Positions 1 to 45,438 of a stretch of DNA of 45,438 bases are shown here, one piece after another; positions within the stretch are counted from its first letter, which is position 1; each line of letters starts with the position of its first letter. The notes under the pieces were generated by a model, which was given only the letters and a program-made list of their open reading frames with translations, was not told the DNA's origin and did no database searches. Both the position numbers and the translations under genes were made by a program. This stretch comes from a virus (lineage: Duplodnaviria; Caudoviricetes): the IMG/VR virus record IMGVR_UViG_3300048598_000488, positions 1 through 45,438 of that record, one strand, 5' to 3'.

Positions 1-1
1 G

Positions 2-349
2 GTGACTTCTTTATTTGTTTTAGATTTTGTTGCTAATGTTATATGGTGAGTATTTGTTATTATTTTTGTAGGGATGGAAAATGGATTATCAAAATATAAC
101 ATATATGTCCAATTTGTTTTGATAACAGGTAATATAATACTTTCTATATCAAGCATTATAATATTTTGTTTAGGTGTATATATAATGAAATTAAAAAATA
201 TAAAAAGCATGGTCTATAAAACAAAACGGCTCCAAGCACTATATGATATATATACAATTGATGATGCTTGTGATACAATTGGCCTAATGAACAATTTAAA
301 AGAATGTCTAGACAAGGAGGCTGACAAATCATGGACTGGAGGAAGATAA
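2..349 (+). pseudogene. 3' part of a multi-TM membrane protein, possibly AgrC-like sensor region, interrupted by an in-frame TGA at 47-49
   Basis: Frame of ORF 74..349 continues upstream as VTSLFVLDFVANVIW*VFVIIFVG, hydrophobic on both sides of the stop; overlaps the AgrD-like gene; no kinase domain seen. Confidence 0.4.
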
Positions 350-486
350 ATAATAAACATCCATGGCTTAGCTTAATAGGTATCTTTTTATTTGTGCTTG
401 CTACAATAGTTTCTTCTTCAGCATCATTTTGGCTTTTGCATCAGCCTAAAATGCCCAAAATTAAAAAGGCATTGAATCGAAGTTAA
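331..486 (+). CDS. agrD: AgrD-like cyclic lactone autoinducer peptide precursor (51 aa, not in ORF track)
   Basis: SD AAGGAGG 314-320; MDWRKINNKHPWLSLIGIFLFVLATIVSSSASFWLLHQPKMPKIKKALNRS; hydrophobic leader plus S-F-W-L-L-H-Q-P-x-x-P tail typical of clostridial AgrD-type precursors. Confidence 0.85.
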   Translation: MDWRKINNKHPWLSLIGIFLFVLATIVSSSASFWLLHQPKMPKIKKALNRS

Positions 487-511
487 AAAAGAGCCATTAT
501 GGCTCTTTTTT
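485..511. terminator. Bidirectional intrinsic terminator between agrD-like gene and repressor
   Basis: AAAAAAGAGCCA-TTA-TGGCTCTTTTTT perfect inverted repeat with A and T tracts; repressor stop codon lies in the loop. Confidence 0.75.
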
Positions 512-1054
512 ATTACTTTCAGAGTTTATGTAATTATATACGAATTTAATATGTTTATAGTTTTTCGGGTCCATAACCCAAGCTTTAATCTCCGGATCCA
601 TATGGTTTAAAGTTTGAGTTTTCATACTAGCTATTTTTAATGTTGTATCATTATTTTCTTCACAAAACCAATTTTCAGGTATAGAAAATGTCTTAGCAAG
701 AAATTCTACCTCTTTGGGATATGGTTTGTCTTTTCCTGTTTCAAAGTTCTCTAAAATTTCAGGGTCAATGTATACTCCTCCAACCTCTTTTATATAATCG
801 GCAAATTGCTTATGTGTCATATTCTTCCTTAAAAGCTTTAAATTACTGCCAATAAAAACTTTTTCATCAAGAAGTTTAGTTGTTGTTGTCATTAGAACCT
901 CTGCGATTTTTTGAGTTAAAGGTAGTATTGGCGTTTTTTTATCATTTTCTATTTGACTCATATAGGCTGATTTAATACCGCACTTTTCAGCAAGTTCTTT
1001 AGCCGACATATTCAATTCTTTTCTTCTTTTAACTATGTTTTCGCCTAATCCCAT
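497..1054 (-). CDS. CI-like phage repressor with two XRE HTH domains
   Basis: N-term LGENIVKRRKELNMSAKELAEKCGIKSAYMSQIEND; second degenerate HTH IGSNLKLLRKNMTHKQFA...ENFETGK; divergent from cro-like gene; no S24 peptidase domain. Confidence 0.85.
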   Translation of the reverse strand: MGLGENIVKRRKELNMSAKELAEKCGIKSAYMSQIENDKKTPILPLTQKIAEVLMTTTTKLLDEKVFIGSNLKLLRKNMTHKQFADYIKEVGGVYIDPEILENFETGKDKPYPKEVEFLAKTFSIPENWFCEENNDTTLKIASMKTQTLNHMDPEIKAWVMDPKNYKHIKFVYNYINSESNKKEP

Positions 1055-1062
1055 AAATATCC

Positions 1063-1208
1063 TTTTGCTATTAGATAACTTTTTATTTCATTATATTTAT
1101 AATCGTTAGTAAATTCAAGATAAATAAAGAAAAATAAAGATAATTTAACTCAAATTTCGCTAATGGTAAACTTATAAGATTGCAATTTTGCTATTAGTAA
1201 AATATTAT
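1063..1208. promoter_or_regulatory. Lysis/lysogeny switch: three 17-bp operator-like pseudo-palindromes and rightward sigma-A promoter
   Basis: TTTTGCTA-T-TAGATAAC (1063-1079), TTTCGCTA-A-TGGTAAAC (1155-1171), TTTTGCTA-T-TAGTAAAA (1186-1202); the last fills the 17-bp spacer between TTGCAA (1180-1185) and TATTAT (1203-1208). Confidence 0.75.
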
Positions 1209-1227
1209 TTAATTGGGGGTGTTAATA

Positions 1228-1407
1228 ATGCAAATTACAAAATTAAGAGAGCAAAAAAGTCTAAACAAAGGACAATTGGCAGCAAAGGCTCAAATATCAT
1301 TACCATATCTTTCCCAACTTGAAAGTGGTAAAAAAGTAAACCCGTCAAAAAAAACATTGGAGAAACTTGCAAAGGCTCTTGATGCTACTATTGCCGAATT
1401 GTACTAG
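1228..1407 (+). CDS. Cro-like XRE HTH regulator
   Basis: MQITKLREQKSLNKGQLAAKAQISLPYLSQLESGKKVNPS; SD GGGGGT before ATG 1228. Confidence 0.85.
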   Translation: MQITKLREQKSLNKGQLAAKAQISLPYLSQLESGKKVNPSKKTLEKLAKALDATIAELY

Positions 1408-1479
1408 TTTTCATTTTGTTTTATTATATACCATTTATTACAAAGCGTTCAACTCATTTTTTGCATAACCTGAGAGGAG

Positions 1480-1746
1480 GTGAGAACAAGGATGGCAAAA
1501 TCAGTTGACGTTTACATAGGGGAAAAGCTAAAGGAAGTTAGAGAAAAGCTTAATCTTACACAAAATGAGTTAGCAGGTGCTACAGGGTATTCACAACCAG
1601 CGGTTGCAAGATTTGAATTAAATAAAGTGCCTACGCCGCTATGTCTTGTAAAAGTTATTGAAAGAGATCTAAATGAACCGGAATTATTGGAAATTTGGCT
1701 AGATAAAGTTCATGAAATAGCCATGAAGCCACTGGGGGGATGTTGA
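1480..1746 (+). CDS. XRE family HTH regulator
   Basis: IGEKLKEVREKLNLTQNELAGATGYSQPAVARFE motif. Confidence 0.8.
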   Translation: MRTRMAKSVDVYIGEKLKEVREKLNLTQNELAGATGYSQPAVARFELNKVPTPLCLVKVIERDLNEPELLEIWLDKVHEIAMKPLGGC

Positions 1747-1947
1747 GTGACATTATACGAAACAGTTACTTTAGATTTAAGAACAGGCAAAAGAACTTAT
1801 AAAAACCCAGTTGAAGTAACAGAAGACGAATTTGAAAAAATACTTCAGCCACTGGCTGAAATACTGAAGGAGGTTATAGATGAGCGGAATAACAATAAAA
1901 GAACTTCTCCAATTAAATGCACTACAGCAAGCAAGTATGTTGTTTAG
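1747..1947 (+). CDS. Hypothetical phage early protein
   Basis: Abuts upstream ORF, SD GGGGGA. Confidence 0.5.
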   Translation: MTLYETVTLDLRTGKRTYKNPVEVTEDEFEKILQPLAEILKEVIDERNNNKRTSPIKCTTASKYVV

Positions 1948-1992
1948 ATCTGGATTGATGTTAATTGAATCTAACAAGATCATGATAGTTGG

Positions 1993-2078
1993 AATAAAAA
2001 TAAAAGCTCCCATAGAGAGAGCAGATAAAGAAAAAAACTTTGTATAAAAATACTATCACTTTATATCAATCCAGTCAA
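1993..2078 (-). ncRNA. Putative short antisense RNA with own promoter and terminator
   Basis: Minus strand TTGACT (2078-2073), 17 bp, TGn-TAGTAT (2055-2050); ends at hairpin GCTCTC..GGGAGC plus T-tract (2022-1993). Confidence 0.45.
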
Positions 2079-2096
2079 TGGGAGGTCTAATCACTT

Positions 2097-2450
2097 ATGG
2101 AATATCAATTAGCACAGTATATGGTTGGCTGCATTGTTACGGCGAGTGACAAAAATTATGGAAGTTATATAGGAAGGCTTGAATATATTATGGATACTTG
2201 TATGCCTGATGTATACAGAGCAGGGGTAACAATACTCGCTTGCATCAAATATCCAAGTCAGAGAGCAGAGTTACAAGATACTCCAAAACATAGAGAGCCT
2301 TACCCGTACAACTCAGAACAAACATTTTCATTAAGTAACATTGAATACCTTGCAAATACAGGAGATTATAGCGAATACCAATACAACGAATATCTAAGAG
2401 AGTTAATGAGCGGTTTATCAATAATTAACTTGAAAGTACCAACGATTTAG
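2097..2450 (+). CDS. Hypothetical phage protein
   Basis: 117 aa ORF with SD GGGAGG. Confidence 0.6.
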   Translation: MEYQLAQYMVGCIVTASDKNYGSYIGRLEYIMDTCMPDVYRAGVTILACIKYPSQRAELQDTPKHREPYPYNSEQTFSLSNIEYLANTGDYSEYQYNEYLRELMSGLSIINLKVPTI

Positions 2451-2466
2451 GAAGGAGGTCAACCAA

Positions 2467-2727
2467 GTGGATAAGCCAGTAAAGCAAGCGGTTAAAGGAA
2501 CGGTAGAAGTAATACTTGGCAAGAAAATTGAAATAACTGATAGTCAATGGGAAGAGATCAGGCAATCGACAATGAACCATATTTATCATAATAAGCTACA
2601 GTTTTTTAAGGATGTATCAAAGGAGTATTTTTTAGAAACGATGGTTGAAATGGCATTAATGCAATTCAGAAATTCATATAAGTTGCAGTCGGTCATAGGA
2701 TGGTTTGTAGCACAAAAGCTATTTTAA
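2467..2727 (+). CDS. Hypothetical phage protein
   Basis: 86 aa ORF with SD AAGGAGG. Confidence 0.6.
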   Translation: MDKPVKQAVKGTVEVILGKKIEITDSQWEEIRQSTMNHIYHNKLQFFKDVSKEYFLETMVEMALMQFRNSYKLQSVIGWFVAQKLF

Positions 2728-2744
2728 ATACGAAAGGGGTAAAG

Positions 2745-3098
2745 ATGATGAGGCCTATAAATAATTTGAAGTGCATAATTCAAGACCCTGACCATATGAC
2801 ATCAAATAAAGATGAGCAGAGATTTAGTAATTTCATAACAATTGCAATAGATGATCTCCATGAATGTGAAGGAGCTTTAGACATAAGAGTCATTAGTGCC
2901 ACAAGTGCCAAAAATATTAACAGATCCATAATACTTCTTTCTCGCATATTAGAAAACATGATTAACAACGGAAAAGTTTCAATGGAAGAAATGGAACTAA
3001 TGAATGCTGAAAACCTTATTGATGCTAAAAGAATTTTTAATGAGGTAGATAGAAACATAGCAGAAATCAGAAGACCTAAACAAAGTCCGGAATCATAA
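2745..3098 (+). CDS. Hypothetical phage protein
   Basis: Start moved to ATG 2745 after SD AAGGGGT. Confidence 0.55.
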   Translation: MMRPINNLKCIIQDPDHMTSNKDEQRFSNFITIAIDDLHECEGALDIRVISATSAKNINRSIILLSRILENMINNGKVSMEEMELMNAENLIDAKRIFNEVDRNIAEIRRPKQSPES

Positions 3099-3124
3099 AA
3101 TACTCTTGAAAGGAGTGGAATGAA

Positions 3125-5092
3125 TTGAAAATACTAAAAATTATACTTGATAACTTCATGAGACAAGCTCATCTGGAAATTGATGCAAACGGTAACAATG
3201 TTAATGCGTGGGGGAATAATGGTACAGGAAAGACAACAATAGCAGATGCATTTATGTTCCTGTTGTTTGATAGAGATAGTCACAACAGAGCAAAGTTTGA
3301 TATAGGAACATTGGATGAGAACAATAACCCAATTCCTCATTTGGATGCTACTGTAGAGGCAGTTATTGACATTGATGGAAAAGAGCTAACACTTAAGAAA
3401 GTGTATAAGCAAAAGTGGGTTAAACCCAAAGGAAGCCTAATAGAAACATTCACAGGCAATTATACTACTTCTTACTATATAAATAACTGCCCGGTTAAGG
3501 AATCAGATTATAAAGCTAAAATCAAATCAATTGCACCAGAACATGTATTTAAGGCATTAACTGATCCTTCATATTTCACTGAGCAAATGCACTGGAAGGA
3601 GAAACGTGATCTACTTTTAGAAGTCTGCGGAGATATATGCGATGGTGACGTTATTGCAAAAGATCCAAGTTTGGCACATTTCACCACGATATTAAATGGC
3701 AAATCTATAGAGAAGCACTACGCATATGTTTCGGATAAAATCCAAAATCTTAAGAAGAGAATAGAAGACATACCGGCCCGAATATCAGAAAATCAAAAAA
3801 ATATGCCTGATACTAAAGACATTGACTTTGATAAGGTATCTGAGGACATAGCAGAGCTAGAAGCATCAAAAAAAGTTTTGATAACCAAACAGGCAGATCT
3901 TAATACTAATGGGCCTGTAGCTCAGAAGAAAGTAGAAGCTGCCAATCTTAAAAGTGAAATGCTTACAGCTATCAATAACTTTGATGAGCTTAAGCAAAGC
4001 AGACTTGAACCTCTCAGACAGCAGTATAACGACTGCAATAAAATAATTTCCGAAACTACTAAGTCTATAAACGAGCTTAAAAATTCCATAGAAGACAAGA
4101 ATGCAGTTAAGGAACGTGCCTTAAAAGCTGTTGAAATATTAAAAGCTGAATGGGCATCATACAAGGCTATTGAATTTGACGATCTTGTGTGTCCAACCTG
4201 TGGTCGTGAATATGATGAAGGAAAGCTGTCTGAACTTCGAAATGCCTTTGCAGACAGGAAGGAAGCAAAGAGACTTGAAATAAATACTGCTGGCAAGAAG
4301 GCCGCTATGGAGGCCGCTGTAGCTGAAACCGAAATTGCATCACTTACTGCTAAAATCTTAGAGCTCGAAAAGGTACTTAAGGATAATAAGGTACTGCTGG
4401 AGAAAACTGATGCAGAAGGCAAGAAAGTCGGTGCGGAGAAGTATCAGGACAGCGAAGATTATAAGCTTAAGTATGAACAATATCAGGTTGTATTAGATGA
4501 AATTAGGTCGCTCGCCGAAGGCGATGCAGAGAATAGCAAAAACCCTGCAAATGTAATCGAGGATTCTATCAAGGAAATCGACCTGCAGATAAAAAGTTTT
4601 CAAGAAAAGCTTGCCTTGAAGGAAAAGGCTGTTCTTATTCAGTTTCGGATTGATGAACTTAAGAAGGAAGAAAAGGATATATCTAAGGAGTATGAAAAGC
4701 TGCAAGGTGAACTTTATACTATCAATCAATTCATTATCACTAAGGTGAATATGATTGAAGATAAAATCAATTCTTCATTCAAGATTGCAAAGTTTAAGTT
4801 ATTCAAGGATGTTGTAAGCACTTCTGAAGAAAAGGAATGTTGCGAAGTCATGCACAATGGAGTATCAAATAGTATTAATACTGCCACGAAGATAAATATA
4901 GGACTGGATATTATCAATAAGTTATCTGAATTCTATAATTTTTCCGCACCTATTTTTATAGATAATGCCGAAAGTGTGACGGAATTTATTCCTGTCAATG
5001 CACAAGTATTCAAGCTGATTGTAAGCAAGCCGGATGAAACATTGAGGATTGAAGTTGAGGATAGCAGTTCAGCGGAAAGGATGGTCAACTGA
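3125..5092 (+). CDS. SMC/Rad50-like coiled-coil ABC ATPase (phage recombination module)
   Basis: Walker A GNNGTGKTT, long coiled coil with central CPTCG hook, C-term Walker B IFIDNAES; upstream of RecT and MBL nuclease. Confidence 0.88.
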   Translation: MKILKIILDNFMRQAHLEIDANGNNVNAWGNNGTGKTTIADAFMFLLFDRDSHNRAKFDIGTLDENNNPIPHLDATVEAVIDIDGKELTLKKVYKQKWVKPKGSLIETFTGNYTTSYYINNCPVKESDYKAKIKSIAPEHVFKALTDPSYFTEQMHWKEKRDLLLEVCGDICDGDVIAKDPSLAHFTTILNGKSIEKHYAYVSDKIQNLKKRIEDIPARISENQKNMPDTKDIDFDKVSEDIAELEASKKVLITKQADLNTNGPVAQKKVEAANLKSEMLTAINNFDELKQSRLEPLRQQYNDCNKIISETTKSINELKNSIEDKNAVKERALKAVEILKAEWASYKAIEFDDLVCPTCGREYDEGKLSELRNAFADRKEAKRLEINTAGKKAAMEAAVAETEIASLTAKILELEKVLKDNKVLLEKTDAEGKKVGAEKYQDSEDYKLKYEQYQVVLDEIRSLAEGDAENSKNPANVIEDSIKEIDLQIKSFQEKLALKEKAVLIQFRIDELKKEEKDISKEYEKLQGELYTINQFIITKVNMIEDKINSSFKIAKFKLFKDVVSTSEEKECCEVMHNGVSNSINTATKINIGLDIINKLSEFYNFSAPIFIDNAESVTEFIPVNAQVFKLIVSKPDETLRIEVEDSSSAERMVN

Positions 5093-5093
5093 T

Positions 5094-5411
5094 ATGAAGA
5101 TACCTATTCAAGCTACATCCATAGAGGAATTTCAACAATGTCTTAGTGTTATAAGTGTGTTTGACAAAGACTTTCAAAATAAAATTGAGTCAGTTAGCTA
5201 CCTGTATTCTGATATAAACATCGAAATGAAAGTATGCGATACAGCGTCTTTACCAGATTTAGATATATGGAGAATAGAAGCAGGAGAAAATCTGGTTCTT
5301 AGATGCAAAATAAAGTGCGATCAAAATAAAGTATCTGTTCGGATTAAATTTTTTAATAATATTGCTATAGGTTTATTGCCAAATAATAAGGAGGAAAAGG
5401 AAAATGTCTAA
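5094..5411 (+). CDS. Hypothetical phage protein
   Basis: ORF between ATPase and RecT, overlapping the RecT start. Confidence 0.5.
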   Translation: MKIPIQATSIEEFQQCLSVISVFDKDFQNKIESVSYLYSDINIEMKVCDTASLPDLDIWRIEAGENLVLRCKIKCDQNKVSVRIKFFNNIAIGLLPNNKEEKENV

Positions 5412-6600
5412 TGAAACAAAGCAGAAGGAGTTTAACACAAAACTGGCCAATGTAAATTCGGTTTATTTTCCAATGATCGAAAGACAGCTTGAAGGTCACA
5501 ACATCCAGATGGATGATTACGCAAAAAGGTGTGTATTGTCAGCTATAGGGGCAATTAATTCCGTAATGCAATCAAAGGGTATTGACTGGAATGATCCGCA
5601 GCTGGACACTTCCAATATCACCAATACACTTATCGGTGTAGCAACTCTTAAGCTCAATCCTTGTGCTACACCACGCGAAATATATTTTCAAGTAAGGAGT
5701 GTTTCTATAAAAGGAGAATGGAAAAAGCAAATTGAAATGGGTATTGAAGGTGATGGTAACGATTCTCTATTAGCCCGCTATGGTCGTGATGTTAAGAAGG
5801 TTGGCAAGTTCTGGCTTGTAAAAGAAAATGATATTTTTGAATACCCTCAGTTTAATGTATATATTGACGGAAAGCTTCAGGAGTATATACCTCCTAAATG
5901 GATACCAAAAGGCAGTGGTAAAGTGGTAAGGGTGGTTTACCCAATCATGAAAACTGATGGAACTATTGAACATTACATCGCCGAACGTGACGAGGTAGTT
6001 CCTAACCTTATAGCCCATGTAAATAACAATCTTATGAATGAAACATTCGGACTATGTAAAGACAGGAAAAACGCTACTCCTGATGAAAAGAAAAAAATCA
6101 AAGCCAAGAAAAATGAGATATTCAGGAAGATTGACTCTGTGGGTTTGGCTGCTCTTGATGATCTGGAGTTATCAGAATTCATGAGTCCATCGTGGACCGA
6201 CTTCCATAGCAGGGAATCAATGCTTATTCGTAAAATGAGAAATAATGTTGTTAAGAAAATTCCCAAGAATTTTGGTAGTTATCTGGTACAAGAAAAATAC
6301 AATGAGCTTGATGAAAATTATCGGGAAGTCAAAGAGGAAATACAAGAGAATGCCAATAAAGAAGTGATAAACCTAGATGATTATGTAGTTACAGAGCAGG
6401 AAACACCTACAACCCAACCTACTGTTGACCAATTGCAAAAAGAACATTACAAAAACAATCCTGATGATGATGGTAGTCAGGAGCGTGTGATAAGAATCAA
6501 TACACCTGTTCCTAATACTGAACCAACAGAAGAGTCTGAACATGAACACAACGATAGTACGGATACATACGGTTCGGATGATGACGGTTTGGATTTCTAA
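5404..6600 (+). CDS. recT: RecT-family single-strand annealing protein
   Basis: LKLNP..REIYF, GIEGDG, SMLIRKMRNNVVKKIPK motifs, acidic C-tail; ATPase-RecT-MBL synteny. Confidence 0.75.
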   Translation: MSNETKQKEFNTKLANVNSVYFPMIERQLEGHNIQMDDYAKRCVLSAIGAINSVMQSKGIDWNDPQLDTSNITNTLIGVATLKLNPCATPREIYFQVRSVSIKGEWKKQIEMGIEGDGNDSLLARYGRDVKKVGKFWLVKENDIFEYPQFNVYIDGKLQEYIPPKWIPKGSGKVVRVVYPIMKTDGTIEHYIAERDEVVPNLIAHVNNNLMNETFGLCKDRKNATPDEKKKIKAKKNEIFRKIDSVGLAALDDLELSEFMSPSWTDFHSRESMLIRKMRNNVVKKIPKNFGSYLVQEKYNELDENYREVKEEIQENANKEVINLDDYVVTEQETPTTQPTVDQLQKEHYKNNPDDDGSQERVIRINTPVPNTEPTEESEHEHNDSTDTYGSDDDGLDF

Positions 6601-7298
6601 TGGATATTCAAATTTATGCATCCGGCAGCAGTGGAAACTTGTACAAGATATCGGACGGTACAACTTCTCTGCTACTGGAATGTGGCTTAAGTATAAGTCA
6701 AATTAGAAAACATTTATGCTTTAGACTGTCGGAAGTAGATGCATGTTTGGTTACTCATGAGCATGGTGATCATGCCAAGGCAGTCAAGGAAATAATGAAT
6801 GCTGGCATAGACTTATATCTTAGCCAAGGCACAAAAAAAGCATTAGGGATAGATAGTCATAGGGTGATGGTAATAAAACCGAAAGAACCAGTTGAAATAA
6901 ATTCGTTCATAGTATTTCCTTTTGACACTGAACATGATGCAGCTGAACCTTTAGGATTTGTACTTCAAAGCAAAGTTACTGGGGAACGTCTATTGTATGC
7001 CACTGATACTTACTACATAAAGTATCAATTCCCGGGACTGACCCAAATTTTAATAGAGTGCAATTACAGCTTTGATATATTAGCCCAAAATATTCAGGAA
7101 GGCATCATACCGGTACCGCTGAAAAATCGCATATTGCATAGTCACTTTAGTCTTGATAACGTGAAAGGATTTCTTAGGGCGAATGACCTAAGTAAAGTTA
7201 AGGAAATTTACTTGATTCACATATCGAAGGATAACGGTTACCCGGAAAGATTTCAAAAGGAAATACAGGAGTTAACAGGCAAGCAAGTATACATTTGA
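6600..7298 (+). CDS. MBL-fold metallo-hydrolase (probable exonuclease)
   Basis: ASGSSGN, THEHGDH, EHDA, YATDT, IECNY, SHFS, IHIS motifs. Confidence 0.92.
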   Translation: MDIQIYASGSSGNLYKISDGTTSLLLECGLSISQIRKHLCFRLSEVDACLVTHEHGDHAKAVKEIMNAGIDLYLSQGTKKALGIDSHRVMVIKPKEPVEINSFIVFPFDTEHDAAEPLGFVLQSKVTGERLLYATDTYYIKYQFPGLTQILIECNYSFDILAQNIQEGIIPVPLKNRILHSHFSLDNVKGFLRANDLSKVKEIYLIHISKDNGYPERFQKEIQELTGKQVYI

Positions 7299-7317
7299 TA
7301 TAAACTTCCCTCTTTGC

Positions 7318-7341
7318 GGGGGCATTTGCCCCCTACTTTTT
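7318..7341 (+). terminator. Intrinsic terminator
   Basis: GGGGGC-ATTT-GCCCCC followed by TACTTTTT. Confidence 0.6.
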
Positions 7342-7363
7342 AAAACACGGAAGGAGAATTGGC

Positions 7364-7537
7364 ATGATAAGGTATTTTGAGGTTACTGGCATGAATCAAA
7401 CGGTTCAACTAGACTTGATTGATGGCAGCGAAGCAACAACAGCTACGGTTGAAGAGATTAGCAAACATCTTAAGATGGACTTAAGAGAAATTGACAAAAA
7501 AGAGTATACAAAGTTAACGAAGAAATTTACAAAATAA
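7364..7537 (+). CDS. Small hypothetical protein (57 aa, not in ORF track)
   Basis: SD AAGGAG; MIRYFEVTGMNQTVQLDL...LTKKFTK. Confidence 0.55.
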   Translation: MIRYFEVTGMNQTVQLDLIDGSEATTATVEEISKHLKMDLREIDKKEYTKLTKKFTK

Positions 7538-7549
7538 AGGGCTGATAGC

Positions 7550-7684
7550 ATGAAGTGCATTAAATGTAAGCAAGAAGACTCTCGTATAAATGGTGAGAAC
7601 AAAGTGTTTTGCCAAGATTGTTTAGATCAAATATTAAGCCAACCAATTGAGCCATTTAATGCAAATGATCTCAACTGGGACTAA
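7550..7684 (+). CDS. Small CxxC/CxxC zinc-finger protein (44 aa, not in ORF track)
   Basis: MKCIKCKQEDSRINGENKVFCQDCLDQILSQPIEPFNANDLNWD. Confidence 0.5.
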   Translation: MKCIKCKQEDSRINGENKVFCQDCLDQILSQPIEPFNANDLNWD

Positions 7685-8154
7685 TGAAGGGAGGTATTAC
7701 ATTGTTTGAATTTAAATGCTTTCACATAGTTGATTACATTGATGAATGGATACCTAAAAGATACATAGCAGAAACGTCAGGGAAGGCAAAATATCAACAT
7801 GCTCGTTATCTTCATAATGAGTTAAACTATGGTGATGATATATGGGATATGTTAAAGGATATGAAGGTTAAAAAGGTTGGTTGTGCAAGTATCAGTTATT
7901 TCTTCAACGATAATGATACCTGGGAACGCGTGAAAAAGTGGCGTAATTTAGATTTTGCATATTTGGGAATGGAAGTTGATGTATGTGGCAAAAAGGGGAT
8001 CATTGTAGGTGGTAATTCTGGATTGAATCTTCAGGTGGTTTTTGATTTTGATAAAGGCAAACCTTGGATTGATAATTGCCATCCATGGTATGAAACAACT
8101 TATTTTGATCGTGATGAGAATATAGTGGCTGATTATAAACAAAGAAAGGATTAG
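7684..8154 (+). CDS. Hypothetical phage protein
   Basis: 156 aa ORF in operon; start may be the TTG after SD GGGAGG. Confidence 0.6.
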   Translation: MKGGITLFEFKCFHIVDYIDEWIPKRYIAETSGKAKYQHARYLHNELNYGDDIWDMLKDMKVKKVGCASISYFFNDNDTWERVKKWRNLDFAYLGMEVDVCGKKGIIVGGNSGLNLQVVFDFDKGKPWIDNCHPWYETTYFDRDENIVADYKQRKD

Positions 8155-8949
8155 GTGGATGCTATGGGACACGAAACAAATAATGAGAACAATAATGTAA
8201 AGTTGGAGAACGCTATAAACGACGTGATAACTCAAAAATTAAATGAGGGTATCATCGAAAAGCTAGTAGCTGAAAACCTTGAAAAAGGTATTAATAATTC
8301 TTTGAATGATCTCTTAGGGAATTATGGAGATATAACCAAGATAATTAAGGATAAGATCAAAAGTGTAATTTCCAAAAACCTTGAAGCGTATGATTTTTCA
8401 CAGTATATTACAAAGATTGATCATACATTAACAGAGATATTAAAATCCACTGTTTTTGACCATAAAAAGATTCTTGAAAACTTTAAAGAATTGATGGTAA
8501 ATGTTGATCTGCCAAAAATAATTAAATTATCAGATATGTTTGAAAACTATAAAAAATTTGTTGCCGGAAATGTCGATACAGGTGAGTTGGAAGTTGATAC
8601 AGATGATCGTCCAACTTATGAGTCTGTTCAAGTAACAATGAAAGTTGAATATGAGGATGAAAGATCATGGTCAGACTTTAAATATGCAAAAGTTGTATTT
8701 GAATGTGAAAAAGACGAATATATGAATTTGGAAATTCGCCTTACCCATACTTCACGGAATGATGACAAGTGGAGTTTATATTCTTCGGGTATTGACATTG
8801 ATACATCTATCCGCTCATTAAAATATTTAAATAACTTCAAAATATATCTTCTTAATATTAGTCAAAGCACTTCAAAAATTGAAATAGATACTGATTGCGA
8901 AGAGGATTGGGTAACACCTGATGCAGAACCAGAAACTTCATATTCGTGA
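8155..8949 (+). CDS. Hypothetical phage protein
   Basis: 264 aa ORF in operon. Confidence 0.7.
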   Translation: MDAMGHETNNENNNVKLENAINDVITQKLNEGIIEKLVAENLEKGINNSLNDLLGNYGDITKIIKDKIKSVISKNLEAYDFSQYITKIDHTLTEILKSTVFDHKKILENFKELMVNVDLPKIIKLSDMFENYKKFVAGNVDTGELEVDTDDRPTYESVQVTMKVEYEDERSWSDFKYAKVVFECEKDEYMNLEIRLTHTSRNDDKWSLYSSGIDIDTSIRSLKYLNNFKIYLLNISQSTSKIEIDTDCEEDWVTPDAEPETSYS

Positions 8950-8959
8950 GGTAAGGACT

Positions 8960-9409
8960 ATGGAATATACAGTTCTATATCTACACTGCTATGATCGCTT
9001 ATTCTCGATATTTTGGTATACAAGCGGAAAGTCTTATCAGCTAACCCAAGAACAAATTGAATTGCTTATAAACCTTTTTAAAGCTATAGAAGTTCCATAT
9101 TCGACTTTCATAGTAGAGTTGGAATGTGTTTTAGATAGATTAACAGAAGATCGATGCCCGGCGAATAGTCGGGTGATCTTCCAACTAAACAATGCAGAGT
9201 ACTCTATTTATAACTTCAACAGCTATTTGATCAAGTATAAGGCTGCAGACAACATAGCAAAAGCATTAAATAGCAAAAGCATCAAAGCCAAGGCAGAAAT
9301 AGTAAGCGGAGTATTCAATAATTCTAATAAAAGTACACCAGTGGCAACAGCACCAAAGAATAAAAAGCCTGAATATAGGCAAGTGAGCATTTTTGAAAGG
9401 GTGGGTTAA
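8960..9409 (+). CDS. Hypothetical phage protein
   Basis: Start moved to ATG 8960 after SD GAGGT. Confidence 0.55.
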   Translation: MEYTVLYLHCYDRLFSIFWYTSGKSYQLTQEQIELLINLFKAIEVPYSTFIVELECVLDRLTEDRCPANSRVIFQLNNAEYSIYNFNSYLIKYKAADNIAKALNSKSIKAKAEIVSGVFNNSNKSTPVATAPKNKKPEYRQVSIFERVG

Positions 9410-9411
9410 CA

Positions 9412-9678
9412 ATGGAAAAGTTAGGTAGTGATCTGTATTACAATTGGGCTGCTTTAATGGTATCTATTATTAAAGTGTGTGAGCCAGAGGATGCATTTGA
9501 AGCTTTGGAAACAGGCAAAGTTAATAGAGACATAGATGAGCTTAGATTGCTTAAAAAAGAATTTACTTATAAAGAAATTCAGGAAAATTATATGTTTCCA
9601 AGTGCATCATTAGTACATAAAACTATCAGCAGGGGTAGGGGGTATAAAGATGCTAAAGCTGTTAAAGCGGCTGTTTAA
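9412..9678 (+). CDS. Hypothetical phage protein, possible C-terminal HTH
   Basis: 88 aa; FTYKEIQENYMFPSASLVHKTISR resembles an HTH. Confidence 0.5.
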   Translation: MEKLGSDLYYNWAALMVSIIKVCEPEDAFEALETGKVNRDIDELRLLKKEFTYKEIQENYMFPSASLVHKTISRGRGYKDAKAVKAAV

Positions 9679-9751
9679 CTTTGGTCGCTATCCTAAACAA
9701 CATTGTTACATCCAAGTTGAGATTTACAAAGGTAAGAAGAGAGTCAACTAA
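9650..9751 (+). CDS. Possible small basic peptide (33 aa)
   Basis: SD GGGGGT; MLKLLKRLFNFGRYPKQHCYIQVEIYKGKKRVN fills gap before initiator. Confidence 0.3.
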   Translation: MLKLLKRLFNFGRYPKQHCYIQVEIYKGKKRVN

Positions 9752-9763
9752 AGGGGAATACTG

Positions 9764-10588
9764 ATGAACTACTTAAAAGAGATACTTGCATTTGAAAAAT
9801 GGATAGAGACAAACCCGATCAACTCGACAGCTCAGAACCTATACTATAAATTGCTGTATCTCAATAACAATTGCCATTGGGTAGGGTGGTTCACCTGTAG
9901 CAATGAAACGCTGCAAGCCAAATTATCAGTATCAGACAAAACTTTAGATGCAGCCAGAAAGGTTTTAGTTGAGGCTGGAAGGATATTATATGTATCTGGC
10001 AAATCAAGACGTATGCCAGGGCGATATAAAATAAATTTTTGTTTAACGTCTCAGTATACTACCGGAGAATTTCCGATAGAGAGTGATACTACCGAAGATA
10101 TTACCCCCCATATTAACGAAGATATTACCGGAAATTCTCCGAACTTATATAAACAAAACGAAACAGATAAAGTAGATAAAGAAGAGGGGGAATTTCAGGA
10201 TAGGCAAGAGGATGATTTCTTTATTAAGATTCTTAACCATTATATGAAGGTATCTCAGAAGGGCGTTGAATCCCCTGATGATATTACATTATCTAAAAAA
10301 CTTGCAATTTGTCCAGGTATAACATTTGAAGATATTAAGACTGGAATTGATGAAAGCAAAAAAAGCTGGGGAAAGAGAATGTCTATTATGCCTCTTAAAT
10401 ACTGCATACCTGCAATTGAAAGGCAATATAAAAATTCACAAGCCAGAGCGGCTCCTGCATCTGTAGTTCCATTACCTACAAGGAATTCAAATGTTAAACA
10501 GTTTAACAGCAATATATCTCAACACCTTAACTATGATCAGCGGAAATATGATAAGAGCTACTTTGATAGTCTTTATGAAGAAATATAA
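9764..10588 (+). CDS. Phage replication initiator (N-terminal winged HTH, DnaD-like C-terminal region)
   Basis: MNYLKEILAF..STAQNLYYKL..WFTCSNETLQAKL..ARKVLVEAGRI; internal DNA repeats; C-term NYDQRKYD. Confidence 0.8.
   Translation: MNYLKEILAFEKWIETNPINSTAQNLYYKLLYLNNNCHWVGWFTCSNETLQAKLSVSDKTLDAARKVLVEAGRILYVSGKSRRMPGRYKINFCLTSQYTTGEFPIESDTTEDITPHINEDITGNSPNLYKQNETDKVDKEEGEFQDRQEDDFFIKILNHYMKVSQKGVESPDDITLSKKLAICPGITFEDIKTGIDESKKSWGKRMSIMPLKYCIPAIERQYKNSQARAAPASVVPLPTRNSNVKQFNSNISQHLNYDQRKYDKSYFDSLYEEI
10058..10159. repeat. Iteron-like repeats in the initiator gene (probable replication origin)
   Basis: ACTACCGGAGAATTTCCGATAG, ACTACCGAAGATATTACC, ATTAACGAAGATATTACCGGAAA followed by an A-rich tract. 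Confidence 0.7.
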
Positions 10589-10645
10589 TTTTTTTAAGCC
10601 ATGTATGTGGATGCATATGGCTACGATGCAACAACAAAGGAGTGA

Positions 10646-12391
10646 TTGGTTTTGTCAATAGAATTAGTGGTTGATTCATTCGCGGGTGGAGGCGGTGCCA
10701 GCAAAGGAATTGAAATGGCAATCGGAAGAAGTGTTGATATAGCAATCAACCATGACCCTGACGCTATTAGGATGCACAAGGTAAACCACCCAAATACAAA
10801 ACACTATTGCGAGTCGGTTTGGGAGGTTGACCCAAAAGAAGCTACAGGAGGTAAGCCCGTCGCACTTGCTTGGTTCTCTCCTGACTGTACACACTTTTCA
10901 AAAGCAAAGGGCGGGAAACCAAAAGAAAAGAAGATCAGAGGGTTGGCCTGGGTAGCTGTAAAGTGGGCAAAAACAGTAAAGCCAAGAGTTATCATGTTGG
11001 AGAATGTTCAGGAATTTAAAACATGGGGACCACTGCTTATTGATGGTAGTCCGGATCCTAAGAAAAAAGGCCAAACGTTTGAATTGTTTGTAAACACACT
11101 TAAGAAGTTGGGATATCATGTCGAATACAGAGAACTTAGGGCATGTGATTATGGAGCCCCGACTTCTCGAAAAAGGTTTTTCTTAATCGCTCGTTGTGAC
11201 GGAAAACGAATTGTGTGGCCAGAACCTTCACATGCAGATCCAGATAGAATTGAGGCAAGGTGTGGATTGAAAAAGCCTTGGAGGACAGCGAGAGAAATAA
11301 TAGATTGGTCAATTCCTTGCAAGAGCATCTTTGACAGGAAAAAGCCTCTTAAGGAAAACACGCTTAGAAGAATTGTTAAGGGAATTGAGAAATTTGTTAT
11401 AAATAACCCAAGTCCATTTATAGTTCAGGTCAATTACAGCGGAAACAAACACCATTATACCAGTTCTATGGATGAACCTTTAAAGACAATCACCGAAAAG
11501 AATGGTTGGGCTGTTATTGCTCCTACGCTTATGGTTAATGAATTCAATAATGTGGGTGGTAGCATTGATAAACCTCTTCACACTATTTTAACCGGTAATC
11601 ATCATTATTTAATAACACCTTATATAGCACTAATCGGACATACAAAGTTTTGTAAAGATAGGGCATATCCTATTGAAGGTCCACTAACAACAGTAGTATC
11701 TAAGCAAGAACATATGTTGATAACCCCAACTTTAATTCAAATGGGATACGGCGAAAGAAAAGGACAGGCACCAAGGGTTTTGAATTTGGAGAGACCTATA
11801 GGGACAATTACAGCTAAAGGAAATAAATTTGCAGTTGCTGCAGCCCTCATAAGTAAGTATTATGCTGGCAATTACACAGGTGCAGGAGCAAATTTAGAGG
11901 AACCAACTCCCACAATAACTTCAAAAGATCATAACGCTTTGGTATCGGTTTTCATAATCCAACAATTCAAAAATTCAGTAGGACATGAAATGGAAAAACC
12001 TTTAAATTCAATAACAGCAATTAATAAGTCCGGCTTAGTGAAGGCTTTCCTTATGAAATACTATGGTTCGGATATAGGACAGGAATGTGATAAACCACTT
12101 CATACAATCACAAGCAAGGATAGATTTGGACTTGTAACTATCAAAGGTGAAGAGTATCAAATAGTGGACATAGGCATGAGGATGTTGGAACCACATGAGC
12201 TATTCGCAGCTCAGGGATTTCCAAAAGGTTATGTCATAGATAGAGATCACGAAGGAAAAAAGTATTCAAAGGCCGCACAGGTAGCAAGGTGTGGAAATGC
12301 AGTACCGCCACCATTTGCAAAGGCATTAGTAGAAGCCAACTTGCCAGAATTGTGTAAGAAAGAAGGAAGTAAAGAGTATGGAATTTTGTAA
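10646..12391 (+). CDS. DNA (cytosine-5) methyltransferase, phage type with repeat-expanded variable region
   Basis: Motif I FAGGGG, catalytic SPDC, ENV, RKRFFLIAR, RMLEPHELFAAQGF, motif X GNAV. Confidence 0.95.
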   Translation: MVLSIELVVDSFAGGGGASKGIEMAIGRSVDIAINHDPDAIRMHKVNHPNTKHYCESVWEVDPKEATGGKPVALAWFSPDCTHFSKAKGGKPKEKKIRGLAWVAVKWAKTVKPRVIMLENVQEFKTWGPLLIDGSPDPKKKGQTFELFVNTLKKLGYHVEYRELRACDYGAPTSRKRFFLIARCDGKRIVWPEPSHADPDRIEARCGLKKPWRTAREIIDWSIPCKSIFDRKKPLKENTLRRIVKGIEKFVINNPSPFIVQVNYSGNKHHYTSSMDEPLKTITEKNGWAVIAPTLMVNEFNNVGGSIDKPLHTILTGNHHYLITPYIALIGHTKFCKDRAYPIEGPLTTVVSKQEHMLITPTLIQMGYGERKGQAPRVLNLERPIGTITAKGNKFAVAAALISKYYAGNYTGAGANLEEPTPTITSKDHNALVSVFIIQQFKNSVGHEMEKPLNSITAINKSGLVKAFLMKYYGSDIGQECDKPLHTITSKDRFGLVTIKGEEYQIVDIGMRMLEPHELFAAQGFPKGYVIDRDHEGKKYSKAAQVARCGNAVPPPFAKALVEANLPELCKKEGSKEYGIL

Positions 12392-12608
12392 ATGCGGGTC
12401 AATGATCGTCAAGGGTTTTTGCTCAAATAAGAAGTGCAAGGAGCATGGACAAGTGGCTGAGCTTGCTACATACAGGCAAATGAATTATATTAAATCTCTT
12501 TGCACTTTATTGGATAAGGACGAGCCTGAGAATCTAATCCATATGACTAAAGTTGATGCAAGTAGTTTGATAAAAGAGTATGAGGAATTATTAGAACTTG
12601 CAAATTAA
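12378..12608 (+). CDS. Small hypothetical Cys-containing protein
   Basis: 76 aa, CxCG..CxxxxC N-terminus; overlaps MTase stop. Confidence 0.55.
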   Translation: MEFCKCGSMIVKGFCSNKKCKEHGQVAELATYRQMNYIKSLCTLLDKDEPENLIHMTKVDASSLIKEYEELLELAN

Positions 12609-12629
12609 TACAGAGGAAAGGGTGATTTA

Positions 12630-12944
12630 ATGGAATGTCCATATTGTGGAGCCGAATTAAAATATCATGATTTTTATTATTCTGGTAACTATGCTGCATA
12701 TGAAAAAGGCTATGCAGGTTCAGGGTTTAAGGTTAAGGGACACATATACAAATGTCCAAATTCTGAGGGATTTGAAGATTACGCAGAAGCGGAAAAGTAT
12801 GCAAAGGAAAAAGATATAGATATTGAAGCTTTTAAAATTACAGGTCAATTTACAGGTGGCGAAATTGTTTGTGATAGTGACACTCATAATGGAACTTTTT
12901 ACACAGATGAGCAGGGAAACTTACACGAAGGTTATCCATGTTAA
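12630..12944 (+). CDS. Hypothetical zinc-ribbon protein
   Basis: MECPYCG...YKCPN...C; SD AAAGGGTG. Confidence 0.6.
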   Translation: MECPYCGAELKYHDFYYSGNYAAYEKGYAGSGFKVKGHIYKCPNSEGFEDYAEAEKYAKEKDIDIEAFKITGQFTGGEIVCDSDTHNGTFYTDEQGNLHEGYPC

Positions 12945-12964
12945 ACAGATGAGGAATAAGGACT

Positions 12965-13429
12965 ATGAGCATTAGGTTTGAAGAGGCAGAGTTCAAGCAA
13001 ATATTAGTCAATCGTGAAATGAAGCAGGGCAGAACCTTAAAGCAAGCTTTGGATATTCTTTCAGAAAGTAAGCATAGGGAATTGTTCCGGAAGCCTTCCA
13101 AGGAAAAGAAGCTGAAGCACGGCAATGTTATCACAACTATAGACGGCATCAAGTTTCGCAGCAAGAAGGAAGCAAATTATTATTGCGAACTTAAGCTGAG
13201 AATGAAGGGAGGGGGGATAATCGGTTTCGTCATTCAACCAAAGTTCATCCTGCAGGAAGGCAATGAAACTGATAGGGCAATTACTTACTCTGCAGACTTT
13301 CTTGTAATCTTCCCGGACAACACCTGTGAAGTGGTTGACACCAAAGGATATGAGTCTAAAGAATGGCAGCGGACCTACAAAATGTTCCGGCTGAAGTACC
13401 CAAATATTGAGCTAAAAGTGGTGAAGTAG
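12965..13429 (+). CDS. DUF1064-like PD-(D/E)xK nuclease (possible Holliday junction resolvase)
   Basis: IDGIKFRSKKEANYY, QPKFIL, TYSADF, VVDTKG motifs. Confidence 0.85.
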   Translation: MSIRFEEAEFKQILVNREMKQGRTLKQALDILSESKHRELFRKPSKEKKLKHGNVITTIDGIKFRSKKEANYYCELKLRMKGGGIIGFVIQPKFILQEGNETDRAITYSADFLVIFPDNTCEVVDTKGYESKEWQRTYKMFRLKYPNIELKVVK

Positions 13430-14422
13430 ATGGATCTATGGCAGCTTAAACAAAGACAGTCGCTACCCTTACAAGTGAAAATCGAAATGTCAAAGCTGCG
13501 TATTCGCCGATGGTATGAGAAATTTGACGGTGATGTGTATATTAGTTTCTCTGGAGGCAAGGACAGTACAGTATTATTACACCTTGTAAGGTCAATGTAT
13601 CCTGAGGTACCAGCAGTATTTGTTGACACAGGGCTTGAATACCCAGAGATAAGGGATTTTGTAAAGACTGTTGATAATGTGGTGCAGCTCAAACCTAAGT
13701 TAAACTTTAGACAAGTTATAGAAAAACATGGGTACCCAATAGTAAGCAAGGAAGTAAGTGAAACCATAGATCAATGCAGGAAGGGTTATAAAAGCAGGTT
13801 TAAAAAGATAGACCCTAATTACAAAGGCAGATTTAAGTGTCAGAATTGGGCGTTTCTTATGGATGCACCTTTTAAAATATCAAACCTGTGTTGCTACGAA
13901 ATGAAGAAAAAGCCTGTAAAGAGCTTTGAAAAAAAGAACAACCTAAAACCCTTTGTTGGTACCATGGCGACTGAAAGTGCATTGAGGCGTTTATCTTGGC
14001 AAAAAAACGGTTGCAATTCTTTTAATACGCCAAGGCCAATATCACAACCATTGTCATTTTGGACAGAGCAGGACATATTTGAGTACATTGACACTTTCAA
14101 AACACCATATTGCAGCGTATACGGCAAAATAATGCTTGAATCATTCGATAGAGGCAAAACCTACCGTTATTGTACTGGCGTGAAAAGAACTGGCTGCATG
14201 TTTTGTATGTTCGGTGTCCACCTCGAAAAGGAGCCAAACCGATTCCAGCGAATGCAGAAGACCCACCCAAAGATGCATGATTATTGCACGAAAGACTGGG
14301 ATAAAGGCGGCCTAGGGTTGGCTAAAGTGCTTGAATACATAAGAGTACCTTATAAGGATTACATACCGCAGTTAAAGGATTATGAGCAAATGAGCATATT
14401 CAGAAAGGGAGAATCAAGTTAA
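13430..14422 (+). CDS. PAPS reductase family protein (PP-loop, Cys-rich)
   Basis: SFSGGKDS, FVDTGLEYPE, CCYEMKK, RTGCMFC. Confidence 0.9.
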   Translation: MDLWQLKQRQSLPLQVKIEMSKLRIRRWYEKFDGDVYISFSGGKDSTVLLHLVRSMYPEVPAVFVDTGLEYPEIRDFVKTVDNVVQLKPKLNFRQVIEKHGYPIVSKEVSETIDQCRKGYKSRFKKIDPNYKGRFKCQNWAFLMDAPFKISNLCCYEMKKKPVKSFEKKNNLKPFVGTMATESALRRLSWQKNGCNSFNTPRPISQPLSFWTEQDIFEYIDTFKTPYCSVYGKIMLESFDRGKTYRYCTGVKRTGCMFCMFGVHLEKEPNRFQRMQKTHPKMHDYCTKDWDKGGLGLAKVLEYIRVPYKDYIPQLKDYEQMSIFRKGESS

Positions 14423-15276
14423 TGAACAAAGTGTTAAAGTATCCCGGAGCAAAATGGCGTATAGCTGACTGGATCATAAATCAATTCCCAAAGCATCACA
14501 CATACCTAGAACCTTTCTTCGGCAGCGGTGCAATTCTATTTAATAAGCCTCCAAGTGCAATTGAAACAGTTAATGACTTAGATAGCGATGTTTGTAACCT
14601 GTTTAATTGTATAAATGAAGATGCTCAAAAGTTGGTCAGCATGGTTGCGTTAACTCCATTTTCAAGGGAAACATACGAAGAGAGTTTCAATACTGAACCT
14701 GATTGGTGGCAAAGAAAAATTACTGGGTTTGGAATGATTGGATATGAAAATAGCTTCGAAAAAGCAAGACAATTTTTAATAAAGTGCTGGCAAGGACATG
14801 GATTCCGCACAAATGGTTATAAAGTTGGCTGGAAAAACGATGTGCAGGGCAGGGAAAACATGTATGCGGTATATAACTGGTACCGCTTGCCTGAGTGGAT
14901 AATCGGCATAGTTGACAGGTTAAAGCAGGTACAAATAGAAAACCGTCCAGCCATTGAGATAATTAAAAGGTACAAGTATTCTAAAGTTTTAATTTATTGC
15001 GACCCACCTTATTTACTTGGTACCAGAACTGGAAAACAATACAAACATGAAATGTCAGAGCAGGATCACGTTGAGCTACTCGAAACATTAATGGAGCATC
15101 CAGGGCCAGTTATAATTTCTGGTTATGATTCTGACCTCTATAACTTGACATTAAAAGGATGGCATAAAAATCAGATCCAGAGTAACGCAGAGTATTATGC
15201 AGGCAAAAGCAGGACTGAGGTTATTTGGATGAATTACGAACCAACAATTGAACAAATGAGGATTGGAGGAATTTAG
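14422..15276 (+). CDS. DNA adenine methyltransferase (Dam/D12 class)
   Basis: KYPGAK, EPFFGSG, VNDLD, catalytic DPPY, ISGY, TEVIWMNY. Confidence 0.93.
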   Translation: MNKVLKYPGAKWRIADWIINQFPKHHTYLEPFFGSGAILFNKPPSAIETVNDLDSDVCNLFNCINEDAQKLVSMVALTPFSRETYEESFNTEPDWWQRKITGFGMIGYENSFEKARQFLIKCWQGHGFRTNGYKVGWKNDVQGRENMYAVYNWYRLPEWIIGIVDRLKQVQIENRPAIEIIKRYKYSKVLIYCDPPYLLGTRTGKQYKHEMSEQDHVELLETLMEHPGPVIISGYDSDLYNLTLKGWHKNQIQSNAEYYAGKSRTEVIWMNYEPTIEQMRIGGI

Positions 15277-15283
15277 TTGTGAC

Positions 15284-16180
15284 ATGAAAATTTTATTGAT
15301 TGATGTTGACAGTAAAATTCCTAATATCGCATTAATGAAGTTATCAGCATATCATAAATCCCTTGGTGATGAAGTGTTTTTAAACCATTGCGACAATCCC
15401 GATAAAGTATATGCCTCAGCAATATTTACAAGGTCAAAGCCTTACTGTGAAATTCTTTTAAAAATGTACCATGGAATAATTGAAATAGGCGGAACTGGTT
15501 GGGATATCGAAAAGAGATTGCCTCCAGAAGTTGAGAAAATGAATTGTGATTATAGCCTTTACAACTTTACTGAAGGCATGGGATTTACAACAAGAGGTTG
15601 CGTTCGAAACTGTGAATTCTGTTTTGTGCCAAAGAAAGAAGGAAAGCTCTGCCAAGATCAAAAGATAAAAGATATTATTAACGGTCCTAACTTAACTTTT
15701 TTGGATAATAATTTTACAGCTGATCTGCTTATGGTCGATAAATGCAGAGAAATCAAAGAAAGAAACCTTACTGTTAATATCTGCCAAGGCATGGATATTC
15801 GACTAATGACAGACGAAAAAGCTAAGGCAATAACCAGTATAAGACACAAAGACAATATTAAATTCGCTTGGGACCTTATGAAATATGAAAAACAGGTAAT
15901 GCAGGGAATTGAAATAATGACACAATACTGCAGCGGATCACGGTTAAAATGCTACATTCTTTGCGGTTATAATACTACTTTTGAGGAAGACATGTACAGG
16001 TTTAAGGTTTTAAGAAGTTTAAAAGTAAAGCCTTATGCAATGATTTATAACGATATTGAGGATAAAAGACTTAAGCACTTTGAGCGGTGGGTAAATGCCT
16101 ATATCTATTATAAATGTTCCTGGGATGAATATGAACCTTGGATAAAATCTCAAGGAATTAAGGGTCAAATAAGTATTTAA
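15284..16180 (+). CDS. Radical SAM protein
   Basis: TRGCVRNCEFC (CxxxCxxC), LDNNF, N-term PNIALMKLSAYHK. Confidence 0.88.
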   Translation: MKILLIDVDSKIPNIALMKLSAYHKSLGDEVFLNHCDNPDKVYASAIFTRSKPYCEILLKMYHGIIEIGGTGWDIEKRLPPEVEKMNCDYSLYNFTEGMGFTTRGCVRNCEFCFVPKKEGKLCQDQKIKDIINGPNLTFLDNNFTADLLMVDKCREIKERNLTVNICQGMDIRLMTDEKAKAITSIRHKDNIKFAWDLMKYEKQVMQGIEIMTQYCSGSRLKCYILCGYNTTFEEDMYRFKVLRSLKVKPYAMIYNDIEDKRLKHFERWVNAYIYYKCSWDEYEPWIKSQGIKGQISI

Positions 16181-16260
16181 ATAAGTATTTAAGGAGGATT
16201 TATCATGAATAAACAAGAGTTAGCAAAAATGTTAAATGGTAGGAAGGGGTGTAAAGAAGT

Positions 16261-17013
16261 ATGAATAATTCTGTTAAAGAGTTGTATTACCAAGCTATAT
16301 CAGACATTACTAATGAGAAGCAAGGGTATTTAAAGCGGCTCAGTGAATGGGATGATGAAATTAGGCTATTAAAAATAGAAGAAGAAGATCTTCGGGAAGC
16401 TATCAAAATTTGTGAGAACGATATTAATCTTTTTCAAAAATGTCTAAAAGGTGATCCAGATGAATTCACCAGAATATTTACTTTGGTATCTAATTTCGCT
16501 TCACCAGATTGTTCAAAAAGGTTAAATATATATGGAGTTAATTGTACTTCAAATAGCCTTCAAGCAATAGATGGACATAGGGGTATAGAATACTTTTGCG
16601 AGATTCCTGATAATCTTAAGGGTAAAATAATTAAGCCTAATGTTTTTGAAAATTTTGACCAACATATAGTTCAAGGAAGTAACTTCATTGATATTCATGA
16701 ATATTTACCTAAATTTGTAGGTACAAGTATTGCTCCACTATCTAAAAAAGCTTCAGAGTGGATTGATATATTTATTGAAAATTCCAAACCATATAAATCT
16801 AATTCTCTAAGCAATTTTCAACCAGATAAATATAAAGCTATATGTGAAATAGAGGGAATACAAGTAGGATTTAACAAGGTTTATGTAGCAGATTTATTTG
16901 CTCTTATCGATGATGATGAGTATGTTTCGCTTTATTGGCGAGGTAATGCACTAGAAAGCTTACTTTTTTATACAAACAAGTTAAATGCAATTATATGTCC
17001 GATAAGGATATAA
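16261..17013 (+). CDS. Coiled-coil protein with partial beta-sliding-clamp-like C-terminal region
   Basis: LQAIDGHR, VGFNKVYVADL and terminal IICPIRI resemble DnaN motifs ATDGHRL, IGFNxxYLxD and MPxR. Confidence 0.55.
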   Translation: MNNSVKELYYQAISDITNEKQGYLKRLSEWDDEIRLLKIEEEDLREAIKICENDINLFQKCLKGDPDEFTRIFTLVSNFASPDCSKRLNIYGVNCTSNSLQAIDGHRGIEYFCEIPDNLKGKIIKPNVFENFDQHIVQGSNFIDIHEYLPKFVGTSIAPLSKKASEWIDIFIENSKPYKSNSLSNFQPDKYKAICEIEGIQVGFNKVYVADLFALIDDDEYVSLYWRGNALESLLFYTNKLNAIICPIRI

Positions 17014-17054
17014 CAGCATCAACCGCTGTTGAAAATAAAAAAGGAGGGTCAATT

Positions 17055-17225
17055 ATGGAATTTGAAGTTAATTTGAAAAACATTAAAAATATTACTATAA
17101 ATGTTAAATGTGAAAATGCTACTAAATGCCAAGATATGCTGTGGGAAAATTTAAATATTTCTCTTGAAGAAATAGAAGGAATTACATACAAAGATTCTGA
17201 CAACGAGACTTCATTGGTATATTAA
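17055..17225 (+). CDS. Small hypothetical protein
   Basis: SD AAGGAGGG before ATG 17055. Confidence 0.55.
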   Translation: MEFEVNLKNIKNITINVKCENATKCQDMLWENLNISLEEIEGITYKDSDNETSLVY

Positions 17226-17405
17226 ATATCAGAAGTAGCATCAACCGTCATGAAGGCTGGCGTTGATATATAAACTCAGGTCGAAGAGTTGCCATCTGTA
17301 AGGCCTGGGCTAAACGAAAAATAAGGATACATAGCAAATAAGACACACTTTGCAATATTTAAATTTAAAAGGTCGGGCAGCCTTCGCCCGACCAAGGAGG
17401 GTCAA

Positions 17406-18176
17406 ATGAATAAGACTAAAATTGAGTGGTGTGATAGCACCTGGAATCCGGTAACTGGATGTTTACACAACTGCGATTACTGCTATGCCAGAAAAATATC
17501 AGATAGATTCAAATCAAGTACTGAAACATTATCAAACAGAATGATAGAAAGCCATACAGATGATTTTATATGCTATGAAGGTAAGTATAATTGCTCTTTT
17601 CCATTCGGATTTAAACCAACTTTCTATAAAGAACGTCTATCAGAACCAGCAAATATAAAGAAACCTCAAACAATATTTGTCTGCAGCATGGCTGACTTGT
17701 TTGGCAGTTGGGTACCGGATCACTGGATTAAAGAAGTATTTGAAGCTTGCCAAGCAGCACCGCAGCACAAATATTTATTCTTAACAAAGAACCCAAGCCG
17801 GTATGCTCAACTAGCCTCACAAGGTAAATTACCATACAACAATAATTTTTGGTACGGCTCAACAATAACAGGTAATAACGAAAAAAGATTTGTAAGTCCA
17901 AAATGCGATAGTCAAAGGCACAATACTTTTCTAAGTATAGAACCATTGCTGAATATATGGGACTTCAATCCTTATGGAGAGTTTGACTGTCATGGATGGA
18001 TAATCATAGGTGCTCAATCCGGACCAGGGGCAGTAAAACCCAAAAAAGAATGGACAAGGTCCATTGCAATTCAGGCAATAGCGGAAGGTGTTCCGGTATT
18101 CATGAAAGATTCGTTAAAACCATATTGGGATGAATTAATGAGAGAGTTCCCGGAAGGATTGGAGGTAGGAAAATGA
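17406..18176 (+). CDS. DUF5131 / phage Gp37-Gp68 family radical-SAM-like protein
   Basis: TKIEWCDSTWNPVTGC..CDYCYA, IFVCSMADLF, LTKNP, LSIEPLL, WIIIG, PVFMK. Confidence 0.9.
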   Translation: MNKTKIEWCDSTWNPVTGCLHNCDYCYARKISDRFKSSTETLSNRMIESHTDDFICYEGKYNCSFPFGFKPTFYKERLSEPANIKKPQTIFVCSMADLFGSWVPDHWIKEVFEACQAAPQHKYLFLTKNPSRYAQLASQGKLPYNNNFWYGSTITGNNEKRFVSPKCDSQRHNTFLSIEPLLNIWDFNPYGEFDCHGWIIIGAQSGPGAVKPKKEWTRSIAIQAIAEGVPVFMKDSLKPYWDELMREFPEGLEVGK

Positions 18177-18742
18177 TTGATTTAACATTAGCAAAGCCAA
18201 TTTTATTTAACACTGACATGGTAAGGGCTATATTGAACGGCAGCAAGACGAATACAAGAAGGATTATAAAATTTCCTAAGCATGTAGCAATTCAAAACAA
18301 TGGTCTATTTACTTTATTTGTTGATGGAGACAGTTATTGTGACCAACATATAGAAGAAATAAAAGATTATATCAAACCGCCTTATCAACCAGGTGATATC
18401 CTTTATGTGAGGGAAACATGGAATGTATTTGATTTTCGATATTTATACAAAGCTAGCCATGATACATGGATACATGGGAAAAAACTAGAGCACTGGTGGA
18501 AACCATCAATCCATATGCCAAAGGCAGCAGCAAGGATATTTCTGAAAGTAACTAAGGTTAGGGTTGAGAGAGTGCAAAATATAACGGAAGATGAAGCTAT
18601 CAAAGAAGGTTTTAGTCATGGGGGCATTCAAGAAGTTTGGATAAAAGCAATTGATTCTTTCATATCTACATGGAACAAGATTTACGAAAACTGGGATGAT
18701 AATCCCTGGGTATGGGTTATAGAGTTTGAAAGGATGATGTAA
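18173..18742 (+). CDS. ASCH/PUA-like phage protein
   Basis: MVRAILNGSKTNTRR, GDILYVRET, WKPSIHMPK, EAIKEG, NPWVWVIEF. Confidence 0.75.
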   Translation: MIDLTLAKPILFNTDMVRAILNGSKTNTRRIIKFPKHVAIQNNGLFTLFVDGDSYCDQHIEEIKDYIKPPYQPGDILYVRETWNVFDFRYLYKASHDTWIHGKKLEHWWKPSIHMPKAAARIFLKVTKVRVERVQNITEDEAIKEGFSHGGIQEVWIKAIDSFISTWNKIYENWDDNPWVWVIEFERMM

Positions 18743-19267
18743 GTGAAAACAGATGAAACTAAAAGACTTGAACATAGCATCTGGAAGGCTACTTGCAAAA
18801 TGGGTGTATTCGGTTGTATGGAGGTAACTATTGGATGGTTCGGAAAAGAAAGAGTTGACTATATGACATATGACACCAACGGAATATTTAGGTGTTATGA
18901 AATCAAGGTTACTAAGTCGGATTTTAAAAGCAAAGCTCATAATACTTTTGTCGGGCACTTCAATTATTATGTTTTAACCGAGGATCTATACAAGCAAGTC
19001 AAGGAAGATATTCCAGATCATATAGGAGTTTATGTTGATAGTATTTGTAGGAAAAGAGCAAAAAGGCAGCCGTTAACGGTTGATGAAAAAATATTAAAAG
19101 ATTCACTAATTAGGTCACTTCACAGAGAAGCCGAAAAGATTTACAAGAGTAATAACGTTTCATTAATTGAACAAAAAAATCAGAGGATTAATAGACTTGA
19201 AAAAGAGTTGGTTGAGGCAAATAGAAGGTATTTTGAGTTATTAGGAAGAGGTGTTGTTAATGAATAG
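18743..19267 (+). CDS. PD-(D/E)xK-like (MmcB-like) nuclease-fold protein
   Basis: EV..ERVDYM..CYEIKVTKSDF..NYYV. Confidence 0.6.
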   Translation: MKTDETKRLEHSIWKATCKMGVFGCMEVTIGWFGKERVDYMTYDTNGIFRCYEIKVTKSDFKSKAHNTFVGHFNYYVLTEDLYKQVKEDIPDHIGVYVDSICRKRAKRQPLTVDEKILKDSLIRSLHREAEKIYKSNNVSLIEQKNQRINRLEKELVEANRRYFELLGRGVVNE

Positions 19268-19679
19268 GCAATTAAAGGGCTGGATAGGGAAGCCTACTCC
19301 TAAAAGCATGAAATATGGCAGCGGCTGGGTCAGAGAAATTGATGAGGTATATGTTGATGAAGCATACCAATATTGCGTAATGATAAGGGAAGTTGATACA
19401 CCTTGGGGCAAAGTGCAACATGCAGCTATAAGAAACACTCCAAGCACTGATATACCTTGGGCAGAAAAGCAGCGTATCAAGGATGAGATATTCGGAAAAG
19501 AAGCTACAGCTATAGAGGTTTTCCCTTCTGAAACTGAATTAGTAGATGAAGCGAACATGTATCATCTTTGGGTGCTTCCAGAGGGGTTTACTCTACCATT
19601 TAGCATTAAGGTAAAAGATAGTATAAAGGGAGGATCAAATGAACCAAAATTTAAAATGTTTAATAAGATCAGTTGCTGA
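19260..19679 (+). CDS. Hypothetical phage protein
   Basis: WAEKQRIKDEIFG..AIEVFP..LVDEANMYHLW motif seen in phage proteins. Confidence 0.65.
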   Translation: MNRQLKGWIGKPTPKSMKYGSGWVREIDEVYVDEAYQYCVMIREVDTPWGKVQHAAIRNTPSTDIPWAEKQRIKDEIFGKEATAIEVFPSETELVDEANMYHLWVLPEGFTLPFSIKVKDSIKGGSNEPKFKMFNKISC

Positions 19680-20565
19680 AAATAATCTTCAAAAGGCAAA
19701 ACAATTTGCAAAACTTATTGTTGATAGCGACAAAACTCAATCAAACAAAGGTTTTTGTAATACCATTAATAATATGCTTCAGACATCTGCTATGAATTTA
19801 ATAGAACTACCACATGACATAAAAGGTATTTTGCATATGGAGGATGTTTCTGTTTCTTTTAATGAGGACAGATACTTCTTATCAGATAGGGAGTATGAAG
19901 TAGCAGAAGAGGTATTTGGTATGTACCAAACAAGCCAAAAGTTATCAGAGTTAGGTATCAACTATCTCAATTCGTTAATGCTTCATGGTGTTAGCGGGAC
20001 CGGAAAAACTTTATTTGGAAGATACATTGCATATAAGCTTGATCTGCCATTTGCATATATGAATTTTTCAAATGCAATAAGCAGCTACTTAGGAAGTACC
20101 GCAAAAAATATATCAAAGGCATTTGAACATATTGAAAAACAGAAATGTGTTTTTATGGTTGATGAAGTTGATGCCATCGGTATGAGAAGAGGAAAAGAAG
20201 ATGTTGGGGAAATGGCTAGAATAACAATAGGCCTTATGCAAGCTTTAGACTGCATCAAAAACGATACGATAGTAATAAGTGCAACTAATAGGATCGATAT
20301 GATAGATCCGGCTCTTTTAAGAAGATTTGCTATTGTTCATGAAGTAAAAAGACTTACTCCTGAGGAATTGACGGCACTAATATATAAATATTTAAACGCT
20401 GTAGGGATTAAATATGATGCACATAATATCATTTCATACTGCGAAAATTCTGAAAATACTCAGGCTCTAGTAATAAATGACGTGATAAGATCAATTGCAA
20501 AATCAATAAGATTTGGTACAGAGTTTGTATTAGGGGAGGTTGACCAGGCTAAAATGAAGGAGTGA
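19639..20565 (+). CDS. AAA+ ATPase
   Basis: Walker A GVSGTGKT, Walker B FMVDEVD, SRH ATNRIDMIDPALLRRF. Confidence 0.92.
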   Translation: MNQNLKCLIRSVAENNLQKAKQFAKLIVDSDKTQSNKGFCNTINNMLQTSAMNLIELPHDIKGILHMEDVSVSFNEDRYFLSDREYEVAEEVFGMYQTSQKLSELGINYLNSLMLHGVSGTGKTLFGRYIAYKLDLPFAYMNFSNAISSYLGSTAKNISKAFEHIEKQKCVFMVDEVDAIGMRRGKEDVGEMARITIGLMQALDCIKNDTIVISATNRIDMIDPALLRRFAIVHEVKRLTPEELTALIYKYLNAVGIKYDAHNIISYCENSENTQALVINDVIRSIAKSIRFGTEFVLGEVDQAKMKE

Positions 20566-20571
20566 TGATTG

Positions 20572-20679
20572 ATGTTTTTCTTAGGGATTTTAATAGGAGG
20601 AGTATTAGGTTTTGTAGTGGCCGGACTTACAATGTCTGCAAAAGAAGCAAGCGAAAGACGAAAGAGATACATTAGCTGA
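20572..20679 (+). CDS. Small single-TM peptide (35 aa, not in ORF track)
   Basis: SD AAGGAGTG; MFFLGILIGGVLGFVVAGLTMSAKEASERRKRYIS. Confidence 0.55.
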   Translation: MFFLGILIGGVLGFVVAGLTMSAKEASERRKRYIS

Positions 20680-20685
20680 AGAGTA

Positions 20686-20720
20686 AATAAAAAAGCTCCT
20701 ATTAAAGGAGCTTTTTTATT
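20686..20720. terminator. Bidirectional intrinsic terminator between convergent operons
   Basis: AATAAAAAAGCTCCT-ATTAA-AGGAGCTTTTTTATT perfect 15-bp inverted repeat. Confidence 0.9.
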
Positions 20721-20727
20721 TGGGCAT

Positions 20728-21108
20728 TTACAAGGATTTGAATATATTCTTTAACTCAGTAAAGTAACCATTTACTAATTCATTTCCATTATCGATAGTA
20801 TAAACTTTTTTATTGCTATTTCTCATGTCATCAAGGAATTTATATAATTCTTCACTGTCCCTGAAAAGCATACTAACACTTATTGTTGCTACAGAATCTA
20901 ATTTATTACTATGTAAATCCTCTAAAAGGCATTTTAAATGAGTTCTTTCAGTAGTCATACCACTTACATTATCATCAATGTAGTAGTCAATAATTTCAAC
21001 CTGATTTTCTTTAGCCCATAACTGCAATCGTGATTTGTGAAGATTCATTGTCTCTGGATCAGAAACACTACCATAACGGATGTAAATACCTACTTTATCC
21101 ATAAACAT
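20728..21108 (-). CDS. Stand-alone serine recombinase catalytic-fold domain, probably inactive
   Basis: YIRYGS (vs YxRVST), YIDDNVSG..ER..L..LL, SMLFR (vs DRLxR); 126 aa, no DNA-binding domain. Confidence 0.75.
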   Translation of the reverse strand: MFMDKVGIYIRYGSVSDPETMNLHKSRLQLWAKENQVEIIDYYIDDNVSGMTTERTHLKCLLEDLHSNKLDSVATISVSMLFRDSEELYKFLDDMRNSNKKVYTIDNGNELVNGYFTELKNIFKSL

Positions 21109-21181
21109 ACCCCTTTACATTAATTTACTTAATTCACTATATCATAAGAAATAAATTAAGGAAAGGTTAATACCTTTCCTT

Positions 21182-21340
21182 TTAAAAGTCAAACTCTCTA
21201 TCCAAAGTACCATTATCGCATTTATCTTTACAATCTTGACAGAAGCATTCACCAAACAGTTTATTGAACCATGCTGCAACAAGACCGCAAAAACATTTCT
21301 CCTCTTCCATACCAACTTTATCTACTTTTACCCATATCAT
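21182..21340 (-). CDS. Small Cys-rich protein (52 aa, not in ORF track)
   Basis: SD AGGAGG; MIWVKVDKVGMEEEKCFCGLVAAWFNKLFGECFCQDCKDKCDNGTLDREFDF. Confidence 0.55.
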   Translation of the reverse strand: MIWVKVDKVGMEEEKCFCGLVAAWFNKLFGECFCQDCKDKCDNGTLDREFDF

Positions 21341-21356
21341 TTTGATAACAAACCTC

Positions 21357-21599
21357 CTATGCTTTTTTTAGTGGCTTCATCAATTCTTTTAACTTATCAA
21401 TAAACGAAGCTTTTCTCCGAAACGATATGTAATTTCTGGTACATATGTTTTTAAAATAGTCCCTTCCTTTGTCGGTATACATATACATGTAATCTTCTGG
21501 ATTCTTTAATCCTCTGTTTATTGCATTCTGAAATGCTTCCTTGGGGTCCCTGATGTCCAGTTGTGCGAAAATTGAATCTCTATTTCTCTTAATTTCCAT
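21357..21599 (-). CDS. Hypothetical protein
   Basis: SD GGAGG; overlaps BRO gene stop. Confidence 0.6.
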   Translation of the reverse strand: MEIKRNRDSIFAQLDIRDPKEAFQNAINRGLKNPEDYMYMYTDKGRDYFKNICTRNYISFRRKASFIDKLKELMKPLKKA

Positions 21600-22410
21600 A
21601 ATAATCCTCCAGTGAATTCATATAATATTCCCCGACAACCCTTTTGTTTGAATTAGACTTATATTGAATCAATCCTTTTTCCACAAGAGTACTACGAGCT
21701 TTTGCCAGTGTTTTATCAGTTATACCAAGTTTACTTTGCAATGTCGAATTGGATGCTTTAAACCATCCGGTATAATTGAAACTGTATTTTAATTCTATAA
21801 GTGCATACCAAAGTGCCTGAGCTGTTGAACCTATTTGCAATGTTTCTGCAAGCTGCCTGAATTTATGTATATCGTTTGTCGTGCTATCATTGGATTGAAT
21901 CTGCGGCAGTTCAATATCTCCAGCGAGCAAATGTAAAGCTTGTAACCTTACCTTTTTGACTAATACCTGGTCCGATTCATTGGACACTGTCTTCATCAGT
22001 TCCTTGGCTTGCCTGATTTTTGTATTCAGGATTTTATTCTCTGTTTCCATTGCCTTAATCTTTAACCGCTCTGCAGATTCATTAAAACCATACTGGCCAG
22101 TTTTGCGGATTGACGGAATAACTTCATGAGTTATCCATCGTTTGAATTGTTTTGCTTCGGGCTTGTTGGATGTTAAAATTAATGAATATAAACCGGATTC
22201 GTTAATGACAGTCATTTTTTGATTACCGCCAAGGGTACGAATTATATTCGTATCCTTTTCATCACCGTCTAATCTGCTAACGGTTTTAGATACATCAGTT
22301 AGTTCTAAAATGTCGCAAACGTCCTTAGCTACCCACCAAGGTTCGTTATCCTTTACCACTGTTCTTATTTCTTTAATGCCATAATTAAAAATCTGTAATT
22401 CTTTCGACAT
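21589..22410 (-). CDS. BRO-N antirepressor fused to an initiator-type winged HTH
   Basis: EPWWVAKDVCDIL, INESGLYSLILTSNKPEAKQFKRWITHEVIPSIRKTGQY; C-term aligns without gaps to initiator N-term. Confidence 0.9.
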   Translation of the reverse strand: MSKELQIFNYGIKEIRTVVKDNEPWWVAKDVCDILELTDVSKTVSRLDGDEKDTNIIRTLGGNQKMTVINESGLYSLILTSNKPEAKQFKRWITHEVIPSIRKTGQYGFNESAERLKIKAMETENKILNTKIRQAKELMKTVSNESDQVLVKKVRLQALHLLAGDIELPQIQSNDSTTNDIHKFRQLAETLQIGSTAQALWYALIELKYSFNYTGWFKASNSTLQSKLGITDKTLAKARSTLVEKGLIQYKSNSNKRVVGEYYMNSLEDYYGN

Positions 22411-22434
22411 ACTGTGTCCTCCTATATAATTTGC

Positions 22435-22496
22435 ACGGACTTGTGACCGTTGGCTACTGCCAGTGCATTAACAGGGCTTATGCCCTGTCACTCTGC
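22435..22496 (-). ncRNA. Twister-like self-cleaving ribozyme, type-P5 permutation
   Basis: Minus strand GCAGAGUG-ACAGGGC-AUAA-GCCCUGU-U^AAUGC-ACU-GGC-AGUA-GCC-A-ACGGUCACAAGUCCGU: P1, P2, P3, P4 and both pseudoknots (CAC/GUG, AC/GU) can form. Confidence 0.8.
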
Positions 22497-22726
22497 AATT
22501 CTCTAATTTCTCTCTGTAAAGCACTAATTTGATACTCTTTTTCTGATATCTTCTTAGCCCTAGGGTATAAGTCATAAAATATTGTCATACCATGCTTTTT
22601 GTACATTTCCACAACCTGTTCTTTTTCACTTATTCCAGGATAGTTCATATATACAATTTCTATCATTTCATATATTTCATCTGTGACTTCCGCATCTATA
22701 AGATTCTCAAATTCATGTTTCATCAT
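22478..22726 (-). CDS. Hypothetical phage protein
   Basis: SD AGGGGG; MMKHEFENLI..YEMIEIVYMNYP. Confidence 0.65.
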   Translation of the reverse strand: MMKHEFENLIDAEVTDEIYEMIEIVYMNYPGISEKEQVVEMYKKHGMTIFYDLYPRAKKISEKEYQISALQREIRELQSDRA

Positions 22727-22739
22727 TGTAAATTCCCCC

Positions 22740-23141
22740 TCATATTATTCCTGTATATACAGTTTCAGTTTTTAAAGTTTCTATATATGCCAAAGCATCA
22801 TGTGCCTTGTCTCTTTTAATGTCCATCTTTATCATGGCTAATTCAAGCATACGATTCATTTCTCTATACTTTAATTCACTCTCTAGTATGTAGGTATATA
22901 CCTCGTTTAATTGGGATTTTATATTGAAAGTAGGAGTATTTGAACGGTTCCCAAGATTCTCAAGGGCCCGGCATTGATCTTGTAAAGTCGCCTGTGAATT
23001 AACTAGTATGATAGGCTCATTGACAGTACTGACCTTAACTTTAACCGCTGGTACTTGTAATTTGATATCACAGTAAAATTCGAAAACTTCACTTTTACTG
23101 TTCTCAGAAATGAATTTTGACTTCTTAAGTTTAATTTGCAT
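22740..23141 (-). CDS. Hypothetical protein
   Basis: Start moved to ATG 23141 after SD AGGAGG. Confidence 0.6.
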   Translation of the reverse strand: MQIKLKKSKFISENSKSEVFEFYCDIKLQVPAVKVKVSTVNEPIILVNSQATLQDQCRALENLGNRSNTPTFNIKSQLNEVYTYILESELKYREMNRMLELAMIKMDIKRDKAHDALAYIETLKTETVYTGII

Positions 23142-23216
23142 AATAATCCTCCTCTGATACACCCATTGGAGGATTGCCATTTGCCATACCATAGAATCAA
23201 TAACACATAACATATA

Positions 23217-23324
23217 TTGATAATGTTGTAGACCTATGGTATATTAAAAATGACATTACCCTTTTGGGTGTTGTTCTTGTTTAGGAAGTCTGTAAGTTTG
23301 CGAGACCGATCAGGCTTCCTTTTA
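23217..23324 (+). ncRNA. Putative ~75-nt antisense sRNA with promoter, inside the leftward operon
   Basis: TTGATA (23217-22), 17 bp, TGn-TATATT (23240-45); hairpin TACCC-TTTT-GGGTG, then AGGAAGTCTG..CAGGCTTCCT plus T-tract. Confidence 0.6.
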
Positions 23325-23492
23325 ATTTTGTTTGTTATTGTCAATCCACTTAATAACTGCTTCTTTTTCGAATCGAACACTTCTACCGATCTTTACGAAT
23401 GGCAAACCTTTTTCGCGCCATCTTTCCAAGGTTTTTCTTGTAACTTTTAACCATTTGCACATTTCATCAACGGTTAAAAATTCTTTATCCAT
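23322..23492 (-). CDS. Excisionase-like (HTH_17/MerR-like) DNA-binding protein (56 aa, not in ORF track)
   Basis: SD GGAGGTGA; MDKEFLTVDEMCKWLKVTRKTLERWREKGLPFVKIGRSVRFEKEAVIKWIDNNKQN. Confidence 0.88.
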   Translation of the reverse strand: MDKEFLTVDEMCKWLKVTRKTLERWREKGLPFVKIGRSVRFEKEAVIKWIDNNKQN

Positions 23493-23522
23493 GATTCACC
23501 TCCAGATTTTTCATTGAGTAGA

Positions 23523-23606
23523 TATAAGACATTATAGGACATTATGAAACGTATGTCAATATAATTATGTTAAATTATTGCTGTCAGCAAATAAGTGTAA
23601 TATAAT
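23523..23606. promoter_or_regulatory. Divergent sigma-A promoters with 10-bp direct repeats
   Basis: Minus: TTGACA (23559-54), 17 bp, TATAAT (23536-31), overlapped by TATAAGACAT/TATAGGACAT/TATGAAACGT; plus: TTGCTG (23578-83), 17 bp, TATAAT (23601-06). Confidence 0.75.
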
Positions 23607-23639
23607 CATGGTAAAATTATCTATCAGAGAGTGTATATT

Positions 23640-24104
23640 ATGAAAAAGTATTTAATCTTAGGTGCTATTGTTGGAGTTTTAATATCTGTAATTGGTTTTA
23701 GGGTTTATAAGTATTATAACTATTCCGGTGAGCTTATAGGAATAAAAGGGGCATATACATACCACAAAGATAATTGTGCCTTTGTTAAAAAGGCAGGTGC
23801 TGATAAACTTATATTTATTGATAGCCTGAAAGAAGCTGCGGAGCATGACTACAGATCATGTAAAAGTTGTGATCCTCCAAGTAACGAAAAGTATGTTGCA
23901 GAAATTGAAAAGCAAAAAGAGTTAGATCGTAAGAAAGCTGAGGAACAAAAACAAGCTTGGGAAAAAGAAAAGTTATCTAAAGTCAAACAAGACTTCATAG
24001 ATGGGAAGTCTTTAAAATCATCTGATGTAATAGATCTATACGACAAAGGACTTATAACTAAGGATGAATATGATGCTTATGAATCTAAATTTTCTATAAA
24101 ATAA
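23640..24104 (+). CDS. Membrane-anchored protein with Ada-type metal-binding domain and SHOCT-like tail (moron)
   Basis: N-term TM; YHKDNC..EAAEHDYRSCKSC; LYDKGLITKDEYDA; own promoter and downstream hairpin. Confidence 0.7.
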   Translation: MKKYLILGAIVGVLISVIGFRVYKYYNYSGELIGIKGAYTYHKDNCAFVKKAGADKLIFIDSLKEAAEHDYRSCKSCDPPSNEKYVAEIEKQKELDRKKAEEQKQAWEKEKLSKVKQDFIDGKSLKSSDVIDLYDKGLITKDEYDAYESKFSIK

Positions 24105-24139
24105 TTGATAATTTTTATTTAAAAATATATAATTTTCAC

Positions 24140-24182
24140 AAACCTTGCAAACCAGTATTTATAACTTCTGCAAGGTTTTTTG
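24140..24182 (+). terminator. Terminator-like inverted repeat
   Basis: AAACCTTGCA..TGCAAGGTTT followed by Ts; loop is long. Confidence 0.45.
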
Positions 24183-24409
24183 TTATCACAAATCTATCAA
24201 AAATTATAAAAATCTATATAATTTTATATAAAAATTTAATAATTTTCATATGTTTTTCGCATTTTTCTCATATTTCTGCAATTGCAATCAGCCTTAAAGC
24301 CAGTGAAATCAACTTCTACAAGACTGTTTTTGGAATAACTAAAAAACCTATTATATAATATAATCAGGCTTTATTATTTGGCGTGACCATTTTACTCCTT
24401 TCCGGCAGG

Positions 24410-24440
24410 AGGACAACCCTTCTTCATAGGTTGTCCTTTT
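24410..24440 (+). terminator. Intrinsic terminator
   Basis: AGGACAACC..GGTTGTCCT-TTT. Confidence 0.65.
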
Positions 24441-24479
24441 GTTGTTATAGGTAGGATATGGCAAATAAATTACCAGTTA

Positions 24480-24683
24480 GCTATCGGAGATTTTACGACA
24501 GTTACATAAAACTACCGGAGAATTTCCGATAGTTGAAAGTTTTACCCCCTGTATTAACGAAGATATTACCGGAAAATTTCCGGTAGTGGGCCAGTTTCTT
24601 CTTTATAATAAAATATAAACAAAACTATATAGTATATCTTAGTATATATAGTATAGGAAAACTACCGTAAAAATTCCGGTAGT
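24480..24683. repeat. Four 23-bp palindromes matching the initiator-gene iterons (second origin-like locus)
   Basis: ACTACCGGA-N5-TCCGGTAGT-like copies at 24480, 24511, 24565, 24661; 22-bp and 24-bp blocks identical to 10058-10079 and 10111-10134. Confidence 0.8.
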
Positions 24684-24712
24684 CAATTTCCAGTTTTATG
24701 TGAGGGATTTTT

Positions 24713-25198
24713 ATGGATGAAGATGAAAAGCTATTTCAGGAGTCATATGAGCTTAGAGAACTTGCAGAACAGATAATAGTAAAGCGTAGAGAACTCCATT
24801 GGCTTGTAGAAGCTGATATAGTGCCGCTTATAGGATATGTTAAAGCTGCAGAGAACAAAAAGCCTAATAAAGGTAAAGTTCCTTTTGCAGACTGTAGGAA
24901 GGTTTCTGGACCAGTTAAAGCTTTTTGCCCATATGAAATGCTTATAACAGTTTATCCTAATGCTTATGACCTTTTAAATTACAACCAGTTTAAAATTATG
25001 ATGCTTCATGAACTTAAACACGTTGGGGAAGGCAAAGACGGCTTAACGGTAAAACCACATAACGTTGAGGATTTCTATAGCATACTTTCTGAGTTCGGGA
25101 TTGAATGGACTCATTACAATAACGAGAATCTGCCAGATATTTTAACAGAGGAAGAAGGTGAGAAGGATGAAAAGGAAAAGCCAAAAAAGAAACAATAA
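24713..25198 (+). CDS. Putative phage metallopeptidase
   Basis: MLHELKH (HExxH) and PHNVEDF; directly upstream of TerS. Confidence 0.8.
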   Translation: MDEDEKLFQESYELRELAEQIIVKRRELHWLVEADIVPLIGYVKAAENKKPNKGKVPFADCRKVSGPVKAFCPYEMLITVYPNAYDLLNYNQFKIMMLHELKHVGEGKDGLTVKPHNVEDFYSILSEFGIEWTHYNNENLPDILTEEEGEKDEKEKPKKKQ

Positions 25199-25673
25199 GG
25201 GCAGCAAAGGCAAGGAGAAGGGTTCGCAAAGTTGCTCAAAACCTGAGAAACTGGATCATAAGCCCTGGATGCCTCAACCAAAGCAAATTAAAATGATAGA
25301 GTTGCTTATCGACCTAGACGATAGACGAAACAAAGAGGAAAAATGCAAAGAAGTTGGCATATCTCGCAGAACTCTTTATAACTGGTTTCAAGATGCTAAT
25401 TTTGTTGCATACATGAATAACCGGTTAGAACTATCAACCGATGCAGAGCTTGTTGATATGTGGAGGTCGCTTAAGAGCGTAGCCAAAAGAGGCAATGTGC
25501 AAGCCTTAAGAACATACTTTGAGCTTAAAGGCAAGCTCAGAAACCAAATGGAGGTCACCGGGAAGGACGGAGGGCCAATTGAAACCCAGGGGAATGTTGA
25601 GATTGTTTTCAATATGCCGCGGCCGCCAGGGAAGAGGGAAGCGGATCCAGAGGAAGGAGAGGACAATGGGTAG
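25167..25673 (+). CDS. terS: Terminase small subunit (HTH type)
   Basis: CKEVGISRRTLYNWFQDANF HTH, GNVQA, C-term EVTGKDGGPIE. Confidence 0.75.
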   Translation: MKRKSQKRNNKGSKGKEKGSQSCSKPEKLDHKPWMPQPKQIKMIELLIDLDDRRNKEEKCKEVGISRRTLYNWFQDANFVAYMNNRLELSTDAELVDMWRSLKSVAKRGNVQALRTYFELKGKLRNQMEVTGKDGGPIETQGNVEIVFNMPRPPGKREADPEEGEDNG

Positions 25674-25896
25674 TTTTTTAGCAGGTTTAATTGCTGCGGT
25701 GGTAGCCGGAGTAGCCGGATTAATAGGTGGGGTGCTGTTAATCTTATTAGCAGAAGGGATTAAAGCATGTAAGAGAAGATTCTTGGCTCCAAAGAGAACT
25801 TGTGAAAATTGTATTAGGCATCATACCATAGATTGCCCGAATTCCGAATTGTGTTACTCAAGAAAAGATAAGCCTTATTGGCAATGGAAATTTTAA
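25666..25896 (+). CDS. Small membrane protein with Cys motif
   Basis: SD GGAGAGG; TM segment then CENC..C..C. Confidence 0.5.
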   Translation: MGSFLAGLIAAVVAGVAGLIGGVLLILLAEGIKACKRRFLAPKRTCENCIRHHTIDCPNSELCYSRKDKPYWQWKF

Positions 25897-25908
25897 ATTC
25901 GAAAGGAC

Positions 25909-26190
25909 GTGGAGAAGATGCCAGCAGAGATTATATTCCGCAAGGAAGGCGAAGACACTAAAAAGATTGAGGTCAGAGGTCAAAATACACAAATAAGCAT
26001 TAACAGTTATGGTCACTTGGCAATCAGGGAGTTCACAGGAAACACACAAGATCAGCTTATAGTGTTCGATCAGGCTACAACGGAACAAATTATTCATTTT
26101 ATCTTCAAGAACCGCAGCACATTGGAATTTAAGCAACTTTTAAAGGATTTAATCCGAATAAAAGTTAAGGATGATGAATTGCCGTTTTAA
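25909..26190 (+). CDS. Hypothetical protein
   Basis: 93 aa ORF, ends DDELPF. Confidence 0.6.
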   Translation: MEKMPAEIIFRKEGEDTKKIEVRGQNTQISINSYGHLAIREFTGNTQDQLIVFDQATTEQIIHFIFKNRSTLEFKQLLKDLIRIKVKDDELPF

Positions 26191-26352
26191 AATGGCGGAT
26201 TGTTATAACCATTGTGTGGATAGCTGTGGTTGCGTGTGGTTTGTTTCTACCCATAAAAGCATATTTAAGAGGGTAATTTGATTAACCGAGATAAAAATTG
26301 AAATTTGGGGCAATTTTGGACGAAATAAGTCCATATGAGAAATGGAGGAAAA

Positions 26353-26790
26353 ATGAATAATGAGTTTTCTGAGTTTTTAGATGAAAGTCTTAAACAAAAG
26401 ATGAATGAGTGTCTTGGGGCTGATATGACTGGCATTGATGCTACATCAACATCAACATCAACAAGACTAACCATGGAGATCATGAAAGAAAAGATTTTAA
26501 TAGTAGGTGCTCCGAAACCAATGCCATCATTACTTGATTTTGATGCTATAAGAGATCTAAATCCGCTTCGTGATCCTGAGTCTTTGGATGCCTTTAGGTA
26601 TGCCCATGTTTTCCCCCATGTTTTCCGCTATGCCAATCAAAAGCCTATGAGAACGATTACAAAGCAGATTCAGGCCCGCAGTCACAAAAAGAAGCGTATC
26701 AATAAGAAATGGCTTAAGATATACGGCACAAAGGAAGTGTCACGGCAGGTTGAGTATACGCCGTTTGTGTTAAGCGGTTCAGGGATATAG
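26353..26790 (+). CDS. Hypothetical protein
   Basis: SD GGAGG; RSHKKKRINKKWLKIYG motif. Confidence 0.6.
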   Translation: MNNEFSEFLDESLKQKMNECLGADMTGIDATSTSTSTRLTMEIMKEKILIVGAPKPMPSLLDFDAIRDLNPLRDPESLDAFRYAHVFPHVFRYANQKPMRTITKQIQARSHKKKRINKKWLKIYGTKEVSRQVEYTPFVLSGSGI

Positions 26791-26798
26791 GAGGGCAT

Positions 26799-27086
26799 AT
26801 GGAACAGATTCAAAGGATTATAAATCAAATAGCTGCCGACTTGACTGATCCCAACAGAAGAGTGGCAGTAGTAACAAAGGTAAAGTATCTAAAAGCATTC
26901 AAATGCTTTCAGCACAAAAATCTTTATTATGCCACTGATCCTTACCAGCTTGCGGGTGCAATGCTTACTGACATTTATATTTATAGAGCCGACTTAAGCA
27001 AAGAGCAGGTTGATTATTTACAGTGCTGCATCCGATTTGTCAGGGAAAGCATTGTGGACGAGGGCAGTATGCATATTTATTTTTAG
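26799..27086 (+). CDS. Hypothetical protein
   Basis: SD AGGAGG; 95 aa. Confidence 0.55.
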   Translation: MEQIQRIINQIAADLTDPNRRVAVVTKVKYLKAFKCFQHKNLYYATDPYQLAGAMLTDIYIYRADLSKEQVDYLQCCIRFVRESIVDEGSMHIYF

Positions 27087-27133
27087 GATTCATGCGGAAA
27101 CGCTGAAAATATAAACAAATTACGGAGGTCATT

Positions 27134-27502
27134 ATGATTAGTAATGAAGAGAATACACAGTGTTATGGACAGCCAAAGGATTTAGAAATCTCAGAAGTTA
27201 AACAAGCAAAAGAGAACATATCTGATTTAAAAGTATATGGTGATGGTGATACATTTGCCTTACTTTGTAAGGCTAGTTCTCAATCACAAGGCTGGATGAA
27301 GTCAACTAAAGTTTGTAATCTTCCAAATGGTTGTATAGTGCAGGTTACAACACAACAAAGAAACCCTGACGGCAGCTATAGCGTTGCTGAGGCATTAACG
27401 TTTGTACCAGATTGTAAGTTAGATACAGAATCCAACCCAAGAAAAATCATAGTTATCAAGAAGGAAGACGCTCCTTCGATTGAATCGTCCCATAATTGCT
27501 AA
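27134..27502 (+). CDS. Hypothetical phage protein
   Basis: SD GGAGG; GWMKSTK..GCIVQVTTQQRNPDG..VAEALTFVP. Confidence 0.7.
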   Translation: MISNEENTQCYGQPKDLEISEVKQAKENISDLKVYGDGDTFALLCKASSQSQGWMKSTKVCNLPNGCIVQVTTQQRNPDGSYSVAEALTFVPDCKLDTESNPRKIIVIKKEDAPSIESSHNC

Positions 27503-27506
27503 CATT

Positions 27507-27616
27507 AACGTGGTGGTGGAATAGGTAGACACATCGCCAATCATGGGCGTGCCGTACTAAATACATGATGCGAAAGCAACAAGCTGCCTGCAGGGTGCAA
27601 ATCCCTGCCCACGTTC
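27507..27616 (+). ncRNA. tRNA-like RNA with non-canonical anticodon and variable region
   Basis: Acceptor AACGTGG/CCACGTT, D-arm GTGGAATAGGTAGACAC, T-like arm GCAGGG-TGCAAAT-CCCTGC; ~39-nt variable region; no CCA. Confidence 0.65.
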
Positions 27617-27649
27617 TACGGCTATAAGCCAAAGGAAGGAGCAAAGGAA

Positions 27650-28468
27650 ATGAGTAAGACAATTAAGGTGTTCTTTGACACCGAGTTTACAGGGCTGCAT
27701 AAGGATACAAGCCTCTTAAGTATAGGTTTGGTAGATGAATTGAACAACAAGTTCTATGCTGAAAGTAGCATTGACACTAGGGAAACATTCCTCAATTATG
27801 CCGATTTAGCAACTGCTCAATGGGTTCAGGAACATGTAATTCCAAACTTTATTTTAAAAGACATGGAGCCTAATACAGTTAAGTTTGACGAAGCAGATTA
27901 TACAAAATATGTTTACGGCACCCCAAATTATATAGCAGATGAATTAAAAATTTGGTTCAGTAGGCAGTTTGATGTGCCTGGCAAGACAACTTTTGAAATA
28001 TGGTCGGATTGCTTGGCATATGATTGGGTTCTCTTCTGCGATCTGTTCGGTGGAGCTATGAAGGTACCAAGTAATATCTATTACATACCGTTTGATATAT
28101 GCACATTGTTCAAAGCTCGTGGCGTAGATCCGGACGTCAACCGTGAAGAATTTGCAGGGATTACGGGATCAAAGCACAACGCTCTGCATGATGCGAAGGT
28201 TATTAAGGTGTGCTACGAAAAACTTTGGTATAATTACAATCCGTATTTAAGCCCAGAATACGTGCATAAAGTTTTAAACCCACCAGACACGGATAATGAA
28301 CTAGAAAAGGTCTTGATTGACCATTACAAAGGCTATCTTGTTGACTCTGCATTAAAAACAATTGAGGTCTGTGAAAGGCTTGAAAAGTCTGTTGAAAATG
28401 GTGAAGGCACAATAACAATGCAGACAAAGTACAATCCTTCCGGTTGTGGAAAGGAGAGTGGTGATTGA
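27650..28468 (+). CDS. DEDDh 3'-5' exonuclease (Rv2179c/RNase AS-like)
   Basis: FFDTEFTG, AYDWV, PFDI, HNALHDA. Confidence 0.85.
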   Translation: MSKTIKVFFDTEFTGLHKDTSLLSIGLVDELNNKFYAESSIDTRETFLNYADLATAQWVQEHVIPNFILKDMEPNTVKFDEADYTKYVYGTPNYIADELKIWFSRQFDVPGKTTFEIWSDCLAYDWVLFCDLFGGAMKVPSNIYYIPFDICTLFKARGVDPDVNREEFAGITGSKHNALHDAKVIKVCYEKLWYNYNPYLSPEYVHKVLNPPDTDNELEKVLIDHYKGYLVDSALKTIEVCERLEKSVENGEGTITMQTKYNPSGCGKESGD

Positions 28469-28869
28469 TGGCATTTAAGCGTAGAATCACACCTGAGCAG
28501 CTTCAGGAGCTTACAGAAGAACAAAATAAAAAGCTTTGTGATTGGTGGACACCATCCGAAGGTGATGTTTTTATAGTATCCAACACAAAGAATACCATAA
28601 TTCAGAACTATATTGGTGCTTTCAGTCTTGATTCATTGAGAAATTTTGCACAAAAACCAAAAGGATATATGCCTCTTCTGGACATAGGGCAAATGATTGA
28701 GTTTCTTGATGAAGATGGGTTTGGGATTGAAAAACAGAAGGAGGACTTTTGGAATATTTACGTGTTTAATGATACAGGATGGAAATTAGACTTTGGAAAC
28801 ATCATATCCAATGACCAACTATGTGATGCACTTTGGATGGTGGTCAAGGCGGTGTTACAGTGGAAATAA
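28465..28869 (+). CDS. Hypothetical phage protein
   Basis: PLLDIGQMIEFL and LCDALW motifs; overlaps upstream stop. Confidence 0.65.
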   Translation: MMAFKRRITPEQLQELTEEQNKKLCDWWTPSEGDVFIVSNTKNTIIQNYIGAFSLDSLRNFAQKPKGYMPLLDIGQMIEFLDEDGFGIEKQKEDFWNIYVFNDTGWKLDFGNIISNDQLCDALWMVVKAVLQWK

Positions 28870-29090
28870 TCAGAAGCAAGAAGGAAAATTGCCGGACGTG
28901 CCTACATAAAGACGAAAACGGAGCACTTGAGCCATGCTGCAGCTGCATGATGGACAAGGAGAATAAGGATATTCGATATTATACCGGTTACCAGCGGGAT
29001 TATGCACTCTGGCCAGAGCCAGAGTTTGAATATACTGTTGCAGTACCTCAATTTATTGATGATAGGAAGGATAATAATGATAAAGATTAA
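28860..29090 (+). CDS. Small Cys-motif protein
   Basis: CRTCLH..EPCCSC. Confidence 0.5.
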   Translation: MEIIRSKKENCRTCLHKDENGALEPCCSCMMDKENKDIRYYTGYQRDYALWPEPEFEYTVAVPQFIDDRKDNNDKD

Positions 29091-29113
29091 TAGTATCACA
29101 AGGAGGATTGAAA

Positions 29114-29356
29114 ATGAAAACAGCAAAAAAAGCAAGAGGTATTGTATATAATGCTATTGATGAAAAATCTATAAAAGAGTGGAAAATGCTAGAGGCCGAA
29201 ATAGAAAAGGCTATAAATAAACATCAATACTCAACAACAATAGATGGGAGAATAACATCAGGAAATGCTAAAAAATTAAAAGACTTAGGTTATAAAATTG
29301 ATTATGGTACCCAATACAATCAAAGCTTTGTATCTATATCATGGCAAAATGCCTAA
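29114..29356 (+). CDS. Hypothetical phage protein
   Basis: SD AGGAGG; LKDLGYKI..ISW ending. Confidence 0.6.
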   Translation: MKTAKKARGIVYNAIDEKSIKEWKMLEAEIEKAINKHQYSTTIDGRITSGNAKKLKDLGYKIDYGTQYNQSFVSISWQNA

Positions 29357-29404
29357 GTATGATAGATATGTTTTTACAATATCAAGAAGAATTTTAGAGA
29401 GAAG

Positions 29405-29650
29405 GTGTATTTTGTGGCTAAAGTAAACAAAGATTGGCTTATCAAGAAACTTGAAAATACTGATCTTAACCAACAACAGGTTGATGCAATTAATAAAATT
29501 CTCAGCAGAAGTTACGTTGAATGCCCTGATTGTGGTAAGGAAATACCAGATAATATCTATTCAAAGCAACATCATGTTCAACATGAATGTATAAAAGACA
29601 ATGATAATAGGCTTTATGACCAATTAAGGAGGGATTTTCGTGGACGATAA
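29405..29650 (+). CDS. Hypothetical zinc-finger protein
   Basis: CPDCG..H..H.C. Confidence 0.5.
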   Translation: MYFVAKVNKDWLIKKLENTDLNQQQVDAINKILSRSYVECPDCGKEIPDNIYSKQHHVQHECIKDNDNRLYDQLRRDFRGR

Positions 29651-29753
29651 AGACAGGATTGACACTATAACTTGAAATTGCAGTATAAAAAGTAGGCTGT
29701 TTTGTCAAGTTTAGCTCAAAATATAAAAAAATATGTTACGGAGGTAAATAACT

Positions 29754-29972
29754 ATGGATGACAAGCAAAAACAGGATTTAGAAAACAGATTCAGCTACCA
29801 TCAACCGAAGGAAGGGCAGCCTGACAAGTACCAGGCTATAAGGAACATGGCAAAGGACTTTGCTACTGCAATAGTGGGAATGGCTCCTAATACCAGGGAA
29901 AGGGCGTTGGCACTCACGAAGTTGGAAGAGGTAGTCTTTTGGGCAAATGCAGGGATATCAAGGCACGAATAG
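29754..29972 (+). CDS. Acb2/Tad1-like helical hairpin protein (candidate nucleotide-signal sponge)
   Basis: RFSYH..RERALALTKLEEVVFWANAGISR; SD GGAGGT. Confidence 0.65.
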   Translation: MDDKQKQDLENRFSYHQPKEGQPDKYQAIRNMAKDFATAIVGMAPNTRERALALTKLEEVVFWANAGISRHE

Positions 29973-29980
29973 GAGGATTT

Positions 29981-30919
29981 ATGGTAGACATAGAATTCGC
30001 AAAAGAGCTTAAAGAAGATATTGTTAGAAAAGAAAAGATCATATACCTACTTTATAAACTGCTTGATAATATTGATACGGCGTCAGATATGTTCAAGGAT
30101 GATTACAAAGGCTTAGCTAAATATGTTTATAAATTACAACAGAAAAGGCATGATGTAATAAGTAAGGCTTATGTAAATGAGCTTTATGATAGGTATCATG
30201 TGTGGGAAGTTGATAAGAAGGGAACAGAACATATGGACAACATAGGTAGTGAAGTAATTAATAAAAATAGTGGTAAAAAGGGCGTTGTATTAAGAGTAAC
30301 AGATAGTGGGTCTGTGTGCGTATTGGAAAGTGTTAATCCATATGTTTTGTGTACCCATGATAACTGGAACACACTAGAATTATGTGAAGAGATAACAGCA
30401 GAATACAAGCGTGAAGAATCAACAGAGTGCTGCAGTGAAAATGTACCATTGATCGCACAAAATAAGATATTTGAACAAAGAGAAAAAATAAAGCGTCTTG
30501 AAGAGATAATCGCCAAGTACGAAGAACCAACAGAGGGTTGCTGCGGGAAGGCACCCGAACCTTGCGGACCTGAGTTAACAGCGGAGGACGAGGCAAGGTA
30601 CAAACAGGAGTTATCCAGGGGAACAAAAGTGAACTTTATAGTAAATTATATGGCTGTAGTGCCAGAAATAGAACTGGACAAGATTGTTCGTGCTTGGGTA
30701 GCTGATAAAGAGAAGTCTTCAGAACAACCAAAACAAATTATTCCTCTGGTTCTTTTTGGAGGCACAAAAGAGGAATTACATAGATTTTACTGTATTACAG
30801 ACAAGATTCTTAAGATGAAAGCTGAGAAACGTGAGATACCTATGTCGCAAAGTGAATTACAGCTTATTGCTGATATTAAAGTGAATTTGGAGGGCTATGT
30901 TGATCCATGTCAAAGATAA
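29981..30919 (+). CDS. Hypothetical multi-segment protein
   Basis: SD AGGAGG before ATG 29981. Confidence 0.6.
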   Translation: MVDIEFAKELKEDIVRKEKIIYLLYKLLDNIDTASDMFKDDYKGLAKYVYKLQQKRHDVISKAYVNELYDRYHVWEVDKKGTEHMDNIGSEVINKNSGKKGVVLRVTDSGSVCVLESVNPYVLCTHDNWNTLELCEEITAEYKREESTECCSENVPLIAQNKIFEQREKIKRLEEIIAKYEEPTEGCCGKAPEPCGPELTAEDEARYKQELSRGTKVNFIVNYMAVVPEIELDKIVRAWVADKEKSSEQPKQIIPLVLFGGTKEELHRFYCITDKILKMKAEKREIPMSQSELQLIADIKVNLEGYVDPCQR

Positions 30920-31038
30920 TAATTATGGTGGGTCTTCCTTGAACCAGTTACCGAGGCAGATGGTATTGGCACGTTGATTACATACTCTTCAGAAGCCTAA
31001 AAAATATATTGTTGCACATAAAAGAATTGAGGTATAAT

Positions 31039-31215
31039 ATGGGTGTAGAGGTTAAATGCAAAATAGACAACAAAAAACTGTTTGAACTTAATGGTGATAT
31101 GATTGAGATTTTGTGTCCAAAAGAGAAGAGGATTATAAAAATACCATTACGTAAGCTTTTGGAAGCTTCTACATCCACATCAAGTGAACTTAAAGAAAAA
31201 GTACTAAAGTTTTAG
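31039..31215 (+). CDS. Com-like zinc-ribbon regulator with degenerate ligands
   Basis: EVKCKIDNKKLFEL..IEILCPKEKRI resembles Com-family EIRCxxCxKLL..IEIKCPRC; SD GAGGT. Confidence 0.55.
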   Translation: MGVEVKCKIDNKKLFELNGDMIEILCPKEKRIIKIPLRKLLEASTSTSSELKEKVLKF

Positions 31216-31286
31216 GGAATTGTGTAATGGTAGCACATGGGCCTTTGACGCCCACTGTCTAGGTTCGAAACCTAGTTTCCTAGCCA
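31213..31286 (+). tRNA. tRNA-Gln (anticodon TTG)
   Basis: Acceptor TAGGGAA/TTTCCTA, D-arm GTGT/GCAC, anticodon arm TGGGC-CTTTGAC-GCCCA, T-arm CTAGG-TTCGAAA-CCTAG, encoded CCA. Confidence 0.95.
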
Positions 31287-31287
31287 C

Positions 31288-31374
31288 AAAGGAATATAAC
31301 AGAGTTCCGAGAACGTCAAGAACGTCATGAGAGCCATATTGGACTAGCAATAGTCTGGTATGGCTTTTATTTTT
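31288..31374 (+). promoter_or_regulatory. Attenuator copy 1: four GAGnnCC-like boxes running into a terminator
   Basis: AAAGGAATATAACA, GAGTTCC, GAGAACG, AAGAACG, GAGAGCC; hairpin AGAGCCATATTGGACTA-GCAA-TAGTCTGGTATGGCTTT plus T-tract. Confidence 0.75.
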
Positions 31375-31389
31375 AACTGGAGGTGCGAA

Positions 31390-31578
31390 ATGGTACAGGT
31401 TAAGCCTGCAGCGTTGAAAAGTGAATTTTATGGTGCAGAAGAAGAAATGGATGATGTTAACACTGCGTTAATTGCAGTTGGCAGTACCTTCTACGTAATC
31501 GCAGAGGTAGAAGGAGTAAACACAATCACTAAAACATTCAAGTGGTGTGGTAACACGCTTGGATGGTGCAAGGAGTAA
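31390..31578 (+). CDS. Small hypothetical protein
   Basis: SD GGAGGT before ATG 31390. Confidence 0.6.
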   Translation: MVQVKPAALKSEFYGAEEEMDDVNTALIAVGSTFYVIAEVEGVNTITKTFKWCGNTLGWCKE

Positions 31579-31591
31579 GGGGGTATAAATT

Positions 31592-34225
31592 ATGTCGTTA
31601 ACACCACTATCCAGAGGACATAAGAAAGCATTAAACAGAGAAAACCCTGTCTTTAGAGACATGGGTTTCGGAAATATTGTTGAAAGTATAATTAATGGTC
31701 ATAATTCACTTCAGTCTGATACTGTAAATTTAGGGAAAAGTGTTGTGAACGAAGAGATAGTTCAGCCTTATGCAACTTGGCAATTAGGAACTATTGAAAC
31801 TATTACTGGTGTAGCAGTTTCAAATCCAATAAGAATAAGAACTGCAAATTATATTAATAGTAAAGATACTGATAAAATAACCATTTTGTCCGGGTTTGAA
31901 GCATATCTTTATTTTTACACTCACAACGGAATCGACTATGTTTATCAAGGCATGTGGAATGGTTTGACATTGGCAACATCAGGAGGAATAACAGTAACAT
32001 CGTTTGACTTTAGAACACTCAATTCTGAATATTACTATAAAATTGTGCTTAAAAAAATAGACAATAGCAGCATTGTAACTGGAGATGGTGTAAATGTAAC
32101 GTATTCTATACTTAACATCCCAAAAAGCTTGATATCTGAGTTTGCCACAGCAAACGGATATAACGAGGATATTAACAAAAGAAGCACTTGGGAACATGGA
32201 GGCATTTCGGCAGGAACTCAAGATAATGCTACAATGCACAAAAGAATGAGGTCAAGAGGTTATGTTAATCTTACTAACGTAGAAAAGATTATTGCACGTC
32301 CAGGTTATGGGTTTATTTTGTATCAATTTGATACAGCTGACTCTTATGTAGGTTATTGGCAACCTAGCAATTTTTCTTTTGGCTCAACTATCACAGCAAC
32401 GTGGGAGTCAGAAGTAGATATGTTACAGATTGATAAATCACTGAAATATAAAATAGCTTTTAGAAAAATAGACGAATCAAATCTTGTAAATGATGATTGG
32501 AAAGCTGTATCCTTCTTAAGGTCAAAAATAAATAAAATCGATTTGACAATAGCGGCATCAACAGATATAACAGCTAAATGTGATATTCGAAAACACACTA
32601 TAAGTGTAAGTTCTACACCTTTAGATATTAACAATAATCCAAACGCAAATGGTGTTTACAAGTGGCAGCTACTAAAAACCGCCACATCTGAGTATGCAAA
32701 ATCTTGTGTTATACCTGTACGAAAAGGATATTATTATACAATTTCGCATACCGGTGATAGATTTACTTTTGCATTGTATAAGTATCAATACAAGAGTAAT
32801 GTTTATGCTACGATTAATCTTGGCAAAAGGATATTTACCCAAACATACACTTATTACTGTGACACAGATGAATATCAGTTTTTGATTGTCTACTACAATT
32901 GGGCTGTTACCAATCCTACAATAACAGTAACTGAAATAGCAAAATACTCTCCGGAGGTTGGTAATATAATTGGGCTTAGAGAGAACATGTACAAATCAAA
33001 GGGTAATCTTGCACTTGCTATACAGGAACAAAAACTTGAGGCAAGGGTAAATGCTCACATTGCTGCAAATGGTCTTACCATTGGAGGTGTGACAAAAACA
33101 AGGGAACAGATAAGAGACTGGATGCTTAATCGTAATAATTGCTTGTATCGTGGCAAATTAAAAAAGAAGGGAAAATATATTGTCGATTCAGCGGATAAGC
33201 CTGTTGAATTATTCGGAGTAGGACTGTTTCATACACCGGATTTAGTACATAAATTACATACTAAGGAGACTCTTAAACTGCTAAAATATCATGGCGTAAA
33301 CATTATAAGATTTCCTGTTCAGCCAAGATATTACTATTCGTTAGGATATAACAAGGATTTTTATACCAGAGGGTATGACACCCAAGCAGCAACAATTAAG
33401 AATTATTTATCTCAAATAATAAACTGGTGTGAAGAGTTAGGATTGTATGTAATTGTAGACTGGCATGTAATGGAGGCTGATGGGAAAACTGGTGCAGATG
33501 CATATGGAGATGGTGGTACTGGCAACGGAAACGCTGCAAATCCAACACTCATTGCTATGGCTACAGACCTATTCACTCATGTTGCAACTAATCATTCAGA
33601 ATCACCAAATGTCTTGTATGAGATACTCAACGAGCCGTTTGCTAACACAATTGCCAGCCTTGCAAGTTATATTACTACTATCAAAGGAATTATAACATCA
33701 CATGTAACAAATCCAATAATTATTTTAGGTAGATGTGCTCCAACTACTGGATATGTTTATTCCAATCCTGCTACTGAGCAAGATGTTATTAATAATATAG
33801 ACAGAGCAATAACAGATGTATGGGACTGGATGCAGTCAAACGGACATACGGATATATATATATCTGTACATGATTATGTAACAGATGTAAATTTGCTTTC
33901 GACATATCAGACACATTGGAATAACAATGTGCCACTATTTATGACTGAATGGGGTAATTCTGATTTCTCTGGCAATGGTGCAATAAATGATGCAAGAGCA
34001 CATGCATTACTTGATTGGCATCATACAAATGCTGTTCCTCAATGTGTTTGGAAATGGACATATAGGGATAGCACAACATCATTTTTAAATCCAGAGAGTG
34101 ATAGTGATGATGGTTACTACAGATATGGATTTGCAGAAAGTGATCTAACCCATAACGGTAGATTGTTTTTGAAGCAATTTGAAAAAAATGCATTCGAAGA
34201 TTATATCACTAGATCGGCAGTATAA
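31592..34225 (+). CDS. Large modular protein with C-terminal glycoside hydrolase family 5 domain
   Basis: NIIRFP, LGLYVIVDWH, acid/base YEILNEP, SVHDY, nucleophile FMTEWG; two repeated beta-rich N-terminal modules (WQLG..RIRT, WEHG..RMRS). Confidence 0.85.
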   Translation: MSLTPLSRGHKKALNRENPVFRDMGFGNIVESIINGHNSLQSDTVNLGKSVVNEEIVQPYATWQLGTIETITGVAVSNPIRIRTANYINSKDTDKITILSGFEAYLYFYTHNGIDYVYQGMWNGLTLATSGGITVTSFDFRTLNSEYYYKIVLKKIDNSSIVTGDGVNVTYSILNIPKSLISEFATANGYNEDINKRSTWEHGGISAGTQDNATMHKRMRSRGYVNLTNVEKIIARPGYGFILYQFDTADSYVGYWQPSNFSFGSTITATWESEVDMLQIDKSLKYKIAFRKIDESNLVNDDWKAVSFLRSKINKIDLTIAASTDITAKCDIRKHTISVSSTPLDINNNPNANGVYKWQLLKTATSEYAKSCVIPVRKGYYYTISHTGDRFTFALYKYQYKSNVYATINLGKRIFTQTYTYYCDTDEYQFLIVYYNWAVTNPTITVTEIAKYSPEVGNIIGLRENMYKSKGNLALAIQEQKLEARVNAHIAANGLTIGGVTKTREQIRDWMLNRNNCLYRGKLKKKGKYIVDSADKPVELFGVGLFHTPDLVHKLHTKETLKLLKYHGVNIIRFPVQPRYYYSLGYNKDFYTRGYDTQAATIKNYLSQIINWCEELGLYVIVDWHVMEADGKTGADAYGDGGTGNGNAANPTLIAMATDLFTHVATNHSESPNVLYEILNEPFANTIASLASYITTIKGIITSHVTNPIIILGRCAPTTGYVYSNPATEQDVINNIDRAITDVWDWMQSNGHTDIYISVHDYVTDVNLLSTYQTHWNNNVPLFMTEWGNSDFSGNGAINDARAHALLDWHHTNAVPQCVWKWTYRDSTTSFLNPESDSDDGYYRYGFAESDLTHNGRLFLKQFEKNAFEDYITRSAV

Positions 34226-34271
34226 TTAAATTCGACACTCTTTATAACAAAATGAGTGAAAAAGAATTTAT

Positions 34272-34352
34272 AATTAAATACCCTCTTTATGTTCTCTTTA
34301 TTATTTAATTATGGTATAATATGGCGAAATATAATAAAGGGGGTATTTAATT
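34272..34352 (+). promoter_or_regulatory. Extended -10 promoter enclosed by a 19-bp inverted repeat covering the acyltransferase SD
   Basis: AATTAAATACCCTCTTTAT (34272-90) / ATAAAGGGGGTATTTAATT (34334-52); TGGTATAAT at 34312-20. Confidence 0.65.
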
Positions 34353-35376
34353 GAAAAGCAATAGAATGTCAATCTTGGATTATTTGAAAGCATTTGCAAT
34401 TATCTTGGTAATTATTAATCATTCATGGCCCGAAAGCTTAAAAGATGCACCTATATTTATTTTTATTATTAGAATGGCTGTTCCTATTTTTATGGTTGTA
34501 AGCGGATATACATTTGCTATGTCTTACTGCAAGTATAACAATTTTAAGGGAATGTACTCACTGAAAAGTTTGATTTCTAAGTTCGTTAGATTTACGGTTC
34601 CTGTAATAATAACCTATTTGTTATTTATTGTGTACAAGGTAGCACAAACTGGGCCTGTTGGCATAAAAGAGATTGTTAAAACATTTATAATGTCGGACTA
34701 TGGGAAAGGGTCGTATTATTATGCTCTTTTAATTCAATTACTACTAATTTTCCCATTGATATATGCCGTAATGAAAAAATCAAAATATGGGCTATTAGCT
34801 ATTGGGGCCGTTAATCTTGTTTATGAAATAATGATACATATAATAGATATTGGAATTCCTCTTTACAGGATTGTCTTTTTCAGATATCTGCTTTTTGTAG
34901 GGATGGGCAGCTTTCTTTATATGTATCGTAATAGAATAAATATATTTGTTTTAATATCATCTTTTGTGATAGGAAGTATATATTTGCTTTCATATAATTA
35001 TTTAGGTTATGAGTTAAAGCTTTTTACTTATCAGCCATGGGCAAATACATCCATGATATCTGCTTTTTACATATTTCCATTCATGTATGTAGCTTGCTAC
35101 AAGTTTAAAGATTTTAGATTCAGAGGACTAACAGATAAGTTATTATCGAATATAGGAAAGGCATCATACCAAATACTTTTTGTGCAGATGATATATTTTT
35201 GGGTTGCGGATAGGTTTTACAATAAAGTAAATTTTCCATTAGTAGTACAAATAATAATTAATGTAGGTATATGTACAACTATAGGGATTATTTATTTAAA
35301 GTATGATAACATAATGGTTAATGCTATTAATAATATACTAGTTCCAAAAAACAAGAATTTTAAAATTAGTGCATAG
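34351..35376 (+). CDS. Acyltransferase family 3 (OafA-like membrane O-acetyltransferase)
   Basis: R..LDYLKAFAIILVIINH, AVPIFMVVSGY, IGKASYQILFVQ; multiple TM helices. Confidence 0.92.
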   Translation: MKSNRMSILDYLKAFAIILVIINHSWPESLKDAPIFIFIIRMAVPIFMVVSGYTFAMSYCKYNNFKGMYSLKSLISKFVRFTVPVIITYLLFIVYKVAQTGPVGIKEIVKTFIMSDYGKGSYYYALLIQLLLIFPLIYAVMKKSKYGLLAIGAVNLVYEIMIHIIDIGIPLYRIVFFRYLLFVGMGSFLYMYRNRINIFVLISSFVIGSIYLLSYNYLGYELKLFTYQPWANTSMISAFYIFPFMYVACYKFKDFRFRGLTDKLLSNIGKASYQILFVQMIYFWVADRFYNKVNFPLVVQIIINVGICTTIGIIYLKYDNIMVNAINNILVPKNKNFKISA

Positions 35377-35416
35377 TAGCTTTTCCGTGCAAAAATATGT
35401 TGTATAATAAAAAGTG

Positions 35417-35527
35417 TGATATAATGTAATTATAAAGGAATATTAACAGAGCTTCGAGAGTTCCATGAGAACCGTGAGAGCCGTATTGGGTTGGTAAATG
35501 CCAGCCTGGTACGGCTTTTTATTTTAG
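35417..35527 (+). promoter_or_regulatory. Attenuator copy 2 upstream of terL, with extended -10 promoter
   Basis: TGATATAAT; AAAGGAATATTAACA; GAGCTTC, GAGTTCC, GAGAACC, GAGAGCC at 9-nt period; hairpin AGAGCCGTATTGGGTTGGTA..TGCCAGCCTGGTACGGCTTT plus T-tract. Confidence 0.75.
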
Positions 35528-35539
35528 GATGATTGCTAT

Positions 35540-37150
35540 ATGAAATATGACCAAAAGCCAACAACTGTACATAAATTTATTAGACTTACAAAGTTACTTC
35601 CAGTTTTGGTCATTGGTATGCTCCTAATAGTTTTTGGGATGAGTGTTGCAGTTACTGCAGCCAAGCCAAAACCAATAAAACGGATAGTAATTGACTATAC
35701 GCCACATGACAAGCAGTATTTATTTCATGCTTCGGATGCAGACGAAACTGTGTATGGTGGTGCCAGGGGTGGAGGAAAATCATGTGCTTTGGTAATGGAT
35801 GCTACATCATATGCAATGACATTTCCGGGAGCACAGATATATTTATTCCGCAAAACTTTTGATGAACTTAACAGAACCTTGGTTCGCGAACTTAAGCGTA
35901 AAGTACCTGAAAAGAGCAAACAAAACCCTTTCGGGTTATACAAATATAATGCACAAGAACATAGTGCGACCTTTGACAATGGAAGTGTAATATACTTCCG
36001 ATATATTAGAAATCGCCAGGATGCTGATATCTACCAAGGTGCTGAAATGGATTACTGCGGGATTGATGAACTTACTCAACACACAGAAGAAGTAATAGAA
36101 GTCCTCAGGGCTTCGGTGCGTTCCCCAAAAGGATATCCAGCAAGATTCAAAGCTACATGTAACCCTGGTGGTATCGGACATATTTGGGTAAAGAAAAGAT
36201 TTATTACTGGTACTAAATACGGAACATTAGTCTATAAAGATAAGGAATCTGATAATGTAATCAGATTCATCCAGGCTACTGTATACGATAACCCCACATT
36301 GATGCTCAATGATCCCAAGTATGTAAAGAGACTTGAAAACCTCCCACCTTCGTTAAGAAAAGCATGGCTAGAAGGCAACTGGGATATATTTGAGGATCAG
36401 GCATTTACAGAATGGAGTTATGAAGTTCATGTATGTAAGGCATCAGAAGTTGAAATTAAAAAGCACTGGCGTAAATGGATTTCAGCAGATAATGGATATA
36501 CAGACCCATTTGCATGGTACTGGTTTGCAGCTGGGGAGGACGGAACCATATATGTTTACCGTGAGTATACCAGGGGCTATGGAGATGAAAAAATTACATA
36601 CTCCGATCAGGCCAGAAAAGTAATTGAATTAAGCAAATACAGAGAGTACAAAGATGGAAATACCATTGAGACTTCTGAAAAAATAGATTTTATTGTGGTT
36701 GGGCATGATGCTTTTGGAGCTAATCCAAGTACAAAAACATCAGACAAGCCCAAAGGTAAAACATTAGTTGACCACTACCGGGAAGGCGGAATAGATAGGA
36801 TAGCCTTCAAATGTGCTATAACTGACAGAAAATTAAGAAAGGCTGTAGTTCACGAATACTTAAAACCATTCATGGACGAGAACTTTCAACCTCCTAAAAA
36901 AAGAGCAAAAATAGTTATACTTGATACCTGCACACAATTGATAGATACGCTACCAATGCAGGTTGTAGATGAAAATGACCCTGAAAAAATAGCTGAAACT
37001 GACTACGATCACTGGTATGACTCCTTTGGTTACGGAATTTTAGCATATCATGCAAAGAAATCTAAAACGCCTGAACAGCCAAAATCAGACGTTCAAAAAA
37101 TTAAGGATAAAGTTGTTAAAAGAAATAAAAAAAGATCAGTAGCTTTTTAA
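35540..37150 (+). CDS. terL: Terminase large subunit
   Basis: YGGARGGGKS Walker A, GIDELT Walker B, TCNPGG coupling motif, ADNG and DHWYD nuclease acids. Confidence 0.93.
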   Translation: MKYDQKPTTVHKFIRLTKLLPVLVIGMLLIVFGMSVAVTAAKPKPIKRIVIDYTPHDKQYLFHASDADETVYGGARGGGKSCALVMDATSYAMTFPGAQIYLFRKTFDELNRTLVRELKRKVPEKSKQNPFGLYKYNAQEHSATFDNGSVIYFRYIRNRQDADIYQGAEMDYCGIDELTQHTEEVIEVLRASVRSPKGYPARFKATCNPGGIGHIWVKKRFITGTKYGTLVYKDKESDNVIRFIQATVYDNPTLMLNDPKYVKRLENLPPSLRKAWLEGNWDIFEDQAFTEWSYEVHVCKASEVEIKKHWRKWISADNGYTDPFAWYWFAAGEDGTIYVYREYTRGYGDEKITYSDQARKVIELSKYREYKDGNTIETSEKIDFIVVGHDAFGANPSTKTSDKPKGKTLVDHYREGGIDRIAFKCAITDRKLRKAVVHEYLKPFMDENFQPPKKRAKIVILDTCTQLIDTLPMQVVDENDPEKIAETDYDHWYDSFGYGILAYHAKKSKTPEQPKSDVQKIKDKVVKRNKKRSVAF

Positions 37151-37165
37151 GAAAGGTGGACTATT

Positions 37166-37699
37166 ATGGATTTAAAGATTAAGAAAGTAGGTTTTAGGAT
37201 ACCCTGCCCCACATACCTTTGCAGGAATACAGTACAGTACGCATTTAATATTGACAGAGGTCCGGCTGCAACAGATATTCAATTATGCGAAGACTGTTTA
37301 AGATCACTTGTAAGAAATTCTTTAAAACATTTCGAAGAATCTCCAGATGATAAAATTGCTGAACTCAAAGCCAGAATTGAAGAGTTAGAGATACAGCAGG
37401 GTTCAAAGGAAAAGCTCGAAGTAGATAATAAAGCAAAAATAGCAGACCTTGAAGAGTATATTGAAAAAATGAAAGCCGAGTTCAAGCAGGAAATTAAGGA
37501 GAATCCAGATCTTCCAACTCAAAATTTGGGCGAGCAACCTAAGACAGAGCAGCAAGTTATACCAAAAACAGTTCCTGCAGATGCAAGATGCAGTACTTGT
37601 AAGCACCAGTTTTCTAAGAAAGATATAGACCCTTGCAAGACTTGTAAAGTAGATCACGAGAACGGTAAAGGCTACACTGCCTATAAAGCAAGAGAGTAG
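37166..37699 (+). CDS. Hypothetical protein (Cys motifs, coiled coil)
   Basis: CxxxxC..LCEDC, CSTCKH..PCKTC. Confidence 0.65.
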   Translation: MDLKIKKVGFRIPCPTYLCRNTVQYAFNIDRGPAATDIQLCEDCLRSLVRNSLKHFEESPDDKIAELKARIEELEIQQGSKEKLEVDNKAKIADLEEYIEKMKAEFKQEIKENPDLPTQNLGEQPKTEQQVIPKTVPADARCSTCKHQFSKKDIDPCKTCKVDHENGKGYTAYKARE

Positions 37700-37712
37700 G
37701 AGGATATAACCT

Positions 37713-38060
37713 ATGGCTGAATCGTCTATAACAAGGGCAATTGAATCAGCAAAAACCAAGGCTATAAAGGTTGAAAAGATTGAAATGCCTAAACAATCAT
37801 CAAAGAAAAAAGGTGATATGGGTATACCCACTTTGGGGTATTATAAACCTTCTCTTTACTTGGATGATAAGGATTTATCTACTATAAGCGACTACAGTGC
37901 AGGTGAAAAAGTAGTTCTTGTTGTTGAGTGTACAGTTAAAGGCGTAACTCTCAGTGACAGCATTAGAGAAGGGAAACCTACTAAAAGGTATTCAGCAGAA
38001 ATCGAGATAGATTCATTTGCAGATATAACACCACCAACCAAGTCCAAGGGAGGTAAATAA
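37713..38060 (+). CDS. Hypothetical virion-region protein
   Basis: SD AGGAGG; between terL and portal. Confidence 0.6.
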   Translation: MAESSITRAIESAKTKAIKVEKIEMPKQSSKKKGDMGIPTLGYYKPSLYLDDKDLSTISDYSAGEKVVLVVECTVKGVTLSDSIREGKPTKRYSAEIEIDSFADITPPTKSKGGK

Positions 38061-38062
38061 TC

Positions 38063-38275
38063 ATGATCTATGTTGCTTTAATTGTTTCTTTAATTGTTCT
38101 GGCATTTGAAAACTTTATGCATTACAGGGAACGTAAGGATTTATACAGCAGGATTATGGCAAAAGATTTGAGTGACTATGCAACTATTATAGAGAAAAAG
38201 AAACCTCCTGGTAAAGCAAAGAGCTTTATACGTGACAAGATGGAAGAGTTACGAAGAAATGATGTTATTGATTGA
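38063..38275 (+). CDS. Small single-TM protein
   Basis: N-term TM then ERKDLYSRIMAKDL. Confidence 0.6.
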   Translation: MIYVALIVSLIVLAFENFMHYRERKDLYSRIMAKDLSDYATIIEKKKPPGKAKSFIRDKMEELRRNDVID

Positions 38276-38296
38276 TAGTTGGAGGATGTTAGCTAG

Positions 38297-40246
38297 ATGG
38301 ATGAACTTGAGTTAAAAGAACAAATTGAATATGACAAAACTGATACTCCTGATGCAAAGTCACTTTGTAAATTGGTTGATGCAAAATTCAAAGAGTTTGA
38401 AAAGCTCAAGAAACCATTTGAACTGCAGGCTCGTTTAAATATTGAGTTTATCCAAGGTAATCAATATGCTGACATCCGGTTTAATCGTAATGACTTAGCA
38501 CAACTTCCTAAGATATATGACTATCAGCAAAGGGAAGTGTATAACCAAATTGCACCTATACTTGAAACCAGACACGCAAAACTTGGAAGGGTTAGCCCTT
38601 CTTTACTTACTCGTCCGGCTACCAATGAAAAAGAGGATATTGCTACATCAAAGGTATGCAGCAGCATTTTAAAAGGTACATACCGGTATGTAGAAATGCA
38701 TGAAAATATCAAGGAGGCAATTGCTTGGTCGGAGCAATGTGGTACCGTATTTTATGGGCAGCAATGGAACCCTAAAAAAGGTAATGCGATTGGGGTTTTA
38801 GATGGCGAAACAATTAAAGAAGGAGATATGGACGAGGAAGTAATAAGCTTTTTCGAAATATATCCGGACAGCCCAAGAAGAAGCGATGTAAATAAATGCC
38901 GAGAATTGATAAGGGCTAAAGCTTATCATGTTGATGAGATATATGAAACATGGGGTAAATCAGTCAAAGGCCGTAAAGTAAGCATATACAATGTTGAAAT
39001 GTCCAGTATCTCCTGCGGTGGGTTAGGATATACGGCTAATACACAACTGATTGTACCAAAAGAAGAAGATAACTCTGAACTTGTAATGGAATATTACCGT
39101 ATGCCTTGCCGCCAATATCCTAATGGTAGGTTAATTATAAAAGCTGGTGATGTGCTGCTTCATAGTGGTGATCTTCCTTATTTGGTAGGTGATGATGGCG
39201 AAAGGGGAATTCCAATTGTTCGTCAGGTTTGTATTGTTCGACCTGGATTCTTCTGGGGATGGTCGATTGTTGATAGATTAATACCAGTACAAAGAGCTTA
39301 TAACGCTGTCATGAATAGAATTCATGAGTATCTTAACAGAATTGTTTTAGGAGTTCTTACATACGAGGACGGCAGCATAGACGAGGAAAGTTTGGACGAT
39401 GGTATTCCACCGGGTTCCAGAATTGCGTATAACCAAGGAAGTCAAAAGCCTTCCTTCATGGAAAGTCAAAGGTTTCCTACTGAGTTAGCACAGGAAGAAT
39501 CAAGGCTTTTAAATATATTTACTATCATATCAGGGGTATCAACTTTTAGTCGGCAGTCACTTCCTCCGGTTGGTGCTAATTCCGGCGTAGCCATGGAAAT
39601 AGTCCAAGAACAGGATGAAACAAGACTTTCGTCAACTGCCGAAAATGTAAGAATTGCAGTTATTAAGGTCGGAAAACAATGGCTACGCATTTTCAAACAG
39701 TATGCCAAAGGTCCGAGAGTTGCAAAGTATCCCGGAAGAAATAATTATATGAATGTTGTGGCTTGGGAGGCTTCCCAAATAACCACAACGGACGTAATTC
39801 TTGAATCAGAAAATGAATTAGCACAAACACCAGCACAACGCAAACAATTTGTATTTGATTTAGATGCAAGAGGAGCATTCAATGACCCTGAGACAGGACG
39901 TAAAAGTAAACGAGGATTATCCAAATTTCTTTCAATGCTCAATATGGGCGAAAATTGGGAGGACTTTGATGATATAGATGATAAACATATAGCCCGAGCT
40001 CAACGTGAAAACATAGAGTTTGAGAAGGGCGTAGCACCAACCATACGGCAATATGATGATGACATGCTGCATATAGAAGAACACCTTTCATACATGCTTT
40101 CAGCGGATTTTGAGGACCTGCAGACCTCAAACCCAATGTTGGCTAAAACAATGGAAGCTCATCTTGTACAGCATAAAGCATCATTAGCATATAAAAACCC
40201 AGTGCCGCAGATAATGCCCGGACAGGCACCTGCAAGCAGAAGGTAA
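38297..40246 (+). CDS. Portal protein (P22-like size)
   Basis: 649 aa between terL and scaffold; YNQIAP, LIPVQRAYN, ISGVS..ANSGVA motifs. Confidence 0.85.
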   Translation: MDELELKEQIEYDKTDTPDAKSLCKLVDAKFKEFEKLKKPFELQARLNIEFIQGNQYADIRFNRNDLAQLPKIYDYQQREVYNQIAPILETRHAKLGRVSPSLLTRPATNEKEDIATSKVCSSILKGTYRYVEMHENIKEAIAWSEQCGTVFYGQQWNPKKGNAIGVLDGETIKEGDMDEEVISFFEIYPDSPRRSDVNKCRELIRAKAYHVDEIYETWGKSVKGRKVSIYNVEMSSISCGGLGYTANTQLIVPKEEDNSELVMEYYRMPCRQYPNGRLIIKAGDVLLHSGDLPYLVGDDGERGIPIVRQVCIVRPGFFWGWSIVDRLIPVQRAYNAVMNRIHEYLNRIVLGVLTYEDGSIDEESLDDGIPPGSRIAYNQGSQKPSFMESQRFPTELAQEESRLLNIFTIISGVSTFSRQSLPPVGANSGVAMEIVQEQDETRLSSTAENVRIAVIKVGKQWLRIFKQYAKGPRVAKYPGRNNYMNVVAWEASQITTTDVILESENELAQTPAQRKQFVFDLDARGAFNDPETGRKSKRGLSKFLSMLNMGENWEDFDDIDDKHIARAQRENIEFEKGVAPTIRQYDDDMLHIEEHLSYMLSADFEDLQTSNPMLAKTMEAHLVQHKASLAYKNPVPQIMPGQAPASRR

Positions 40247-40292
40247 AAAATTTAACCCGTGTACGGATACATAGGGTAACGGAGGTATTTGA

Positions 40293-41378
40293 ATGAGTAG
40301 ATTTTTTGGATTGATAATTTCATCTATGACCCCATTTTTGGACGCGGATACTGGTGGTGGAGCTGGATATGGAGATAGCGGTGGTGCTGCTTCTTCTGGA
40401 ACTGGTGATGCCAACATATCAACTGGCGGAGAAGGTACTGGAAGTGAAAATTTTAAAATTAGGACTTTAAAGGATGTTAATCCTTTTGCTGACGATCCAG
40501 ATCCTGTTACCGATCCAAACCCAGCAGACCCAAACCCTGATCCAAATGCGAGCGATCCAAGCAAACAAGTCGGTGATGGTGAAACCAACCCAACTACAAT
40601 GATTGGTGGTAAGTTCAAAGACGTTGACTCATTGTTAACTGCATATCAGAATATACAAAGCCATAGTTCCAGGGTTGCCAATCAAAACAATTTGCTTACA
40701 AAACAGATTGAGGAGCTTACAACTAAAATTCAAAGCAATACAAATCAGCAGCCAATACAACCACCTGCAGGCGATAGTTCAAAGCCTGACGATGTGTCGG
40801 AAGATGATGTTGATCTTATTCTCAATAATCCAGCTGAGTATAAAAAGAAACTCACTCAAGAAATATTGGGAGAAATCAAAAAACAGTTTGAGCCTGACCT
40901 TAAAGTAGCTCAACAAATAAGAATGTCACAAGAGGATGAGGCTGCTTGGATTGAAAAAGCAACCAAAATTGCTCAGGCTTATGATCCTGAAACCGGAGAA
41001 TCTTTATATCCAGATTTCTTTGATCTAAAGAATGAGATAGACCAGGCTTTTAAAATGGTTCCTCAACTGATACAAGATAGAAATTTTGAAGGAGCTATTA
41101 AAATCGCTAGGCTTATCAAGCAATCAACAAACACTCAAACTCCTAATCCTGATGATTATCTGAATGATGAGACTTTTTTAAATGAAAAGGTTTTCACTAA
41201 TCCTCAGATTAAAGATAAGTTCCTTAAATTACACATGGAAGATATCCGTAAGGGTAACCCACCACCACAAATAAACGGTAATGCTGGTGGAAGTCCTCCG
41301 GCATCATCGCCTGAAAAAACAACATCGCTTAAACAAGCCAGTCAAAGACTTCTTTCGAGGTTTGGCATAGGCTCATAA
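40293..41378 (+). CDS. Capsid scaffolding protein
   Basis: Gly/Pro/Asp-rich N-term, GKFKDVDSLLTAYQ motif, coiled coil; directly before capsid gene. Confidence 0.75.
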   Translation: MSRFFGLIISSMTPFLDADTGGGAGYGDSGGAASSGTGDANISTGGEGTGSENFKIRTLKDVNPFADDPDPVTDPNPADPNPDPNASDPSKQVGDGETNPTTMIGGKFKDVDSLLTAYQNIQSHSSRVANQNNLLTKQIEELTTKIQSNTNQQPIQPPAGDSSKPDDVSEDDVDLILNNPAEYKKKLTQEILGEIKKQFEPDLKVAQQIRMSQEDEAAWIEKATKIAQAYDPETGESLYPDFFDLKNEIDQAFKMVPQLIQDRNFEGAIKIARLIKQSTNTQTPNPDDYLNDETFLNEKVFTNPQIKDKFLKLHMEDIRKGNPPPQINGNAGGSPPASSPEKTTSLKQASQRLLSRFGIGS

Positions 41379-41397
41379 AGCTTAAGGAGGTAATTAT

Positions 41398-42606
41398 ATG
41401 GCGGAATTAACATTAGCAACTATACAGGATGCACTTAAAACCGACTATCTAGATGTGGTTAGAGATCAGATCGATTACGGCAGCTGTGCATTGTACGCAC
41501 AGCTTGAAAAAGGTGCAATGGAAATAGACGGTGAAAAAATCACCATGGCAATTCAGTACGGAGTATCTGGTGGTGTGGCTGCTGGGTCAGAAAACGGTAC
41601 ATTGCCATCACCCAATCCAAGAAAATTCAAGCAGGTTACATATCCTACAAAGAATATCTTTGCAAGGTTCCAACTGACTATAAAGTCAATTAAGGCATCT
41701 AAGTCAAAGAAAGTTGCATTTGTAAAGTTGCTCGAAATGCTCATCAAGAGCACTATGGATGACTCAAAAAAATATTACGGCAGACAGTGTTATACAAGTA
41801 ATTCCGGTAAGATTGGAACTTGTACAGTACAAAACGGAGTAACAACATTACAACTTGCTGGCGTTGCAACTACTTCTGCAAAAGATGTTGTTAAGTATTT
41901 TGAACCTGGAATGCTTATTGATATCATGGCCGCTGACAATTCAGTTAAGGTGGCAGGAAGAGAAGTAACTGCTGTCTTTAGGACGAATGGTCAAATATCT
42001 ATTTCCGGTGCTGCAGTAAACACTTTGGCAGATGACTATATAGTTGTATCTGGTGCATACAATATGGAGCTTACCGGATTTGAGGATGTTTTTAAAACAA
42101 CTGGCAACCTTTATGGTATTGATAGGGCTGCAAATCCATTCTTTGCTCCTAATATTATTCCTGTTGATGGAGAAATCAATGAAATAATAGTCCAAACAGC
42201 TATTGATGATGCTGAGGATGTAGGTTCAGAGACTAACTATATGGTTGGTTCGAAAGGCGTAGTTAGAGGCTATCAGAACTATATGATAGCTACAAAGCGT
42301 AACCTTAACACCATGGAACTTAAAGGCGGTTACAAAGTGCTCGATTATAACGGCATTGGCTTAGACAAAGACAAGTATGCACCATATGGTACATTGTTCG
42401 GTCTGTGCACTGAAGATTGGGCAATGCATGAACTTTGTCCTTGGGAATGGATGGGCGATGAAGGGTCAGAAGGTGACGGAGCAATCTTACATAGGGTCGC
42501 AAACAAGCCTGTTTACGAAGGTACCTTGTATAAGTTTGGTGACTTGGGATGCAGAAAGCCTGGAGGTCAATTCAAACTATCTGGCATAGTTGAACACAAT
42601 GATTAA
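41398..42606 (+). CDS. Major capsid protein
   Basis: 402 aa after scaffold; ENGTLP, GFEDV..GNLYGIDR, LDYNGI motifs; strong hairpin downstream. Confidence 0.85.
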   Translation: MAELTLATIQDALKTDYLDVVRDQIDYGSCALYAQLEKGAMEIDGEKITMAIQYGVSGGVAAGSENGTLPSPNPRKFKQVTYPTKNIFARFQLTIKSIKASKSKKVAFVKLLEMLIKSTMDDSKKYYGRQCYTSNSGKIGTCTVQNGVTTLQLAGVATTSAKDVVKYFEPGMLIDIMAADNSVKVAGREVTAVFRTNGQISISGAAVNTLADDYIVVSGAYNMELTGFEDVFKTTGNLYGIDRAANPFFAPNIIPVDGEINEIIVQTAIDDAEDVGSETNYMVGSKGVVRGYQNYMIATKRNLNTMELKGGYKVLDYNGIGLDKDKYAPYGTLFGLCTEDWAMHELCPWEWMGDEGSEGDGAILHRVANKPVYEGTLYKFGDLGCRKPGGQFKLSGIVEHND

Positions 42607-42611
42607 TCTTT

Positions 42612-42638
42612 TATCCCCCGGAGTGAATCCGGGGGATA
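42612..42638 (+). other. Strong hairpin after capsid gene (stabiliser or partial terminator)
   Basis: TATCCCCCGGA-GTGAA-TCCGGGGGATA; no T-tract. Confidence 0.6.
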
Positions 42639-42662
42639 TACCAAATAATTGGAGGAAATGGC

Positions 42663-43094
42663 ATGTTAATTTGTGAGACTTATAAAGGTATTTCATATTG
42701 GTACAACCCTGAAAAATACACTTTCATATTTGATCAGGTGTCTAATATACCTCAGAGGTTAAAAGAAATTGAGCCTGAATATTTTGTTTTATACAACAAA
42801 AGGACCGGACATTTCGAAGTGCATAACATGCTTAATATTGGCAATACATACTGCTTAACAATTCCGTATAAAGAGCTTGACTGGCGTGCTGTAGATCTTG
42901 TCAGAATGACCAGGGTAGACAGAATGGATAACATACATAAGGTCATTGATAGAAATAATCAAAAGATTAAGTCGGATGCCGAAAAGAAAGCAATCGACTA
43001 TGCAGGTGAACTGGCCAAAGATATTTTTCATTACGCTGTAGCAGATCAGAAATCTGTTGAATGTAGGCTTAATAAGAAGGTGTCAAGAAGATGA
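42663..43094 (+). CDS. Hypothetical virion-region protein
   Basis: SD GGAGG; 143 aa. Confidence 0.65.
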   Translation: MLICETYKGISYWYNPEKYTFIFDQVSNIPQRLKEIEPEYFVLYNKRTGHFEVHNMLNIGNTYCLTIPYKELDWRAVDLVRMTRVDRMDNIHKVIDRNNQKIKSDAEKKAIDYAGELAKDIFHYAVADQKSVECRLNKKVSRR

Positions 43095-43618
43095 ATGTAA
43101 GAGCAATTATCGATCAGGCAATTATCGACAGTGGAATTACTATACCAGACTCATACGGCAAAAGATGGATTAATGAGGCTAAAAACCTACTTGCCAACCT
43201 TTATGATACTGCTTGTGTAAAAAATAATCAATCAATTATTGTTGCTGATTGTAATAATTACTATGATTTACCTTCTGATTGTATAAGAATTGTGCAAGTC
43301 GATGATTCAGATAAGGAAAAATATAAAAATTTTATTGCAGATTCAACACAAATAAAATTTGACGATGAGGATACTTATAAATTAACTTATCTCATGATAC
43401 CTACTGATGTTACAACTACTACCGAAACTCCGCAGACTCACATGCTTTATCATATACCTATTACTTATTTTCTGGTACATAAAAATTTAGAAAATACGAA
43501 ACCGGAGAAGTCATCTGACTTTTACAATAAATTTACATCACATGCCAAAATGGCAGACATGAGACTTAACAGAATGAAGAAAAAAGGATCTATAATACCC
43601 GCTCCACCTTATAGGTAA
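43091..43618 (+). CDS. Head-tail adaptor protein
   Basis: WINEA, YDLPSDC motifs; size and position. Confidence 0.7.
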   Translation: MNVRAIIDQAIIDSGITIPDSYGKRWINEAKNLLANLYDTACVKNNQSIIVADCNNYYDLPSDCIRIVQVDDSDKEKYKNFIADSTQIKFDDEDTYKLTYLMIPTDVTTTTETPQTHMLYHIPITYFLVHKNLENTKPEKSSDFYNKFTSHAKMADMRLNRMKKKGSIIPAPPYR

Positions 43619-43632
43619 AAGGAGATTTATTT

Positions 43633-45438
43633 ATGACTGAATTATTCTATAGCGATTTTACAGGAGGATTCAATGATACAACGCCTTCGTCAAACCTCAA
43701 AGACAATGAATTAGTTGTCTGTGAAAATGCATTTCCTCATCCAAGAGGTGGTATAGAAAAAAGAAAGGGCTGCACAAAATACGTTCCTTATGAAATTCGC
43801 AGCGATTATGACGACAGATTAATTGAATTTCTGCATAGTGATGGTTCTAGCTATTTATTGTGTATAGAAGATGGGATTTTAAAAATTGTAGAAGAATTGA
43901 GTGCGTTCTATTTACCCTATAGTGGAATAGATTTTATGCACAAAGTTCTTGCAATAGTTCAGTATATGGACAGACTATACTTTACCTTTGAGCATGTATA
44001 CTATGTCGGGGATTCAATGACTCCAGTTTACACTTATCATTACGCTGTTTATGGACATTGGCATTATGCAACAAATGAAGGCACGAAAACGCTTTACGAG
44101 AAGGATATAGTAAAAAATATCGGCAATAATACAGGGGCTATAGGACACTATTATTTGTATGATAAAACTGTTTCAGCAAGCATTAACCTTGGAACCACAA
44201 ATTTTGCTGATACCAGTACATGGATGGATGTAACCCATAAATCAATTCCGGCTTATCCTAGCTATGTTGCTTCGTATAGTGATTCTACAAATAATTTAGA
44301 GCCAATTAAGAAGTGCAGGTTTATGGTTCTTCATCAACCAAGCAAAAGATTCTTTGCTGCAGGGAATCCTGACGATCCAGGAGCGTTGTATTTCTCTGAA
44401 ATAGACAAGCCTAATTATTTTAAAGCCACTAGCAAAGTATACCCTACAAATGCAGCAGGTCCAATTACAGGGCTTATATGTGCTGATGAATCTATATTTG
44501 TATCATACAAAAGATGTTGGTACGCTTATACAGGCATATTCCCAGGCATAGATGCTGTATGGAAACCTTTAAATATTCCGGTTGGTGCAGTTAATGATAG
44601 AGCTATTTGCCTTACTCCCAGATCAATAACTTTTGTATCAGAAAAAGATATTTGGATAATGAATCCACTATCTTTAAGGAATGATTATGTGAAAGTTCCA
44701 ACAGATGATGAGTTTCTTAATTTAAGCGACACTAGAATTAGAAACACAATGGAAACAATAAAAAAGCCTGAGTTAATCAGGATCATATATCATGATAATA
44801 AAGTGTTTATTGCCTATAACGATAGCGACACTGGTGTGTCGTGTAATAAGGTTCTTGTCCTTGATTGGGACACAAAAAGCTTTGTGAAAATTACTGGATG
44901 GGATGTATCAAGTCTGTGTTCAAGATACAACGGCGATCTGCTGTTTTATAGTAGATATTACAGTTCCATTCAACATAGATATGTATTTTCAATATTGAAG
45001 GGGTTTTCTAGTTACTCAGACTATGACTTGGCTGCCGATGTTGAAATACCGATAGATTTTAAAATTGTTACAAAGCTATACGCTTTGGATACTTACCGTA
45101 ATAAAATACTCTCTCTGCTTTACATAGATGCAAAAAGATACATAGAAAACACAGTAAATTCATGCTTTGACATTAACCTTGAATCTGAAAGCTTTGACGA
45201 ATATTTGGTCGCAAGCATACTGGACAAATACTATACAAATAACCACAACTTAGAGTACCAAAACTATGTTGCGAAAGTAGATCATAGCGGATTCAAGTTC
45301 CAGATAAATATTAACGACAATAATGCAAGTAATACTATAAACCCAATATTTATATACACCATTGGATTCATATTCAATGTTTTAAATAATATTGCAGACG
45401 CAGCCAACTTAGACCAAACCCCATTGATTAGTGATTAG
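43633..45438 (+). CDS. Tail nozzle / DNA stabilisation protein (P22 gp10 or T7 gp12-like)
   Basis: DFTGGFN..N..GGIEKRKG N-term, beta-propeller-like RFFAAG..LYFSE; follows adaptor. Confidence 0.65.
   Translation: MTELFYSDFTGGFNDTTPSSNLKDNELVVCENAFPHPRGGIEKRKGCTKYVPYEIRSDYDDRLIEFLHSDGSSYLLCIEDGILKIVEELSAFYLPYSGIDFMHKVLAIVQYMDRLYFTFEHVYYVGDSMTPVYTYHYAVYGHWHYATNEGTKTLYEKDIVKNIGNNTGAIGHYYLYDKTVSASINLGTTNFADTSTWMDVTHKSIPAYPSYVASYSDSTNNLEPIKKCRFMVLHQPSKRFFAAGNPDDPGALYFSEIDKPNYFKATSKVYPTNAAGPITGLICADESIFVSYKRCWYAYTGIFPGIDAVWKPLNIPVGAVNDRAICLTPRSITFVSEKDIWIMNPLSLRNDYVKVPTDDEFLNLSDTRIRNTMETIKKPELIRIIYHDNKVFIAYNDSDTGVSCNKVLVLDWDTKSFVKITGWDVSSLCSRYNGDLLFYSRYYSSIQHRYVFSILKGFSSYSDYDLAADVEIPIDFKIVTKLYALDTYRNKILSLLYIDAKRYIENTVNSCFDINLESESFDEYLVASILDKYYTNNHNLEYQNYVAKVDHSGFKFQININDNNASNTINPIFIYTIGFIFNVLNNIADAANLDQTPLISD

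Follow-up and report, generated by a model that had tools for sequence, protein, structure and literature searches.

The window analysed here is a whole viral record of 45,438 nt (35.9% GC). Its genes include a repressor/cro-like switch, whose repressor is encoded at 497-1054, as well as recombination, replication, terminase, portal and capsid genes, and nearly all of them lie on the plus strand. From sequence similarity we infer that the host belongs to the phylum Bacillota, since the sole RecT match was a Clostridium innocuum phage (38.8%) and the Bro-N matches came chiefly from Paenibacillus, Streptococcus and Bacillus phages. Two other regions of the plus strand stand out. One cluster (10646-16180) encodes C5 and N6 DNA methyltransferases together with a PAPS-reductase-domain gene and a radical SAM gene, which suggests DNA modification. 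Between the terminase genes, the small and large of which are about 10 kb apart, 31592-35376 holds an acyltransferase-3 gene and a gene for an 877-aa protein containing a GH5 domain (cellulase family), both adjoining the tRNA at 31213-31283. The ribozyme described below sits in a minus-strand cassette, the features of which are the following:

23531..23559, minus strand: sigma-70-type promoter (12/12 consensus, 17-nt spacer; consensus match only)
23322..23492, minus strand: HTH_17 gene (excisionase-like), 56 aa, the first of the operon
22740..23141, minus strand: orphan ORF of 133 aa (157 aa from the first ATG at 23213)
22478..22726, minus strand: 82-aa ORF, function unassigned, phrog_31564
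22435..22497, minus strand: type-P5 twister ribozyme with a P3 stem (RF02684, 54.5 bits, and folding)
22418..22423, minus strand: Shine-Dalgarno sequence AGGAGG, 7 nt before the ATG at 22410 and outside the ribozyme
21589..22410, minus strand: 273-aa protein with Bro-N (residues 14-99), a linker and a C-terminal DnaD-like winged helix (residues 175-273)
21158..21599, minus strand: two small orphan ORFs (80 and 52 aa), then a terminator-like hairpin at 21181-21158

The promoter at 23559-23531 likely drives this leftward operon, the hairpin at 21181-21158 likely ends it, and a single transcript from the promoter would span it. The TGA of the 133-aa ORF overlaps the ribosome-binding site of the following gene, and a homologue search with this ORF found itself alone. 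The stretch that separates the HTH_17 gene from the 133-aa ORF (23140-23330, minus strand) folds at -52.1 kcal/mol (z -4.17; 0/200 shuffles as good). Its predicted fold has a hairpin immediately behind the stop of HTH_17, followed by a long stem and by a final hairpin pairing the Shine-Dalgarno sequence of the next gene. It gave no Rfam match up to E 5, and a 17-nt piece of it had no exact match among the viral contigs; it is a possible translational control element. At its other end, the minus-strand cassette is closed by a gene for a stand-alone resolvase N-terminal domain (126 aa, minus strand, within 20685-21108) and a bidirectional terminator-like hairpin near 20685-20720. The contigs of one sequencing run, probably of DNA, contained a 150-nt piece identical to 22809-22958 and nothing that covers the ribozyme.

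When the whole 45,438-nt window was scanned against Rfam at the gathering threshold, two matches were obtained, namely, the tRNA and Twister-P5 (RF02684) at 22497-22435 on the minus strand. The latter scored 54.5 bits against a gathering threshold of 37.6 (E 1e-8) and covered model positions 1-58 of 58. A first-pass annotation, made from the letters alone, had called a type-P5 twister here and named this covariance model as the check; the full-length match bears out that identity. The scan found just this one ribozyme within the 45-kb window, and a second Rfam RNA within 20500-25000 was rejected, as only chance-level matches appeared there. The ribozyme and its immediate downstream flank are composed as follows:

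22489..22497, minus strand: 5' strand with P2 GCA (22496-94), G22493, A22492 and T1 GUG (22491-89)
22471..22488, minus strand: P1 hairpin, 22488-22482/22477-22471, 7 Watson-Crick pairs, -12.5 kcal/mol
22469..22470, minus strand: scissile U^A, predicted by alignment to the Rfam consensus
22435..22467, minus strand: P2 strand UGC, T2 AC, P3, P4 and the loop UCACAAGU
22431..22436, minus strand: downstream GUGCA(A), which can either compete for P2 or pair with UGCAC at the 5' end of the 3' product

A pair-by-pair check recovered the annotated pairing elements at their coordinates on the minus strand. P2 joins GCA 22496-94 to UGC 22467-65 and may gain a fourth pair, U22497-A22464. The loop UCACAAGU of P4 holds the partners of both pseudoknots: T1 pairs GUG 22491-89 with CAC 22445-43 (three Watson-Crick pairs), and T2 pairs AC 22464-63 with GU 22440-39 (two pairs). 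P4 has 3 to 4 bp, including the G22447-C22438 pair, and the termini lie at the P5 position. The proposed P3 and P4 were both found, but there is a second reading in which P3 has 4 bp (22462-59/22454-51) and adjoins T2, with a single A separating it from a P4 of CGG/CCG. Since that A is also needed for an A-U pair closing P4 at its base, the two readings compete. Aligned to the consensus, the core comprises G22493, A22492, U22470, A22469, A22468, U22446, A22442, A22441 and G22440, and G22493 is predicted to act as the general base by analogy with the twisters treated in the available part of PMC5408937. The ribozyme strand folds at -27.9 kcal/mol (z -4.59), and 0/200 shuffles were as good. The predicted cut, U22470^A22469, is placed as the annotation had it, 59 nt before the Bro-N ATG at 22410, and lies 8 nt past the stop of the 82-aa ORF. 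This stop (22480-22478) is indeed inside the P1 loop, and the last six codons of the ORF lie with it within the ribozyme.

Two features of the core could weaken it. A22464 can serve P2 or T2, never both, and full T2 pairing leaves a P2 of 3 bp. Solved twisters, which are of the P1 and P3 types, have a P2 of 4 bp, and a change in P2 length has been suggested to disturb the active site (PMC5408937, available part). The competing UUGCA/UGCAA pairing that had been pointed out also exists, as a minority form: leaving pseudoknots aside, four of its pairs have predicted probabilities of 0.19-0.26 and the fifth one of 0.055, compared with 0.65-0.70 for P2, and about a quarter of the predicted ensemble adopts it. 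Calculated without pseudoknots, this closure has -24.0 kcal/mol, compared with -23.5 to -25.2 kcal/mol for the active secondary structure. The short P2, the shared A22464 and the competing closure could thus leave most molecules of this copy misfolded, making it slow or inactive. We regard this as improbable. Every core residue is present, and the form of T2 is a common one among the phage copies, as follows.

A general P5 pattern scan of viral contigs gave 127 loci from 9 of the 64 parts of the collection, from which about 850 stretches are estimated overall. Among 138 distinct pattern matches, the 79 with a P1 of at least 5 bp and a P4 of at least 3 bp were kept, and 59 were rejected. Selection considered P1 and P4 alone; the pattern itself preset the outer bases of T1 and a single base of T2. 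The middle T1 pair, which the pattern left free, was Watson-Crick in 78/79 kept copies (four pair types) versus 33/59 rejected matches. The pseudoknot pairs GUG/CAC and AC/GU, earlier described as compensatory, are present in the window, and the middle T1 pair covaries in the phage copies. T2 was paired in 73/79 copies: it immediately follows UGC in 36, is set off from it by one base in 34 and fits either register in 3. The other 6 pair in neither register. AC/GU directly after UGC, the form of the window, was found in 22/79. The linker nucleotide that the annotation had found missing after P2 is indeed absent, but we rejected the idea that this is a defect, because 36/79 phage copies have T2 fully paired in that position. 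A structural filter over the pooled scans gave 120 distinct P5-like sequences, window included, and Rfam confirmed Twister-P5 above threshold in 20/20 sampled loci (19 of the filtered set and locus L152), which also argues against an inactive copy. Some of the twisters have other ribozymes within a few kb, pistol in L152 and L014 and type II hammerhead in L004 and L031, and two loci (L033, L049) are clusters of four.

We then turn to the position of the stop codon. ORFs of at least 50 aa were called mechanically around the P5 copies, 89 of which had sufficient flanking sequence. In 39/89, the end of the upstream stop and the GCA were 0-3 nt apart, and in 70/89 this stop fell within -12..+45. 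The corresponding values were 1/88 and 16/88 in an opposite-strand control and 0.8% and 17% in a shifted-anchor control (n=2636). Clustering by upstream flank reduced 91 copies to 82 contexts, with a stop 0-3 nt before the GCA in 33 (31 under stricter labels) and within -12..+45 in 64. The 0-3 nt signal was seen in both scans (general, 22/48; narrower, 11/34) and in both the low- and the high-GC class. Compact phage operons could cause part of this stop-hugging; the controls do not model intergenic length. The cut preceded the next start by a median of 61.5 nt (68 of the 82 contexts), compared with 59 nt in the window.

That the overlap with the upstream stop is special to this locus is not supported: a stop at or inside the 5' end is the usual arrangement, as the 64 of 82 phage contexts within -12..+45 show. 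Nor is the P1-loop stop a conserved feature. The stop lay inside the 5' half of the ribozyme in 18/82 contexts and in the P1 loop in only about 4/82, though 33/82 loops hold a stop triplet. L152 is identical to the window at 31 of 32 nt from GCA to UGC, loop included; there, the gene upstream, an unrelated one of 61 aa, terminates immediately before the GCA (0 nt), and the triplet in the loop lies in another frame. The window is a typical P5 copy with a less common stop position; its P1-loop stop would represent a compact form of the arrangement in which a ribozyme sits at the stop codon.

A near-identical 5' half behind an unrelated gene in another phage would also fit a mobile ribozyme module whose arrival at the end of a gene was tolerated, with no selected effect on this operon. 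In line with this, distant homologues of the 82-aa ORF (30-49% identity) had the ribozyme in 0 of 20 scanned loci (24 found). We nevertheless give a neutral passenger little credence: the strict strand and position bias and the maintained covariation point to selection, and only one ribozyme lies within the 45-kb window. Both this reading and an inactive copy are less likely than the two functional readings discussed below. The two closest homologues of the 82-aa ORF, P0001 and P0002 (80% and 63%), end in the register of the window protein, whereas homologues at 52% and 40% local identity do not. Moreover, the L152 ribozyme, translated in the frame of the window, encodes exactly the last five residues of the 80% homologue. 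Judging from these terminal protein residues, the overlap of coding sequence and ribozyme may be common to a small lineage. If the last codons of P0002, which is available as protein, are ribozyme derived, its Cys codon would alter a conserved A, a point in favor of inactivity.

The gene downstream had been labeled an antirepressor. Its product has a Bro-N domain (PF02498, E 1.8e-26), and residues 1-214 match Ant PHROGs, including phrog_130. Antirepressor-type C-terminal domains are ANT/KilA-C and ORF6C. Pfam found no such domain in the 273-aa protein; HTH_36 alone appeared, below the cut-off. Residues 175-273 resemble DnaD-like/replisome-organiser winged helices (TM 0.83-0.87 between predicted models). 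The Bro-N part of the label stands, but the C-terminal part resembles a DnaD-like winged helix and not an ANT domain, and "antirepressor" is therefore only a domain label. For residues 100-273 of this fusion of Bro-N to a DnaD-like winged helix, no homologue was found among 191 candidates of 150-478 aa.

The proposed tie between ribozyme and antirepressor did not hold up. A search of the viral contigs with the Bro-N protein found no locus, and blastn against 50,697 phage records matched just about 150 nt of Bro-N, in 40 records; the 700-nt flanks of 6 of these 40 gave no Rfam match. Among the downstream ORFs of the P5 copies, 3/68 had a Pfam match at 1e-6 and 0/68 were Bro-N. A conserved twister-antirepressor module was rejected, since the scanned homologues of neither flanking gene carry the ribozyme and none of the 68 downstream genes is Bro-N. 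A regulated switch, glmS-like or translation gated, would be coupled in a conserved way to one input and one downstream gene; what we found was a P1-loop stop in about 4/82 contexts and diverse genes downstream.

We also compared type-P1 twisters. The P1-type scan gave 139 loci from 7 of the 64 parts, with 105 distinct sequences, which filtering for flank and redundancy reduced to 55 contexts. Twenty picked loci, mostly hairpin bearing, matched twister-P1 at E 8e-13 to 5e-6; all scored below the gathering threshold of 67.2, so standard scans would miss them. In these contexts, the stop was at most 3 nt from the P1 stem in 1/55 and at -45..-13 in 23/55. A perfect GC-rich hairpin abutted the 5' side of P1 in 24/55, versus 26 of 1870 control positions, and 31/55 were without a perfect hairpin; a hairpin of -6 kcal/mol or better was there in 34/55, versus 8 and 14 in two controls. 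This hairpin is probably the optional P0 stem named in PMC5408937 (available part). Relative to its start, the stop of the 24 hairpin-bearing contexts lay at -9..+1 in 11, inside the hairpin in 5 and further upstream in 6, with none in 2. Type-P1 contexts are without the P5-style 5' P1 hairpin of their own. The median distance from stop to cut was 25.5 nt for type P1 (n=40) and 31.5 nt for type P5 (n=72).

Both permutations thus tend to leave an upstream product composed of stop, hairpin and end, and the hairpin may shield its 3' end. The rule would read: a stop codon, a GC-rich hairpin, a cut about 25-30 nt past the stop and then a ribosome-binding site, with type P5 meeting it through its own P1 hairpin and many type-P1 copies by means of P0, which is optional. 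P0 and P1 may accordingly serve to cap the 3' end, a role that is open to testing. Earlier work on bacterial 3'-UTR ribozymes (reference 148 of PMC6765202) may already describe the stop-adjacent position or the P0 role.

We consider plain mRNA processing the probable function, with some reserve: the ribozyme would cut polycistronic RNA without a dedicated input, largely constitutively. Cleavage between 22470 and 22469 would split the operon mRNA into an upstream piece ending in the stop codon and the P1 hairpin, and a downstream 5'-OH piece carrying the Bro-N gene and its ribosome-binding site. It would fall in the gaps between ribosomes. P1 would shield the upstream piece from 3' exonucleases, and the downstream piece would have its own half-life, being either exposed to RNase J, like glmS, or shielded by the UGCAC/GUGCA stem. 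Such a cut would serve to make the levels of upstream and downstream genes independent of each other. We rejected a release of the Shine-Dalgarno sequence by the cut, since its predicted accessibility is similar before and after. The family match with its intact core, the diverse downstream genes, the positional rule and the covariation are counted in favor of processing, which has been suggested for polycistronic RNAs with bacterial twisters (PMC6765202, available part). A twister cut in an Escherichia coli 5' UTR by itself left reporter expression unchanged (PMC5052635, available part). Against processing, the P1 hairpin of the window is coding sequence for half its length and would be melted by every ribosome that terminates, and reported twister rates near 2.4 per min (PMC5408937, available part) are slow relative to ribosome traffic, so translation could matter.

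The main alternative is translation-gated cleavage, in which ribosomes ending the 82-aa ORF would repeatedly melt P1, P2 and T1. With the 5' strand occupied, the downstream GUGCA would capture UGCAC in a kinetic trap, cutting would occur mainly when translation slows, and the fate of the Bro-N mRNA would change accordingly. The geometry behind this holds: P1, the T1 strand and the catalytic G would all lie under a terminating ribosome whose A site contains the stop. On the footprint that we assume, it would extend from 22483 to about 22469, positions +4..+15 covering 22480-22469 and the scissile bond lying at about +14/+15. The slow cleavage rates and the two homologues ending in the same register speak for gating as well.

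The best argument for gating is the trap. The downstream half alone is predicted to fold UGCAC onto GUGCA with a probability of 0.82, versus 0.37 for shuffled tails (15/200 shuffles as high). In phage P5 contexts, a GCA starts 3-9 nt after L4 in 30/80, versus 371/2855 background windows, and native tails pair UGC above shuffled ones (0.586 versus 0.411, n=81, p=2e-4; the contexts are not fully independent). The G of that GCA, however, is often part of P4, and the enrichment is equally explained by 5'-end protection: in the predicted 3' product, UGCAC/GUGCA closes the 5' end and leaves two bases free.

Further points count against gating. The P1-loop stop is not conserved, as L152 illustrates, and type-P1 copies keep the stop off their core in an otherwise parallel layout. 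Bacillota, the presumed host phylum, are classed with bacteria whose RNA polymerases outrun ribosomes (PMC13323073, available part). In addition, cleavage would be practically irreversible, so an intermittent block would merely slow it. We therefore find gating at this locus unlikely, and it is equally doubtful that phage P5 twisters in general are ribosome-gated cutters parked under the terminating ribosome (64/82 contexts) with a GCA trap. From the original idea of translation-coupled antirepressor tuning, the ribosome geometry survives, and the locus-specific stop overlap and the antirepressor tie are not supported. If gating were true, the window copy would be an extreme case, tying the mRNA fate of a Bro-N/winged-helix regulator to host translation.

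Plain processing remains our preferred reading, and the locus is a useful test case for the question of why phages carry self-cleaving ribozymes between genes. Translation passes through the core of this copy, so that a single construct can tell plain processing and gating apart. The roles of bacterial self-cleaving ribozymes are described as largely elusive (PMC6765202, available part). Among the titles and abstract openings searched, we found nothing on the stop-hairpin-cut rule, which Roth et al. 2014 may cover, and no ribosome-gated natural self-cleaving ribozyme; absence from print is not thereby established. The word "ribozyme" does not occur in the text of PMC7821165.

Four known systems can be compared with the locus. 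The window protein shares its N-terminal Bro-N with the phage Bro-N/Ant antirepressors (PF02498; phrog_130), but it has a winged helix at 175-273 and no ANT-type C-terminal Pfam domain. The glmS ribozyme-riboswitch likewise cuts upstream of a gene and leaves a 5'-OH product, which is degraded by RNase J1 in Bacillus subtilis (10.1101/2023.03.12.532304, available part). Unlike glmS, the window twister has no ligand-binding feature, is intergenic rather than at the mRNA head and has no conserved downstream gene.

The prophage hammerheads (Perreault et al. 2011, PMC3088659, available part) are also self-cleaving RNAs between varied phage genes. They cleave in vitro and in E. coli and were proposed to cut long transcripts into gene-sized pieces; the term "stop codon" is absent from the available main text. 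The window differs in ribozyme class and in having a single copy. Finally, the type-P5 twister class (RF02684) goes back to Roth et al. 2014, as cited in the available parts of PMC5408937 and PMC6765202. With it the window shares the permutation, P1, P2 and P4, the U^A site, the GA after P2, L4 and both pseudoknots. It departs from it in a T2 of AC/GU that adjoins a 3-bp P2, where the class has GC/GC and 4 bp, in a P3 stem absent from the Rfam consensus and in overlapping a coding 3' end. The window twister is a routine addition to a known family, in a known kind of place.
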